Below, piece by piece: positions 1 to 59,990 of a stretch of 59,990 nt of DNA (position 1 is the first letter of the stretch; each line of letters starts with the position of its first letter). This stretch comes from Acidimicrobiia bacterium. Its GTDB lineage: Bacteria > Actinomycetota > Acidimicrobiia > UBA2766. A program made the position numbers and the translations under genes. The stretch covers positions 1 to 59,990 of the forward strand of contig JAIBAC010000003.1 of NCBI GenBank assembly GCA_019695375.1, written 5' to 3'. The notes beneath the pieces were generated by a model, which worked only from the letters and a program-made list of their open reading frames with translations, did no database searches and had not been told where the DNA came from.

Positions 1-503
1 AAGCGGCTCGCCGCCGCCGGCCCGATCGCCGGGTCGGCGGTCCCGTCGCTCTGGGCCTTCGCGACGAGGGCGCCGAAGAGGATCTCGACCTCGTGGAGCC
101 AGTCCCGCACGAGCACCGCGACCTCGGGGTCGCGCTTGGCGGCGACGACCGCCTCGATCAGCAGCGACGCCTCCTCGGGACGTGTGCGATCGTACTCGGA
201 GCCGATCGCGGTCACGAGCTCGCCGAGGTCGCCGATCACGCGCTCCGCGGCGGAGGCGAAGCCGACGCGGCCGAACCCGGCGGCCTCGCTGAAGTCGCGC
301 TCGGCGCCGTCGCGGATGACAGCCACGAACAGCTCCGCCTTCGACCCGAAGTGGGCGTAGATCGCGCCGCTGCTGAGGCCTGCCTCGCTCGTTATGTCGG
401 CGATCGTGGCACCGTCGTATCCCTTGCGCGCGAAGACGCGCGCGGCCGCGGTGACGAGCTCGGACCGGGTCTGCGCGGCGCTCACGCCGGCTTTGCGTCC
501 CAT
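1..503 (-). CDS. TetR/AcrR family regulator (3' end runs off window)
   Basis: Manual translation from ATG 503: MGRKAGVSAAQTRSELVTAAARVFARKGYDGATIADITSEAGLSSGAIYAHFGSKAELF, a classic TetR HTH; not in ORF track. Confidence 0.9.
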   Translation of the reverse strand, partial: MGRKAGVSAAQTRSELVTAAARVFARKGYDGATIADITSEAGLSSGAIYAHFGSKAELFVAVIRDGAERDFSEAAGFGRVGFASAAERVIGDLGELVTAIGSEYDRTRPEEASLLIEAVVAAKRDPEVAVLVRDWLHEVEILFGALVAKAQSDGTADPAIGPAAASR

Positions 504-541
504 CACTCGCCTCGCTCAGTCCACGACCTCTGCGGCCGGCC

Positions 542-1390
542 TCAGCCGAACAGCTTCGACAGCTCCCGCTGCAGCCGCGCAGCGAGCGTCACCGGCCCGT
601 GGTAGGTGACGGCGGGCAGGCGGCTGATCAGGTCGAAGAGCATGCCGTCGAGGCCGACGACCACGCGGCGGCGGTCGTGCTTGACGGCGTCGAGGATCGT
701 CGCCGCCGCGCGCTCAGGTGTCGTGCGTGCGATGAGGTTGAACGCGGCGGCGGGGTCGTCTCCCGGGATCGCCTGCGCCGCCCCCGGGTCGAGGCGGGCG
801 CTGCGGGCGATGTTGGTCTTGACGCCGCCGGGGTGCACGGTCGTGCACGACACGGGGCTGCCCTCGGTCTCGAGCTCGAGGCGGAGCGCGTCGGTGAAGC
901 CGCGCACCGCGAACTTGGCGGCGTTGTAGGCGGACTGCGTCGGCACCCCGACGAGGCCGAACACGCTCGACACGTTCACGATGTGGCCCTCGCCGTTCGC
1001 CTTCAGGTGCGGCAGGAACGCCTTCGTGCCGTACACCACGCCCCAGAAGTTGATGCCCATCAGCCACTCGAAGTCCTCGTAGGACATCGACTCGACCGTG
1101 TAGGCGAGCGCAACGCCGGCGTTGTTGATCACGAGGTCGACCTTGCCGTGGGCGGCGACGACCTCGTCGGCCCACGCGTGCACGGCGGCGCGGTCGGCGA
1201 CGTCGACGCGGGTCTGGGTGACCTTGACGGGGTGCTCGGCGCAGAGCGCGACGGTCTCCTCGAGGCCGGCCTCGTCGACGTCGCTGAGCGCGAGGTCGCA
1301 GCCGTCCTCGGCGAGCCGGACTGCGAGGGCGCGGCCGATGCCGGACGCGGCGCCGGTGATGGCGGCCACTCGCTCGTTGAAGTCCTTCAT
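542..1390 (-). CDS. Short-chain dehydrogenase/reductase
   Basis: TGAASGIG, NNAG and YNAAK motifs; start MKDFNERV at 1390. Confidence 0.92.
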   Translation of the reverse strand: MKDFNERVAAITGAASGIGRALAVRLAEDGCDLALSDVDEAGLEETVALCAEHPVKVTQTRVDVADRAAVHAWADEVVAAHGKVDLVINNAGVALAYTVESMSYEDFEWLMGINFWGVVYGTKAFLPHLKANGEGHIVNVSSVFGLVGVPTQSAYNAAKFAVRGFTDALRLELETEGSPVSCTTVHPGGVKTNIARSARLDPGAAQAIPGDDPAAAFNLIARTTPERAAATILDAVKHDRRRVVVGLDGMLFDLISRLPAVTYHGPVTLAARLQRELSKLFG

Positions 1391-1472
1391 CGTCTTCTCC
1401 TGGACAGGGACGAGGTGGGTGTCCGAGGACGCCATGATGGCGTCCCGGGGGTGCAGGACCCGCATCGGCGGA

Positions 1473-2360
1473 TCAAATGACCGTCCCCGCGACGCTGTCG
1501 CGCAGCTCTCCTTCGGGCCCGAACAGCTCCTCACGCCACATGACGACGAGCGCCTCGTTGTCGCGGTCGTCGGGGTGGAAGCCGGGCTTCTCGGCCGCCT
1601 TGAGGTCGTTCCAGACCCTGCGGCTGAAGACGGTGTGGCGGACGAACCTGGCGAGGCTGCGTGGCAGGACGCCGGGGCGCAGGCTCGCGGGATCGGTGAG
1701 GCTCGACAGGATCGTGCCCGCGAAGAGACCGCCCATGAAGCCGTAGCGGACGACCTTCATCGTGAGGATCCGCACGCGTTCGCTGCCGCCGACGGCGCGG
1801 TAGACGTCGAAGGCGACGGCCTTGTGCTCGGACTCCTCGAGCGCATGCCAGAGGAAGAGGCTGCGGATGGCGGGGTGTCCGAGGCTCGCACGCGCATCGG
1901 GGTCGGAGAGGAGACGCTCGGCGAGGGTGGCGGTCAGGTGCTCGAGGGCGACGGTCTCGGCGAGGTTGGACTGCGGCGACGCGACCCGCTCGCGCAGCCG
2001 CAGGAGGCGCCCGGTGGCGCGCTCGACGCGCTTGGTCACGTATCCGAGCTCGGCGAGGCGGTCGTTGAGGACGCGGTGCTCGCGGCCGTGGGTGGTCTCC
2101 TGGCCGATGAAACCCGCGACCTGGCGGCGCAGCACCGGATCGGTGATCTGGTCGCGGTAGTGGCGCACGGTGCGGATGAAGAACTCCTCGCCCTCGGGGA
2201 ACATCGCCGAGAGCGCTGCGCCCATGTGGCTCAGGAGGAGGTCGCCGTCGGCGGCGAAGTGCCTGGGCACCTCGGCGAGGGCGTCCTCGAAGCCGACGCG
2301 GCGGGCCTGGACCTTGCGGTCGCTGCTCGACTGCCGCGTCCCGGTCCCGGTGGTCGCCAT
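1473..2360 (-). CDS. Predicted metal-dependent hydrolase (COG3687-like)
   Basis: LSAMFPEGEEFF, QETTHGREH, LEHLTA, WHALEESEHKAVAFDVY motifs. Confidence 0.85.
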   Translation of the reverse strand: MATTGTGTRQSSSDRKVQARRVGFEDALAEVPRHFAADGDLLLSHMGAALSAMFPEGEEFFIRTVRHYRDQITDPVLRRQVAGFIGQETTHGREHRVLNDRLAELGYVTKRVERATGRLLRLRERVASPQSNLAETVALEHLTATLAERLLSDPDARASLGHPAIRSLFLWHALEESEHKAVAFDVYRAVGGSERVRILTMKVVRYGFMGGLFAGTILSSLTDPASLRPGVLPRSLARFVRHTVFSRRVWNDLKAAEKPGFHPDDRDNEALVVMWREELFGPEGELRDSVAGTVI

Positions 2361-2405
2361 GGCGATAAAGTAACGGACGCTCTTTTTGTTGTCAACGGGT
2401 CCATA

Positions 2406-2510
2406 TCTCGGCGCGGACAGAGACGCGAACCCCCGTCTCGGCGCGGGCCGGGCATCATGGTGCCGCCTGCGCGCCGAGACGTGTGGGGGCGTCCACGTGC
2501 GCGCCGAGAC
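2406..2510. repeat. Nested-palindrome REP-like element, family B
   Basis: TCTCGGCGCG at 2406 and 2436, inverse CGCGCCGAGA at 2470 and 2500, central GGCATC-AT-GGTGCC hairpin; intergenic downstream of katG. Confidence 0.75.
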
Positions 2511-2535
2511 TGCGTCGGAGCGGACGTGCGTGCGC

Positions 2536-5731
<3,196 letters not shown>

Positions 5732-5805
5732 GGGCGGACCGCCGGGCTAGACCGTCGTCCGCAGCGTAGCGATGCACTCGCCGCTCGTTTGGGGTAGAAG
5801 CAGGC

Positions 5806-7131
5806 ATGACCCCGATCTCGTTCTGGCACGACACCCTCGCCCCCGGCGACGACCTGACCCCGCGGGCACCGCTGCCCGGCGACACCGCGGTCGACGTCGC
5901 GATCGTGGGTGCCGGCCTCACCGGCCTGTGGACGGCGCACTCGCTCCTGCGGGCAGATCCGAGCCTCCGCGTCGTCGTGGTCGAACGCGAGGTCGCCGGT
6001 TTCGGCGCCTCAGGCCGCAACGGCGGCTGGTGCCTCGGCGAGTACAGCGGCGGCGTCGGCCCCACAGAGCGCGCCCTCGGGCGCGGCGCCGCGGCGGCGA
6101 TGGCGCGCGAGATGTTTCGCAGCGTCACCGAGGTCGGCGCCGTGGTCGCGGACGCGGGGATCGACTGCGGCTTCCACCGTGGCGGCGCCATCTACATCGC
6201 GACCAACGCAGGCCAGCTCAAGCGTCTGAAGAAGAAGCACGAGGAGTACGTCCGTCATGGCCTCGGCGACGCATGGGAGCTGCTCGACGCCAAACGTGCC
6301 TCGACGGTCGTCGACGCGCGTGGCGTCGTCGGCGGCCTCCACACACCGCACGCCGCGGCGCTGCATCCGGCACGCCTGACCCGCGGCCTCGCCGACGAGG
6401 TCGAGCACCTCGGAGGCACCATCTGTGAGGCCACCGCCGTGTACGCCATCGAAAAGGGCTGCGTCCGCACCGACCACGGCGACGTGCGTGCAGACGTGGT
6501 CGTGCGTGCGACCGAGGGGTACACGTCCAGCATCGAAGGTCACGGGCGCGACATCCTGCCGCTCGGGAACTACATGGTCGTGACCGAGCCGATCGACTAC
6601 CCGGCGTGGAAGCAGATCGGGCTCGCGAACCGTGAGCTGCTCGAGCTCTCGTACCTGCTGCTCGGCTACGGGCAGCGCACCGCCGACGGCCGCATCGCGT
6701 GGGGGGGCCTGAGCGGGCCGTCGTGGTGGGCCGGTCACATCCCGCCGTCGCCGATGCGCGACAGCCGCGTCGAGGCGCGCCTGCGCCGCGCCCTCGTCGA
6801 CATGTTCCCCGTGCTCGACGGCATCGGCTTCACCCACCACTGGGGTGGGGTGCTGGGCGTGCCCCGCGACCTCCAGCCCGGCATCGGCTTCGACCGCGCC
6901 AAGGGCTACGCGTGGGCGGGTGGCTACACCGGCCAGGGAGTCGCAGCCGCGAACGCCGCCGGCCGCGGTCTCGCCGACCTCATCCTCGACGTCGACAGCG
7001 ACCTCGTGCACCTGCCCTGGGTAGGGCACCGCTCCCGGCGGTGGGAACCGGAGCCGTGGCGCTGGCTCGGGGTCCACTCCGCCATATCGGCCATGCGCGC
7101 CGTCGACACCGCCGACCGCCTCCGCGGCTGA
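5806..7131 (+). CDS. FAD-dependent oxidoreductase (DAO/PuuB-like)
   Basis: GAGLTG, GASGRNGGW, YTGQGVAAAN. Confidence 0.85.
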   Translation: MTPISFWHDTLAPGDDLTPRAPLPGDTAVDVAIVGAGLTGLWTAHSLLRADPSLRVVVVEREVAGFGASGRNGGWCLGEYSGGVGPTERALGRGAAAAMAREMFRSVTEVGAVVADAGIDCGFHRGGAIYIATNAGQLKRLKKKHEEYVRHGLGDAWELLDAKRASTVVDARGVVGGLHTPHAAALHPARLTRGLADEVEHLGGTICEATAVYAIEKGCVRTDHGDVRADVVVRATEGYTSSIEGHGRDILPLGNYMVVTEPIDYPAWKQIGLANRELLELSYLLLGYGQRTADGRIAWGGLSGPSWWAGHIPPSPMRDSRVEARLRRALVDMFPVLDGIGFTHHWGGVLGVPRDLQPGIGFDRAKGYAWAGGYTGQGVAAANAAGRGLADLILDVDSDLVHLPWVGHRSRRWEPEPWRWLGVHSAISAMRAVDTADRLRG

Positions 7132-7215
7132 GCCCGCGGCAGTCGCCAATCGGTCGGGACGTGCGTAGTCTCGGGCGCCGGATGGCTGCGCGCAGTGCGG
7201 CGGAAGGTGGACACG

Positions 7216-8613
7216 GTGTCGACGCTCGACCTGTCACGTTGGCAATTCGCACTCACGACCTTGTTCCACTTCGTCTTCGTGCCGCTCACGATCGGGTTGT
7301 CGTGGCTCGTGGCGGTGATGCAGACAGCGTGGCGCCGCACCGGTGACGACGAGTGGCTGCGCCTGACGCGGTTCTTCGGCAAGCTCCTCCTGATCAACGT
7401 CGCGATCGGTGTCGCGACCGGGTTGGTGCAGGAGTTCCAGTTCGGCATGAACTGGTCGAGCTACTCCCGCTTCGTCGGCGACGTCTTCGGCGCCCCCCTC
7501 GCGATAGAGGGGCTCGCGGCGTTCTTCCTCGAGTCGACGTTCCTGGGGGCGTGGATCTTCGGGTGGGGCAAGATCCCGCCGCGGCTGCACCTCGCGACGA
7601 TCTATCTCGCCGCGATCGGCGCCACGCTGTCGGCCGTGTTCATCCTGGCGGCGAACTCCTGGATGCAGCATCCGGTCGGGTACACGATCGCGGACGGTAC
7701 CGGGCGCGCCCAGCTCACCGACATCGGAGCGCTGTTCACGAACAAGGTGTTCATCTGGGCGCTGTTCCACACGCTGCTCGCCGCGTTCGTCATCGGGGGA
7801 ACCCTCCTCGTCGCGGTGTCGTGCTGGCACCTGCGGCGCGGCCGCGACGTGGCCGCGTTCCGGCGCACGGCGGCGATGGGTCTCGCGGTCATGTTCCCGG
7901 CGGTCGGGCTCGCGCTCATGACCGGCGGCCGCCTCGCGGTCACGATCACCGAGGTCCAGCCGATGAAGACCGCCGCCATGGAGTCACTGTGGCAGACCGA
8001 GGCGCCCGCATCGTTCTCGCTGTTCCAGATCGGCGGCATGCAGCCCGGCACCGAACCGGTCGTCGACATCGAGATCCCGCACCTTCTGTCTCTGCTCGCG
8101 ACGGCTTCGTGGGACGGCGAGGTCCAGGGGATCGACCCTCTTCAGGCCCAGTCCGAGCAGCAGTACGGCGACGGCTCCTACGTTCCCGTGATCCCGCTCG
8201 CGTACTGGAGCCTGCGCGCGATGGCGTATCTCGGAATGGTGCTGCTGCTGTTCTCCGGAACCGGGCTGTTCCTGCTCAAGTACCGCTCACTCGAGGACGC
8301 GCACTGGTTCCACCGGCTGGCGACATGGTCCATCGCGCTGCCGATCCTGATCAACCTCTCCGGCTGGATCCTCGCCGAGACCGGCCGCCAACCCTGGGTC
8401 GTGTGGGGTCTGCAGAAGACCGCGGACGGCGTCTCGCCCTCGATCGGTGCGACCCAGGTGTGGGCATCGATCCTCGGCTTCGGAGCCCTGTACGCCGTGC
8501 TCGGGGTGATCGAGCTCCGCCTCATGCGCCGCTACGCACGCGAGGGCCTGGAACCGCCCCCGTCCGAGGGCTCCGACGAACCCGACGAGCGCCTCACCGC
8601 GCTCAGCTACTGA
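7216..8613 (+). CDS. cydA: Cytochrome bd ubiquinol oxidase subunit I
   Basis: SRWQF..FHFVFVP, QEFQFGMNWS, QPMKTAAME, GRQPW; GTG start at 7216 inferred. Confidence 0.96.
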   Translation: MSTLDLSRWQFALTTLFHFVFVPLTIGLSWLVAVMQTAWRRTGDDEWLRLTRFFGKLLLINVAIGVATGLVQEFQFGMNWSSYSRFVGDVFGAPLAIEGLAAFFLESTFLGAWIFGWGKIPPRLHLATIYLAAIGATLSAVFILAANSWMQHPVGYTIADGTGRAQLTDIGALFTNKVFIWALFHTLLAAFVIGGTLLVAVSCWHLRRGRDVAAFRRTAAMGLAVMFPAVGLALMTGGRLAVTITEVQPMKTAAMESLWQTEAPASFSLFQIGGMQPGTEPVVDIEIPHLLSLLATASWDGEVQGIDPLQAQSEQQYGDGSYVPVIPLAYWSLRAMAYLGMVLLLFSGTGLFLLKYRSLEDAHWFHRLATWSIALPILINLSGWILAETGRQPWVVWGLQKTADGVSPSIGATQVWASILGFGALYAVLGVIELRLMRRYAREGLEPPPSEGSDEPDERLTALSY

Positions 8614-8630
8614 GGTGCAGAGGTGACCGC

Positions 8631-9698
8631 ATGAGCCTGCAGACGACCTGGTTCATCCTCATCACCGTCCTCTGGTCGGGCTTCTTCCTCCTCGAGGGGT
8701 TCGACTTCGGTGTCGGCATGCTCACCCCGTTCGTGGGCCGCGACCTCGACGAGCGCCGCCTTCTCAAGGGGACGACCGGTCCGTTCTGGGACGGGAACGA
8801 GGTGTGGTTGATAGTCGCGGGCGGCGCCACCTTCGCCGCCTTCCCGGACTGGTACGCGACCATGTTCTCCGCGTTCTACGTCCCGCTGATCCTCGTGCTC
8901 GCCGCCCTCATCGTGCGAGCCACCGGTACCGAGTACCGCGACCGCCGCGACAGCGAGCGCTGGCAGACCGCCTGGGACTGGGTGATCGCGGTGGCGTGCC
9001 TTCTCGCTCCGCTGCTTCTGGGCATCGCGCTCGGTGGTCTCCTCGGCGGAGTCCCGATCGACTCCGACATGGAGTTCACCGGCGGCTTCGTCGATCTCGT
9101 CCAGCCCTATGCACTTGTCACCGGCGCGACGTTCCTGGCGCTCAGCCTCTTGCAGGGCGCCCTGTTCCTGCGCCTGCGAATCACCGACGACCTCCGCGCC
9201 CGCGCCCAGCGCAGCGCCCGCACCATCGCCGTCGTCGCGGTCGTCGTGTTGGCCGTACAGCTCGTCTGGACGACCGTGATCGAACCCGGCGACACGGTCA
9301 TCCCCGGGGCGTGGGCGTGGCTGGCGATCACCTTCGCGGTCGCGGCGGCGCTCGTCGCCGGCGAGGACCGCCACGAGGGCTGGGCATTCGCATCCAGCTC
9401 TGCCGCCGTGGTGTTCACGATGGCGAACCTGTTCGCCACCCTGTACCCGAACACGATGGTCTCGGCGACGTCGACGGCGAACAACATCACGGTCTACGAC
9501 AGCTCGAGCCCGTACACGCTCAGGCTCATGACCATCGTGGCCGCCGTCATGGTCCCCGTCGTGCTCGCCTACACCGCCTGGAACTACTGGGTCTACCGCC
9601 AGCGGATCCACCCCCGTACCGCACCGACCCCCACCGACGACGCCGACGCCGCGCCACCACCGGCGCCGGCGTCGGGACTGAGCGCCGAGTCGCATTAG
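8631..9698 (+). CDS. cydB: Cytochrome bd ubiquinol oxidase subunit II
   Basis: LEGFDFGVGML, GPFWDGNEVWL..GGATFAAFP; true start ATG 8631 within track ORF 7353..9698. Confidence 0.95.
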   Translation: MSLQTTWFILITVLWSGFFLLEGFDFGVGMLTPFVGRDLDERRLLKGTTGPFWDGNEVWLIVAGGATFAAFPDWYATMFSAFYVPLILVLAALIVRATGTEYRDRRDSERWQTAWDWVIAVACLLAPLLLGIALGGLLGGVPIDSDMEFTGGFVDLVQPYALVTGATFLALSLLQGALFLRLRITDDLRARAQRSARTIAVVAVVVLAVQLVWTTVIEPGDTVIPGAWAWLAITFAVAAALVAGEDRHEGWAFASSSAAVVFTMANLFATLYPNTMVSATSTANNITVYDSSSPYTLRLMTIVAAVMVPVVLAYTAWNYWVYRQRIHPRTAPTPTDDADAAPPPAPASGLSAESH

Positions 9699-9704
9699 GC
9701 TCCC

Positions 9705-12700
9705 GTGACCGAACCGGTGCGGCCCGTCGTCGACGGCGTCGACCCCCTCGACGCCGGTGCCCGCAAGGCACGCCGCGGACCCGTCGACACGGAGCTCCTG
9801 CGCCTCGTACCGCCCCTGAGACGCCACCTGCGCGTGTGCGCGGGTCTGGCGCTACTGACCACGCTCGTGGTGCTCGCCGAGGCGGCGATCATCGGGCGCG
9901 AGCTGCCCCGCCTCGTGTCCGGGCAGGCGGGCACCGCCGCCCGTCTTGCCGGCGCACTCGCCGTCGTCGGGCTGGTGCGTCTCGGCTCGGCATGGGCGCA
10001 CGAGTGGTCGGCCGCCGTCGCAGCCGACGGAACACGCCGATCGGTCACCGGCCGGGTCGTCGACCACGTGCTCGCCCTCGACGAGACGGGAGCGGCGCAG
10101 GTGAGCCCCGCACGTGCGACCACGCTGGTGACCGACGGCGTCGACGCGCTCACGCCGTGGATCCGCGCCTACGTCCCAGCACTGTGCCAGGCCGTCACGG
10201 TGCCCCTCGCCGCCGGGTGCGCGATCCTCGTGGCGGATCCCGCCTCGGCTCTGATCCTGGCCGTGACCGTGCCGCTGATACCGGTGTTCATGGTCCTGAT
10301 CGGCCGCTACACCGAGGACCGCACGAGGCGGCAGTGGGCGACGCTGCAGCGTCTCACGGGTCACTTCCACGACGTCCTCGTCGGGCTGCCGACTCTGCGC
10401 CTCTTCGGGCGCGCCCACGCTCAGGTCCAACGCGTGCGAGCGGTCAGCGAGCAGTACCGCGTCGCCGTGATGCGGACGCTGCGTGTGGCGTTCCTGTCCG
10501 CAGCCGCCATGGAGCTGCTCTCGATGCTGTCGGTCGCGCTCGTCGCCGTCACCATCGGGTACCGCCTCAGCACCGGATCGGTCTCGCTCGAGACAGCGCT
10601 GTTCGTGCTCCTGCTGGCACCGGAGTGCTCCGCCCCGATCCGCAGGGTGGGCGCCGCGTTCCACACGGCGCAGGCAGGTGCCGACGCGGCCGCCGAGCTC
10701 CGTGAGGTCCTCGCCGCTCCCACGACTCCCGACGGAGACATCCGCGCCGTCGACGCCGTGGCGCCCTCGCTGCGCTTCTCCGGCGTGACCGTGGTCGACC
10801 CGCGGCGAGGACGGCGGGTCGGCCCCGTCGACGCCGAGATCCCCGGCGGCTCCGTGCTCGCGGTCGTCGGTCCCAGCGGTGCCGGCAAGACGACTCTCCT
10901 CGACGCCGTGCGCTGCCGCGTCCCGCTGACAGAGGGGAGCATCGAGCTCGGCGGTGTCGCCGTCGATGCGCTCACTCGCTCCGCGCGGAACGCCGCGTGC
11001 GCCTGGGTCCCCCAGCACGTCGATCCGGTCGGCACCGACGTCCGGACCGCGGTCGCCGCGGGAACGCCTCACGACCCACCACGCCGGAGCGCGGACAGCG
11101 GTGAGGTAGACGACGTCCTCGCGGCGCTCGATCTCACCGCGCTCGCATCCCGCAATTTGAGCGAGCTCTCCGGCGGTGAGCTCCAGCGCGTCGCCGTCGC
11201 CCGTGCCGTCCTGCGATGCCGGACCGACCCGCGGGTCCTGGTGCTACTCGCCGACGAGCCCACGTCCCATCTAGACGAGGCGCGCAGCGACCTGGTGCTC
11301 GCGGCCCTGGCTGGTGTCGCGGCGGCAGGGACCGCTGTGGTCGTCGCGACCCACGACAGCCGCATCACGGATCGTGCGGACCGGGTCGTGGCGGTGGCAG
11401 CACCGGAGGCTGCGGGCACCCTCGACAGCCACGACGTCGCCGGCCCGGCCGACCCGGCTGCGCCGGCCTCGCTTCCCCCGGCGCCGGACCCGTCCGCTCA
11501 GGCGACAGCCGCTGCGCACGCGGGCTCATCCGACGACCTCGGCTGGTACCGCAGGCTGATCCGCCACCAGCGCGTCCGCGTCGTCGCCGGCCGTGTGCTG
11601 GGGGTGGCGGCCGAGGCCTGCACCGTCGGACTGGTGGGCACAGCGGCGTGGCTCATCATGCGCGCCGCCGAGCGGCCGTCGTTCTCCGACCTCGCCCTCG
11701 CGGCGGTCGCCGTGCGGGCGTTCGCGCTCGGCAAGGGACTGCTGCGCTACTGCGAACGCCTCGTGTCCCACGACGCCGTCTTCCGCGCGATCGCCGACGT
11801 ACGCGGTGCGGTGGTCGAGCGGCTCGGTCGCATCGCTCCCGGCGGAGTGCCGGACATGGGGCGGGGAGACGTGATGGCTCGTGTCGTCGACGACGTCGAC
11901 CGCCTCTCGGACCTCGAGCTGCGCGTCAGGGGCCCCATGGTCTCCGGTGTCGTCGTGGGTGCCGCCACGAGCGTCGTCGCCTGGTTAGTGGCGCCCGCGT
12001 TCGGGATCGTGTACGCCGCGGCTGTCGTCGTCGTGACCGTCTTGCTCACCGGCGCTACACGTGTGCTGACCGCGGCGTCGGTGCGCCGCCGCACCGCGGC
12101 GCGTACAGAGCTGGCGGGCGACACCTTGGAGCTGGCGGAGTGCGCCGACGTGCTGGTGTCGAACGGTGCTTCGCGGGAGTGGACCGACCGCATCGCAGCC
12201 GCCGTCGACAGCCTCGGCCGTGAGGAACGCCACCGCGGGCGCCGCATGGGTGGTGTCGAGGCAGGCGCAGCGTTGGTGGCGCCGCTGCTTGCCGCCGCCG
12301 TCGTGGTCGTCTACGGGACCGTCGGATCCCCTTCGGTGAGCGGTCCGGTCCTCGGCGCCCTCGTGCTGGTCCCGTTCGCGCTGATGGAGGTGCTGGCACC
12401 GCTCCTGCAGGCCGGCGAGACCCACGTCGCGGTGCGGACCGCGGCTCGACGCGTCCATGCGCTGCTGCAAGCACCCGACCCCGTCGCGGAGCCGGCAGAA
12501 CCCGTGACGGTACCCGACAGCACCGCCTCCGTGGAGCTCGCCGCGGCGACACTGCGCTGGCCCCGATCCGCGCGTCCCGTGATGACCGGCCTCGATCTCG
12601 CACTCGACGCCGGCACGGCTCTCCGCATCGAGGGACCGAGTGGGTCCGGCAAGTCCACGATCGCGGCGGCGCTGGTCCGCTTCATCGGCATCGACCGCGG

Positions 12701-13205
12701 GCACTACCTCCTCGGCGGTGTCGACACGAACAGGATCGGCGGCGACAAGGTCAGGGACGTGGTGGTCTGGTGCCAGCAGTCGCCGTGGCTGGCAGCGACA
12801 TCGGTGCGCGAGAACCTCCTCCTCGCGGCTCCTGATGCGACCGACGAGCAGCTCTGGGACGCACTGGGTTCGGTGCAGCTCGCCGGGTGGGCCGCTGAAC
12901 TGGCGGACGGTCTCTCGACCCCCGTCGGACGTGGTGGCACCGCCGTGAGCGGCGGCCAGCGACAACGGCTGGCGCTCGCACGGGTCCTACTCGCGGGACG
13001 TCGCGTGGTTGTGCTCGACGAGCCCACCGCCCATCTCGACGCCACGACCGCCGACCTGGTGCTGCGCGACCTGCTCGGCGCGCTCGGCGACAGGACCGTC
13101 GTCGTGCTCGCGCACGGCCGCCACCGAGCTCCGGGCGGCGACGTGCCCACGTTGGACCTCACGCCCACCGCCGATCGCAGCGACGACGTCGCCTCGCGGC
13201 GCTGA
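9705..13205 (+). CDS. cydDC: Fused CydD-CydC thiol reductant ABC exporter
   Basis: Two TMD+NBD halves: GPSGAGKTT/LSGGE/DEPT and GPSGSGKST/VSGGQ/DEPT; RYCERLVSHD CydC motif; Pro/Ala linker. Confidence 0.9.
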   Translation: MTEPVRPVVDGVDPLDAGARKARRGPVDTELLRLVPPLRRHLRVCAGLALLTTLVVLAEAAIIGRELPRLVSGQAGTAARLAGALAVVGLVRLGSAWAHEWSAAVAADGTRRSVTGRVVDHVLALDETGAAQVSPARATTLVTDGVDALTPWIRAYVPALCQAVTVPLAAGCAILVADPASALILAVTVPLIPVFMVLIGRYTEDRTRRQWATLQRLTGHFHDVLVGLPTLRLFGRAHAQVQRVRAVSEQYRVAVMRTLRVAFLSAAAMELLSMLSVALVAVTIGYRLSTGSVSLETALFVLLLAPECSAPIRRVGAAFHTAQAGADAAAELREVLAAPTTPDGDIRAVDAVAPSLRFSGVTVVDPRRGRRVGPVDAEIPGGSVLAVVGPSGAGKTTLLDAVRCRVPLTEGSIELGGVAVDALTRSARNAACAWVPQHVDPVGTDVRTAVAAGTPHDPPRRSADSGEVDDVLAALDLTALASRNLSELSGGELQRVAVARAVLRCRTDPRVLVLLADEPTSHLDEARSDLVLAALAGVAAAGTAVVVATHDSRITDRADRVVAVAAPEAAGTLDSHDVAGPADPAAPASLPPAPDPSAQATAAAHAGSSDDLGWYRRLIRHQRVRVVAGRVLGVAAEACTVGLVGTAAWLIMRAAERPSFSDLALAAVAVRAFALGKGLLRYCERLVSHDAVFRAIADVRGAVVERLGRIAPGGVPDMGRGDVMARVVDDVDRLSDLELRVRGPMVSGVVVGAATSVVAWLVAPAFGIVYAAAVVVVTVLLTGATRVLTAASVRRRTAARTELAGDTLELAECADVLVSNGASREWTDRIAAAVDSLGREERHRGRRMGGVEAGAALVAPLLAAAVVVVYGTVGSPSVSGPVLGALVLVPFALMEVLAPLLQAGETHVAVRTAARRVHALLQAPDPVAEPAEPVTVPDSTASVELAAATLRWPRSARPVMTGLDLALDAGTALRIEGPSGSGKSTIAAALVRFIGIDRGHYLLGGVDTNRIGGDKVRDVVVWCQQSPWLAATSVRENLLLAAPDATDEQLWDALGSVQLAGWAAELADGLSTPVGRGGTAVSGGQRQRLALARVLLAGRRVVVLDEPTAHLDATTADLVLRDLLGALGDRTVVVLAHGRHRAPGGDVPTLDLTPTADRSDDVASRR

Positions 13206-13265
13206 CACGCGGGCGCAGCCGTGCTACCCATGGCCGTCGCAACGTACGCACCCGAGGAGGTCGCT

Positions 13266-14207
13266 ATGCAAGGCGAGGCGAGGCGGGCCTCGGCACCGGC
13301 GATGTCGGGCGAGCAGATCGTCATCGAAAGCGGCTCCACGTCGGTGACCGTCGTCGAGGTCGGTGCGGGCCTGGCCACGATGACGGTCGGCGACCGTGAC
13401 GTCGTCGACGGCTTCGGGCCCGACGAGATGGTGCCGAGCGCACGCGGCCAGGTGCTGCTCCCGTGGCCCAACCGGATCGCAGGCGGGCAGTACCGCTGGG
13501 ACGGTGAGCTCGCACAACTCCCCGTCAACGAGGTGGACCTGAACACGGCGATCCACGGCCTGGTCCGCTTCACAGCCTGGCGGATCGGCGATCGCGGCCC
13601 CGATCGCGTCGAGTTGAACCACCGGCTCTGGCCGTCACCCGGCTACCCCCACACCGTGGACCTCGCGATCGGCTACGTGGTCGGCCCGGGCCAGGTCACC
13701 GTGACCACGTCGGCACGCAACGCCGGCGCGAGCACGGCCCCCTTCGGTGCCGGCCAGCACCCCTACCTGCTCCCCCCCGGAGGGATCAGCCTCGACGACT
13801 GCACGCTCCGTGTCCCGGCCCGCCACTACATGGAGACGGACCGCCGTGGCCTGCCGGTCGCGGAGCACGCCGTCGGTGGAGCGGAGCTCGACTTCCGTGA
13901 CCCGAGACGCCTCGGCGACGCCCGCCTCGACACGGCGTTCACCGGTTTGGACCGCGACGGGTCCGGGCGCGCGGTGGTCGTGCTCGAGGGCCATGCCGGT
14001 GCCACGTCGGTGTGGCTGGGGCCGGGCTACACCTGGGTCCAGGTCTTCACCGGCGACACGGTCCCGGCCCCTCGAACGCGGCGCGCGGTCGCCGTCGAGC
14101 CGATGACGTGCCCCCCGAACGCGTTCGTGACCGGTCGCGACGTCATCCGCCTCGAACCGGGCGCCACCTGGAGCGCCACCTGGGGCATCGCGGTCGAACC
14201 CGCGTGA
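13266..14207 (+). CDS. Aldose 1-epimerase family protein
   Basis: LLPWPNRI, AIHGL, FGAGQHPY, AVEPMTCPPNAF; GAGGAGG RBS upstream. Confidence 0.88.
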   Translation: MQGEARRASAPAMSGEQIVIESGSTSVTVVEVGAGLATMTVGDRDVVDGFGPDEMVPSARGQVLLPWPNRIAGGQYRWDGELAQLPVNEVDLNTAIHGLVRFTAWRIGDRGPDRVELNHRLWPSPGYPHTVDLAIGYVVGPGQVTVTTSARNAGASTAPFGAGQHPYLLPPGGISLDDCTLRVPARHYMETDRRGLPVAEHAVGGAELDFRDPRRLGDARLDTAFTGLDRDGSGRAVVVLEGHAGATSVWLGPGYTWVQVFTGDTVPAPRTRRAVAVEPMTCPPNAFVTGRDVIRLEPGATWSATWGIAVEPA

Positions 14208-14219
14208 AGCCCACCCGGT

Positions 14220-16091
14220 TCAGCCGGGGCGGCGGCCGCGGGCGAGGACGTGCTCCACGACTCCGGACCCGTGGTCGAGCTGATAGTCGAGGTTGACGGC
14301 GGCGTTGATCAGCGCGAGGTGGCTGAAGGCCTGCGGGAAGTTGCCGAGCTGTTCGCCGGTGAGGCCGATCTCCTCCGAGTACAGGCCGAGGTGGTTGCCG
14401 TAGGTGAGCATCTTCTCGAACGTCAGCTGCGCCTCCGGGAGGCGGCCGCACCGCGCGAGCGCGTCGACGTACCAGAACGAGCAGAGCGAGAACGTCCCCT
14501 CCGACCCGCGCAGGCCGTCGGGCGACGCGCTCGGGTTGTAGCGGTAGACGAGGCTGTCCGAGACGATCTCGGCATCCATCGCGTCGAGCGTCGACAGCCA
14601 CATCGGGTCGCGCGGCGCGATGAAACCCATCAGCGGCATGAGCAGCAGCGACGCGTCGAGGACGTCGGTGTCGAAGTGCTGGACGAAGGCACGCCGCTCC
14701 GAGTCCCAGCCGCGAGCCATGATCTGGTCGTAGATGGCGTTGCGCTGCTCGATCCAGCGGTCGAGGTTGGCGGGACGCCCGTGGCGGTTGGCCAAGCGGG
14801 CCGCGCGGTCGAGCGCGATCCAGCACATGAGCCGTCCGTACGTGAAGTGCTGCTGGCCGCCGCGGGTCTCCCAGATTCCCTCTTCGGGAAGGTCCCAGTT
14901 CTCCGAAAGCCAGTCGAGGAGGCGGGTGAGGTCCATCCAGCCGGCGTGGTCGAGCTCGAGGCCGTGGGTGTCGGCGAGGTGGATCGAGTCGAGTGCCTCG
15001 CCGTAGATGTCGAGCTGACGCTGGTCGGCAGCTCCGTTGCCGATGCGCACGGGGCTCGAGCCGCGGTAGCCCTCCCAGTGATCGAGCGTCTCCTCGACGA
15101 GGTCGGCGCTGCCGTCCACGCGGTACATGATGTTGAGCGGCCCGGCCCCGTCGGCGACGGCCTCGTGGATGCGGTCCTTGAGCCAGCCGACGAAGGCCTC
15201 GGCCTCGTCGACGTAGCCCAGCCCGAGCAGGGCATAGACCGAGAACGAGGCGTCACGGATCCAGGTGTAGCGGTAGTCCCAGTTGCGTTCGCCGCCGACC
15301 TGCTCCGGCAGGCCTGCGGTGGGTGCTGCCACCAACGCGCCGGTCGGCGCGTAGGTCATCAGCTTCAACGTCAGCGCCGACCGCGTGACCATCTCCCGCC
15401 ACCGTCCCGTGTAGGTCGATCGGCCGAGCCACGTCTGCCAGTAGCCGATGGTTGCGTCGAGCTTGGCCTGCAGCTCCTCGGGGGAGTGCTCGCGGGGGCT
15501 GACACCACCGGATTCGAGGACGGCTCCGCTCAGATCCCCCGCCGAGAGCGAGCGGACGAGACTGATGCCGCCGGTGTCGCTCATGTGGGTCTCGTCGTCA
15601 CCGGTGGCGATCGGCCGGCCCACGCGGTGCAGGGTGAGCTCGAGGCTCGGCGTGTGGAACACGACGCCTTGATCGCTCAGGTCCACCTTGTGCTGCTCAC
15701 GGCCGTAGTCGAAGCGCGGTTCGATCGTGAAGCGGAACCGCATCGTGCCGCGCACGACCCGGACGAGACGGACGAGCTCGTGACGTTCGGTCGGGCCACC
15801 ATCGGCGACAGGCATGAAGTCGACCACCTCGCCGACACCGGCCTCGGTCATGAAGCGGGTCACGAGCACGGCCGTGTTGGGCAGATACAGCTGCCGTGTG
15901 ACGTAGTCGGTGCCGTGGGGGCAGATCTGGAAGTAGCCGCCGCCATCCGCGTCGAGCAGCGACCCGAAGACGCTCGGCGAGTCGAAGCGCGGGCAGCAGT
16001 ACCAGTCGACGGTGCCCTCGGTGCTGACAAGGGCGGCGGTCTGCAGGTCGCCGACGAGGCCGTGGTCACTGATGTTCGGATAGCGCCCCAT
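14220..16091 (-). CDS. Glycoside hydrolase family 15 (trehalase/glucoamylase-like)
   Basis: PTAGLPE..GGERNWDYRYTWIRDA, QLDIYGE, GIWETRG, LYSEEI..GNFPQAFSH. Confidence 0.92.
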   Translation of the reverse strand: MGRYPNISDHGLVGDLQTAALVSTEGTVDWYCCPRFDSPSVFGSLLDADGGGYFQICPHGTDYVTRQLYLPNTAVLVTRFMTEAGVGEVVDFMPVADGGPTERHELVRLVRVVRGTMRFRFTIEPRFDYGREQHKVDLSDQGVVFHTPSLELTLHRVGRPIATGDDETHMSDTGGISLVRSLSAGDLSGAVLESGGVSPREHSPEELQAKLDATIGYWQTWLGRSTYTGRWREMVTRSALTLKLMTYAPTGALVAAPTAGLPEQVGGERNWDYRYTWIRDASFSVYALLGLGYVDEAEAFVGWLKDRIHEAVADGAGPLNIMYRVDGSADLVEETLDHWEGYRGSSPVRIGNGAADQRQLDIYGEALDSIHLADTHGLELDHAGWMDLTRLLDWLSENWDLPEEGIWETRGGQQHFTYGRLMCWIALDRAARLANRHGRPANLDRWIEQRNAIYDQIMARGWDSERRAFVQHFDTDVLDASLLLMPLMGFIAPRDPMWLSTLDAMDAEIVSDSLVYRYNPSASPDGLRGSEGTFSLCSFWYVDALARCGRLPEAQLTFEKMLTYGNHLGLYSEEIGLTGEQLGNFPQAFSHLALINAAVNLDYQLDHGSGVVEHVLARGRRPG

Positions 16092-16240
16092 GTGAACCTC
16101 CACGTCTGCTCGCATCGTCGGCGGCGGCGGCGACCGTCGCACCCTACCGAGGCGTCGTCGGCGTCGCCACGGCCGCATACACCTACAATCGGCGCATCGC
16201 TGAGGGGCACGGCACCGGGCGGCGTTCGAGCCGCGCCGCG

Positions 16241-17416
16241 ATGATGACCGTCTACGCCGTCGGCCTGTTCCAGGGCCTCGCACTCGTAGCGGTCCCGGCG
16301 GCGTCGAGCGTGCTCACGTCGACGAGCGGGTACGGTCTCAGCGACGGCGAGTACGGTCTGCTGTTCGTCCCGCAGGTGCTGCTCGCGATCGCAGGGTCGC
16401 TGGCGATGCCGGCGATGGCGCGCAAGGTGGGCGTCAAGCGCCTCCTTCTCGTCGGCATCGCGGTCGGAGCGCTGTCTATGGGGTTGCTCACCGTCTCGAC
16501 CACGGTGCAGCACACCGGGGCCGCGCTGCCACTCCTGCTCGCCGCCACCGCTGCCCTCGGCTTCGGCTTCGGTGTCACCCTGTCGTGCCTGAGCACGATC
16601 GCCGGGGACCTGGCGCCCACGGCCCCTGAGCGCTCCCTGACCGCGCTCAACGTCTTCCTCGGCCTCGGCACTGCCCTGTCACCGCTGCTTGTGGGCTTCC
16701 TGACCCGGATCGGCGAATGGTGGTACCTGCCGCTGCTCGCAGCGTCGGGCCTGGTCGTGCTCGCCGGCATCGCATGGCGGCAGGACCTCACGGTCGACGG
16801 TCCCGCGACGCGGCGGCCCCGCGGGATCCCGCGTGCGTTCTGGCTGTTCGCTGCCGCCCTCGTCGCCTACGGGATCTGCGAGACGATGTTCGGCAACTGG
16901 GGCACGGCGCTCCTGCGCGACCGCGGCACCTCCGCCGCGACGGCCAACTACGCGCTCGCCGCCTTCTGGGCAGCCGTCACAGCGGGGCGGTTCATCATCT
17001 CGGTGCTGCCCGCCAGAGTGCCGTCACGGGCCGTCTACGTCGTGCTCCCGTGGGCGATCGCGGCGACGCTGGTCCTCGTCGCGACGGTCGCGGACGGCAC
17101 CGCCGGGATCGCCGTCTTCGCCGCCGCGGGATTCGCGTGCTCGGGGTTCTTCCCGATGACGATCGGCTACGGCGAGGCGGCCTTCCCCGACGTCGTCGTC
17201 TTCGTCTCCGGCTGGCTCGTCGCCGCCTACCAGGTCGGCTACGGCCTCGCCGCGTTCGGTGCCGGGGCCCTCGACGCGGTCGTGCCACTAGGGGTGCTCC
17301 TCGCCGGCGCGGCGGCTCTCGCCGCGGGCATGGGCTTGCTCGCGGTTGCGGTCGCGAGGGTCTCGCACCAGGATCGTGCCCGACAGCCCCCGGACGCGAA
17401 CTGGGAGACCAGATGA
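16241..17416 (+). CDS. MFS transporter
   Basis: About 12 hydrophobic segments, ETMFGNW; stop overlaps next start. Confidence 0.8.
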   Translation: MMTVYAVGLFQGLALVAVPAASSVLTSTSGYGLSDGEYGLLFVPQVLLAIAGSLAMPAMARKVGVKRLLLVGIAVGALSMGLLTVSTTVQHTGAALPLLLAATAALGFGFGVTLSCLSTIAGDLAPTAPERSLTALNVFLGLGTALSPLLVGFLTRIGEWWYLPLLAASGLVVLAGIAWRQDLTVDGPATRRPRGIPRAFWLFAAALVAYGICETMFGNWGTALLRDRGTSAATANYALAAFWAAVTAGRFIISVLPARVPSRAVYVVLPWAIAATLVLVATVADGTAGIAVFAAAGFACSGFFPMTIGYGEAAFPDVVVFVSGWLVAAYQVGYGLAAFGAGALDAVVPLGVLLAGAAALAAGMGLLAVAVARVSHQDRARQPPDANWETR

Positions 17417-19002
17417 GCGAGAACCGCCACTACGACGTCGTGATCATCGGCACCGGTGCCGGTGGCGGCACGCTCGCCTGGAAGCTCGCCCCGACCGGCA
17501 AGCGCATCCTGCTCCTCGAGCGCGGCGACTATCTGCCGCGTGAGCGCGACAACTGGGACACGACGGCGGTGTTCACCAGCGGCAAGTACCTGACCGACGA
17601 GAAGTGGCTCGACAGCGACGGCGACGCGTTCGTGCCCGAGCAGAACTACTACGTGGGCGGCAACACCAAGTTCTACGGCGCAGCCCTGTTCCGGCTCCGG
17701 CCAGAGGACTTCGGCGAGATCCGCCATCACGGCGGGATCTCACCGGCGTGGCCGTTGGACTACACCGACTTCGAGCCTTGGTACACCGAGGCCGAGCGTC
17801 TCTACGTGGTCCACGGACAGGACGGCGAGGACCCGACGGACGGTCCGCGCCAGGGCCCGTTCCCGTACCCCCGCGTCGAGCACGAACCCCGCATCCAGCA
17901 GCTCCACGACGATCTCGAACGGGCCGGCCACCACCCTTCGCACCTGCCGATCGGGGTCATGCTCGACCAGGACGCCGACGGCAACGCGACCCGCACCAGC
18001 GCCTGCATCCGCTGCGACCGCGTCGACGGATTCCCGTGCCTCCTCCGCGGCAAGGCCGACGCCGAGACCGTCTGCGTCGAACCCGCCCTCGAACACCCCA
18101 ACGTCGATCTGGTCACGGGCGCCAGGGTCGAGCGCCTCGAGACCGACGCCGGCGGACGGCGCGTGACCGCTGCCGTCGCCGTCGCCGCGGACGGGACCGA
18201 GACCCGGTACTCCGGTGACATCGTCGTCGTGGCGTGCGGCGCCTTGAACTCGGCGCTCCTGCTCCTCAAGTCCGCGAACGAAGCGCACCCCAACGGTCTC
18301 GCCAACAGCTCCGACCAGGTCGGCCGCAACTACATGCGCCACAACAACCTGGCGCTCATGGCCCTCTCGGTCGAACCCAACCCCACCCGGTTCCAGAAGA
18401 CGCTCGCCCTCAACGACTGGTACCTCACCGGCGACGACGGCTGGGACTACCCGATGGGCGGCATCCAGATGCTCGGCAAGTCCGACGGCGAGATGCTGCG
18501 CGGCAAGGCTCCGCACTGGGCCGCGTTCGGGGCGAAGCTCACGCCGGGCCGCTCACTGGAGATGATCGCCCGCCACGCCGTCGACTTCTGGCTCAGCAAC
18601 GAGGACCTGCCCCGACCCGAGAACCGCATCACCGTCGACGCCGACGGCACCGTCCACCTCGCCGTCGACAACAAGAACAACACCGAAGGCCTGAAGCGGC
18701 TCCGCCGCAAGCTGGAGTCGATGCTCACCCACCTCGGCATGCACGAGGAGACCCACCACAGAAAGGTCTACCTCTACGAGGGTATGGACATCGCCGCGAC
18801 CGCCCACCAGGCGGGGACCGCGCGCTTCGGCCTCGACCCGGCGACGTCGGTCCTCGATACCACGTGCAAGGCCCACGACCTCGACAACCTCTACGTCGTC
18901 GACTCCAGCTTCTTCGTCTCGATCGGCGCCGTGAACCCCACGCTCACGATCATCGCCAACGCCCTGCGGGTCGGCGAGATCATCCACGAGCGCCTCGGCT
19001 GA
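17413..19002 (+). CDS. GMC family oxidoreductase
   Basis: GTGAGGG, VGGNTKFYGA, HQAGTARFG, NPTLT; start MSENRHY. Confidence 0.9.
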   Translation: MSENRHYDVVIIGTGAGGGTLAWKLAPTGKRILLLERGDYLPRERDNWDTTAVFTSGKYLTDEKWLDSDGDAFVPEQNYYVGGNTKFYGAALFRLRPEDFGEIRHHGGISPAWPLDYTDFEPWYTEAERLYVVHGQDGEDPTDGPRQGPFPYPRVEHEPRIQQLHDDLERAGHHPSHLPIGVMLDQDADGNATRTSACIRCDRVDGFPCLLRGKADAETVCVEPALEHPNVDLVTGARVERLETDAGGRRVTAAVAVAADGTETRYSGDIVVVACGALNSALLLLKSANEAHPNGLANSSDQVGRNYMRHNNLALMALSVEPNPTRFQKTLALNDWYLTGDDGWDYPMGGIQMLGKSDGEMLRGKAPHWAAFGAKLTPGRSLEMIARHAVDFWLSNEDLPRPENRITVDADGTVHLAVDNKNNTEGLKRLRRKLESMLTHLGMHEETHHRKVYLYEGMDIAATAHQAGTARFGLDPATSVLDTTCKAHDLDNLYVVDSSFFVSIGAVNPTLTIIANALRVGEIIHERLG

Positions 19003-19026
19003 CCGTTCGCGGCGACTCGAGGCGGG

Positions 19027-20424
19027 TCAGGAGTCGAGCCAGGGCTCGTGCCACTTGCCGTGGCCGGCGACGAGGGCGTCGGCGCTCGCCGGGCCCCACG
19101 TGCCGGGTGCGTACGGGTCGACCGGTGGCGGCGCGTCGAGGAGCGGCTGCATGATGCGCCAGGTCTCCTCGACGGCGTCCTGACGTGTGAAGCGACCGCT
19201 CTCGCCGACCATCGCGGCGTGCAGGAGCACCTCGTAGGGCGTCGGGCCCTCACCGCCTTCGGCGGCGAAGTTCATGTCGAGCGTGATCGGTTCCGCTCGC
19301 CTGGAGTCCGATCGGTGCGCGTCGAGAACGACGCGCACACCTGTCGAGGGGTCGAGTCGCACGACGATCTGGTTCGGCTCCGCCTTGCGGCCTCTAAGCG
19401 AACCGAAGCCGAGGCGCGGCGACTGCTTGAACACGAGGCGCAGCTCGGTCTGCGTAGCCGCGAGGTGCTTGCCGGTCCGTATGAAGAACGGCACCCCCGA
19501 CCACCGCCAGTTCTCGATCTGGAGCCGCAACGCCGCGTACGTCTCCGTCGTCGAGTCGGGTGCGACGCCGTCGACGGAGAGGTAGCCGTCGTGCTGTCCG
19601 CGCACGTAGTGGGCGGGGTCGGCTTCCTCGACGGCCCGGAAGGCCGCCACGACGGCGTCCTTGAGGTCGCTGCTGCGGCCTCCGGCGGGTGGGTCCATGG
19701 CGGCGGCTGCGACGATCTGCATCAGGTGGTTCACGACGACGTCGCGCAGTGCGCCGACGGGATCGTAGAAGTGGCCGCGGTCCTCGACACCGAAGCTCTC
19801 CGCCATCGTGATCTGGACCGACGCTACGTAGTTGCGGTTCCAGACGGGCTCGAGCAGCGTGTTCGCGAAACGCAGGTAGAGGATCTCCTCGAGGCCCATC
19901 TTCCCCAGGTAGTGGTCGACGCGGAACAGCTGGGACTCGTCCACGTGCTCGTGCAGTTCGGCCGCGAGGGCACGTGCCGACTCGAGGTCGTGGCCGAAGG
20001 GCTTCTCGACGACGATGCGGGCCGCCGCGGTGAGCCCTGCGGCGTCGAGACCGGCGACCACCCGGCCGAACAGGAACGGCGGGATCTCCAGATAGAAGAC
20101 CGGCTGCTGCGCGCCGGAGATGGCGGCAGCGACGGCGGCGTAGGTCGCCGCGTCGTTGAAGTCGCCGTGCACATAGGACAGCCGCGACGCGAAGCGGTCG
20201 AAGACGGCGTCGTCGATCACTTCGCCGGTGTCGGCGATCGAGGTGCGCGCGCGGTCGACGAGCTGATCGAGGGTCCAGTCGTCGGCCGCCACCCCCACGA
20301 TCGAGCAGTCCAGCAGGCCCCGCTTCTCGAGGCGGTACAGCGACCGGAAGGTCATCACCTTGGCGAGGTCACCGGTGATGCCGAAGACCACGAACGTGTC
20401 ACAGGGCTGGTGTGCGTTGGCCAT
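19027..20424 (-). CDS. zwf: Glucose-6-phosphate dehydrogenase
   Basis: [35 protein letters not shown]. Confidence 0.93.
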
Positions 20425-20492
20425 GGCGCACAGTATGTCGCATCGCCACACGACGAGGCAGGGGTCCGCGCAGCCGGGTACGCTGTGCGGCC

Positions 20493-21803
20493 ATGAGCGG
20501 TTCCGTGGTCGTCGTCGGCGGGGGTTTCGGCGGGCTCGGCTGCGCGCACCGACTCGCCCATCACGACGTCGAGGTCACCCTCGTCGACCGCAACGACTAC
20601 CACCAGTTCCAGCCGCTCCTGTACCAGCTTGCAACCGCGCAGGTCGGCGTCGCCGACATCGCCCGGCCCCTGCGCGGGGTGTTCCACAAGGCGAAGTCCG
20701 TGCGCGTCGTCACCGGCGAGGTCGTCGCGATCGACCCGGCGCAGCACCGGGTTGAGCTCGCGGGCGGAACCACGCTCGACGGTGATGTGCTCGTGATCGC
20801 AGCGGGTGCGCAGCCGAACTTCTTCGGCACACCCGGTGCCGCCGAGCATGCGTTCCCGCTCTACTCGGTCGAGGACGCGGAGCGGCTCCGCTCGCGGATG
20901 CTCGGCCTGCTCGATTCGGTGGACCGCGATCCCGCGCTCGTGGACAAGGGCGCCCTCACCATCGTGATCGTCGGTGCCGGCGCCACGGGTGTGGAGGCGG
21001 CCGGCGCGTTCGCGGAGACGTTGAAGGACATCGTCCCGCACGCCTATCCGGGCCTGCCGGTCGACCGCGCGCAGGTCGTCGTCGTCGACCGCGGCGACGT
21101 CGTCCTCAACGGGTTCTCCGAACGCGCCCACGACTACGCGACCAGGCGTCTGCAGGCCGACGGTGTCGACCTCCGCCTCGGAGTCGGCGTCGCCGAGGTC
21201 GGCAGCGCACATGTCGAGCTAACCGACGGCACCGAGCTCGCGACCCATCTCGTCATCTGGGCCGGTGGCGAGAAGGCCGCCGGTGTCGTCGCCGACGCCG
21301 GCCTCCCCACAGGGCGGGGCGGCCGTGTCGACGTCGACGCCGACCTCACGGTCCCCGGCTTCGTGGACGTCTACGCCGTGGGCGACGCCGCCAACGTGCC
21401 CGGCCCCGACGGCACCGTCCTGCCCCAGCTCGGCTCCGTCGCGCAGCAGTCGGGACGCTGGGCTGCGAAGAACATCCTCGCCGGCTTCGACGGCGAGGAA
21501 CGCAAGCCCTTCGACTACCACGACAAGGGCATCATGGCGATGATCGGCCGCAACGCCGCCGTCGCCGAGCTCGGCGCCGACCGGCACGAGATCCACGGCC
21601 CGCTCGCGTTCGCTGCCTGGCTCGGCGTGCACGCGACGCTGCTCGAGGGGTCACGCCAGAAGCTCGCTGCGCTGATGACCTGGGGCTGGGACTACGCGAG
21701 CAAGAAGCGTCCCCATGCGCTCGTGGACCGCCCCGACGCGTATGCGATCGACTGGGACGACGACGACACCACCAGCGCAGCGGACAACCAGGCCGGCGAC
21801 TAG
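20493..21803 (+). CDS. ndh: Type II NADH dehydrogenase-like FAD oxidoreductase
   Basis: [38 protein letters not shown]. Confidence 0.85.
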
Positions 21804-21816
21804 CCGGCCGGTCGCG

Positions 21817-24582
<2,766 letters not shown>

Positions 24583-24592
24583 GCGGGTCACG

Positions 24593-25039
24593 CTAGAGGC
24601 GGCCCGCGAGCGGTGCTTCTCGATTCCTGATCGGTCGCGTCACCTGCTTCGCGACGCACGCCGGCAGACCCGCCGTCGAACGCGACGCCTCGCGCCGGTA
24701 GACGCTCGGGGCCATACCGACGAGCTCGGTGAAGCGGGTGCTGAACGTGCCCAGCGACGCGCACCCCACCGCGAAGCAGACCTCGGTAACGCTGAGGTCG
24801 CCGCGGCGCAGCAACGCCATCGCACGTTCGATGCGCCGCGTCATCAGGTACGAGTACGGCGACTCGCCGTAGGCGAGGCGGAACTGGCGGCTCAGGTGCC
24901 CGGCGGACATGTGCGCCCCGCGTGCGAGCGCCTCGACGTCGAGCGGCTGCGCGTATTCGCGGTCGATGCGGTCGCGCACGCGCCGCAGCCACACGAGGTC
25001 GCGCAGGCGCTGGTCTCCGGCGGCGGCTCCGTCGCCCAT
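24593..25039 (-). CDS. AraC-type HTH regulator (DNA-binding domain only)
   Basis: LARGAHMSAGHLSRQF, SVTEVCFAVGC.SLGTFS. Confidence 0.9.
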   Translation of the reverse strand: MGDGAAAGDQRLRDLVWLRRVRDRIDREYAQPLDVEALARGAHMSAGHLSRQFRLAYGESPYSYLMTRRIERAMALLRRGDLSVTEVCFAVGCASLGTFSTRFTELVGMAPSVYRREASRSTAGLPACVAKQVTRPIRNREAPLAGRL

Positions 25040-25083
25040 GCGTGAGATCGTGCCACGGCGCCCCGCCTCCGTACCATCGCGTC

Positions 25084-25539
25084 ATGCACGGATCCGTTAC
25101 CGTCCACATCGACGCCCCACCCGCAGCCGTCTGGGCGCTCGTCAGCGACGTGACCCGCATCGGCGAGTACAGCCCCGAGACCTTCGAGGCCGAGTGGCTC
25201 GGCGGCGCGACCGGTCCCGCTGTCGGTGCCCGCTTCCGCGGCCACGTGAAGCGCAACGGCCGCGGCCCCACGTACTGGGCGCCGTGCGTGGTGACCGCGT
25301 GCGAACCGGAGCGGGTGTTCGAGTTCGCCGTCGGCGTCCGCGGCAAAGCCGTGAACACGTGGCGCTACGAGCTCGAGCCGTCGGGCACCGGCACCGACGT
25401 GACCGAGTCGTTCCGCCTCACCGACACCTTCGTGCTGCGCGTGTACTGGCGGCTGCTCGGCTGGGCACGCGGCAAGACGAACCAGCGCGGCATGCAGGCC
25501 ACGCTCGAACGCATGAAGGCCGAGCTCGAAGCCGCCTGA
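25084..25539 (+). CDS. SRPBCC family protein
   Basis: IDAPPAAVWALVSDV, GARFRG, TDVTESF. Confidence 0.85.
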   Translation: MHGSVTVHIDAPPAAVWALVSDVTRIGEYSPETFEAEWLGGATGPAVGARFRGHVKRNGRGPTYWAPCVVTACEPERVFEFAVGVRGKAVNTWRYELEPSGTGTDVTESFRLTDTFVLRVYWRLLGWARGKTNQRGMQATLERMKAELEAA

Positions 25540-25550
25540 GCCACGCTCAG

Positions 25551-26567
25551 CTAGCGGTCGAGACCGAGCAGGCGTGCCGCGACGGGTTCGAGCACCAGCC
25601 ACGGATGGCCGTTCTGCGGCCATGCGCCGGCTGCGTTCCAGCCGGCGAGCTCGACGAGGATGCGCAGCGCGTGCACGCTGCGATGCCACTGCAGCTGCGC
25701 GTCATGCAGCGCTTCCGGTGCCGCGTCGGTGAGGTTCCGGTATGCGCGAAGGAAGCGTCGTGCCACGTACCGGCCTACCGGCGCCAGCAGGGCGGCGCCG
25801 GCGCGTGGCAGCGGGACCGGCGGGTGGGCGAGCATCAGCTCGGTGAACGCGACGGTGAACGCGGGGTCGCCGACACCGGCGACGGTCCAGTCGACGAGCC
25901 ACGTCTCGTCGCGTCCGACCAGCAGGTTGAACGGGTGCAGGTCACCGTGGACGACCACCTCCGCTCCGATGGTGGGCTGGGCCGCGAGGAGGCGCTCACC
26001 GGCACGGGCGAGGTCGTGCCTGCCGCAGGCGACCGCGAGGTCGACCTGGGTGTGGACGAACCCTGCCGTCGTCGCTCCGTGCGGGGGGTTGAAGGCGGCG
26101 AGCGCGGCGGCGAGGGGACCGGGGTCGAGGGCGTGCAGGCACGCTGCGATGCGGGCGAGGCGGCGCGGCAGCTCGTGGACCAAGCGCGGCAGGCCGAGCG
26201 TGACGTCCCCGATCCCGAGGCCTGCCATCGGCGGGTGGCCGTCGACATGGTCCATGACGACGAGGTAGCGGCCGAGCGCACTGCCGGCACCCACCGTCAT
26301 GCGCACCGCCGGTGTGGGGAAGCCCTGCGCTGCGACGTAGCGCTGCACTGTCGCCTCCCAGACGCCCGCCCCGGCGTCGGGCACGATCCGGGCGACGAGG
26401 TCGCCTGCGAGGCCGTCAGGCGGGTCGACGAGGCCGAAGCGGAGCATCTCCGCGTAGAAGCCACCCGAGAGCGGCAGCGGCGCCGACTCGAACTCGAGGT
26501 CGGGCCGTCCGGTCTCGGCACGCAGCGTCTCGAGCAGCAGGCCCGATGTCACGGCGTTGTCGCTCAT
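25551..26567 (-). CDS. APH/kinase-like phosphotransferase
   Basis: Brenner motif HGDLHPFN, VDW; start MSDNAV. Confidence 0.8.
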   Translation of the reverse strand: MSDNAVTSGLLLETLRAETGRPDLEFESAPLPLSGGFYAEMLRFGLVDPPDGLAGDLVARIVPDAGAGVWEATVQRYVAAQGFPTPAVRMTVGAGSALGRYLVVMDHVDGHPPMAGLGIGDVTLGLPRLVHELPRRLARIAACLHALDPGPLAAALAAFNPPHGATTAGFVHTQVDLAVACGRHDLARAGERLLAAQPTIGAEVVVHGDLHPFNLLVGRDETWLVDWTVAGVGDPAFTVAFTELMLAHPPVPLPRAGAALLAPVGRYVARRFLRAYRNLTDAAPEALHDAQLQWHRSVHALRILVELAGWNAAGAWPQNGHPWLVLEPVAARLLGLDR

Positions 26568-26629
26568 GTGGTCACGGTAACCGGCGGTGGTCGCCGGTGC
26601 TGCGAGCGCCGATGCCCTACCGTCGTGCG

Positions 26630-27448
26630 ATGTCCACGCCTCCCCTCCATGGCCGCGTCGCCGTCGTCTCCGGCGCCAACCACGGGATCGGCGCCGCCAC
26701 CGCGGAAGCACTCGCCCGCCTCGGTGCCGACGTCGCGATCACATACCTCGCGTACACGCCCGCCGACCACGATCCCGACCGTCCAGCCGCGTACCGCACC
26801 CAGCGGGAACAGGGCCCCGATGCCGCGGTCGCCGCGGTACGGGACGCAGGGCGACGCGTGCACGTGGTCGAGGCCGACCTCGCCGACGCAGACACGCCGC
26901 GGATCGTGTTCGCCGAGGCCGAAGCGGCGCTCGGGCCGGTTTCGATCCTGATCAACAACGCGAGCGCGTGGCGCAAGGACACGTTCGCGCCCGACCGCGA
27001 CGATCCGCTCGGCCGCCGCAACGAGGCGGTCGGTGACGACACAGCCACGCCCCAGCTCCTCGTTGACGCCCGCGGCGGGGCCCTGATGATCGCCCGGCTG
27101 GCTGAATCGGTGCGGCGCCACCGCATCGGTTGGGGCCGCGTCGTGAGCCTCACCTCGGGAGGGAACATGGGATTCCCGGGTCAGGTGTCCTACGGCGCTG
27201 CAAAGGCAGCATTGGAGAACTACACGATGAGCGCCTCGGTCGAGCTCGCCGGCGACGGGATCACCGCCAACGTCGTGTACCCGCCCGTCACCGACACCGG
27301 CTGGATCACCGCCGAGGTCCGCGACTTCGTGACGAGCAGTTCCGACCACGTCCACATCGCCGCACCATCAGAGGTGGCGGAGGTGATCGGTTGGCTCTGC
27401 ACCGACGCCGCCCGCCTCGTCACCGGCAACGTCATCCGTCTCCGGTAG
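26630..27448 (+). CDS. Short-chain dehydrogenase/reductase
   Basis: SGANHGIG, INNA, YGAAK. Confidence 0.88.
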   Translation: MSTPPLHGRVAVVSGANHGIGAATAEALARLGADVAITYLAYTPADHDPDRPAAYRTQREQGPDAAVAAVRDAGRRVHVVEADLADADTPRIVFAEAEAALGPVSILINNASAWRKDTFAPDRDDPLGRRNEAVGDDTATPQLLVDARGGALMIARLAESVRRHRIGWGRVVSLTSGGNMGFPGQVSYGAAKAALENYTMSASVELAGDGITANVVYPPVTDTGWITAEVRDFVTSSSDHVHIAAPSEVAEVIGWLCTDAARLVTGNVIRLR

Positions 27449-28025
27449 CGGCAGTGGTGCGGATGCCGGTCTCCGGGTTCGTCACCTGGGAGCGGCGGGT
27501 CGCGGCCGCCTTCAGGGTCGCTGCAGCTGCCCTGTCGGCTCCCCAGAGCACCGTGAAGAGCAAAGACGGGACGCAAATCCTCGTCACAGCGACGAATGCG
27601 GCGGTCAGACCGAGGACGACGGCGAGCACCACGCCCAACGTCGTGAGCCCCGACACCATGGCGACTGCCGCACCACCGAGGAAGACCGTTCCGATCGCGC
27701 AGCCGAGCCTCTTGGCGGCCCGATTCGGCGGCATCTGGAGCCTGCCCCGATCCGCCGCGATCCGGTTGTAGACCCACTCGAATGGGTGGTTGCGTGCGAA
27801 CGTCCCGACCAGCGCGGTCACGGCGAAGACGCCCAGCAGCAGCGGCGAGGCCAGCGCGGCACCGGCCAGGCCGCCCACAGCGCACACTGCGGGACCTATG
27901 CGCTGTGCTCCGGTCACAGTGTCGGCGCAGGCTGCGTCGGCGCCGGTCCAGCCTTGGATGCGGGTGCGGCGCTGGGACCACGTCAGTGCGGGATCCCGCA
28001 GGAGAGCGATGGCGTCGTGGAGCAT
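27432..28025 (-). CDS. DUF4395-like membrane protein
   Basis: NHPFEWVY, PNRAAKRLGCAIG, C-terminal RICVPS; GAGGA RBS. Confidence 0.7.
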   Translation of the reverse strand: MLHDAIALLRDPALTWSQRRTRIQGWTGADAACADTVTGAQRIGPAVCAVGGLAGAALASPLLLGVFAVTALVGTFARNHPFEWVYNRIAADRGRLQMPPNRAAKRLGCAIGTVFLGGAAVAMVSGLTTLGVVLAVVLGLTAAFVAVTRICVPSLLFTVLWGADRAAAATLKAAATRRSQVTNPETGIRTTAATGDG

Positions 28026-28033
28026 CGTCGTCC

Positions 28034-28174
28034 TCAGAACACGGTCGCGGCCCCGCCGGCGACGACCTCGACGAGGTTGGCGGCGGTGATGCGGCACCAA
28101 GCTGGCACGCCCTCGCGGGCAGCGGGGTCGTCGGTTCGCACCTCGAGCACGCGGTCGGGGCTGCGCCCGGTCAT
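28034..28174 (-). CDS. Small TusA/SirA-like protein lacking the N-terminal CPxP region
   Basis: MTGRSPDRVLEVRTDDPAAREGVPAWCRITAANLVEVVAGGAATVF; ATGA overlap with upstream methyltransferase stop. Confidence 0.6.
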   Translation of the reverse strand: MTGRSPDRVLEVRTDDPAAREGVPAWCRITAANLVEVVAGGAATVF

Positions 28175-28950
28175 GGCCTGACAGCCCTGAACGTGTGGGC
28201 GTACACGTCGAAGGCCCGCGCGCGTGGCTCGCCCGCGGCACCGGCGAAGGTGTCGGTGCGGCGTCCGATGGAAAGGCGCTCGAAGCCTGCCGCACCTATA
28301 AGGTCCGCCCACTCGTCGACCGACAGCCCGCCTGCGATGCAGTCGGTCCACAGCTCGATGTCGCACTTCGCGGCTTCGGGCACTTCGCCGCCCACGGCGA
28401 TGTCGGCGAACTGCAGGATGCCGCCTCGGCGCAGCACCCGGGCAGCCTCGCCGAGGACTCCGGCCTTGTCGGCGACGAGGTTGAGCACACCGTTGCTGAT
28501 CACGACGTCGGCCCACCCGTCGTCGACGGGCACCTGTTCGAGGATCCCCTCGCGGAACTCGACGTTGTCGAGACCCAGCGCTGCGGCGACGCGGCGCGAG
28601 CGCTCGAGCATCGCGGGCGTCATGTCGACGCCGACGATCCGACCGCCGGCTCCGACGAGAGTCGCAGCGACGACGCAGTCGAAACCGCCGCCGGAGCCGA
28701 AGTCGACCACCCTCGCCCCCGCCGGTATCGACCCTGCCGCGAAGGGGTTGTCGACGCCCGCGAAGCTGGCGACGGCCTCCTCGGGCAGGGCGTCGAGGAC
28801 GTCCACGGGATAGCCGAGCAGCTCCGCGAGCTTGCGGCCGGTGTGGAAGTGGAACCTGCCCTCGGGATTGGTGGCCACCTCGGTGTATTTGTCCCGCACC
28901 TCGGCCCGCAGTGCGTCCGGGTCTACACCGGACACGGTGTTCGTCCCCAT
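28171..28950 (-). CDS. ArsM-like class I SAM methyltransferase
   Basis: DFGSGGGFD, GVDMT, ISNGVLNL, WTDCIAGG. Confidence 0.85.
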   Translation of the reverse strand: MGTNTVSGVDPDALRAEVRDKYTEVATNPEGRFHFHTGRKLAELLGYPVDVLDALPEEAVASFAGVDNPFAAGSIPAGARVVDFGSGGGFDCVVAATLVGAGGRIVGVDMTPAMLERSRRVAAALGLDNVEFREGILEQVPVDDGWADVVISNGVLNLVADKAGVLGEAARVLRRGGILQFADIAVGGEVPEAAKCDIELWTDCIAGGLSVDEWADLIGAAGFERLSIGRRTDTFAGAAGEPRARAFDVYAHTFRAVRP

Positions 28951-28965
28951 GAGCACCCCCTATTC

Positions 28966-28995
28966 CAAGTGTTCAAGCATTTGTCTGAACACTTG
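28966..28995. promoter_or_regulatory. Inverted repeat, probable ArsR-family operator
   Basis: CAAGTGTTCA-N10-TGAACACTTG between divergent genes. Confidence 0.7.
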
Positions 28996-29013
28996 AAGTG
29001 TCGGGTGCGGGAC

Positions 29014-29054
29014 CTAGCTTGTCAAGAGATCTTTTGAATTTTCGACAAGACTAG
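29014..29054. promoter_or_regulatory. Second imperfect inverted repeat in divergent promoter
   Basis: CTAG-CTTGTC...GACAAG-A-CTAG enclosing TCAA-N8-TTGA. Confidence 0.5.
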
Positions 29055-29094
29055 GTAGGGTCGAGGCCACGCAGCGGCACCCGGACAGAACACG

Positions 29095-29775
29095 ATGGCC
29101 GACAGGACTGCCAAAGACGCCCTCTACGACCGCCTCGCCGAGGTCGCCAAGGCACTCGGGCACGGCCGCCGCGCCGAGCTGGTGGACGTGCTGGCCCAGG
29201 GTGAGCGCTCGGTCGAGGTTCTCGCCGGCGAGATCGGCCAGACCACCGCCAACACCTCACACCACCTACAGGTGCTGGCGCGTGCGGGACTGGTGAGCAC
29301 TCGCCGCGATGGCAACCACGTCTTCTACCGGCTGCCGAGCGAGCGCGTCGCCGAGTTGTGGTCGGCGATGCGTGACGTCGCTGCGGCCCACGTCGCCGGA
29401 ATCGGCGACGAAGTGGTCGCCTATCTCGGACCCCGCGACGACATCCCCACCATCTCGCGCGACGAGCTCGCCACGGCCCTCGAGTCTGGACCAGGAGTCC
29501 TGGTCCTCGACGTGAGGCCACAGGCGGAGTACGAGGCGGGCCACATCCCCGGCGCCGTCCCCGTCGACCCGATGCACCTCGACGACCAGTTGAGCCGGAT
29601 CACCGACGACGCCGACGTGGTCGCCTACTGCCGTGGCCCGTACTGTGCGTTCGCGCACGACGCCGTCAGGGCACTCGGATCCCGTGGAATCACTGCGCGC
29701 CGTCTCGAGGACGGTTTCCCCGAGTGGCGGCGCGCCGGCCTACCCGTCGAGATCACCGCCGCGCCAGCCGGATAG
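29095..29775 (+). CDS. ArsR/SmtB regulator fused to rhodanese domain
   Basis: KALGHGRRAELVDVLAQGERSVE HTH; LDVRP..EYEAGHIPGA and YCRGPYC. Confidence 0.92.
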   Translation: MADRTAKDALYDRLAEVAKALGHGRRAELVDVLAQGERSVEVLAGEIGQTTANTSHHLQVLARAGLVSTRRDGNHVFYRLPSERVAELWSAMRDVAAAHVAGIGDEVVAYLGPRDDIPTISRDELATALESGPGVLVLDVRPQAEYEAGHIPGAVPVDPMHLDDQLSRITDDADVVAYCRGPYCAFAHDAVRALGSRGITARRLEDGFPEWRRAGLPVEITAAPAG

Positions 29776-29893
29776 TCGGCCCACTAGGAGAGACACCTGA
29801 CTGGAGGTCTGTGGTTTTGTGAGAGCCAGTTTGACATGCCGATTTCTGTCGTAACTAGGCGTTTCTGTCACAGGTGGTTTGTATCGTAGTGCC

Positions 29894-31060
29894 ATGGCCG
29901 AGTACGCCGAACTGCAGACACTCTTCGACACCCTCACACCAGCGCAGAAGACCGACCTCTACAACCAGATCGAAGGCCGCGAGTCATTCCTGCAAGCCTG
30001 CAAAGCCACCCTCCTCGCACCCATAGCGTCCACCGAGGAACACATCGCCGACGGCGCCCGCACCATCGCCGACTGGATCGCCACAACCGGCCGCCACCAC
30101 AGCAACCACGCCCACCAGATCGCCGACGTCGCCGAAGCCATGACCGAACTCCCCGCCATCTGGGCCCGATTCGCCGACGGCGAGCTGTCCTTCGACCAGA
30201 CCTACGAGCTCTCACGATTCGTCACCACCGAAACCGACACCCACTGGGCCGAACACGCACCCGCACTCTCAGCCAACGCCCTACGACGCCACGCCACCAA
30301 ACACCGGCCCAAAGACGACGACCCCGACCCCACCCCCAAACCCAACCGCGTCCACATCGAACACGACCACGACGGCCGCGGCGGACACATCTCAGCCCAC
30401 TTCGACACCACCTCCCTCGCCCGCATCGAAGCCGCCCTCACCCGCCAAGCAGACCGCTACAGCCCCGACCCCGACACCGCCGAACCCATCCCGCGACGCG
30501 AACGTCTCGCCCGAGCGCTCCACGACCTCGTCACTGCCGCCAAACCCTCCACATGGGCCGACCGCGCCACCATGGTCGTCCACACCACCCTCGACACCCT
30601 CGCCCGCCTCGAAGACACCGACGCCACCGTCGACCTGCCCTTCCCCGCCTGGATCAGCGCCGAACAAGCACGACACCTCGCCAACACCGCCCGGCTCGAA
30701 GTCAGCCTCGACGACCCCTGCGGACGCCCGATCGGCATCGGCCGCACCTCACGCAACTGGCCCCCACACGTGTACCGCCGCATCGCCGAACGCGATGGGA
30801 CATGCCGCTGGCCGGGGTGCAACAACACCATCGGCCTCCAGGTCCACCACGAACCACCCCTCCCCGAGGGCCCGACCGACACCGAACACGGCATCCTGCT
30901 CTGTGTCCACCACCACGACAACCGCACCACCAAAGGCTTCCGCATCAGCGGCAACCCCGAACACCAACTCCACTTCTACAGACCCGACGGCACCCCCATC
31001 GGCACCACCCGACCACCCCTACACCCCGACAACCAACACCTCTACGACAACCCCGACTAG
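29894..31060 (+). CDS. DUF222/13E12-repeat HNH endonuclease
   Basis: RDGTCRWPGC, QVHH, LLCVHHH; strongly C/A-rich coding strand typical of the family. Confidence 0.85.
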   Translation: MAEYAELQTLFDTLTPAQKTDLYNQIEGRESFLQACKATLLAPIASTEEHIADGARTIADWIATTGRHHSNHAHQIADVAEAMTELPAIWARFADGELSFDQTYELSRFVTTETDTHWAEHAPALSANALRRHATKHRPKDDDPDPTPKPNRVHIEHDHDGRGGHISAHFDTTSLARIEAALTRQADRYSPDPDTAEPIPRRERLARALHDLVTAAKPSTWADRATMVVHTTLDTLARLEDTDATVDLPFPAWISAEQARHLANTARLEVSLDDPCGRPIGIGRTSRNWPPHVYRRIAERDGTCRWPGCNNTIGLQVHHEPPLPEGPTDTEHGILLCVHHHDNRTTKGFRISGNPEHQLHFYRPDGTPIGTTRPPLHPDNQHLYDNPD

Positions 31061-31887
31061 GGGCGAAACGCCCTCAGCCGAGGCGATCGACTCGCAGTCC
31101 GGTGTCCGCGTGGTGTCGGCGTGGTGCAGCTGCCTGGCTGGGGTGACACCGAGCAGTAGTTGAAGACACCCATGAACCCGAGTTCGGCCGGCGTCAGCGC
31201 ATCGCCGGCCTTGTCGGTGCCGCTGATCGTGACGGTGTCGGCGTCGATGTCGCCGAGGGCGAAGCCCCACCCGAACGGCGGAGTGGCGGTGTCGAAGGTG
31301 AACGTCGTCGTCGACGGGGTGATGCCTACCGCGGTGCGGACGTTGAGATAGGGCTCGTCCTGGGACGACCCGAAGACCGCACCGAAGGGGGTCAGAGGTC
31401 CGAGGAACGACGACGCCCCCGACGGGATCGTCGGTGTCGTGCTGTCGGTGACGAAGCCTGCGAGTGGGAAGTTCACGGCACCGGGCAGAGTCGTCGTGCC
31501 GGTCCATGACGGGTTGGCGCCGCCGACGGTCCAGTCGGCGTAGGTGGAGGCCGGTGCCGCGTCGGCGGTGATCGCGGGGGCCGCGCTCGCCTCCTCCTCA
31601 GCAGGCGTGGCGGCCGAGGGGGAGGCCACTGCTGGGTCGGGCGCGGGATCGGGTGCCGGGCGCGGGTCCGCTTCGGGTTCGGGCTCCGCCTTCTGGTCCG
31701 GAGCTTCCACGGCCGGCTCGTCGGCGGCAGGTGCCTCCTCGGCGGTGCTCGCCGGATCCGCCTCCCCGACCGCCGGCACAGCATCGGACTGCGCCGCACG
31801 CGCGATCGGTCCCCATGCCAGGAAGGCCACCCCGACCAGCGCGACGAGCACGGCTGCAAGCGATACGCGAGAGGCTGGGGACTCCAT
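31057..31887 (-). CDS. Secreted Pro/Ala-rich surface protein, possibly C-terminally truncated
   Basis: Signal peptide (VSLAAVLVALVGVAFLAWGPIARA), PE/PA-rich linker, beta-rich domain, then an Arg-rich tail abutting the HNH stop. Confidence 0.6.
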   Translation of the reverse strand: MESPASRVSLAAVLVALVGVAFLAWGPIARAAQSDAVPAVGEADPASTAEEAPAADEPAVEAPDQKAEPEPEADPRPAPDPAPDPAVASPSAATPAEEEASAAPAITADAAPASTYADWTVGGANPSWTGTTTLPGAVNFPLAGFVTDSTTPTIPSGASSFLGPLTPFGAVFGSSQDEPYLNVRTAVGITPSTTTFTFDTATPPFGWGFALGDIDADTVTISGTDKAGDALTPAELGFMGVFNYCSVSPQPGSCTTPTPRGHRTASRSPRLRAFRP

Positions 31888-31981
31888 GCGGACCCTGGGT
31901 TCCGGGGGCAACTGAATCACAGCAGTGTAGGGACGCCGGCAGTCGTCGCCGACCACGGTCGGAGCCGATAATGGGCCCCTG

Positions 31982-32623
31982 ATGACACGGGACGACACCG
32001 AGGCCGCGGTCAGGCACTGGGACGACCGCTACCGCAGCACCTCCCCCGTCGACGTCTCGTGGTTCGAGGCGACGCCGCAGACGTCTCTGGAGCTCATCGA
32101 CGCCGTCGCTCCGCCGTCCCCGCGGTCGGTGGTCGACGTCGGCGGGGGTGCCGGCCGTCTCGTCGACCACCTCGTCGAGCGTGGCGACCGGGTGGCGGTC
32201 GTCGACATCTCGGCGGTCGCGATCGACGCGGCACGCGAGCGCATGTCGGCCGCGGGCGCCGACGTCGACGGCGTCGAGTGGATCGTCGCCGACGTGCGCG
32301 CCTGGGTGCCGCGGCGACGCTGGGACGTGTGGCACGACCGCGCGCTGTTGCACTTCCTCACCGGCCCCGGTGACGTCGACGCCTACCTCGACGTGATGCA
32401 CAGCGCCCTCGTCCCAGGCGGCGCGTTCGTGATCGGCGAGTTCGCCGAGGACGGGCCCACCCACTGCTCCGGCCTCGCCGTGCACCGCTACAGCGGGACC
32501 GAGATGCACACGCTGCTCGCGGACGCCGAGATCGTCGAGGAACGGCGGACCGTGCACGTGACGCCCAGCGGTGCCGGCCAGAGCTTCCGCTGGCTCGCAG
32601 GCAGGCTCGGCCGAGCCCGCTAG
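31982..32623 (+). CDS. Class I SAM methyltransferase
   Basis: VDVGGGAG, WDVWHDRALLHFL, CSGLAV. Confidence 0.88.
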   Translation: MTRDDTEAAVRHWDDRYRSTSPVDVSWFEATPQTSLELIDAVAPPSPRSVVDVGGGAGRLVDHLVERGDRVAVVDISAVAIDAARERMSAAGADVDGVEWIVADVRAWVPRRRWDVWHDRALLHFLTGPGDVDAYLDVMHSALVPGGAFVIGEFAEDGPTHCSGLAVHRYSGTEMHTLLADAEIVEERRTVHVTPSGAGQSFRWLAGRLGRAR

Positions 32624-32683
32624 TAATGAACGCTGGCGTACACTACTCTGCAGGGCAGCGTCCACTCCCCCCGGAGGACCCGG

Positions 32684-33349
32684 GTGCCCACGTCCACCGC
32701 GCCGCTGCCACGAGGCCCGCACAAGCTGACCCGTGAAGAGGTCGAGGCGTCCCAGCGCGAGCGCATCCTGATCGCGATGACCGAGGCCGTCGGCGCCAAG
32801 GGCTTCGCGAACACACTCGTCGCCGACGTCGTCCGCGGCGCCGGGGTGTCGCGGGCCACGTTCTACGCGCTCTTCCGCGACAAGGACGACTGCTTCGCCG
32901 CCGCGTACGCGTGGGCGGCGGCGGCCATGGCTTCGACGCTCGAGGCAGCCACGACGGCCGCGCCGAACGACAGCGGCGCCGGCGGCGACGACGCGTTCGA
33001 GCGCCTCCGCGCCGTGCTCCGCGCCTACCTCGCCTGGCTCGCCGCTGCGCCGGAGCTGGCGCGGACCTTCCTCGTCGAGGTGTACGCCGCCGGGTCCGAC
33101 GCGATCGAGCAGCGCCACGAGTCGCTGGGGCTGTTCGTGGACCTCGTCGCCGCGACCCTCGGCGACCGGCCGGGACCGTTCGGTGACAGCCCCGAGCAGC
33201 GCTTCGCCGTCGAGGCACTCGTGAGCGCCGTGAGCTCGATGGTCACCCACCTCGTCGGCACAGGGCAGGCGGACCGGCTGCCCGAGCTCGAGGAGCCGCT
33301 CATGGAGCTCGCACACCAACTCGACGGAACCACCACGACCACACCATGA
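32684..33349 (+). CDS. TetR family regulator
   Basis: SQRERILIAM..VVRGAGVSRATFYALF.DKDDCF. Confidence 0.9.
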   Translation: MPTSTAPLPRGPHKLTREEVEASQRERILIAMTEAVGAKGFANTLVADVVRGAGVSRATFYALFRDKDDCFAAAYAWAAAAMASTLEAATTAAPNDSGAGGDDAFERLRAVLRAYLAWLAAAPELARTFLVEVYAAGSDAIEQRHESLGLFVDLVAATLGDRPGPFGDSPEQRFAVEALVSAVSSMVTHLVGTGQADRLPELEEPLMELAHQLDGTTTTTP

Positions 33350-33362
33350 GGAGGAGATCGAC

Positions 33363-34250
33363 ATGGACACCTACGAGCACGCCGGCGTGACGGTCGCGTA
33401 CGAGCAATCGGGTAACGGGCCCGGAGTGCTGTTCCTGCACAACGGCGGCACGTCCCACACCATCTGGCGCAACCAGACCGCAGCGCTGTCGGACCGCTAC
33501 CGCACCGTCGCCGTCGACCTGCCGGGTTTCGGCGCGTCGCCACGGCCCGCCGCCGGGATCGACCTCGACGGCTACGTCGAGGTCGTATCCGCGTTGGTGC
33601 GCGACGTCATGACGGCACCGATCGTGATCGTCGGCAACTGCATGGGCAGCAACATCGCCACCGCGGTCGCGGCGCGAGAGCGCGACGCGGTCGCCGGCCT
33701 CGTGCTCGTGAACCCGCTCACCGAGGCGACATTCGCCGCCGGTGGCATCGGCGTGCTCCACACGATGAAGCGCTGGGCGCCGTGGCCGGCATCGGTGGTG
33801 CGCGGCGTCGCACGCAAGGTCGTGCCGCCGCGGATCGTGGCGGAGCTGACGCTGCGCATGCAGCTCGGCGCCGACGGCGTCGAACAGGGCCTGCACCACG
33901 ACGCCGACCTGATCGCGTGCAACCGCCGCCGCGACCAGCTCCCCGCGCTCGTGGACGTGCTCGACGACATGGACGCCTACGCGGCGCTCGACCACAAGGC
34001 GGCCGCCGACCTCGGCGTGCCTGTCTGCACGATCTACGGGGCACGCAACCGCATCCTCTCGACCCGCGTCGGACGTGACCTCGGCCGGCGGTTGGGATCC
34101 GCCAGCGAGGAGGTGCTCGGCGGCTGCGGTCACCTGCCGATGCTGGAGCAGCCCGCCCTCGTCACGCGCGAGATCGAGCAGTTCCTCGCCGAGCACCTGC
34201 CCGCCGCGGGCCCGGCCGAACCCGTGTCGCCGCGAGGAGGCGCCGAATGA
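33363..34250 (+). CDS. Alpha/beta hydrolase with Cys at nucleophile elbow
   Basis: LHNGGTS, VDLPGFG, GNCMG, GHLPMLE. Confidence 0.82.
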   Translation: MDTYEHAGVTVAYEQSGNGPGVLFLHNGGTSHTIWRNQTAALSDRYRTVAVDLPGFGASPRPAAGIDLDGYVEVVSALVRDVMTAPIVIVGNCMGSNIATAVAARERDAVAGLVLVNPLTEATFAAGGIGVLHTMKRWAPWPASVVRGVARKVVPPRIVAELTLRMQLGADGVEQGLHHDADLIACNRRRDQLPALVDVLDDMDAYAALDHKAAADLGVPVCTIYGARNRILSTRVGRDLGRRLGSASEEVLGGCGHLPMLEQPALVTREIEQFLAEHLPAAGPAEPVSPRGGAE

Positions 34251-35905
34251 ACGGCGGCCAGACCCTGCAAATCGCCGACGAGGTCCGCGAGATCGCACGC
34301 ACCGACCCCGACAGGGTGGCGCTCGTGCACGCCCACGAGTGGCCGATCGTCGGCCGCCGGTACCGGACCTACACGTACCGCGAGCTCAGCGACAAGGCCG
34401 AGGCGCTCGCAGTCGGCCTGCGCCGCATCGGCGTGGCCGAGGGCACGTTGTGCTCGTTCATGGTGCCGCCCTGTTTCGACGCCGTCGTCCTCGGTGTCGC
34501 CCTGTGGCGTGTCGGAGCGGTCATGGTCGGTATCGAGCCGCACAGCCACGGGCTGCGCCAGGTCGCGCGGTGCCTGCGCCGCGTCGGCCCCGAGGTGTTC
34601 TTCGGCACCCCGCAGGCCCACGCCGGGCGCCTCGCGTTCGGCTGGGGCCGCGGCAGCATCCGCACCAACGTCGTCGTCGCGCCCGTGGCACCGCCGGGCA
34701 TGCACACCCTCGACTCCCTCTGCGACCGCAGCGACGCCGACCCGGTCCCCGCCGACGTGTCACCCGCGGACCTCGCCGTCATCGCGTTCACGACGGGAAG
34801 CACCGGGCAGCCGAAGCCGACGGTGATGCGACACCGCAACCTCGCCGCGATGGTCGCGCTCGTGAAAGAGCAGTGGGGCTTCGACGACGGCCGCGAGGTC
34901 GTCGACATGCCGACGTTCCCGATGTTCTGGGTGATCGGCCTCTCGACCGGCGGCACGGTCGTCGTCCCGCCCATGGACTTCGCGCTCAAGGGCCCCGGCG
35001 ACGCCGATCCCGCGAAGCTGCTCGGGACCATCGAAGACCGCGGGGTGCGCTCGATGTTCGGCTCGCCGGCGCTGCTCGCGAACCTCTCCGAGTACGCGTC
35101 ATCCCACGGTGTCACGGCGCCGTCGCTGCGCCGCATCGTGTGCGGCGGCGCCGAGGTCCCCGGCCCCCTCTTCGCGGCCGTCAAGTCGATGCTCGGCCCC
35201 GACGGCGAGATGTACTCCGACTACGGCGCCACCGAGGCGCTGCCCGTCGCCGAGATCTCCGGCGACACCGTCCTCGGCGAGACGTGGAAGGCGACCGAGG
35301 ACGGCGCCGGCGTCTGCGTCGGCACGCCGCTGCCCGGTGTCGAGGTCCGGATCGTGGAGGTCGCCGACGACGCCATCGCGTCGTGGGACGACACCACCGA
35401 GCTGCCCGCCGGCGAGATCGGCGAGGTCGTGGCACGCAGCCCCCACATCAGCGAGGACTACTACCGCGCGCCCGAGTCGACGGCGGCGAACAAGATCCCC
35501 GACGCGGATGGCGTGTGGCACCGCCTCGGCGACACCGGCTACCTCGACGACATGGGCCGCCTCTGGGTGTGCGGGCGTGTGTCGCACCGCGTCGTCACCG
35601 ACGCCGGCGTCGTCTACCCGCTCTGCTGCGAACCGGTGTTCAACACCGTCGCCGGCGTGGCCCGCAGCGCCCTTGTCGGCGTCGACCACGGTGACGCGGC
35701 GGTGGCGACCCTCGTCGTCGAGCGCGACAGGGACTCCAGCGTCGCCGACGACGAACTGCGCTCTGACCTGCTCGCCGTCGCCGCCGACCACGAGGCCACC
35801 GCGCTCGTGCGCTCGGTCGTCTTCGTCGACAGGATCCCCGTCGACCGTCGCCACAACGCCAAGATCGACCGCCCGGCGCTGGCGCGCAGCGTCGCGCGCG
35901 GCTGA
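34247..35905 (+). CDS. ANL-superfamily AMP ligase, OleC-like
   Basis: FTTGSTGQPK, YGATEALP, HRLGDTG, CGRVSHRV, PVDRRHNAKIDR. Confidence 0.85.
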   Translation: MNGGQTLQIADEVREIARTDPDRVALVHAHEWPIVGRRYRTYTYRELSDKAEALAVGLRRIGVAEGTLCSFMVPPCFDAVVLGVALWRVGAVMVGIEPHSHGLRQVARCLRRVGPEVFFGTPQAHAGRLAFGWGRGSIRTNVVVAPVAPPGMHTLDSLCDRSDADPVPADVSPADLAVIAFTTGSTGQPKPTVMRHRNLAAMVALVKEQWGFDDGREVVDMPTFPMFWVIGLSTGGTVVVPPMDFALKGPGDADPAKLLGTIEDRGVRSMFGSPALLANLSEYASSHGVTAPSLRRIVCGGAEVPGPLFAAVKSMLGPDGEMYSDYGATEALPVAEISGDTVLGETWKATEDGAGVCVGTPLPGVEVRIVEVADDAIASWDDTTELPAGEIGEVVARSPHISEDYYRAPESTAANKIPDADGVWHRLGDTGYLDDMGRLWVCGRVSHRVVTDAGVVYPLCCEPVFNTVAGVARSALVGVDHGDAAVATLVVERDRDSSVADDELRSDLLAVAADHEATALVRSVVFVDRIPVDRRHNAKIDRPALARSVARG

Positions 35906-35921
35906 ACCGCGAGGTTCCGCC

Positions 35922-36557
35922 TCAGGGCACCTCGGCGAGACCGGCGACGTCGGCCCAGACCTCGCGCCCGACGCGGGCGGCGTCGGCGACGGTGAGGACG
36001 CTGCCGGCTGCGGTCGCGGTGTCGATGCGCTGCTCGAGGTGCGCACGACTGCAGTAGATGTCGGCGTTGGCGCAGAACTTGCCCATCAGGTCACCGGTCG
36101 CGGCCGCCTCGGGCAGCCACTGCGCGAGCTCGCCGGCCGGCACGGACTGCTCGGGCACACCGCCGCTGATCGCGACGGTCAGCCCGCGGCCGCAGGTCGG
36201 GCAGTCGGTCGCCGCGGTGGCGTCGAGGCCGAACGCGGCCGGGATCCCGATGCTGTCGAAGGCGCACCAGGTGTGGACCTTCACGTCGCCGTGGAAGATG
36301 GTGTGACGCGTATGCGACAGCGTGAAGCCGTGCACCCCGAACACGCGACCTGCGTCGTCGACCTCGGCGCGGCCCGCAGCGGCGAGCGACGCGAAGACCT
36401 CTTCGGCGACGACGGGGTCCTGCGGCCAGATCTCCCGCGGCGACAGCGAGCGTCCGCGCCAGAGAGCGTCGATGCCTGCGGCGACGACCGCCGTCTCGGC
36501 GACAGACAGGCCCGCCTGCAGCAGCCCGCGTCCGACACCGCAGCCCTGTTGTCCCAA
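35922..36557 (-). CDS. MerB-like organomercurial lyase family protein
   Basis: HTWCAFDS, DCPTCG, FCANADIYC; TTG start preceded by AGGAG. Confidence 0.75.
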   Translation of the reverse strand: MGQQGCGVGRGLLQAGLSVAETAVVAAGIDALWRGRSLSPREIWPQDPVVAEEVFASLAAAGRAEVDDAGRVFGVHGFTLSHTRHTIFHGDVKVHTWCAFDSIGIPAAFGLDATAATDCPTCGRGLTVAISGGVPEQSVPAGELAQWLPEAAATGDLMGKFCANADIYCSRAHLEQRIDTATAAGSVLTVADAARVGREVWADVAGLAEVP

Positions 36558-36597
36558 CGCCTTGCTCCTGGTGGGTGGTCGAGTGTCCGCGTGCGCG

Positions 36598-37068
36598 TCA
36601 GCCGGCGCGGTCGAGCGGCTTGCGCGGGGAAACGTAGCCGCCGGTGGGCGATTGGAAGGCGACGTTGAGGCGGTTCCAGCCGTTGATCGCCGCGATCGCG
36701 ATCGTGAGTGCGACGAGCTCGTCGGCCTCGTAGTGGCCGGCGACCTCCTCGTAGGCGTCGTCGGGTGCTCCGTTCGCCGGGAGGTTCGTGAGCGCCTCGC
36801 ACCACCTCAGCGCGGCCCGCTCGGATGCCGTGAAGCACTCGGCCTCGCGCCACACCGCGACGAGGTCGAGGCGTTCCTGGTCCTCGCCGAGAGCGCGTGC
36901 GTCCTTGGTGTGCATCTCGACACAGCGTGCACAGCCGTTGATCTGTGACGCCCGCAGCTTGACGAGCTCGACCGTGAACGGGTCGAGGGAGCTGTCGTGG
37001 ACGACCCGCTCGAGGCCGAGCATGGCCGAGAGTGCCTCCGGGAGAACGGCGCTGTAGTCGACACGCAT
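36598..37068 (-). CDS. Carboxymuconolactone decarboxylase/AhpD-like protein
   Basis: ELVKLRASQINGCARCVEMH, INGWNR. Confidence 0.9.
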   Translation of the reverse strand: MRVDYSAVLPEALSAMLGLERVVHDSSLDPFTVELVKLRASQINGCARCVEMHTKDARALGEDQERLDLVAVWREAECFTASERAALRWCEALTNLPANGAPDDAYEEVAGHYEADELVALTIAIAAINGWNRLNVAFQSPTGGYVSPRKPLDRAG

Positions 37069-37216
37069 GGCAACCCTCCTGGGGCACACGCCTTGTGTAC
37101 GCGTATCCGTGGTTCCTTCGCTTCCTTTTCGAAGTTATGCCGCCGGCGGCTGGATCTGCCGGTCGCCGACAAGGCACGCTACGTTGCGGACGGTCGACGA
37201 CAAGGAAGACACCGAC

Positions 37217-37942
37217 ATGCCCGACTGGAGAGACCTGGCCGCACAGCTCGAGGAGGCGCTCGGCCTCGACGTCGCTCCCGTCGCGATCACCTTCGGGCAG
37301 GCGGCGCCCGAGGGTGTGCGCCTCTTCGACGCACCGATGCCCGCGCCGAACGACGACGGCATGACCGGCCGCGTCCCCGCCGGCTGCGTCTTCTGGATGC
37401 TCGCGGCGGAGCGCACGTTCACGACCGTCCCCGCCGACCACGGCAACTGCAGCGTCGGCCAGTACACCCACGGGATGATCGACTGGGAGGCGCTGACCAG
37501 CAGCGGCGACGTGGCCACTCTGTTGGAGTGCGGATGGGTGACCGTGGAGGCCGCGCAGCAGCTACCGCACGTCGAGGATGCACCCGCGTACGTGACTTAC
37601 GGACCGCTCGCCGAAACACCCGTCGATCCCGACGTCGTCTTCTTGCGCATCGACGCCAGCCAGTTGATGGTCGTCAACGACGCCTTCCCCGACATGCGTC
37701 TCGAGGGCAAGCCGCAGTGCCACATCATCGCCATCGCACAGCAGGGCGAGGTGGCGACGAGCCTCGGCTGCGCTGTCAGCCGTGTCCGCACCGGCATGCC
37801 CGCGTCTCAGATGACGTGCGCCATCCCGGCTTCGCGGTTGGCCGAGGCGGTGCAACGCATCGCTGCGGTCGCATCCGGCGACGACGTGGTGATGCGCTAC
37901 GCCGCCGACGACGCCGAACGCTTCGGCGCCCTGAGCCTCTGA
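37217..37942 (+). CDS. DUF169-like Cys-rich protein
   Basis: APVAITF, GCVFW, HGNCSVG, CHII, SLGC..SR. Confidence 0.7.
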   Translation: MPDWRDLAAQLEEALGLDVAPVAITFGQAAPEGVRLFDAPMPAPNDDGMTGRVPAGCVFWMLAAERTFTTVPADHGNCSVGQYTHGMIDWEALTSSGDVATLLECGWVTVEAAQQLPHVEDAPAYVTYGPLAETPVDPDVVFLRIDASQLMVVNDAFPDMRLEGKPQCHIIAIAQQGEVATSLGCAVSRVRTGMPASQMTCAIPASRLAEAVQRIAAVASGDDVVMRYAADDAERFGALSL

Positions 37943-37966
37943 CCCCAGAGTCCGTGCGCGGGCCGG

Positions 37967-38611
37967 TCAGCGGCGCCAGAGGATCAGGTGCGTGACACCG
38001 CTCGCGCTCGGGACCGATTCGAGGTGGAAGCGGTCCGTGAGCTCGTCGGGACCTTCCCAGAGGCGCTCCCCGCGCTCGAGGTCGAGCGGCGCGACGACGA
38101 CGTGCATGGCGTCGACGAGGTCGGCGTCGAGGAACTCGCGCACGGTCGCGACACCGCCACCGAGGCGCACGTCGCGGCCGTCCGCGGCCGCCTTCGCCGC
38201 ATCGAGCGCCTCCGCGGGGGACGCGTCGAGGAACTGGAACGTCGTGTCCGCCAGCGCGAAGGACGGACGCGGATAGTGGGTGAGCACGAACACCGGCGTG
38301 CGGAACGGCGGCTCGTCGCCCCACCATCCCTTCCACTCGTGATCCGCCCACGGACCGCGCTGGGGACCGAACTTGTTGCGGCCCATGATCTCGGCGCCGA
38401 TGTTGTTGCGGAAGTCGCGCGTGAAGTAGTCGTCGAGTCCGCGGCTGCCACCGGGATCGGTCCGGTTCGGCCAGCTCGCCGTGGCACCGGCCCACGACAT
38501 CATCGCGCCCGGGTCGGCATGACCGAACGGGCGATCCAGGCTCTGGCCCTCACCGGCCCCGAAGCCGTCTCGTGACACGCAGAAGTTCTGCACACGCAGC
38601 AGCTGCGGCAT
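37967..38611 (-). CDS. Dihydrofolate reductase/RibD C-terminal family protein
   Basis: CVSRDGF, IMGRNKFGP, PVFVLTH, DVRLGGG. Confidence 0.88.
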   Translation of the reverse strand: MPQLLRVQNFCVSRDGFGAGEGQSLDRPFGHADPGAMMSWAGATASWPNRTDPGGSRGLDDYFTRDFRNNIGAEIMGRNKFGPQRGPWADHEWKGWWGDEPPFRTPVFVLTHYPRPSFALADTTFQFLDASPAEALDAAKAAADGRDVRLGGGVATVREFLDADLVDAMHVVVAPLDLERGERLWEGPDELTDRFHLESVPSASGVTHLILWRR

Positions 38612-38644
38612 TCCGCCTCCCCGATCGAGATTCCACAGTATGTG

Positions 38645-38658
38645 TATCAGATATGATA
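38645..38658. promoter_or_regulatory. AT-rich palindrome, putative autoregulatory operator
   Basis: TATCA-GATA-TGATA flanked by ACAGTATG direct repeats (38635, 38659) just before ATG 38664. Confidence 0.5.
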
Positions 38659-38663
38659 ACAGT

Positions 38664-39356
38664 ATGCCCCAGAGGCCGAGCCCGACGCTGCGCCGTGTCC
38701 TGCAGTCCGCTGCGCGCCTGCAAGAGGTCGTCCCCGACGCGGTGCTCGTCGGAGGGTCCGCCGCTGCACTGCACGCCGGCCACCGCGACTCCTTCGACCA
38801 CGACCACGTCATCGCCGACCTCACCGACCGTTACGCGGCGGTGCTCGACGCGGTCGAGGCGACCGACGGGTGGGCGACGTCGGTGCGGGCCTCGAAACCG
38901 CCGTTCACGATCATGGGCTCCCTCGGCGGTGTCGAGGCAGGCCTGCGCCAGATGCGCCGCACGCGCCCGCTCGAGACGTGCACGGTCGACGTCGGGAACG
39001 GCCGCAGCGTCGTCGCGCCCACCGCGCCCGAAGCTCTGCGGGTCAAGGCCTACCTCGTCGTGCAGCGCAACGTCGTGCGCGACTACCTCGACGTCGTGGC
39101 GCTCGCAGACCACCTCGGCGCCGACGAAGCGGTGACCGTGCTGTCCGGGATCGACGCCTACTACGCGGATCGCTCCGGCGAGGAGGGGTCGGTGCTGACG
39201 GCGCTCGTGATCGCGCTGGCGGAACCCGCGCCCCGCGACACCGACGTGATCGACGAACTGCCCCGCTACAAGGGCTTGGACCCGCGCTGGCATCGCTGGG
39301 ACGACGTCGTGGCAGCGTGCCGCGAGCTCGCCCTCCGACTCGGTGGCGCAACCTGA
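38664..39356 (+). CDS. AbiEii/MenT-like nucleotidyltransferase (putative toxin)
   Basis: LVGGSAAAL, RDSFDHDH, KAYL..QRN..RDYLD. Confidence 0.72.
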   Translation: MPQRPSPTLRRVLQSAARLQEVVPDAVLVGGSAAALHAGHRDSFDHDHVIADLTDRYAAVLDAVEATDGWATSVRASKPPFTIMGSLGGVEAGLRQMRRTRPLETCTVDVGNGRSVVAPTAPEALRVKAYLVVQRNVVRDYLDVVALADHLGADEAVTVLSGIDAYYADRSGEEGSVLTALVIALAEPAPRDTDVIDELPRYKGLDPRWHRWDDVVAACRELALRLGGAT

Positions 39357-39829
39357 TGCCGGTGCAGTTCCGCAACGTCGACGCGTCACCCGGCGACGAC
39401 GTGACGACGTGGCCCTTCGAGGCACTCGTCACCGTGATCGACCGCGGCCTCGTGGCGGACTGGCAGCCGGTGTTCGCGGAGATCCGCGCCTCTCCGTGGG
39501 GCCAGGTCGCACGTCGCGTCGAGCGCTACCTCTCCTACCGCGAGCCCGATGGCGTGAGCACGCTGTTCCGCCTCGCGATCGAACGTGCGCGAGCGGCAGC
39601 AGACGTCGCCGACCGCGCCGAGGTCGCCGCGCGCGTGCGTGACGCCCTCGAACGCTCCGGACTCACCAGGGCGGCCTTCGCGGCGCTCGTCGGCACCAGC
39701 GCGTCGCGCCTGAGCACCTACCTGAACGCCAAGGTGACCCCGTCCGCCGCGATGCTCGTGCGCATCGAGCGGACGGCTTCGTCAGCGCAGTCCCGGGAGG
39801 AGCTCAGGCGTGAGGGTCACGACCGATGA
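39356..39829 (+). CDS. C-terminal XRE HTH protein (putative antitoxin)
   Basis: LTRAAFAALVGTSASRLSTYLNAKVTPSA; TGATG coupling to upstream gene. Confidence 0.78.
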   Translation: MPVQFRNVDASPGDDVTTWPFEALVTVIDRGLVADWQPVFAEIRASPWGQVARRVERYLSYREPDGVSTLFRLAIERARAAADVADRAEVAARVRDALERSGLTRAAFAALVGTSASRLSTYLNAKVTPSAAMLVRIERTASSAQSREELRREGHDR

Positions 39830-40370
39830 AGGCGAGCAGCCTGGTCTGGGCGTCGGCGTCGACGGGGACCTCGACCTTGGGCCCGTACTGCCCGCTCGCA
39901 CGCAGCACGTCGTCGAGGGGCAGCATGCCCTCGAGGTAGGCCGCGCAGCGGTCGGGGTCGAGCACCACCTCCTGGCCAGTGGCGCGGGCAAGGTCCCAGG
40001 TGTGCATGAACACGTCGCTGGTGAAGAACTGCGAGACCGCCGCGGGCACCGGCACCTCACCGATGTGGGGGTTCGACAGCACCTTGTCGGCCGACGACGG
40101 GTCGTCGAGGAGCGCCTGCACGCCGTCACTCATCGTGTGCCAGGCGGCGACGGGGTCGTCGTCGACGCTCGGCCCTTGCGGGAGGGTGATGCCGGCGCCG
40201 TCTTCGAGGAAGCTCGGAAACCACTCGACCACGTGACGGACGACATCGCGCGCGCTCCACTCCGGCACGGGCGAGCGCCGCTCCCAGACCGCGGGGTCGG
40301 AGACCCCGTCGACGAGCTCGCCGAAACGGGCCGCGGTCACTCGGTACTCCTGCGCCGGGGACAGGGTCAC
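39810..40370 (-). CDS. TIGR03086/MDMPI-N family metal-binding protein
   Basis: PVPEWSARDVVRH, DVFMHTWDLARATG. Confidence 0.85.
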
Positions 40371-40858
40371 GACACAGCTCCGCCGGCGAGGAGTGCGTCG
40401 AGCTTGGCGTAGCCGTCGTTGACGCCGACCTCCATCCCCGACGACAGCCATGCGTCGCGGGACTCGAAGCTGTCCACGAGCGACTGCGCGTGCAGGCGCG
40501 TGTAGCCGTCGCCGAGGTCCTCGAAGCGCAGCGTCTCGAGCGACACGTCGTCGGGCATTGCCTCCCACGTGAACGTCTGAACGATGCGGTCGTCGGTGAT
40601 CTGGTGGAAGCATCCGCGGAAGGCGTACTCCTCGTCGCCGCGGCCGGCGACGTAGCGCCACGCCCCACCGTCGCGGGCGTCCCACTCGACTATGCGGGTG
40701 TCCATCCCGTCGGGGCCGACCCAGCGCGCGAACAGCTCGGGATCGACGTGGGCACGGAGTAGCTGGGCGGGAGTGGCGGCGAAGTCGCGGGTGATGCGGA
40801 TGATCGGCAGCGCCGGGTCGGCTTCGATCTCGGCCTCTGCGATACGTGTGATGGTCAT
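40367..40858 (-). CDS. SRPBCC/Aha1 domain protein
   Basis: RDFAATP, DARDGGAWRY, SGMEVG..DGYAKLD. Confidence 0.88.
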   Translation of the reverse strand: MTITRIAEAEIEADPALPIIRITRDFAATPAQLLRAHVDPELFARWVGPDGMDTRIVEWDARDGGAWRYVAGRGDEEYAFRGCFHQITDDRIVQTFTWEAMPDDVSLETLRFEDLGDGYTRLHAQSLVDSFESRDAWLSSGMEVGVNDGYAKLDALLAGGAVS

Positions 40859-41214
40859 GATGCTCGGTCCCTCCTCGGGCGGCTCTTCGTCTCGGTCCGG
40901 TCCATGTCTGCGAGCACCCGGTCGAGGCGCTGGTAGCGCTCCTCGGCCTGGCGGCGGTAGCGCTCGATCCATTTGGTCATGAGGTCGAACACCTCGGCCT
41001 CGAGGTGAACGGGTTTGCGGTACTCCTCTCCCTTGCGTGACACCAGCCCGGCGTCCTCGAGGACGCGCAGGTGCTTGGAAACGGCCTGCTTGGACACGTC
41101 GAAGGGTGCCGCGATCTCCATGACCGTGGCGTCGCCGGCAGCGAGGCGGGCCACGATCTCGCGTCGTGTGGGATCCGCGAGCGCAGCGAAGACCCTCGAC
41201 AAGGCGTCCGTCAT
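40855..41214 (-). CDS. ArsR family regulator
   Basis: FAALADPTRREI, SKQAVSKHLRVLEDAGLV. Confidence 0.92.
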   Translation of the reverse strand: MTDALSRVFAALADPTRREIVARLAAGDATVMEIAAPFDVSKQAVSKHLRVLEDAGLVSRKGEEYRKPVHLEAEVFDLMTKWIERYRRQAEERYQRLDRVLADMDRTETKSRPRRDRAS

Positions 41215-41224
41215 TTCACCTCCA

Positions 41225-41290
41225 ACTGTGTCAACTGTTTGGTTGACACAGTAGCCCGACTGGACGGATATGTCAATCGTCTGGTTGACA
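41225..41290. promoter_or_regulatory. Two TGTCAA-N8-TTGACA operator palindromes
   Basis: ACTGTGTCAAC-N6-GTTGACACAGT (41225-41252) and TGTCAA-N8-TTGACA (41271-41290). Confidence 0.75.
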
Positions 41291-41299
41291 AGGCGCTCA

Positions 41300-41328
41300 T
41301 TGACATATAGATAGGTATCCTATATATC
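41300..41328 (+). promoter_or_regulatory. Probable leaderless promoter with overlapping palindrome
   Basis: TTGACA 41300, TATATC 41323 (17-nt spacer), ATAGG-TAT-CCTAT 41311-41323, ATG 41335. Confidence 0.6.
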
Positions 41329-41334
41329 TGCCCT

Positions 41335-41799
41335 ATGGCCGAGCCCGAGATGATGACCCTCGACGTGTCCGATTGGGCGAGCGGCGACGCCCTCGACCTC
41401 GCCGACCTGCGCGGACGCGTTGTCGTGATCGAGACGTTCCAGATGCTCTGCCCCGGCTGCATCAGTCACGGCCTCCCCCAGGCGCGGCGCGTCCACCGCG
41501 CCTTCGCGCGTGACCAGGTCGTGGTGCTCGGCCTGCACACCGTCTTCGAGCACCACGACGTGATGGGGCCCGACGCCCTGAGGGTCTTCCTCCACGAGTA
41601 CGCGATCGAGTTCCCGGTCGCGATCGACCGCCACGTCGACGGCGACGCGATCCCGGCCACGATGGCGCGCTACGGGCTGCGCGGCACACCGTCGACGCTG
41701 CTCGTCGACCGCGGCGGGCGCCTCCGCCACAGCTTCTTCGGCGCTCAGGACGACCTCGTCCTCGGCGCGCACATCGGCAAGCTCCTCACCGAGTCGTGA
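41335..41799 (+). CDS. Redoxin/thioredoxin-fold protein
   Basis: FQMLCPGC, LGLHTVFEHH, GTPS. Confidence 0.85.
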   Translation: MAEPEMMTLDVSDWASGDALDLADLRGRVVVIETFQMLCPGCISHGLPQARRVHRAFARDQVVVLGLHTVFEHHDVMGPDALRVFLHEYAIEFPVAIDRHVDGDAIPATMARYGLRGTPSTLLVDRGGRLRHSFFGAQDDLVLGAHIGKLLTES

Positions 41800-42392
41800 G
41801 CGAGGCTGCAGGCGGCGACCGCCCCGCGGCACTTGCGGCCAGGGTGGGCGCCGCGCTCGAGCGCCTCGGCCGTGCCCGCCGCATCCACCGCCAGGGCGTC
41901 GCGACAGCTCATGGACTGACACCGTTGCAGCTCGACCTGCTCGCGACGCTCGCCGACGGGCCCCCACCCCTCCCCTACGTCGGCGAGCTAGCCGCGGAGC
42001 TCGGGGTGGCCCAGCCGACCGTCACCGACTCGCTCAACGCACTGGTGCGCAAGGGCCTTGTTCGGCGCCGTCGCGACGACGCCGACGCGCGCCGCTCTCT
42101 GCTCACATTGACCCGCGGCGGCGACCGTGTGGTCGCCGAGATCCGCCGCGTCGATGCCGACGTCGCGTGTGCCGTCGAGGCCCTACCCGCGCCGGTGCAA
42201 GCTGCCACGCTCGAGGCGCTCCTCACGGTCCTCGCCGGCCTCGTCGATGCCGGCACCGTCACCGTCGCGCGGACCTGCTTCACGTGCCGCCACCATCGCC
42301 AGCGTGGCGCCGCACATCGCTGCGCACTCCTCGACTGCGCGCTCCCGTCGAGCGAGCTCCGCGTCAACTGCCCCGAGCACGAGCCCGTCTGA
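41796..42392 (+). CDS. MarR family regulator with Cys-rich C-terminus
   Basis: LAAELGVAQPTVTDSL, DARRS; tail CFTC..C..C..NCPEH. Confidence 0.85.
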   Translation: MSEAAGGDRPAALAARVGAALERLGRARRIHRQGVATAHGLTPLQLDLLATLADGPPPLPYVGELAAELGVAQPTVTDSLNALVRKGLVRRRRDDADARRSLLTLTRGGDRVVAEIRRVDADVACAVEALPAPVQAATLEALLTVLAGLVDAGTVTVARTCFTCRHHRQRGAAHRCALLDCALPSSELRVNCPEHEPV

Positions 42393-42477
42393 GCGGGGAT
42401 CGCTGTGCACACGTGCATGACAGCACCGGACGTGCGAGACTGCGCGGGTCCCAGGTGCCGCTACCGAGGAGACTGCC

Positions 42478-43080
42478 GTGTTCGCGCAGGTCATAACCGC
42501 CCAGGTGACCGACGAGGAGGGCCTCCGCCGCCAGGTGCAGCGCTGGCATGACGAGATCCGCCCGGGCGCCTCCGGATACCTGGGGACCACGGGCGGGATC
42601 ACCGACGACGGCAAGCTCGTGGTGATGATCCGCTTCGCCACCGAGGACGACGGGCGCCGCAACAGCGACCGGCCCGAGCAGGGCGCGTGGTGGGCCGAGA
42701 CCGAGAAGTGCCTCGCCGGCGTCGCGTTCGCCAACGCCGCCGACGTGATCACCGGCGGCGACGGCGGCTCCGACGACGCCGGCTTCGTCCAGGTCATGCG
42801 GGGTCGCATAACCGACGCCGCCGCCTACGACAAGGTTCTGGCGCAGATGGACGACTTCGCCGAGACCATGAAGGAGTTCCGTCCCGACGTCCTCGGCATG
42901 GTCACGGTCCGCATCGACGACGGCACCTACTTCGACTTCGCCTACTTCAGCTCCGAGGCGGAGGCGCGCGCCGGCGAGTCCAAGGAGATGCCCGCGGACG
43001 TGCAGGCGCAGATGGAACAGGCGATGGCTGCCTCCACCCTCGACGAGTACCTCGACCTGAAGGACCCCTGGCTGTTCTGA
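42478..43080 (+). CDS. Hypothetical protein with internal two-fold repeat (ABM-like)
   Basis: Halves MFAQVI...RFATEDDGR and FVQVM...YFSSEAEAR. Confidence 0.7.
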   Translation: MFAQVITAQVTDEEGLRRQVQRWHDEIRPGASGYLGTTGGITDDGKLVVMIRFATEDDGRRNSDRPEQGAWWAETEKCLAGVAFANAADVITGGDGGSDDAGFVQVMRGRITDAAAYDKVLAQMDDFAETMKEFRPDVLGMVTVRIDDGTYFDFAYFSSEAEARAGESKEMPADVQAQMEQAMAASTLDEYLDLKDPWLF

Positions 43081-43090
43081 CGCCGCAGGC

Positions 43091-43191
43091 TTGGATAACG
43101 ATCCGGCCAGCTGGGGGGTTGGATAACCAGGACGCGCAAAAGCGCGCCTCTCGTCATCCAACGTCACTCAGGTGGCCGGTCTGTTATCCAA
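43091..43191. repeat. Nested-palindrome REP-like element, family A, copy 1
   Basis: TTGGATAAC at 43091 and 43119; GTYATCCAA ending 43161 and 43191; central CGCGC-AAAA-GCGCG. Confidence 0.88.
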
Positions 43192-43206
43192 CGCAGGGCG
43201 GGTGGT

Positions 43207-45381
43207 TCAGAGGTCGACGTCGACACTGACCGCGTCTGGGTCGGATGCGTGGCGGGCGACCGTGAAACGGTGCCGGCCGGCCGCGGGTGTCCAGGCACGC
43301 CGCTGCGGGTCGCGCGTGGCGAGGCGGTCGAGCGGCACGACGACTTCGAAGCGGACCTCTTCGTGCGCGGGGACCTCCACGCGGGCGAACCCGACCAGGC
43401 GCGGCGGCGCGTCGGGATCGGGAAGGGCGGCGTAGACCTGCACGACGTCGGCGCCGTCACGGTCGCCGGTGTTGCGCACAACACCTCGCGCTACGACCGC
43501 ACCGCCCGCAGCCGTGACCTCCACTCCGGCGAGCGCGAACGTCGTGTACGAGAGGCCGAACCCGAACGGGAACGCCGCCGCCGTGGCGTTGCGGGCGAGG
43601 TGCCACCACCCGTGCCAGCGGTCGTAGCGGAACGAGGTGGCGTCGCGGTCGAAGGGCGGCAGGTCGGCCTCGTCCGCGGGGACGCTGAACGGCAGCCGCG
43701 CCGACGGGTTGACAGCACCGGCGAGCACGTCGGCGAGTCCCGGCCCGGCCTCGGCACCGCCGTACCACGCCTGCACGACGGCGGGAACGGCGTCCACCCA
43801 CTCCGACGCGACCACGGCGCTGCCCGCCTGCAGGACCACGACGGTGCGCGGGTTGGCGGCGGCGACGGCGCGCACGAGCGCCACATCTTCATCTGGGAGG
43901 CGCAGGGATCCGCGGTCGCCGCCGACCGCGAAGCCGGCAGGCCGTTCGGCGACCCGGGGCGGCTTCACCGTCTCCGGCAACGACGCCAACCAGGCGCCGA
44001 AGCGCTCGGCTTCGGCGGGATCGTCCTCGCCGGGGAAGAGGCTCGACAGCGCCGGGTCGGGTGTCCCGATGAACTCGCCCTCGTCGAGGAACGTGTAGCC
44101 GGCGACGACGACGGCGACGTCGGCCCCCGCGGCGACGGCGGCGGCACGCTCGGGGTCGCTGCCGTCGTCGTATGAGACGTGCGCCCACCGCGCCTCGATC
44201 CCGTCGAGGACCGTGGCGCAGTCGAGGTCCCACACGTCGCTGGAGCCGGCGTCGCCGAGGTTGACGCTGCCAGCGAGGCGACCAACCACCGCGACCGACG
44301 CACCATCGTCGATAGGCAGGACCGGCACGCCATCTACGGCCTCGTTGCGAAGGAGCACGACCGAGCGTGCGGCGACCTCGCGTGCGAGCTCTCGATGCTG
44401 CGGCGCGCCGAGCACCCCGGCACCGGCAGCCGGGGCCGACAGGACGTCGTCGAAGCGCAGCAGCGTCGCGACCATGCGCGTTGCGCTGCGGTCGACATCG
44501 TCCCAGGACACGTCGCCGCGCTCCAGCGCCGCAGGCAGATGGCGAGCGCGCACCATGCGGTAGGGCATCTCGACGTCGAGGCCGGCACGCAGCGACTGCG
44601 CGGCGTCACGCAGGCCGAAGATCCAGTCGCTGATCACGAGCCCGCCGAAGCCCCACTCGTCGCGCAGGACCCCGGTGAGGAGGTCGCCGTTCTGGCCGCA
44701 CCAGTCGCCGTTGACGCTGTTGTACGCGGACATGACCGCGGCGACACCCTCGTCCACGATCCGCTTGAACTGCGGTAGGTAGACCTCGTGCAGGGCGACG
44801 TCGTCGACCTCGACGTCGACCGTGAAGCGGGCGTTCTCCATCGAGTTGCACGCGAAGTGCTTCACACACGCCATCACGTGGCGCTGCAGGCCGCGGGTGA
44901 AGGCGGCGCCGAGCTCGCCGACGTGGTGGGGGTCCTCGCCGTAGGTCTCCTGCGCGCGGCCCCACGCCGGGTGACGCAGGACGTTGACGCAGACCGCCCC
45001 TGTCAGGTTGGCGCCGGCGGCGCGCAGCTCGGCGCCGATCGCGTCGCCGACACGCTCCTCGAGCGCGGGATCCCACGTGGCGCCGCGGGCCATCGCGACC
45101 GGGAAGCACGTCGCGTTGCCGACCACGGCGCCGCGGGGCCCGTCGCTGAAGCGGATCCCGCCGACGCCGACGCGCTCGATCTCACCCGCGACGAAGGGCG
45201 CCTTGTGGTAGCCGTCCTCGGCGAGGAACGCGATCCCCGCCCACGTCGGCGCGTCGCCGTCGAGGCACCAGAGCCGCTCCTCCGGTGTGAGCTGCGCGAC
45301 GAGCGCACGTGCCGCCGCGTCGACCGGTGTCCCCGCCGCGACCGCTGCGCGGGCGTCGTCGAAGCTGCCGATGTCGCTCAT
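43207..45381 (-). CDS. Glycoside hydrolase family 3 beta-glucosidase
   Basis: SDGPRG, WGRAQETYGEDP, CVKHFA, VISDW; real start MSDIGS. Confidence 0.92.
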   Translation of the reverse strand: MSDIGSFDDARAAVAAGTPVDAAARALVAQLTPEERLWCLDGDAPTWAGIAFLAEDGYHKAPFVAGEIERVGVGGIRFSDGPRGAVVGNATCFPVAMARGATWDPALEERVGDAIGAELRAAGANLTGAVCVNVLRHPAWGRAQETYGEDPHHVGELGAAFTRGLQRHVMACVKHFACNSMENARFTVDVEVDDVALHEVYLPQFKRIVDEGVAAVMSAYNSVNGDWCGQNGDLLTGVLRDEWGFGGLVISDWIFGLRDAAQSLRAGLDVEMPYRMVRARHLPAALERGDVSWDDVDRSATRMVATLLRFDDVLSAPAAGAGVLGAPQHRELAREVAARSVVLLRNEAVDGVPVLPIDDGASVAVVGRLAGSVNLGDAGSSDVWDLDCATVLDGIEARWAHVSYDDGSDPERAAAVAAGADVAVVVAGYTFLDEGEFIGTPDPALSSLFPGEDDPAEAERFGAWLASLPETVKPPRVAERPAGFAVGGDRGSLRLPDEDVALVRAVAAANPRTVVVLQAGSAVVASEWVDAVPAVVQAWYGGAEAGPGLADVLAGAVNPSARLPFSVPADEADLPPFDRDATSFRYDRWHGWWHLARNATAAAFPFGFGLSYTTFALAGVEVTAAGGAVVARGVVRNTGDRDGADVVQVYAALPDPDAPPRLVGFARVEVPAHEEVRFEVVVPLDRLATRDPQRRAWTPAAGRHRFTVARHASDPDAVSVDVDL

Positions 45382-45438
45382 GGATCGGTCCCGTGCCTCT
45401 GGTTTGGGGTCCTGTCCCCGCCCGGACAGACTTAGGGT

Positions 45439-46638
45439 ATGGCATCGCTGTTCGACACCGTGGAGCTGGGACCGCTCACGCTGCGGAACCGGGTGGTCAA
45501 GGCGGCGACGTTCGAGGGGTACTCGCCCGGCGGTGCCGTCACCGACGACCTCGTGGAGTTCCACCGCCGTGTCGCCGCCGGGGGCGCGGCGCTGACGACC
45601 GTCGCGTACCTGTCCGTAGCGCCCGAGGGTCGTACAGACGACGGCTGCATCGTCGTGGTGCCGAGCGCCGTCGCCGGCCTGCGGCACATCACCGACGCCG
45701 TCCACGCCGAGGGCGGCGCTGCCGCCGCGCAGATCGGCCACGCCGGGCCGGTCGCGAACGCGGCGTCGAACAAGGCGCAGGCGATCGCACCCGGACGCTT
45801 CTTCAACCCGCTGGGGATGCGCCGCACGAGAGCGGCGACCGAGTACGACATCGCCCGCATCACGTCCGACTACCGCCGCAGCGCGAGGCTCTGCGTCGAC
45901 GCCGGCTTCGACTCCCTCGAGATCCACCTCGGCCACAACTACCTGTTGAGCTCGTTCCTGAGCCCGATGCTGAACAGGCGCAAGGACGCCTGGGGGGGAG
46001 CGCTCGAGCACAGGGCGCGCTTCGCCCGCGAGGTGGCGATCGCGGTGCGCGACGCGGTCGGCTCCGCGGTCGCGGTGACGGCCAAGCTCAACATGGAGGA
46101 CGGTTACCGGGGCGGGTTCGGCATCGACGAGTCGGTGCAGGTCGCGCGCTGGCTCGAGGCCGACGGCGCCCTCGACGCGCTCGAGCTCACCGGGGGCAGC
46201 TCGCTCATGAACCCCATGTTCCTGTTCAAGGGCGACGCCCCCACGCCCGAGTTCGCAGCCACGTTGCCGTGGCACCTGCGGGCCGGGTTCCGCCTCTTCG
46301 GCAAGGGCTTCCTGCGCTCCTACCCCTACGAGGAGGCGTACTTCCTCGCCGATGCGCTGCGCTTCCGCGAGGCGGTGCGGATGCCGCTCGTGCTCCTCGG
46401 CGGGATCAGCCGCCTCGACACCGCGCAGAAGGGCATCGACGCAGGGTTCGAGTTCGTGGCCATGGGTCGTGCGCTCCTGCACGACCCGGACCTGATCAAC
46501 GACTGGCGGGCCGGGGTCTCCGACGCGTCCGGGTGCATCCACTGCAACCGCTGCATGCCGACGATCTACACGGGGACGCGCTGTCCCCTCGTCGACCCCC
46601 GCCCCGGCGACCGTCCCATCGAGGTCCCCGCCGGCTGA
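45439..46638 (+). CDS. NADH:flavin oxidoreductase (old yellow enzyme family)
   Basis: LRNRVVKAATFEG, QIGHAG, EIHLGHNYLLSSFLSP, CIHCNRC. Confidence 0.9.
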   Translation: MASLFDTVELGPLTLRNRVVKAATFEGYSPGGAVTDDLVEFHRRVAAGGAALTTVAYLSVAPEGRTDDGCIVVVPSAVAGLRHITDAVHAEGGAAAAQIGHAGPVANAASNKAQAIAPGRFFNPLGMRRTRAATEYDIARITSDYRRSARLCVDAGFDSLEIHLGHNYLLSSFLSPMLNRRKDAWGGALEHRARFAREVAIAVRDAVGSAVAVTAKLNMEDGYRGGFGIDESVQVARWLEADGALDALELTGGSSLMNPMFLFKGDAPTPEFAATLPWHLRAGFRLFGKGFLRSYPYEEAYFLADALRFREAVRMPLVLLGGISRLDTAQKGIDAGFEFVAMGRALLHDPDLINDWRAGVSDASGCIHCNRCMPTIYTGTRCPLVDPRPGDRPIEVPAG

Positions 46639-46654
46639 TCCCGCGGCACCTGGC

Positions 46655-46756
46655 TTGGATGACGATCCGGCCACAACGCCGGGCTTGGATAACCAGAGCG
46701 CGCAAAAGCGCGCCTCTCGTCATCCAGCGTGACCAGCTGGCCGGTCTGTTATCCAA
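46655..46756. repeat. Nested-palindrome REP-like element, family A, copy 2
   Basis: Near-identical to 43091-43191, same orientation; GCGCGC-AAAA-GCGCGC core. Confidence 0.88.
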
Positions 46757-46803
46757 CGGTGGAACCTCCTGGCAGTCGCGGGGCCGGCGATACCCTGGGG
46801 CGG

Positions 46804-49377
46804 ATGGAGGACCCGACGAGCGGCTCGACGCACATCCGCACGCCCGACCAGCGCCTCCGGGTGTTCGTGAGCTCCACGCTGGCGGAGCTCGCCCCCGAGC
46901 GCGCCGCCGCCAAGGACGCGATCGAGCGCCTCCACTTCATCCCGGTCATGTTCGAGCTCGGCGCGCGGCCGCACCCGCCCAAGCAGCTCTACCGCGCCTA
47001 CCTGGACCAGAGCCACGTCTTCGTCGGCCTCTACTGGGAACGCTACGGCTGGGTCGCCCCGGGCGAGTCGGTGAGCGGCCTCGAGGACGAGTTCCTGCTC
47101 TCTGCCGGCATGCCGCGGCTCATGTACCTCAAGACGCCGGCGGCGGGACGCGAGGAGCGCCTGAGCGAGATGCTCGACCGCCTCTCGCAGTCCGGTGAGG
47201 TCTCGTACCGGAGCTTCTCGACGCCGGAGGAGCTCGCCGAGCTGCTCGAGGCCGACCTCGCGATCCTCGTGACCGAGCGCTTCCAGAGCCCCGGCGAGAT
47301 CGCTGCGGACCGCGCGGCCGGCGCCCCGGCCACTGCAACGGCGTTGCCGATACCGCCCACGCCGACGGTCGGTCGCGGCGCCGACATCGACGCAGTCACC
47401 GCGCTGCTCGCGTCGGGCTGTCGCATCGTGACCGTGAGTGGACCTGGCGGCGTCGGCAAGACGAGGGTCGCCGTCGAGGTCGCGCGGCGCATCGCGAGCG
47501 GCGACCGGCGGGTCTGCTACGTGGCGCTGGGCTCGGTCACCGATCCCGCACTCGTGCTCCCCGCCATCGCCGACGCGCTCGGCGTGACGGTCGAGAGATC
47601 CGAGCCCGTCATGGACGCTCTCGTTGCCGATCTCGCGGTCGCGCCGGCGTTGATCGTGGTCGACAACTTCGAGCAGCTCGCCGACGCGGCCGGGAACCTC
47701 GCCGAGCTCGCCGCGGCATGTGGGGACACGCAGTTCCTGGTCACGAGCCGCCATGTGCTGCACCTGCGCGGCGAGCGCGAGTACCAGCTCGCCCCGCTGG
47801 AGGTCCCCGCTGGCCGGCACAGCAGCGGCCTCACCGACGTCTCGGCCTCGCCGGCCGTGGAGCTCTTCGTGTCGGAAGCGTCGGCCGCACGCCCGGGCTT
47901 CGAGCTGACCGAGGACAACGCCTCCGCTGTCGCCGAGCTCGTGCGCCGCCTCGACGGACTGCCCCTCGCACTCGAGCTCGTGGCTGCCCGGATCCGGCTC
48001 CTACCGCCGTCGGCGATGCTGACCCGCCTCGGCGACCGCATCGACTTCCTGACGAGCGGGGCCGCGGACCTGCCCGAGCGCCAGCGGACGCTGCGAGCGA
48101 CACTGGACTGGAGCCACAGCCTTCTCGACGAGTCCGAACGTGCCCTGTTCGCCCGTCTCGCGGTGTTCGTGGGCGGTGCCGACATCGAGGCGGTCGAGGC
48201 GGTCTGCGCCGGTGCACCCGTCGGCGACGTCCTCGAGACCCTCGCCTCCCTCCTCGAGAAGAGCCTGCTCACGACCCTCGACGACGCCGGCATCATGCCG
48301 CGGGTGGGGATGCTGCACACAGTGCATGCATACGCCGCGGAGCAGCTCGGCGCGCGCGGTGAGCTGCTCGAGGTGCGGGCGCGCCACTTCGACTGGTACT
48401 GCCGGCTCGCCCTCTCCGCGGACGCCGCCCGAGTCGAGACCGCCCTGGAGCGCTGGCCCATGCTGGACGCCGAGGCCGCCAACATCCGCGCGGCCCTCGA
48501 GCACGGCTTCGAGGTCGACGACTACGAATCACTCGCTTCGTTCCTCAACTCCCTCTGGTCCTGGTACTGGCTGCGGGGCCACATAGCCGAAGGCCGGGTG
48601 TGGATCGAGAAGCTCGCCGGACACTGCCCGCCCGGCATGTCCGACGAGGCACGCATGAAGGTCCTCGTGGCGCTGACTGCGGCACGGTTCACCGCGGGGG
48701 CTTTCGACGAGGCGGCCGCATGCGTGGACGAGGCACGGCGGCTCGCACGCGCCGTCGGCGACGGAGCGGGGATCGGCGCGGCAGCGCTGCTCACCGCGAT
48801 CCTGGCACCGTTCGGGGACCACGCTGCGGAGGCGTACGACGCGGCGCTCGAGGCCGAGGACGAGTACCGCCGCAACGGCCCGTCCTGGGCGCTCGCCTAC
48901 GCGCTCAGCATCAGAGGGTTCCTCGAGACCGTGCGCGGCGACCTCGTGGCAGGCCGCAGGACCCAGGAGGAGAGCATCGCGATCTCCGCGCGGCTCGGCC
49001 TCGACTACCTCGTGGCCCAGGGGAACCACCAGATCGCACTCGTCGAGCTCGCGGAAGGCGACCTCGAAGCAGCACACGCGCGCATCCGTGTATCGGTGCC
49101 CCTGCTACGGAAGAGCAGGGACCTCGAAGGCGCTTCCTATGCCCTCGAGGTCTGTGCTCTCCTGGCGGTTGCGGAGGACCGTCCCTGCGACACGGTCCGC
49201 CTCTTCGCCGCGGCCGACGCGGTGCGCGAGCGCATCGGCACGCGGGCCTGGCCGTCGTTCCAGGCCCAGCGCGAGGCGATACTCGCCGGGCTCAGGGAGC
49301 AGCTCGGGGAGACCGCCTACGAATCCGCGATGCGTGAAGGTGCCGAGGGCGACCCCTTCGCCCTCCTCGAACCTTGA
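46804..49377 (+). CDS. DUF4062 + STAND/NB-ARC-type ATPase + TPR protein
   Basis: RVFVSST..EL..ER, YLDQSHVFVGLYWERYG; GPGGVGKT, IVVDNFEQ, VTSR, GLPLALEL; helical C-terminus. Confidence 0.85.
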   Translation: MEDPTSGSTHIRTPDQRLRVFVSSTLAELAPERAAAKDAIERLHFIPVMFELGARPHPPKQLYRAYLDQSHVFVGLYWERYGWVAPGESVSGLEDEFLLSAGMPRLMYLKTPAAGREERLSEMLDRLSQSGEVSYRSFSTPEELAELLEADLAILVTERFQSPGEIAADRAAGAPATATALPIPPTPTVGRGADIDAVTALLASGCRIVTVSGPGGVGKTRVAVEVARRIASGDRRVCYVALGSVTDPALVLPAIADALGVTVERSEPVMDALVADLAVAPALIVVDNFEQLADAAGNLAELAAACGDTQFLVTSRHVLHLRGEREYQLAPLEVPAGRHSSGLTDVSASPAVELFVSEASAARPGFELTEDNASAVAELVRRLDGLPLALELVAARIRLLPPSAMLTRLGDRIDFLTSGAADLPERQRTLRATLDWSHSLLDESERALFARLAVFVGGADIEAVEAVCAGAPVGDVLETLASLLEKSLLTTLDDAGIMPRVGMLHTVHAYAAEQLGARGELLEVRARHFDWYCRLALSADAARVETALERWPMLDAEAANIRAALEHGFEVDDYESLASFLNSLWSWYWLRGHIAEGRVWIEKLAGHCPPGMSDEARMKVLVALTAARFTAGAFDEAAACVDEARRLARAVGDGAGIGAAALLTAILAPFGDHAAEAYDAALEAEDEYRRNGPSWALAYALSIRGFLETVRGDLVAGRRTQEESIAISARLGLDYLVAQGNHQIALVELAEGDLEAAHARIRVSVPLLRKSRDLEGASYALEVCALLAVAEDRPCDTVRLFAAADAVRERIGTRAWPSFQAQREAILAGLREQLGETAYESAMREGAEGDPFALLEP

Positions 49378-49410
49378 CGGTCTCAGCACCAGATGGCGAC
49401 CTGACGTCTG

Positions 49411-49776
49411 TCACCGCTCGGGGACGAGCAGGGCGGCCCCGAGTGCGGTTTCGCCGGCGAGGACCGGTCCCACGGGCCAGAAGCCGGGCCTGTCCGCGGA
49501 CAGGGCGAGGTCGACAAGGCGTCCAGCGGCCATCCCGAGCAGCGACACTCCGGCGACGCGGTGCACCCACGTCCGTGCCGTCGGGTCGTGCGCGGTGGCG
49601 GCCAGCAGGGTCGCGACGGCGATGCCGAACCCGCCGTAGACGGCCCGCACCTCATTGCGCGACGCCGCGGTCGGCATCTGCGCGCCGAACAGCCTCGGGA
49701 TCGCGGACGGCACCGCGAGCGCCAGCGCACCCATGCCGGCAAAGCCCCCCACCGCTGTCCAGGTAGTCCTGCGCAT
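49411..49776 (-). CDS. DUF4345-like membrane protein
   Basis: RNEVRAVYGGFG, GRLV; hydrophobic; start uncertain (49776 or 49821). Confidence 0.7.
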   Translation of the reverse strand: MRRTTWTAVGGFAGMGALALAVPSAIPRLFGAQMPTAASRNEVRAVYGGFGIAVATLLAATAHDPTARTWVHRVAGVSLLGMAAGRLVDLALSADRPGFWPVGPVLAGETALGAALLVPER

Positions 49777-49814
49777 CGCCCCAAGGTACTGGGCCTCCGG
49801 GTCCCACGCACCCG

Positions 49815-49842
49815 TTGACATACAACCGATCGGTTGTATAAT
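49815..49842 (+). promoter_or_regulatory. Consensus sigma70-type promoter with perfect 20-bp palindromic operator
   Basis: TTGACA 49815-20, N16, TATAAT 49837-42; ATACAACCGATCGGTTGTAT 49820-39; GTG at 49848 suggests leaderless mRNA. Confidence 0.82.
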
Positions 49843-49847
49843 TTGGT

Positions 49848-50198
49848 GTGACTGGTGCCGACGAAGACGACGACCGGGCCGACGCCCTGTTCCATGCCCT
49901 CGCCGACCGCACCCGCCGCGACATCATGCGTCGGGTTCTGGTCGGCGAGCACTCGGTCTCGGCTCTCGCGGCGAACTACGACATGTCGTTCGCCGCGGTG
50001 CAGAAGCATGTCGCCGTGCTCGAACGCGCCGGTCTGCTCACGAAGCGACGCAACGGCCGCGAGCAGCTCGCCCACGGCGAGGTGGACGCGGTCCGCTCCG
50101 TGGCTTCGATGCTCGCCGACCTCGAGGATGTGTGGCGTGGCCGCATCGCCCGGATCGACGAGCTCATCGGCAAGGACCCGAACCCGGAACAGGAGTAG
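49848..50198 (+). CDS. ArsR family regulator
   Basis: FHALADRTRRDI, SFAAVQKHVAVLERAGL. Confidence 0.9.
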   Translation: MTGADEDDDRADALFHALADRTRRDIMRRVLVGEHSVSALAANYDMSFAAVQKHVAVLERAGLLTKRRNGREQLAHGEVDAVRSVASMLADLEDVWRGRIARIDELIGKDPNPEQE

Positions 50199-50202
50199 CC
50201 CA

Positions 50203-50691
50203 GTGCCCGTCACCGACGTCGAGACCGACATCGACAACCGCACCCTCACCATCACCGCCGAGTTCGCGGCGCCGCCCGAGAGGATCTGGCAGGTCTACGC
50301 GGACCCGCGCCAGCTAGAACAGGTCTGGGGCCCACCCACGCACCCGGCGACCTTCGTCGACCACGACCTCCGCCCCGGCGGCCGTGCCCACTACTACATG
50401 ACCTCGCCCGAGGGTGAGAAGTACTACGGATGGTGGGCGATCGTCTCGGTCGACGAGCCCAAGGGGTTCACCTTCGAGGACGGCTTCGCGGCCGACGACT
50501 CCTTCGAGGCGGCACCGGGCATGCCGGTGTCGCACAACGACTACGCCTTCGAGCCCACCGGCGCCGGCACCCGCGCCGTGTTCACGAGCACCTTCGACTC
50601 CGCCGAGGGACTCCAGCAGGTGCTCGAGATGGGCGTCGTCGAAGGGGCCACGACCGCCATCAACCAGATCGACGCCCTCGTGGCGTCCTGA
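50203..50691 (+). CDS. SRPBCC/Aha1 domain protein
   Basis: AEFAAPPERIWQ, WGPPTHPAT, MGVVEG. Confidence 0.88.
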   Translation: MPVTDVETDIDNRTLTITAEFAAPPERIWQVYADPRQLEQVWGPPTHPATFVDHDLRPGGRAHYYMTSPEGEKYYGWWAIVSVDEPKGFTFEDGFAADDSFEAAPGMPVSHNDYAFEPTGAGTRAVFTSTFDSAEGLQQVLEMGVVEGATTAINQIDALVAS

Positions 50692-50693
50692 GG

Positions 50694-50715
50694 TTGGATG
50701 ACAGACCGGCCAGCT
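50694..50715. repeat. Truncated family A repeat arm (copy 3, reverse orientation)
   Basis: TTGGATGACAGACCGGCCAGCT matches the reverse complement of the copy 2 right arm at 21 of 22 positions. Confidence 0.7.
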
Positions 50716-50736
50716 AGCAGCACAACAAACGTTGCT

Positions 50737-51321
50737 CTAGTCGGGGACGAGCGTGCGCTTCAGATGCGCCGTGTAGCGCCGCAGCACATCCGGATCGTCG
50801 GGCGGGTACATGCTCCTAATACGCCAGTAACCGATGAACGCCGTGTAGGTGAGCTCGGCGCGGCTGTGGGCCTCCGTCTTGCTCAGACCTGCCTTTCGGT
50901 ACAGCCGGGCAAACAGGTCCACCTTGCGCAGGACATGCCCGAGGGCGTACGGCGACACGAGCGGGTCGGCACCCGCGGCACAGATGCCGGCGTAGAGCTT
51001 CCCGGCCTCGTAGTCCCCGAACATCTCGTCCAGCAACCGTCTCAGCGCATCGCGAGCCTCGATGCCGTCGGGCAACACCTCGTCGACGTGTGCGATGTCG
51101 CGTGCCTCCCAGCGGCTGAGTGCCGCGTCGACGAGCTCGTCGCGATTGGAGAAGTGGGCATAGAAGCTGCCCTTGGTCACTTCGAGGTGCTCCGCCAGTC
51201 GCTCGACAGCGACGCCCTCGAGCCCGTCGTCACGCATCGCGTCCAAGGCCGCATCGACCCAGTCCTCGCTGGACAGGCGGCGCTTCTTGACGTTCGTCGG
51301 CGGAATCGCGGGTCTCCTCAC
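50737..51321 (-). CDS. TetR family regulator
   Basis: LSSEDWVDAAL, VAVERLAEHLEVTKGSFYAHF; GTG start inferred. Confidence 0.88.
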   Translation of the reverse strand: MRRPAIPPTNVKKRRLSSEDWVDAALDAMRDDGLEGVAVERLAEHLEVTKGSFYAHFSNRDELVDAALSRWEARDIAHVDEVLPDGIEARDALRRLLDEMFGDYEAGKLYAGICAAGADPLVSPYALGHVLRKVDLFARLYRKAGLSKTEAHSRAELTYTAFIGYWRIRSMYPPDDPDVLRRYTAHLKRTLVPD

Positions 51322-51350
51322 TCGTCCCGAGGCGACGCGGCAGCGAGAAG

Positions 51351-51412
51351 TATACGGTGCCGCATCCTCCACTCCAGTTGCATACGCTTGCGTATCAATG
51401 CGGTATCGTATG
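51351..51412. promoter_or_regulatory. CATACG-N4-CGTATG-like boxes (putative TetR operators)
   Basis: 51351-66, and abutting 51381-96 and 51397-412. Confidence 0.7.
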
Positions 51413-51439
51413 TCCACTGGGAGCGGCGTAGGGGGCGCG

Positions 51440-52942
51440 ATGCGGTATTACGACACGATCGTCGTCGGTTCGGGTTTCGGCGGCTCGGTCCTGGCTGCGC
51501 GTCTTGCGCAGGCAGGTGAGCAGGTACTGGTCCTCGAGCGGGGTCCATGGTGGGGCCAGGGAGATGGCGACGGCGAGCGGCAGCCGTTCCCGCGTGGTGT
51601 CCGGCTCGGCCGTTTCGTCCGCAACGTACGCATGAACAAGGGCCGGCGCTCCCGCGAGATCGTCTTCAACCGACGCGGCCTGTTCGAGGTCCACGGCTTC
51701 GACCACCTGTGGGCACTGGGTGCGAGCGGGGTCGGCGGGGGGTCACTCGTCTACGCGAACGGTCAAGGGGTCCCGTCGCCGGACTACTGGGACGCATTCC
51801 CCCCGGAGCTCACCGCCGAGGAGATGGCCCCCTATTACAAGTTGGCCGATGAAGTTCTCGAACCTCACGTGCTCCCGGGGTGGCAGGCGCGCCAGGAGGA
51901 TCTGAACAGGGCACTCCGCCACTCAGGGCTCGGCGAGACCGGTGCAGTGGAGCTCGCGGTTACGTTCGGGCCCGACCCCTCGACGCCGGAGACCGTCCAC
52001 AACGCCGCAGGCATACGGCAGCAGACCTGCCGGATGTGCGGTGACTGCGTGCTCGGGTGTCCCCATCGCTCGAAGAACACCCTCGACCTCTCCTACCTGG
52101 CGATGGCTCAACGCTCGGGAGCGGTGATCCATCCAATGAGCGAGGTAGTCAGCGTCAGCTCCGAGCCGAACGGCTACTGGGTCCACTGGATGGATCACCG
52201 CAGCCGGCATGTGGCATCGGCCACATCACGAAGGCTCGTTCTCGCCGCGGGAACGCTCAACACCCTTCGTCTCCTCTTCGCCGCCCGTTCCGCAGGGCGG
52301 CTCCGCCCGCTCCCCGATGCGCTTGGTCGACACCTGAGCCCGAACGGTGACTACGCCAGCCTCTTCTGGCGGGTCAGGTCGGGTAGCGCCGGCCCCGGCG
52401 TCGTCTTCAACGCCATCCGCCGAAGCGAGGACCATGCCCGCGATGGGCTGTTCCTGGGTGAGGCATCCGCACCGGTCGACTCACTCCCGATGCCGGGAGT
52501 GCTACGCAACTGGCTCAGGCAGTCGCGGTTCATCTTCGCCCTGGGTCGCGACAGCGCTACAGCGACTGCGACCTTCGACGGTCACGCCGTGCGCTGTGAC
52601 GCCGGACGTGCCAGCGACGCCCGCTATTTCGCCCGCGTCGAGGCCGTGACACGCCAGCTCGCGGTTCACTACGAGCCACGATCCGTGGTCACGAACATCC
52701 CGTTCGGAGCGGGGAGCCCGACGATCGCGACGACCCACACCGTCGGCGGCGCCGCTATGGCACGCCGCTTGGAGGACGCCGTCGTCGACCACACGGGCGA
52801 GGTGCGCGGCCAACCCGGCCTCTACGTGGTCGACAGCTCGATCCTGGCTGCTCCGCCCGGCGTTCCGCCTTCCAAGACCATCCTCGCCATGGCCGAGAGG
52901 ATCGCCTCGATCGCCACCGCCACGGGAGCTCCACGAGCATGA
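51440..52942 (+). CDS. GMC oxidoreductase, cholesterol-oxidase-like
   Basis: GSGFGG, GVGGGSLVYAN, CRMCGDCVLGC..KNTLD, THTVGG. Confidence 0.82.
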   Translation: MRYYDTIVVGSGFGGSVLAARLAQAGEQVLVLERGPWWGQGDGDGERQPFPRGVRLGRFVRNVRMNKGRRSREIVFNRRGLFEVHGFDHLWALGASGVGGGSLVYANGQGVPSPDYWDAFPPELTAEEMAPYYKLADEVLEPHVLPGWQARQEDLNRALRHSGLGETGAVELAVTFGPDPSTPETVHNAAGIRQQTCRMCGDCVLGCPHRSKNTLDLSYLAMAQRSGAVIHPMSEVVSVSSEPNGYWVHWMDHRSRHVASATSRRLVLAAGTLNTLRLLFAARSAGRLRPLPDALGRHLSPNGDYASLFWRVRSGSAGPGVVFNAIRRSEDHARDGLFLGEASAPVDSLPMPGVLRNWLRQSRFIFALGRDSATATATFDGHAVRCDAGRASDARYFARVEAVTRQLAVHYEPRSVVTNIPFGAGSPTIATTHTVGGAAMARRLEDAVVDHTGEVRGQPGLYVVDSSILAAPPGVPPSKTILAMAERIASIATATGAPRA

Positions 52943-53406
52943 CCAAAGCCAGTAGTCGACCGTCATATCGCGGCCGTGCATACCTCGACACCGAATTCGA
53001 CCAGCTCCGGACAGCTCACATGGACGACCTCGCAGGCTCGTATCGTGTCCGTCTCGCCAGCGCGCCAGGGATCGACCGACTCCCGACCGCCTGGACTGCA
53101 CGAATTATGGAAGCCCTCAACCGCGTCATGCCGCTGGTCTACCGCGGTAAGTCCTTTGACGGAGCGCGTGGATCGAACGAGTTCGTGGGCGGCTTGAAGC
53201 GCGCGCACTTCTCGCTCCACGAGGGGGGCCCGGAGCCGAGGGGGCTGCTCATCGACTACGACATCGATGCCAACCCCAGCGCGCTCCGCCCGATGGCGGC
53301 CCAGGTGCGCCTGTTTGAAGACCGGTTGATCGTGTGCCGATTGATCTGGCGCGGACGTGGGGGCCAGATCCGTTCACTCCTGTACTTCACGCTCTCCCGC
53401 GCCTAG
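52939..53406 (+). CDS. Hypothetical protein
   Basis: ATGA-coupled to GMC gene; WRGKSF-like segment YRGKSF. Confidence 0.6.
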   Translation: MTKASSRPSYRGRAYLDTEFDQLRTAHMDDLAGSYRVRLASAPGIDRLPTAWTARIMEALNRVMPLVYRGKSFDGARGSNEFVGGLKRAHFSLHEGGPEPRGLLIDYDIDANPSALRPMAAQVRLFEDRLIVCRLIWRGRGGQIRSLLYFTLSRA

Positions 53407-53717
53407 AGCTGACCGCGGCCCCCCTCGACGGGAAGTCCGGCAGCGAGCCATCCCTTCCACCCGTCCTCGACCTCGGCAGCACCGTTCCGGCCGGTGAGCT
53501 TCGAGCGGTTCGCGTGCTGGCACAGGTAGGCGTAGTCCTCGCCGCGTGGCCTCCATGCGTGCCATGCCAGCGACACCTTCCTGGTGCCGGGCGGCCAACC
53601 ATGGCGTCGCCGCTCCGCTCGGGTGCGGAGGTCGAGGATTGTCACGTCGCCACGTTGCGCCATGGCCCATGCCTCCGCGGCGGGAAGGCTACGGACCCTC
53701 TTCGACGGTGCACTCAC
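53403..53717 (-). CDS. Small rhodanese-like protein
   Basis: ILDLRT, YLCQHANRS, DGWKGW.AAGLPV; GTG coupled to upstream stop. Confidence 0.72.
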   Translation of the reverse strand: MSAPSKRVRSLPAAEAWAMAQRGDVTILDLRTRAERRRHGWPPGTRKVSLAWHAWRPRGEDYAYLCQHANRSKLTGRNGAAEVEDGWKGWLAAGLPVEGGRGQL

Positions 53718-54385
53718 GACGTCTGCCCCGACACCGAACCCTGGAGTTGGAGGATCTCGCGCACGAACCGGATCGGCGACATCCTCAGGATCGCGGCGAG
53801 GACGATGACCGAGAACGGCCCGGTGAGCAACAGGACCGACGAGATGAGGACCTCGTCGAGCACGCGGCCATCGGGATCGGGGGCGCCCTTCAACCGGCCG
53901 ATGAAGGCGTCGAGTGTGTTTGCCATCAGGTTCGCGAAGGTCATGACTCGCGCGATCGTCTCGACATCGTCGCGCCGCTGTGATCCCGACCGACGCTCGA
54001 TCTCGTCGGCGAGCTCGGAGCCCATGTGCGTGAAATCGCCCTCTGCCAGCGACACCGCGTACGACATCGCCAGCCACTCGTCTCGATCGAACGAGTCGGG
54101 GTCGAGGCCATCGAGTCTTGCCAGCTCTTCGTCGGAAGCTCCTTCGAGCTGCGCCCAATGGGTGTGCACGTAGCAGCAGTACTTGCAGCCGTTGACCTGC
54201 GAGACGGAGAGCATGATCCTCTCCCTCAACGCCGGGTCGACACGGCCCCGCCAGATCGCAACAGCATCCCGGCCTCGCGCTGCCAGCACCCTGGCGTGCC
54301 GAGCAAGCTTGCCCAGCCTGTACGTTCGCTTCCGGAACGGCGCGAAGGGGGTCACCCGCCCTGATTCCGATGCAGTCGTGGCCAT
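53714..54385 (-). CDS. CMD/AhpD-like protein
   Basis: RERIMLSVSQVNGCKYCCYVH. Confidence 0.82.
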   Translation of the reverse strand: MATTASESGRVTPFAPFRKRTYRLGKLARHARVLAARGRDAVAIWRGRVDPALRERIMLSVSQVNGCKYCCYVHTHWAQLEGASDEELARLDGLDPDSFDRDEWLAMSYAVSLAEGDFTHMGSELADEIERRSGSQRRDDVETIARVMTFANLMANTLDAFIGRLKGAPDPDGRVLDEVLISSVLLLTGPFSVIVLAAILRMSPIRFVREILQLQGSVSGQTS

Positions 54386-54439
54386 CGGTCGCGAGCTCCT
54401 CTCAGCAGTCGACCTGTCCCATCTATTCGTACTGATTGC

Positions 54440-54471
54440 CATACGGTAGCGTATGCATTCGTCAGCGTATT
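54440..54471. promoter_or_regulatory. Tandem CATACG-N4-CGTATG boxes
   Basis: Perfect CATACGGTAGCGTATG 54440-55 abutting CATTCGTCAGCGTATT 54456-71. Confidence 0.75.
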
Positions 54472-54587
54472 GTCTACCGTATCCGGGCCCTGAACCGAGA
54501 CCGTCGCAACGCCCTCCCCCCCGCCGGCTGGGCACCGGCCGCGGGGCTCTGGCAACCTTGTCGTCGTCGGGGTGCCTGGGGGGTCCG

Positions 54588-56894
54588 TTGCCAACTCGTC
54601 GACGACAAACGCGACGGTTCGGGGGAGCCGCCACCGCCGCCGCGACAATCCTCGTCGTGCTCGCGATGTCGGTCGGTGCCGTCCTCCCCCCGGCGGCACC
54701 CGCCGCCGCGGACTCCACCGCCGGCGCTCCCGCGGCGGCGAGCCCACGTGTCCTGGCGGGGATCGGGCAGATCTACGCCACCGGCCTCACTCCCGGGGGC
54801 GGCGTCACCCTCACCAAGGCGCGGCCGGCGCATCCGTGGTTCTGGCGCCAGGACCGACGCGACGCCCGCGTGACGACGGCCGTCGCCGACCGCTTCGGCA
54901 GCATCGCGTTCCGCGACCTCACCCAGGGCGGCACCTACGTCGTGCGTGACGTCGAGACCGGCTGGTCGGCACGGGCGACCGTGCTCGTCGAGGGGCAGAA
55001 CCCGCCCGAGTCGTTCTACCGCGCGACGACGATGCACGAGGGCCTCAACTACATCCCCATGCGCGACGGCATCACGCTCGCAGCGACCGTGCGGCCCCCC
55101 GTCGGCCGCTCGCTGGCGCAGGGCCCGGTGCCGACCGTCGTCGAGTACTCCGGGTACGGAGTCGCCGCGCCCCACGACGCCCTGACCGACCTCGTCAACC
55201 GGAAGCTGGGCAAGCCCCCCGACCCGCTGGCGCCGACCGGTGAGACATATGTGGGGAGCCTCCTCCTGCGCCTCGCCGGCTACGCCGTGGTGTCGGTGCA
55301 GCTACGCGGGACGGGCTGCTCCGGCGGCGAAGCCGACCTCTTCGACCTCCCGAGCGCCTACGACGGCTACGACGCGATCGAGACGGTCGCCGCGCAGGAC
55401 TTCGTCCTCGGCGGCAAGGTGGGGATGGTGGGTATCTCGTTCTCGGCGTTCAGCCAGATCGCGACCGCCGGGACGCGTCCGCCGCACCTCGCCGCGATCG
55501 CACCGCTGTCGTTCCTCGGACGCTTCTGGGACGTCGGCCGCCCCGGCGGCATCGTCAACAACGGGTTCGCGGAGGGCTGGCTGCGCGGCCGCCAGGCCAG
55601 CGCCGAACCGGCGCCGTCGGCGGGCGCGCTGGCATACGCGAACGCGCTCGTCGAGACCGACCCGGTGTGCCGTGGCAACCAGGTCCTGCGCCTTCAGACC
55701 CGCGACGCGATCACGATCCTGAGGTCGCAGCCGACGATGGCGCCCGACTACACGGCGCGCGACTTCACACGGTGGATGGCCCGCATCGAGGTCCCGGTCT
55801 TCGGCGCTCTCCAGTTCCAGGACGAGCAGACATCCGCTTACGCGATGCTGGCAGCGCGGACGCTGCTCGGCGCCAACGACAGGGTGTGGCTCAACCTCTC
55901 GAGCGGGGAGCACCGCGACGCGGTGAACGTCGGCACGTTCGTCGACCTCCTGGCGTTCCTCGACATCTTCGTCGCCGGACACGCTCCCACGATCAAGCCC
56001 TTGATCTACTTCGCGGCACCGGTCATCTTCGGCAACGACCACTCCAGCCTCCCGCTGCCGCCCTACCTGTTCCTCGACCACGACAGCGCCCGTCGCCAGT
56101 TCGAGTCGCGGCCGCGGGTCAGCATCGGGATCGAGCGGCCGGAGTCGTCCGCGCCAGGCGGGACACGCACGCGGTGGCAGATCGCCGCGAGCACGTGGCC
56201 GCCGGACGGTGCGACGATCTCGACGATGTACCTCGGCGACGGCGGCACGCTCACGCCGGATGCGGGCCCGGCGGCGCAGGCCTCCTACGTCTCCGATCCG
56301 ACGGCGCGCCCGCGCACCTACGGTCCCGACTGGACGGCGGTGCCCGACGGCGTCGGCCTCGGGTTCGTCTCGGCACCGCTCACGACCGATCTGGTCGCGG
56401 CCGGGCCGGCGGCCGCCGACCTGTGGCTGGAGTCCACGTCACCCGACACCGATGTCCAAGTGACCGTCACCGAGGTGCGCCCCGACGGCTCCGAGATGCT
56501 CGTCGACACCGGCGTGCAGCGCGCCTCGGTCCGCCACGTCGACGAGGCGGCGTCGACGCCGACGGTGCCGCAGATGACGTTCGACCGCATCGAGCCACTC
56601 GCAGCGGGGTTCAACGAGGTGCGCGTGCAGATCATGCCTTTCGCGCACGCGTTCCGTTCCGGCAGCCGGATCCGTGTCGTCGTCGCACCGGTGGGCGGCG
56701 ATCACACCGCCTGGGCGTTCGACGCCGTCGATGCGACGACGCGGCCGACGAACACGATCCGCCTCGGCGGCGCGTCCCCGTCGTCGGTGTCGTTCACCGT
56801 CCTCGACGGCACCGGCGTGCCGACGTCGCTGCCGCAGTGCAACCTGAGCGGCCAGCCCTGCAGGGACTACGTCGCGGCCGCCAACGGCGGCTGA
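54588..56894 (+). CDS. Secreted CocE/NonD family serine hydrolase
   Basis: Arg-rich signal peptide, MRDGITLAATVRPP, VEYSGY, GISFSA, PFAHAFRSGSRIR; start uncertain. Confidence 0.82.
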   Translation: MPTRRRQTRRFGGAATAAATILVVLAMSVGAVLPPAAPAAADSTAGAPAAASPRVLAGIGQIYATGLTPGGGVTLTKARPAHPWFWRQDRRDARVTTAVADRFGSIAFRDLTQGGTYVVRDVETGWSARATVLVEGQNPPESFYRATTMHEGLNYIPMRDGITLAATVRPPVGRSLAQGPVPTVVEYSGYGVAAPHDALTDLVNRKLGKPPDPLAPTGETYVGSLLLRLAGYAVVSVQLRGTGCSGGEADLFDLPSAYDGYDAIETVAAQDFVLGGKVGMVGISFSAFSQIATAGTRPPHLAAIAPLSFLGRFWDVGRPGGIVNNGFAEGWLRGRQASAEPAPSAGALAYANALVETDPVCRGNQVLRLQTRDAITILRSQPTMAPDYTARDFTRWMARIEVPVFGALQFQDEQTSAYAMLAARTLLGANDRVWLNLSSGEHRDAVNVGTFVDLLAFLDIFVAGHAPTIKPLIYFAAPVIFGNDHSSLPLPPYLFLDHDSARRQFESRPRVSIGIERPESSAPGGTRTRWQIAASTWPPDGATISTMYLGDGGTLTPDAGPAAQASYVSDPTARPRTYGPDWTAVPDGVGLGFVSAPLTTDLVAAGPAAADLWLESTSPDTDVQVTVTEVRPDGSEMLVDTGVQRASVRHVDEAASTPTVPQMTFDRIEPLAAGFNEVRVQIMPFAHAFRSGSRIRVVVAPVGGDHTAWAFDAVDATTRPTNTIRLGGASPSSVSFTVLDGTGVPTSLPQCNLSGQPCRDYVAAANGG

Positions 56895-56907
56895 GCGACG
56901 GAACCGG

Positions 56908-57684
56908 TCAGCCCTGCTGTCCGAAGCGCTCCAGGTAGGCGAGCGCGACGGCGCGGGACTCGGGGTCGGCAAGGGCGGACACGAGGCTGTCAGCGTCGGA
57001 CCAAGCGCGGCCGGTGCCCACGCTCTGGGCCGTGATCGCGTCGACGTGGCGCTTCGTCGCCCGCAGCGTCAACGCCGACTTGGACACGAGATCGGCGACC
57101 AGCGCGTCCACCTCTGCGTCGAGGCGCTCCGCCGGCACGACGCGGTTGACGAAGCCGGCCGTGCGTGCCTCTTCGGCGCTGAAGGGCCGGCAGGTCATCA
57201 CGAGCTCCTTGGTCAGCGCCGGGCCGATCTCGCGCACCAGGCGCGGGATGCCTCCCCACGCCAGCGGTATGCCGAGGTCGAGCTCGGGGATCGAGAAGTA
57301 GGTGTCGTCGGCGGCGACACGGAGGTCGCAGGCGGCAGCGAGCACGAGTGCGCCACCGACGCAGTGGCCGTGGATGCGGGCGACGGTGACGGCCTGCATC
57401 GCCTCGACTGCATCGGCCATCGCACGACCGAGGTCGGCCGCGTCACGCGCCGGCAGGTCGGGATCGGGCGTGACGAAGGTCGCGAGGTCGGCGCCGGCGG
57501 AGAAGGACCGGCCGCGCCCCGACACGACGACGACCTTGACCGCGGCCATCGTGTCGAACCAGCGGGCGGCCGCCGCGAGCTCGGCGAGCGTCGTGAGCGA
57601 GAGGGCGTTGCGCTTGTCGGGCCGGTCGAGCTCGATCCAGCCGCGGGCGCCGTCGGAACCGGCTTCGATCGTCGTGAACTGCAT
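56908..57684 (-). CDS. Enoyl-CoA hydratase/isomerase family protein
   Basis: RPDKRNALS, FSAGADL, CVGGA, FSIPE. Confidence 0.92.
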   Translation of the reverse strand: MQFTTIEAGSDGARGWIELDRPDKRNALSLTTLAELAAAARWFDTMAAVKVVVVSGRGRSFSAGADLATFVTPDPDLPARDAADLGRAMADAVEAMQAVTVARIHGHCVGGALVLAAACDLRVAADDTYFSIPELDLGIPLAWGGIPRLVREIGPALTKELVMTCRPFSAEEARTAGFVNRVVPAERLDAEVDALVADLVSKSALTLRATKRHVDAITAQSVGTGRAWSDADSLVSALADPESRAVALAYLERFGQQG

Positions 57685-57777
57685 GCGCCCATTGGAGCAC
57701 AGCTGCACGCGAGGGAGTTGTCCGAACCCTATCTATCGTGTCAGCATTATCGACGAAATCGCACAGGAGGCCCCGCA

Positions 57778-58272
57778 GTGTCCGAGGAGTTCACGATCAC
57801 GTTCCGCGAGGAGCACCGCCAGGTCCGTGACGGGCTCATGGACCTCAGCGACGCCTTCGCCGCACGCGACGGCGCGCGGGCGGGAGAGCTGCTCGGCACG
57901 ATCGCGGCGCTCACCGGTCCCCACTTCCGCTACGAGGAGGAGACCCTCTACCCGTCGCTCGTCCAGATCTTCGGCGCGGACTACGTCGACTCGTTGATCG
58001 ACGACCACGACGGCGCCATCGCGAGCGCACGGCGCCTCGTCGAGCTCGCCGGCAGCGACCTCGACGATGCCGCTGTCGCCGAGGCGCAGGGCCTCGTGCG
58101 TGGGATCCTGCCCCACGTGAGCGACTGCGACGGCCTCTCGATCATGGTCGAGCGCCTCAGCCCTGCCGAGGTCGACGCCATCTTCGCGAAGCGGGCCGAG
58201 ACCCTCGACGAAGGCCTCGACCTCCTCACCTGGGACGACACGGTGCGCAAGCGCCCCGCGCTCGCGGGCTGA
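57778..58272 (+). CDS. Hemerythrin-like domain protein
   Basis: EEHRQV, PHFRYEE, DDH, PHVSDCD; AGGAGG RBS, GTG start. Confidence 0.78.
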   Translation: MSEEFTITFREEHRQVRDGLMDLSDAFAARDGARAGELLGTIAALTGPHFRYEEETLYPSLVQIFGADYVDSLIDDHDGAIASARRLVELAGSDLDDAAVAEAQGLVRGILPHVSDCDGLSIMVERLSPAEVDAIFAKRAETLDEGLDLLTWDDTVRKRPALAG

Positions 58273-58302
58273 CGCTCATGCCCTGAGGGCGCTGAGGACC
58301 GG

Positions 58303-59562
58303 TCAGCCGTCGATGTCGTCGAAGCGGCTGTCACGCATGTGCAGTGCCGCGTATGTCATCGTCGTGCGCGACGCGTCTGCCCAGCCTCGGTCACGCAGCG
58401 TCCGGGCGTAGGAGCGCATGCGGTCGGCATGGGCCTCGACCACGCTGTGCAGCGGACCCGGCGGTGCCGCCAAGACGTCGGACGCCGACGACTCGAGGAG
58501 CGCCGCGGCCGCGTCTGTTTCGCCGGCGTCCGCGAGGTCGCGTGCACGGCGCAGCGACTGGATGCTCGTCAGCAGCGTGACCTGTTCGCTCACGTCGACG
58601 TCGAGTCCCGCCGCCGCGGCATCCTCCGCCGACGCGACGTTCGCGAGCAGGGGGACGGTGCGCTCGTGCAGCTTCACCTCGTCGCCGACCGATGTCCAGC
58701 GCAGCACGACCTCGCCCACGCGGGCGGGCCCCATCTCCTCGATCCCGGGGATTCCGAGATGGAACACGACCGCGCGCTGCTCGCTGCCGTAGCAGTCCCC
58801 GAGCTGCATCTGGACGCCGCCGGCCACGTCGACGGTCGGGTAGTCGTGCAGTATCTCGGCGAGGGCGCAGTCGTCGCCGGGGCGGATCTCGACGCTCACG
58901 TTCTGCGCCACGAGCGTGGCCAGCCGGTCCAGCTCACGCGCGAAGAGCCGTGGCAGGTCCTCGGCCGAGACGGCGTGGTGGGCGTTGCCGCCGCCCGCGT
59001 CGGTCATCGCGGTGAGCAGGTCCTCGTCGAAGCCGTCCCCGAGGCCGATCGTCGAGGTCGTAACCGAGTCGCCTCTCGCTCCGGCTGCCAGTGAGGACAG
59101 CTGGTCGAAGGACGTGATGCCGACGTTGGCGTGCCCGTCGGTGAGCAGCAGGACCCTGCGCGGCCGGTCGTCGTCGACGCGGCGCAGCTCCTCGACGCCC
59201 TTGAGCCAGCCGCCGGAGAGGTTGGTGGACCCGCCGGGGGCGATGTGGGCGAGAGCGCTCTTGATCTCGGGGCGCGTGGGGCTCCCGAGGCCGGCTTCGA
59301 GGACCACCTTGTCGTCGTAGGTGACCAGGGCGACCTCGTCCTCGGGCTGGAGGCGCTGTACGAACTCGAACGCCGCCTGAACAGCGAGCATCAGCGGCTC
59401 GCCTGCCATCGAGGCCGACCTGTCGATGACGACCGCTGCCGCGAACGGCTGGCGCTCGTCGGCGCCGGGTGGCGGTGGCGTCTGCACCTCGAAGAGGACG
59501 TTCACCTCTCCTGGTGACTGCAGCGCGAGCAGTTTGTGGTCGAAGCGGTACAGCGACTCCAT
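58303..59562 (-). CDS. VWA domain protein (YfbK-like)
   Basis: MIDAS DRSASM, GGSTNL, LLLTDGHANVG. Confidence 0.87.
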   Translation of the reverse strand: MESLYRFDHKLLALQSPGEVNVLFEVQTPPPPGADERQPFAAAVVIDRSASMAGEPLMLAVQAAFEFVQRLQPEDEVALVTYDDKVVLEAGLGSPTRPEIKSALAHIAPGGSTNLSGGWLKGVEELRRVDDDRPRRVLLLTDGHANVGITSFDQLSSLAAGARGDSVTTSTIGLGDGFDEDLLTAMTDAGGGNAHHAVSAEDLPRLFARELDRLATLVAQNVSVEIRPGDDCALAEILHDYPTVDVAGGVQMQLGDCYGSEQRAVVFHLGIPGIEEMGPARVGEVVLRWTSVGDEVKLHERTVPLLANVASAEDAAAAGLDVDVSEQVTLLTSIQSLRRARDLADAGETDAAAALLESSASDVLAAPPGPLHSVVEAHADRMRSYARTLRDRGWADASRTTMTYAALHMRDSRFDDIDG

Positions 59563-59647
59563 GTGGGCCCCCTCGGTGCTCGAGCCACCGTAAGACACCG
59601 GTGCGACATCGCCTCCCGGCGTCGCAGCGGCGCCCGTCGAGGGCGGG

Positions 59648-59990
59648 TCAGCGCGGATCCTCGCACGCCCGCCGCCACCGTTCGACGGCGGCATCGAACC
59701 CTCCGTCCGCGGCAGGTTCGGGGCCGCCGACCACTGCCGCAGCCTTGCCGGCAGGCGGCGGACCGGACGGATAGCTGAGCTGGATGCGGCTGTAGAGGCC
59801 GCCACCCTGGTCGAGGAAGCAGTCCGGTTCGGGCAGGGCGACGACGCCGGCAGGAACGAGGCCGAGATCGGCCAGGGCGCCCTCGGCCGCGGCGATCCCC
59901 GACATCATGGCGGGCGCCGCCGCCCGCGCGAACGGGCTCGCCACCGCGTCGCCGGCGACGTCGACCGCGCCGGCATCGGTGCGGCCGTTC
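59648..59990 (-). CDS. C-terminal end of unknown protein (starts beyond window)
   Basis: Frame stays open to the window edge: NGRTDAGAVDVAGDAVASPFARA...CFLDQGGGLYSRIQLSYP. Confidence 0.45.
   Translation of the reverse strand, partial: NGRTDAGAVDVAGDAVASPFARAAAPAMMSGIAAAEGALADLGLVPAGVVALPEPDCFLDQGGGLYSRIQLSYPSGPPPAGKAAAVVGGPEPAADGGFDAAVERWRRACEDPR

What the first reader, a model, noticed from the sequence alone, without database searches (positions are those of the whole stretch)
27432..29775. Putative sulfur/chalcogen-handling module: ArsR-rhodanese, atypical ArsM-like methyltransferase, mini-TusA, DUF4395
Seen: a divergent ArsR-rhodanese (YCRGPYC) faces an operon of methyltransferase, a coupled 46-aa TusA-like ORF and a DUF4395-like membrane protein. 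The methyltransferase has AGVDNP and SNGV where ArsM has GCGNP and SNCV, keeping only the last Cys (WTDCIAGG). Established: TusA and rhodanese carry persulfide sulfur, and ArsM needs multiple Cys. Inference: a persulfide-responsive sulfur/selenium methylation or detox system, not arsenic methylation. I know of no description of this combination.
Basis: partly seen in the sequence, partly recalled or inferred. Interest (0 to 1): 0.68.

Follow-up and report, generated by a model that had tools for sequence, protein, structure and literature searches.

The report
Reduced sulfur-stress operon with ArsM-like methyltransferase
A wastewater actinobacterium carries a trimmed copy of a widespread, uncharacterised gene module: a rhodanese-fused repressor controlling a methyltransferase that looks like an arsenic methylase but lacks two of its three arsenic-binding cysteines and sits with sulfur-carrier genes, so it probably methylates reactive sulfur or selenium.

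Summary

Three corrections:
- The 46-aa "mini-TusA" is a deletion scar. Close relatives carry MTase-TusA(90 aa)-DsrE(122 aa)-DUF4395. Here two in-frame deletions removed the TusA Cys loop and nearly all of DsrE. Independent assemblies and RNA contigs show the same sequence.
- The retained Cys206 is selenocysteine (TGA plus a SECIS-like hairpin) in 58 of 88 non-canonical relatives. The Cys forms are one clade nested among Sec forms. Each type has its own second Cys: C198 here, C161 in Sec forms.
- Linkage is conserved but modular. The ArsR-rhodanese gene lies near the MTase in 30/87 loci and DsrE in 19/87. The regulator's commonest neighbour is an MBL-fold/double-rhodanese (CstB/Blh-like) protein. 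DUF4395 also occurs directly under the regulator. No ars-gene motifs were found.

Two TCAAR-N6-YTTGA operator sites are conserved in the divergent promoter.

Best reading (about 0.5): a reactive-sulfur/selenium response module whose MTase methylates a chalcogen held on Cys206, not arsenite. The chemistry is untested. The Sec-containing "arsenite methyltransferase" family is already listed in selenoprotein surveys; I found no description of its sulfur-relay context.

The parts
29095..29775 (+). Regulator: ArsR/SmtB winged-helix domain (no Cys) fused to a C-terminal rhodanese domain. The active-site loop C-R-G-P-Y-C holds the protein's only two Cys.
   Evidence: Pfam HTH_5 and Rhodanese; NCBIfam HTH_metalloreg 74.6 bits over cut-off 55; BigR equivalog 53.9 bits, below 155. 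Orthologues occur in 68/301 genomes of the phylum, and AYCRG[PS]YC is kept in the five aligned examples (CRGSYC in one).
28951..29094 (.). Divergent control region. Operator site A TCAAGAGATCTTTTGA is at 29022-29037 and overlaps a putative -35 TTGACA (29020-25, minus strand). Operator site B TCAGACAAATGCTTGA (minus strand) is at 28973-28988. A longer inverted repeat spans 28953-29008.
   Evidence: Most divergent ArsR-Rhd/MTase intergenic regions of relatives carry two TCAAR-N6-YTTGA-like sites. Site A is the only match in the window, against 0.01 expected by chance. The genome has 3 matches in all, and the other two look intragenic. Inverted repeats. The promoter hexamers are my reading; the consensus scan found none.
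28171..28956 (-). ArsM-like class I SAM methyltransferase (261 aa from GTG 28956; probably 259 aa from ATG 28950). It is the Cys form of a Sec/Cys family. Cys206 is codon 28339-28341 and Cys198 is codon 28363-28365.
   Evidence: Pfam Methyltransf_31 99 bits. NCBIfam ArsM subfamily PRK11873 206 bits, below the 263 cut-off; best hit is the ArsM/AhpD selenoprotein family at 221 bits. PDB ArsM matches at E 6e-29. Relatives have TGA at Cys206. Tree.
28034..28174 (-). 46-codon remnant ORF. It consists of the tusA 5' end, the tusA middle part and the dsrE 3' end, fused in frame by a 78-nt and a ~414-nt deletion. Its ATG overlaps the MTase stop codon (ATGA), and its stop lies 8 nt before the DUF4395 start.
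   Evidence: Protein and DNA comparison with L013, L014, L021 and L023. Pfam TusA score is below cut-off and covers only part of the profile. Contigs from 4 independent studies are identical here. RNA contigs span it.
27432..28025 (-). DUF4395 helical membrane protein (197 aa) with three invariant Cys (C48, C109, C151) and NHPFE / PxNRAAKRLGC / ICVPS motifs.
   Evidence: Pfam DUF4395 47.7 bits. 82 homologues, alignment of 35. AlphaFold model pLDDT 93 with no PDB fold match at E<=0.001. The gene is also found directly under ArsR-Rhd control in L129 and L131.

Best explanation
The locus is a reduced copy of a conserved, modular 'ArsR-rhodanese regulon' that most likely responds to reactive sulfur (possibly selenium) species.

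Shown:
- The regulator gene is divergent from an operon MTase - remnant - DUF4395, with two conserved TCAAR-N6-YTTGA sites in between.
- Close relatives have MTase-TusA-DsrE-DUF4395. In this lineage two in-frame deletions removed both carrier active sites.
- The MTase is the Cys form of a widespread selenoprotein branch of the ArsM family. That branch lacks two of the three As(III) ligands.

Inferred:
- Sulfane sulfur loads the rhodanese Cys. The CX4C pair then forms a persulfide or tri-/polysulfide bridge, and the repressor leaves the operators.
- The MTase holds a sulfane S or Se atom on Cys206 as a persulfide or selenosulfide. In complete modules TusA/DsrE deliver it; here it would come from small persulfides or other rhodaneses.
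- SAM methylates the terminal chalcogen. Cys198 then resolves the adduct, releasing methanethiol or methylselenol and leaving a disulfide to be reduced.
- DUF4395, often next to an MFS transporter elsewhere, handles a sulfur/selenium species or the product at the membrane.
- As(III) is not the substrate.
For: - Anatomy and motifs.
- Conserved subfamily motifs.
- Sec at the retained Cys in 58 loci (57 TGA, 1 TAG), followed by a conserved hairpin with a compensatory G-C/U-A pair.
- SelA is present in exactly the three same-class genomes that have the TGA form, and absent from this genome.
- selA/selB/selD lie next to the gene in some Proteobacteria.
- One Cys clade is nested among Sec forms.
- Class-specific partner Cys.
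- Full module in relatives, and an MTase-TusA fusion protein (P0062).
- Neighbour counts: ArsR-Rhd 30/87, DsrE (all CxxC type) 19/87, MBL+2xRhodanese about 16-17/87, RsrA-like anti-sigma with ECF sigma 4-7 loci.
- The regulator's commonest neighbour is the CstB/Blh-like protein, roughly 19/29 loci.
- Canonical three-Cys ArsM genes of the same class sit with a plain ArsR or none, never with ArsR-Rhd.
- No LMW-ArsC, Acr3 or ArsB motifs within 3.5 kb in 87 loci.
- Operators.
- The locus is intact and represented in sludge metatranscriptomes.
Against: - There is no biochemical evidence for any member, and none was found in the literature searched.
- Both classes keep a two-ligand site (C198/C206, C161/U206). 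In canonical ArsM two Cys are enough to methylate methylarsenite (my knowledge of CmArsM), so a metalloid substrate is not excluded.
- A rhodanese CX4C pair could bind As(III), selenite or tellurite as readily as sulfane sulfur.
- The known bacterial H2S/MeSH methyltransferases (MddA, MddH, MddM1/2) belong to other families (PMC12904073).
- In this window the carriers are deleted, so the proposed delivery route does not exist here.
- RNA contigs may include contaminating DNA.
- The ars-gene screen was motif-based only.
Confidence: 0.5

Rival explanations
1. It is still a metalloid methyltransferase system. The enzyme methylates a trivalent metalloid (methylarsenite, As(III)-thiol conjugates, Sb, or Te/Se oxyanion-derived species) bound between Cys206 and Cys198 (Sec206/Cys161 in relatives). 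The rhodanese CX4C pair of the regulator senses that metalloid.
For: ArsM structures are the best PDB matches (E 6e-29) and the retained residue aligns with an As ligand. A second conserved Cys exists in each class. The family is catalogued as 'arsenite methyltransferase' (PMC13188914; JGI names). An ArsR-family regulator is present.
Against: Two of the three As(III) ligands are replaced in the whole subfamily. The NCBIfam ArsM score is below cut-off. No ars-gene motifs were found nearby in 87 loci. The partners are sulfur carriers and a CstB/Blh-like enzyme. The regulator's ArsR domain has no Cys at all, so none of the usual metal sites.
Confidence: 0.17
2. It is a thiol/redox-stress enzyme with another substrate. 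The Sec/Cys is a redox or covalent-catalysis residue, and the MTase methylates an organic thiol, an electrophile or a protein/cofactor. The sulfur-carrier neighbours reflect a general thiol-stress regulon, not substrate delivery.
For: Some loci place the MTase behind an ECF sigma and an RsrA-like anti-sigma factor. SRPBCC, glyoxalase-like and MFS genes recur nearby. Related NCBIfam families fuse the MTase to AhpD-like or other redox domains (PMC13188914).
Against: The MTase-TusA fusion and the tight ATGA coupling to TusA-DsrE in the closest relatives argue for direct hand-over of a carried atom. Adjacency to DsrE also holds in Proteobacteria.
Confidence: 0.2
3. In this genome the module is decaying and no longer has a function. 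The deletions that destroyed tusA and dsrE mark an operon on its way to loss.
For: Two deletions removed both carrier active sites. The same-genus genome G001 lacks the MTase. An HNH/DUF222 gene flanks the locus, and G+C dips to 0.676.
Against: The MTase, the regulator and DUF4395 are full length and keep all invariant family residues. Both deletions are in frame and preserve the ATGA overlap and the start context of DUF4395. MTase-DUF4395 without carriers also exists in L022 and L041. The same sequence occurs in runs of several studies listed as wastewater, sludge, invertebrate gut and marine metagenomes, and in RNA libraries.
Confidence: 0.1

Closest known systems
ArsM / AS3MT arsenite S-adenosylmethionine methyltransferases (CmArsM 4fr0, Chlamydomonas ArsM 5evj)
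   Same: Same class I SAM-MTase fold family. Alignable over about 215 residues at E 6e-29 to 2e-22. Cys206 aligns with the last As(III)-binding Cys.
   Different: The other two As ligands are Val and Gly across the subfamily, and a family-specific second Cys (C198 or C161) is present instead. The score is below NCBIfam's ArsM cut-off. There is no ars-gene context; the context is sulfur carriers.
Sec-containing 'arsenite methyltransferase' selenoprotein family (motif UxxG; NF008823 and the fused forms NF041537, NF041536, NF047649; listed in PMC13188914 and PMC9312934)
   Same: Relatives at 55-62% identity have TGA exactly at Cys206 within W-T-x-U-I-A-G, followed by a conserved SECIS-like hairpin. 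The window protein scores best against these models.
   Different: The window protein is the Cys form, from a derived clade in a genome without SelA. The surveys list the family without a function or the sulfur-relay context.
Persulfide-responsive operons: S. aureus cst (CstR, CstA, CstB, SQR, TauE), Xylella/Agrobacterium BigR-Blh, Rhodobacter SqrR, E. coli YgaV-YgaP (from my knowledge; YgaV/SqrR/BigR also in PMC9774590 and PMC12423496)
   Same: A repressor of the ArsR type is combined with rhodanese, TusA/DsrE-type carriers and an MBL-fold/rhodanese enzyme. Divergent promoter with palindromic operators.
   Different: The sensor Cys are not in the ArsR domain as in BigR/SqrR; they lie in a fused rhodanese domain (BigR model 53.9 bits, below 155). 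The effectors include a SAM methyltransferase and DUF4395, which those systems lack. In this window there is no dioxygenase, SQR or carrier.
DsrE/TusA/rhodanese sulfur relays (Allochromatium DsrEFH/TusA, Metallosphaera DsrE3A-TusA, sHdr clusters)
   Same: Relatives encode a TusA-like protein with the conserved Cys loop and a DsrE-family protein with a CxxC site, translationally coupled.
   Different: The relay ends at a methyltransferase, not at Dsr/Hdr oxidoreductases or tRNA thiolation. In the window both genes are deleted.
H2S/methanethiol S-methyltransferases MddA, MddH, MddM1, MddM2 (PMC11445057, PMC12904073)
   Same: SAM-dependent methylation of sulfide species as detoxification is established in Actinomycetota, and is induced by H2S and oxidative stress.
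   Different: They are unrelated or only distantly related MTase families (UbiG/UbiE-type of about 205 aa, or membrane MddA). The sections of PMC12904073 that I read describe no catalytic Sec/Cys and no carrier proteins.

Membership tests
ArsM / AS3MT arsenite methyltransferase | Sequence membership: score above the curated cut-off of the ArsM subfamily model | tested here: not met
   NF008823/PRK11873 scores 205.9 bits against a cut-off of 263. Homology itself is clear (PDB ArsM, E 6e-29).
ArsM / AS3MT arsenite methyltransferase | Three conserved As(III)-binding Cys (CmArsM C72, C174, C224) | tested here: not met
   The aligned residues are V68, G156 and C206. The same holds in the non-canonical loci examined, whereas 7 canonical ArsM genes of the same class have all three.
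ArsM / AS3MT arsenite methyltransferase | As(III) methylation activity | not testable with these tools
   Needs an enzyme assay.
ArsM / AS3MT arsenite methyltransferase | Association with ars genes (arsR with metal-site Cys, arsC, acr3/arsB) | tested here: not met
   The motif screen found no LMW-ArsC, Acr3 or ArsB within 3.5 kb in 87 loci (a weak test). The regulator's ArsR domain has no Cys.
Sec/Cys 'arsenite methyltransferase' selenoprotein family (UxxG) | Sec or Cys at the UxxG position, with a SECIS element and Sec machinery in the Sec forms | tested here: met
   The window has C-I-A-G. 57 relatives have TGA there, followed by a conserved hairpin. SelA is present only in the TGA-bearing genomes tested.
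TusA (PF01206) | Score above the gathering cut-off and the conserved Cys loop | tested here: not met
   The 46-aa ORF scores 26.4 bits against 28.6 and matches profile positions 28-59 only. The DAPG[IL]AC loop of the relatives is deleted. The 90-aa relatives pass (37 bits).
DsrE (PF02635) | DsrE domain with active-site Cys | tested here: not met
   Only the last ~18 codons survive in the window. Relatives pass (52.1 bits; CxxC kept).
DUF4395 (PF14340) | Score above the gathering cut-off | tested here: met
   47.7 bits against 24.5. The family has no known function, and the literature holds no functional study.
ArsR/SmtB regulators | Winged-helix ArsR domain | tested here: met
   NF033788 scores 74.6 bits against 55; Pfam HTH_5 30.3 bits against 22.
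BigR/SqrR persulfide sensors | Equivalog score, and the two sensor Cys inside the ArsR domain | tested here: not met
   NF040642 scores 53.9 bits against 155. There is no Cys in residues 1-180; the only Cys are in the rhodanese loop CRGPYC.
Rhodanese (PF00581) | Domain score and active-site Cys loop | tested here: met
   54.4 bits against 22.2. The six-residue loop CRGPYC is present, and AYCRG[PS]YC is kept in the aligned orthologues. Sulfur-transfer activity was not testable.

The most novel reading that the evidence does not exclude
The Sec/Cys single-site branch of the 'ArsM' family is a carrier-fed chalcogen methyltransferase. It accepts a sulfane sulfur (or selenium) atom from TusA/DsrE/rhodanese onto Sec/Cys206, methylates it with SAM and releases methanethiol or methylselenol. 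This would be an undescribed enzymatic exit from the persulfide relay and a new effector class of reactive-sulfur regulons, with DUF4395 as its membrane partner and a rhodanese-fused ArsR as a new type of sulfane-sulfur sensor.
Probability: 0.35. Interest if true: 0.8.

Novelty: new variant of a known kind. Interest (0 to 1): 0.5.

Why it matters
Genes of this branch are labelled "arsenite methyltransferase" in part of the public annotation seen here (JGI names). At least 575 species-representative genomes carry them, across Actinomycetota and Proteobacteria. If the branch acts on sulfur or selenium, surveys that count arsM-like genes as arsenic-methylation potential may be inflated, to the extent that they include it.

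It would also add a new source of volatile methylated sulfur/selenium compounds, and a new way of disposing of persulfide sulfur, to the cst/BigR-type detoxification schemes. The Sec-to-Cys replacement with relocation of the partner Cys is a clean natural experiment on selenoenzyme mechanism.

This particular window matters mainly as a reduced form. It shows that the MTase and DUF4395 are kept and transcribed after the TusA/DsrE carriers are lost.

Tried and rejected
- Assembly artefact as the cause of the short TusA ORF. Rejected: contigs from four independent studies are identical over 27700-28500.
- Selenocysteine in the regulator. The 'TGA inside' flags are only the genes' own stop codons.
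- Selenocysteine in the DsrE partners. None; all have CxxC.
- Sec machinery in this genome. No SelA or SelD was found. One aragorn 'tRNA-SeC' call is probably false.
- Identity with the MddM1/MddM2/MddH H2S methyltransferases. Rejected: they are different families and sizes.
- Function of DUF4395 by fold. The model is confident (pLDDT 93), but no PDB match reached E<=0.001 and TM-scores were <=0.32.
- Iterative HMM searches for TusA and DUF4395 among six-frame ORFs drifted onto overlapping shadow ORFs. I discarded them and used only the DsrE, ArsR-Rhd and long MBL-Rhd counts.
- A wider regulon in this genome via the operator motif. The other two genome matches look intragenic.
- Literature on ArsR-rhodanese fusions, DUF4395, or a TusA/DsrE-coupled methyltransferase. 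Nothing found.
- The sigma-70 consensus scan found no promoter or terminator. The -35/-10 I give are read by eye.
- The careful tree search did not finish. The tree used is the quick IQ-TREE result.


Full report
**1. What is in the window**

The window is a 70% G+C contig of an uncultured Acidimicrobiia-like genome (332 contigs, 91% complete).
- The plus-strand gene 29095-29775 encodes a 226-aa fusion of an ArsR/SmtB winged-helix domain and a rhodanese domain. NCBIfam HTH_metalloreg scores 74.6 bits against a cut-off of 55, and Pfam Rhodanese scores 54.4 bits. Its only two cysteines lie in the rhodanese loop YCRGPYC.
- The methyltransferase lies divergently on the minus strand at 28171-28956. 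Its likely start is the ATG at 28950, behind an AGGGGG Shine-Dalgarno.
- A 46-codon ORF follows at 28034-28174. Its ATG overlaps the MTase stop codon (ATGA).
- Eight bases after that ORF's stop comes a 197-aa DUF4395 protein, 27432-28025.

**2. The methyltransferase**

It is clearly homologous to ArsM: solved ArsM structures match at E 6e-29 to 2e-22.
- GCGNP is GVDNP.
- SNCV is SNGV.
- WTDC206IAGG aligns with the last As(III)-binding Cys.

It stays below NCBIfam's cut-off for the ArsM subfamily (206 bits against 263). The substitutions are not decay. Among the 120 closest homologues (66-80% identity), FAGVDNP occurs in 114, SNGV in 106 and WTDCIAG in 117. A pattern scan of species-representative genomes found at least 575 loci of this type in Actinomycetota and in Alpha-, Beta-, Gamma- and Deltaproteobacteria.

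**3. The retained Cys is selenocysteine in most relatives**

- Of 88 non-canonical loci that could be classified, 58 have an in-frame stop exactly at position 206. It is TGA in 57 and TAG in one.
- The TGA is followed by a conserved hairpin with a CGUGY loop and a compensatory G-C/U-A pair.
- Among seven genomes tested, SelA is present in exactly the three that carry the TGA form. It is absent from this genome, which also lacks SelD.
- In some Proteobacteria the gene lies next to selA, selB or selD.
- In a quick maximum-likelihood tree, seven canonical three-Cys ArsM genes form the outgroup, the Sec forms are paraphyletic, and the 29 Cys forms, including the window's, form one clade nested among actinobacterial Sec forms (SH-aLRT 87). 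This fits a single Sec-to-Cys replacement.
- Each class has its own second conserved Cys: C161 (SNGVINLC) in 55/58 Sec forms and C198 (CX7C with C206) in 28/30 Cys forms.

"Only one Cys left" is therefore true of the ArsM triad, but the site probably still works as a thiol/selenol pair.

A Sec-containing "arsenite methyltransferase" with motif UxxG is already listed in selenoprotein surveys, without a tested function for this branch (PMC13188914, PMC9312934). Earlier notes of this scan describe Sec-type members in other genomes and raise the same doubt about arsenic. They are leads, not independent evidence.

**4. The "mini-TusA" is a deletion scar**

Relatives whose MTase is 72-79% identical carry ArsR-Rhd divergent from MTase - TusA-like (90 aa, ATGA-coupled, Cys loop DAPG[IL]AC) - DsrE (122 aa, WACG[AV]CT). 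In one of them DUF4395 (187 aa) follows.

The window's 46 residues read as:
- TusA 1-10;
- then, after a gap of 26 residues that held the Cys loop, the TusA middle part LEVRTDDPAAREGVPAWCR;
- joined directly to the last ~18 residues of DsrE (ITAANLVEVVAGGAATVF against IVTAANLVEAVASGAATVAF).

At the DNA level this is a 78-nt deletion between TGCTCGA microhomologies and a ~414-nt deletion. Contigs from four independent studies are identical over 27700-28500 with no gaps, so this is not an assembly error. The genome has no other TusA-like or DsrE hit with these queries.

Sludge metatranscriptome contigs match perfectly across DUF4395, the remnant and the MTase 3' end, and across the regulator gene. 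That fits a transcribed polycistronic operon, although DNA carry-over cannot be excluded.

**5. Linkage**

In 87 loci of the subfamily I found the following within 3.5 kb, as lower bounds because many contigs are short:
- the ArsR-rhodanese gene in 30 loci (13 Cys type, 17 Sec type);
- a DsrE-family gene in 19, all with a CxxC site;
- a ~460-aa MBL-fold protein with two rhodanese domains in about 16-17;
- an MFS transporter in 9;
- an ECF sigma factor in 7 and an RsrA-like zinc anti-sigma factor in 4;
- an SRPBCC protein in 4.

One homologue is a natural MTase-TusA fusion (P0062).

Starting from the regulator instead, orthologues occur in 68 of 301 sampled genomes of the phylum. Their commonest neighbour, in roughly 19 of 29 loci, is the MBL/double-rhodanese protein. 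The Sec-type MTase is sometimes inserted between the two. That protein has the domain layout I recall for CstB/Blh, but only weak family hits (GloB model 69 bits, Blh 33 bits).

DUF4395 of this subtype also appears directly under the regulator without any MTase (L129: ArsR-Rhd | DUF4395-MFS). It also lies divergent from ArsR-Rhd-MTase(Sec)-DsrE in L131. Canonical ArsM genes of the same class have a plain ArsR or none beside them. A motif screen found no LMW-ArsC, Acr3 or ArsB near any of the 87 loci.

The linkage is therefore real, modular and sulfur-flavoured.

**6. Control region**

Aligning the divergent intergenic regions of relatives shows two TCAAR-N6-YTTGA-like sites in most of them.
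- Site A in the window is 29022-29037. It is the only match in 60 kb, against 0.01 expected by chance, and it overlaps a TTGACA that I read as the -35 of the MTase promoter.
- Site B is 28973-28988 (TCAGAC-AAAT-GCTTGA).
- The other two matches in the whole genome look intragenic. In this organism the regulon is probably this locus alone.

**7. DUF4395**

Its 82 detectable homologues share three invariant Cys (C48, C109, C151) and the motifs NHPFE, PxNRAAKRLGC and ICVPS. The AlphaFold model is confident (pLDDT 93, all-helical), but it has no counterpart among solved structures. No paper assigns it a function.

**8. Interpretation**

The evidence fits a reactive-sulfur (or selenium) response module better than an arsenic one. 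The regulator's sensing residues can only be the rhodanese Cys pair. The partners are persulfide carriers and a CstB/Blh-like enzyme. The MTase has lost two of its three As ligands and keeps a Sec/Cys that selection treats as catalytic.

The mechanism I think most likely is methylation of a chalcogen atom held covalently on residue 206, followed by resolution by the partner Cys.
- Shown: the anatomy, the deletions, the Sec/Cys relation, the linkage and the operators.
- Inferred: the ligand of the sensor, the substrate, the catalytic cycle and the role of DUF4395.

Known H2S/MeSH methyltransferases belong to other families (PMC12904073). I found no description of a carrier-coupled methyltransferase or of an ArsR-rhodanese sensor.

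A two-ligand metalloid site remains a serious rival, as does a different thiol-stress substrate. Decay of the locus is the least likely reading, given intact, conserved and apparently transcribed genes.

**9. Verdict**

The "mini-TusA" is a scar rather than a gene of its own. The window holds a reduced Cys-type member of a widespread module whose selenoprotein component is already catalogued. I rate it a new variant of a known kind, of moderate interest.

Noticed in passing
window 29879-31060: A 393-aa DUF222/HNH-type endonuclease gene lies directly downstream of the regulator gene, and local G+C dips (0.676 for 28-30 kb against about 0.71). The same-genus genome G001 lacks the MTase. The module may be an accessory, transferable piece.
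   Followed up: no
window 21817-25039 and L017 9227-12476: The trio AraC-type regulator, glyoxalase/VOC protein and UvrA-like ABC ATPase also lies next to the ArsR-Rhd/MTase pair in a relative (L017/L018). The wider neighbourhood is therefore partly syntenic even though the module itself is arranged differently there (convergent, no DUF4395).
   Followed up: partly
own genome contig C67, about 2086-3480: The genome's only long MBL-fold/rhodanese (CstB-like) homologue is elsewhere. It is preceded by ATATACCCCCGGGGGTAT, a palindrome of the kind I recall for CsoR/CstR-type repressors. This organism may split its reactive-sulfur response between two regulators.
   Followed up: no
own genome (aragorn hit at 8809-8910 of an unrecorded contig): Aragorn calls one 102-nt tRNA-SeC (anticodon TCA) although no SelA or SelD was found. 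It is probably a false call or a relic.
   Followed up: partly
L076 7595-7684 (Geodermatophilus sp. MAG): The Sec position of the MTase reads TAG instead of TGA, while the SECIS-like hairpin is kept. It could be a sequencing error, a pseudogene or something odd in decoding.
   Followed up: no
L046, L051, L053 (Alphaproteobacteria MAGs): The Sec-type MTase is followed on the same strand by selD and by a GrdB/PrdB-like reductase fragment and a protein with no Pfam hit. This is a small 'selenium island', which keeps open a selenium rather than sulfur substrate.
   Followed up: partly
window 28953-29008: The inverted repeat around operator site B extends to 23-nt arms (78% complementary). The arm next to the gene includes the MTase Shine-Dalgarno (AGGGGG). 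This extension is absent from relatives. Whether it forms an RNA hairpin depends on the unknown transcription start.
   Followed up: partly
L131 3376-4149 and the gene calls: Public gene calls split Sec-type MTases into a ~201-aa product and a ~43-aa leftover at the TGA, so this branch is systematically truncated in protein databases.
   Followed up: partly
L005 (G014:C10): A deep-branching relative (42% identity) carries C161, C198 and C206 together with GVGYH in place of GVDNP. It is also divergent from an ArsR-rhodanese gene with the same operator type. It may be an intermediate form.
   Followed up: partly

What the first reader, a model, noticed from the sequence alone, without database searches (positions are those of the whole stretch)
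43091..46756. Repeated ~101-bp nested-palindrome element (TTGGATRAC x2, hairpin, GTYATCCAA x2)
Seen: two near-identical copies (43091-43191, 46655-46756), each 10-16 nt after a stop codon. Each has 19-bp terminal inverted repeats (16/19 match in copy 1), an inner inverted pair, a GCGC-AAAA-GCGC core and ~28-30 nt between half-sites; linkers between half-sites vary. A third truncated arm is at 50694. The A/T-rich half-sites stand out in this genome. Inference: a REP/BIME- or MITE-like family recognised by a dedicated protein, or an RNA cruciform affecting 3' mRNA stability. No cognate enzyme is in the window.
Basis: partly seen in the sequence, partly recalled or inferred. Interest (0 to 1): 0.7.

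Follow-up and report, generated by a model that had tools for sequence, protein, structure and literature searches.

The report
Nested palindromic repeat family, Acidimicrobiia
The two ~101-bp nested palindromes are real and belong to a repeat family of roughly 25 scattered copies, found so far only in one uncultured wastewater actinobacterium; it resembles the REP/REPIN hairpin repeats of other bacteria, but the protein that would spread it has not been found.

Summary
Copy 1 (43091-43191) and copy 2 (46655-46756) are 87% identical. Each has four TTGGATRAC boxes arranged two direct then two inverted, and each folds into one long hairpin (z -5 to -9). A 23-nt solo arm lies at 50693-50715.

It is not a local duplication. 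In eight metagenomes from six studies, contigs with the same depth as the flanks pile up exactly on the element. The outer arms reach 8-14 times flank depth and the 43-nt inner hairpin 43-58 times. The inner figure is doubled, because assemblies break inside the core. This implies about 25 loci in the genome, about 10-14 of them nested, with differing flanks.

No real match was found in Rfam, 185,579 species genomes, JGI metagenome contigs, IMG/VR, plasmids or phages.

All three copies in the window start 2-16 nt after a stop codon. No U-tract follows them. No transposase or nuclease gene lies nearby.

The best reading is a lineage-specific REP/REPIN-like dispersed palindrome built as a hairpin within a hairpin.

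A second, unrelated-sequence family with the same layout (2406-2510) is also multicopy.

The parts
43091..43191 (+). Copy 1, the full nested element (101 nt). It fills most of the 126-nt gap between two convergent genes: an unknown 200-aa ORF whose stop ends at 43080, and a GH3 glycosidase on the - strand whose stop lies at 43207.
   Evidence: Pile-up boundaries fall at 43090/91 and about 43193.
43091..43109 (+). Left outer arm of copy 1: box TTGGATAAC, then GAT, then GC stem CCGGCCA.
   Evidence: It pairs with 43173-43191.
43119..43161 (+). Inner 43-nt hairpin unit of copy 1: box TTGGATAAC, CAGGA, CGCGC-AAAA-GCGCG, CCTCTC, box GTCATCCAA. This is the most abundant and most conserved part of the family.
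   Evidence: Depth is 43-58 times the flank here, against 8-14 times on the arms. Few variant positions were seen.
43173..43191 (+). Right outer arm of copy 1: TGGCCGG, then TCT, then box GTTATCCAA.
46655..46756 (+). Copy 2, the full nested element (102 nt), in the same orientation as copy 1. It starts 16 nt after the stop of the OYE-family oxidoreductase gene and ends 47 nt before the ATG of the DUF4062-STAND gene.
46685..46727 (+). Inner 43-nt hairpin unit of copy 2. Its right box is degenerate (GTCATCCAG; the family consensus has A at 46727).
50693..50715 (+). Solo outer arm (GTTGGATGACAGACCGGCCAGCT), of the AGA type. It starts 2 nt after the stop of the SRPBCC/AHSA1 gene, in a 45-nt gap before the convergent TetR gene. 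The rest of the element is absent.

Best explanation
These are copies of a lineage-specific, non-coding, dispersed palindromic repeat family of an uncultured wastewater/activated-sludge Acidimicrobiia. In function it is analogous to REP/REPIN/BIME elements.

The basic unit is a hairpin of about 43 nt. It has a 9-bp box helix (TTGGATRAC paired with GTYATCCAA), a small conserved asymmetric internal loop, and a short GC stem closed by a tetraloop. In about half of the loci this unit sits at the apex of a second hairpin of about 58 nt built to the same plan: the same box, a GAT/TCT internal loop, and a CCGGCCA/TGGCCGG stem. That gives the 101-nt four-box 'hairpin in hairpin', which is then copied as one unit.

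Shown:
- the architecture and its folding potential;
- about 25 loci with different flanks in one genome;
- boxes and core conserved while linkers vary;
- placement just after stop codons;
- restriction to this lineage.

Inferred:
- A dedicated protein acting in trans recognises the box helix and internal loop, probably on folded single-stranded DNA or an extruded cruciform. It would be a nuclease or transposase with a RAYT-like role, though not necessarily a RAYT.
- Nesting arises because new units land at, or are templated from, the apex of an existing hairpin.
- As a side effect, the transcribed hairpins act as 3'-end barriers or stabilisers for the upstream mRNAs.
For: - Box enrichment: 8 found against 0.16 expected.
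- Two 87%-identical copies plus a solo arm.
- Strong single long hairpin on both strands, z -5 to -9.
- Copy number: Logan contigs with the same depth as the flank pile up only on the element in X1, X5, X6, X9 and X8, X9, X16, X18.
  - In X9 the flank is 64, the arms about 730-915 and the core about 3,050-3,350.
  - In X1 the values are 13, about 140-166 and about 520-595.
  - 39-50 contigs were laid per run. Own-locus contigs end at 43162 and restart at 43136, and all 21 contigs carrying the upstream gene stop in the core. Each locus therefore counts twice in the core, giving about 25 loci.
- Loose ends before position 43091 disagree with one another (agreement 0.5-0.6), so the flanks are different loci.
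- Single-contig snippets show variant arms, variant inner stems that still pair, and inner units without outer arms.
- Six of seven single-sequence 5' flanks carry a stop triplet within 20 nt. The background rate is 0.20 per 20-mer.
- No Rfam family matches.
- No real match in genome contigs, metagenome contigs, viral contigs, plasmids or phages.
- A second family with unrelated boxes but the same layout is also multicopy.
Against: - No cognate enzyme was seen. The window's only mobile-type gene is a DUF222(-HNH) gene 12 kb away with no copies beside it.
- No presence/absence polymorphism or excision joint appeared at the three sites in eight DNA runs. Mobility is therefore inferred from dispersal alone.
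- Copies differ by about 7-14%, so there has been no recent burst.
- The copy number (about 25) is low for classical REPs.
- There is no GTAG/CGTC head.
- A possible target-site duplication (GCAGG) flanks copy 1 only.
- Copy numbers rest on summed contig depths, not on a closed genome.
Confidence: 0.68

Rival explanations
1. The primary function is at the RNA level. The family would be a set of U-tract-less (bidirectional) terminators or 3'-UTR stabilising hairpins. It would be kept by selection after stop codons and spread only incidentally.
For: - All three copies in the window lie 2-16 nt after stop codons, two of them between convergent genes.
- Stop triplets are enriched in the flanks of other copies.
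- Both strands form very stable hairpins.
- RNA-run contigs contain the element. Own-locus RNA contigs end at 43081 and 43085 in two runs.
Against: - No T/U run follows the hairpin on either strand, and the scan flags no terminator there.
- An RNA function does not explain four conserved, relatively A/T-rich boxes, the conserved mismatched internal loops, or solo arms.
- The RNA data have depth 3-7, carry no strand information and may include DNA carry-over.
- This reading is not exclusive of the main one: REPs also stabilise mRNA.
Confidence: 0.15
2. The elements are clustered double-stranded DNA binding sites, with four boxes about three helical turns apart. They would serve a chromosome-organising or regulatory protein, like the matS/SBS/Ter type of dispersed sites, rather than a mobile repeat.
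For: - Four copies of one 9-mer are spaced 28-30 nt apart.
- The boxes are the best conserved parts.
- The copy number, in the tens, resembles that of known chromosome-organising sites.
Against: - The palindromic symmetry extends well beyond the boxes into GC stems whose sequence varies but still pairs (snippets).
- The whole 100-nt unit, linkers included, is copied at 86-93% identity.
- Truncated arms and solo inner units exist.
- A second family has the same geometry but unrelated boxes.
Confidence: 0.08
3. The elements are attC-like recombination sites marking gene cassettes. The GH3+OYE segment lies between copies 1 and 2, and the STAND+SRPBCC segment between copy 2 and the solo arm. A site-specific recombinase would act on folded hairpins.
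For: - Copies 1 and 2 are direct repeats at the 3' ends of genes and bracket a 3.46-kb two-gene segment.
- Each hairpin has a box helix, an unpaired spacer and a second helix, like the R box, UCS and L box of attC.
- The boxes end in ...TAAC and begin with GTTA....
Against: - The core sites match RYYYAAC and GTTRRRY at only 5 of 7 positions each.
- The segments between copies are large, hold two genes and include housekeeping-type genes.
- No integrase lies in the annotated neighbourhood (about 29-53 kb of the window).
- The copies are dispersed, not arrayed: contigs up to 8-12 kb adjoin single copies.
- No cassette-sized skips appear in any run.
Confidence: 0.04

Closest known systems
REP / REPIN elements with their RAYT transposase (E. 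coli, Pseudomonas; Nunvar 2010, PMC2817692; Bertels & Rainey 2011, from my own knowledge)
   Same: Short extragenic imperfect palindromes with a conserved head and a variable but pairing stem. Inverted units form one long hairpin that is copied as a unit. They lie after stop codons and between convergent genes. One genome can hold several families.
   Different: - The head is TTGGATRAC, not GTAG/CGTC.
- There are about 25 copies, not hundreds.
- Each side carries two direct boxes (nested, two direct then two inverted).
- The host is a high-GC Acidimicrobiia.
BIMEs (bacterial interspersed mosaic elements, E. coli)
   Same: A composite of several REP-like motifs joined by semi-conserved linkers, about 100 nt long and extragenic.
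   Different: BIME motifs alternate in orientation (head-to-head, then tail-to-tail). Here the order is two direct then two inverted, giving a single nested hairpin.
MITEs such as Correia/NEMIS elements (Neisseria) or ERIC/IRU
   Same: 100-150-nt non-coding elements with terminal inverted repeats of 19-26 nt. They are dispersed, often transcribed into hairpins, and truncated copies occur.
   Different: - There is no consistent target-site duplication.
- No parent IS with the same ends is known.
- No insertion polymorphism was seen.
- The terminal box is repeated internally.
Integron attC sites
   Same: Imperfect palindromes at the 3' ends of genes. When folded they show a box helix, an unpaired spacer, a second helix and a variable apex. 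Asymmetry is conserved between the two strands.
   Different: - The core-site consensus is not met.
- There is no integrase and no array.
- The intervening segments are not cassette-like.
43-75-nt hairpin repeats of Acidimicrobiia that earlier agents of this scan reported as bracketing an AbiEi-DUF559 nuclease gene (unpublished AI notes)
   Same: The same class of host. The inner unit is 43 nt. Placement is just behind stop codons, or even supplies them. Several families occur per genome.
   Different: The sequence is different and the architecture is nested with four boxes. The link to a nuclease gene could not be tested for this family.

Membership tests
REP/REPIN-RAYT | Conserved GTAG or CGTC tetranucleotide heading a 20-40-nt imperfect palindrome | tested here: not met
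   The head is TTGGATRAC. No GTAG/CGTC occurs at the unit ends.
REP/REPIN-RAYT | Inverted doublets that fold into one long hairpin and are copied as a unit | tested here: met
   Single long hairpin, z -5 to -9. Full-length copies elsewhere show about 86-93% identity.
REP/REPIN-RAYT | A RAYT (HUH Y1 transposase) gene flanked by copies of the repeat | not testable with these tools
No such gene lies in the annotated neighbourhood of the copies.
REP/REPIN-RAYT | High copy number (usually more than 100 per genome), extragenic | tested here: inconclusive
   The extragenic part is met. Copy number is estimated at only about 25, from summed contig depths.
BIME | REP motifs in regularly alternating orientation | tested here: not met
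   The order is direct, direct, inverted, inverted.
MITE | Terminal inverted repeats | tested here: met
   16/19 matches in copy 1. The arm is conserved over 19-23 nt in five arms.
MITE | Target-site duplication of fixed length | tested here: inconclusive
   GCAGG flanks copy 1 on both sides. Copy 2 has nothing comparable. Both flanks of other copies could not be obtained.
MITE | Presence/absence polymorphism, or an autonomous IS sharing the ends | tested here: not met
   No skip joints appear at the element in eight DNA runs. The arm pattern has no real match in viral contigs, and the full element has none in plasmids or phages. The organism's whole genome was not searchable.
Integron attC | R''/R' core sites RYYYAAC and GTTRRRY, arrayed next to intI | tested here: not met
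   GGATAAC and GTTATCC match at 5 of 7 positions each. No integrase lies in the annotated neighbourhood. The copies are dispersed.
Intrinsic (Rho-independent) terminator | GC-rich hairpin followed by a T/U tract | tested here: not met
   The scan reports no terminator at any copy, and no T run follows the hairpin.
Any Rfam family | Covariance-model match at the gathering score | tested here: not met
   No hit over the whole window. In the E-value scan run on copy 1, only chance hairpin matches to miRNA models appeared, far below gathering.
Acidimicrobiia hairpin repeat + AbiEi-DUF559 (earlier notes of this scan) | Two inverted copies bracket a wHTH-DUF559 nuclease gene | not testable with these tools
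No DUF559 gene lies in the annotated neighbourhood. Size class and placement after stop codons are met.

The most novel reading that the evidence does not exclude
The four-box nested palindromes may be substrates of an undescribed, non-HUH repeat-plus-enzyme system of Acidimicrobiia. The AbiEi-DUF559 nucleases flagged elsewhere in this scan are one candidate enzyme. One genome would keep several orthogonal enzyme/repeat pairs: the TTGGATRAC family, the TCTCGGCGCG family and the 62-64-nt families. The enzyme would read a 9-10-bp box helix plus an asymmetric internal loop on folded DNA. New units would be deposited at hairpin apices and directly behind stop codons, sometimes supplying the stop codon.
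Probability: 0.17. Interest if true: 0.75.

Novelty: new variant of a known kind. Interest (0 to 1): 0.45.

Why it matters
Small dispersed palindromes (REP, REPIN, BIME) are well studied in Proteobacteria, where they are tied to a domesticated transposase. In high-GC Actinomycetota they are almost undescribed.

Here one uncultured but globally recurring sludge bacterium carries at least two unrelated-sequence families built to the same hairpin-in-hairpin, four-box plan. This suggests a shared generating mechanism whose recognition code (box, internal loop, stem) can be worked out.

There are practical consequences too.
- The repeats break every short-read assembly of this organism at the element core.
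- They sit at gene 3' ends, where they may set transcript boundaries.

Finding the protein that reads the box would show whether REP-like systems evolved independently of RAYTs.

Tried and rejected

**Pattern scans of public collections.**
- Arm plus inner box: 0 hits in genome contigs and metagenome contigs.
- Three-box pattern: 17 hits in unrelated taxa, all tandem repeats or chance.
- Core pattern in metagenomes: 7 chance hits.
- Arm pattern in viral contigs: 1 chance hit inside a coding region.
- Plasmids and phages: nothing.

**Synteny.** The nearest OYE orthologues (78-81% aa) sit in different neighbourhoods and have no TTGGATRAC element downstream.

**Strain polymorphism.** None was seen. 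All joints listed had short sides of 20-29 nt and look like noise.

**Metatranscriptomes.** Depth was only 3-7, with no strand information, so they are inconclusive for termination.

**Walking along Logan contigs.** Every contig stops in the element core.

**Literature.**
- Box sequence: only primers turned up.
- REPIN + RAYT + Actinobacteria: no paper.
- General palindrome terms: nothing specific.

**Energy scan for long hairpins.** It does not discriminate in 70% GC DNA.

**Readings rejected.**
- Local duplication only.
- DnaA box: TTATCCAAC matches TTATCCACA at 7 of 9 positions but lacks the critical CACA end (my own knowledge).
- Classical intrinsic terminator.
Full report
**1. Observation**

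Copy 1 (43091-43191) reads TTGGATAAC-GAT-CCGGCCA-(linker)-TTGGATAAC-CAGGA-CGCGC-AAAA-GCGCG-CCTCTC-GTCATCCAA-(linker)-TGGCCGG-TCT-GTTATCCAA. Copy 2 (46655-46756) has the same order and orientation.

- TTGGATRAC occurs 8 times in the 59,990-base, 70.7% GC window. Shuffles give 0.16, and never more than 2.
- The copies are 87% identical over about 106-108 nt.
- A 23-nt solo arm at 50693-50715 is 96% complementary to the right arm of copy 2.
- Each copy folds into a single long hairpin on either strand: -55 to -66 kcal/mol as RNA, z -5.2 to -9.1, with no shuffle as stable. DNA parameters give the same shape.

**2. Gene context**

The order of features is:
- MarR regulator, 41796-42392;
- unknown 200-aa ORF, 42478-43080 (+);
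- copy 1;
- GH3 glycosidase on the - strand, stop at 43207;
- OYE-family flavin oxidoreductase, 45439-46638 (+);
- copy 2;
- DUF4062-STAND NTPase, 46804-49377 (+);
- SRPBCC/AHSA1 protein, 49855-50691 (+);
- solo arm;
- TetR regulator, 50737-51417 (-).

All three copies start 2-16 nt after a stop codon, and two of them lie between convergent genes. No transposase, integrase or DUF559 gene lies in the annotated part of the window (about 29-53 kb). The only mobile-type gene there is a DUF222(-HNH) gene at 29879-31060, and it has no copies next to it.

**3. It is a dispersed family, not a local duplication**

The stretch is held at 88-99% of sampled words by 20 wastewater, activated-sludge and other metagenomes from eight studies. 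Earlier notes of this scan place the genome in uncultured Acidimicrobiia, and the closest named protein relatives agree.

I laid Logan contigs on copy 1 at 80% or higher likeness. Summed depth jumps exactly at 43090/91 and falls back at about 43193-43204.

| Run | Flank | Outer arms | Inner core |
|---|---|---|---|
| X1 | 13 | about 140-166 | about 520-595 |
| X9 | 64 | about 730-915 | about 3,050-3,350 |

X5 and X6 show the same shape. Copy 2 gives the same picture in X9, X8, X16 and X18.

The piled-up contigs have the same depth as the flank in every run: 10-14 in X1, 55-67 in X9, 29-40 in X5. They therefore belong to the same organism.

Own-locus contigs end at 43162 and restart at 43136. 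All 21 contigs on record that carry the upstream gene stop 82 nt after its stop codon. The core is thus an exact repeat that breaks the assembly graph, and each locus counts twice in the core. This gives about 22-29 loci with the inner 43-nt unit and about 8-14 with recognisable outer arms. The 39-50 contigs laid per run fit that estimate.

Loose ends before 43091 disagree with one another (agreement 0.5-0.6), so the flanks differ. Single-contig snippets show three kinds of variation:
- variant arms, for example TTGGATAAC-AGA-GCGGCCA and TCGGATAAC-GAC-GCGGCCA;
- variant inner stems that still pair, for example CAGGACG...CGTCCTG;
- inner units that abut unique sequence, with no outer arm.

At 46727 nearly all other copies carry A. 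The imperfect fourth box of copy 2 is therefore a private change.

**4. Conservation pattern**

- The boxes and the apical stem-loop are nearly invariant, while the linkers vary.
- The arms come in two fixed types: left is box-GAT-CCGGCCA, right is TGGCCGG-TCT-box. The same three mismatched positions recur in both copies, in the solo arm and in snippets, so the element has a defined polarity.
- Outer and inner hairpins share one design: a 9-bp box helix, a 3-6-nt asymmetric internal loop, then a 5-7-bp GC stem.

Together with the excess of inner units, this reads best as a 43-nt unit sitting at the apex of a 58-nt unit of the same family, with the composite then copied as a whole.

**5. Placement after stop codons**

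Besides the three verified cases in the window, three of the four other single-sequence 5' flanks carry a stop triplet within 20 nt of the box. The background is 0.20 per 20-mer in this window.

Some flanks resemble each other, stop included. TGA-CGCCGCAGGC, TAG-CGCCTCAC and TAA-CGCCGCAC form one group. TGA-TCCCGCGGCACC and TAG-TCCGCGCACC form another. In some subfamilies the repeated unit may therefore extend leftwards and supply the stop codon. This is only suggestive, because I could not read whole copies.

**6. Distribution**

- No Rfam family reaches the gathering score over the window. A permissive scan of copy 1 gave only chance matches to miRNA hairpin models.
- The arm-plus-box pattern has no match in 185,579 species genomes or in JGI metagenome contigs.
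- Looser patterns give only tandem repeats or chance hits in unrelated taxa.
- Viral contigs gave only one chance hit, and plasmids and phages gave nothing.
- The nearest OYE orthologues (78-81% aa) lie in other gene neighbourhoods without the element.
- Within the species I saw no presence/absence polymorphism or excision joint in eight runs.

**7. Function**

No T-tract follows the hairpin, and the terminator scan finds nothing at the copies. Sludge metatranscriptome contigs contain the element. In two runs the own-locus contig ends at 43081 and 43085. However, depth is only 3-7, contigs carry no strand, and DNA carry-over is possible. A terminator or stabiliser role is therefore neither shown nor excluded.

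**8. A second family**

The sequence at 2406-2510 is built as TCTCGGCGCG twice, then a central hairpin, then GCGCGCCGAGA twice. It has the same length, spacing and fold. It is also multicopy in contigs of the same depth: flank 61, arms 176-290, core 530-620 in X9. Two unrelated sequences sharing one geometry point to a common generating mechanism rather than chance.

**9. Interpretation**

The evidence supports a lineage-specific REP/REPIN-like dispersed palindrome. Dispersal, architecture, conservation and placement are shown. A trans-acting, box-reading enzyme and apex-directed nesting are inferred.

It fails the formal tests for:
- REP (no GTAG/CGTC head; RAYT not testable);
- BIME (orientation);
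- attC (core sites, integrase, arrays);
- intrinsic terminators (U-tract).

It meets only the TIR criterion for MITEs.

Earlier AI notes of this scan report that other Acidimicrobiia hairpin repeats bracket an AbiEi-DUF559 nuclease gene. That is a lead I could not test for this family. I found no publication describing it.

**10. Verdict**

This is a real, multicopy, apparently undescribed family and a new variant of a known kind of element. Interest is moderate, and it would rise if a dedicated non-RAYT enzyme is found.

Noticed in passing
window 2406-2510: A second nested palindrome family: TCTCGGCGCG twice, a central hairpin, then GCGCGCCGAGA twice. Its sequence is unrelated to the TTGGATRAC family, but its length (105 nt), 30-nt box spacing and fold are the same. 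It is also multicopy in contigs of the same depth: about 3-5 times the flank on the arms and 9-10 times in the core.
   Followed up: partly
window 49815-49842: A perfect sigma-70-type promoter (TTGACA, 16 nt, TATAAT; 12/12 matches). It overlaps a perfect 20-nt palindrome, ATACAACCGATCGGTTGTAT, just upstream of the SRPBCC/AHSA1 gene. This looks like a promoter with an embedded operator.
   Followed up: no
window 43136-43162 and 46697-46706: Every short-read (Logan) assembly of this organism breaks inside the element core. All 21 contigs on record that carry the upstream gene end 82 nt after its stop codon. The 3,571-nt contig between the two copies recurs in several runs.
   Followed up: yes
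window 43078-43090, 46636-46654 and flanks of other copies seen as loose ends: The 5' flanks of several copies resemble each other, stop codon included. One group is T(G/A)(A/G)-CGCC(G/T)CA..., another is T(G/A)(A/G)-TCC(C)GCG(G)CACC. In some subfamilies the repeated unit may extend leftwards and supply the stop codon of the upstream gene.
   Followed up: partly
The closest relative's contig (L140) has a DUF222 fragment directly upstream of its OYE orthologue.
   Followed up: no
window 46804-49377: A DUF4062 + STAND NTPase protein (857 aa), possibly a defence gene, lies between copy 2 and the solo arm. The right arm of copy 2 and the solo arm form a 23-nt inverted pair around this 3.9-kb segment. 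However, the boxes face inwards, so the pair does not form transposon-like ends.
   Followed up: partly
window 43204 -> 43115 (joint in runs X1, X5, X6): One contig, at the organism's depth, goes back 90 nt across the element. This suggests that another locus carries two element copies in close tandem.
   Followed up: no
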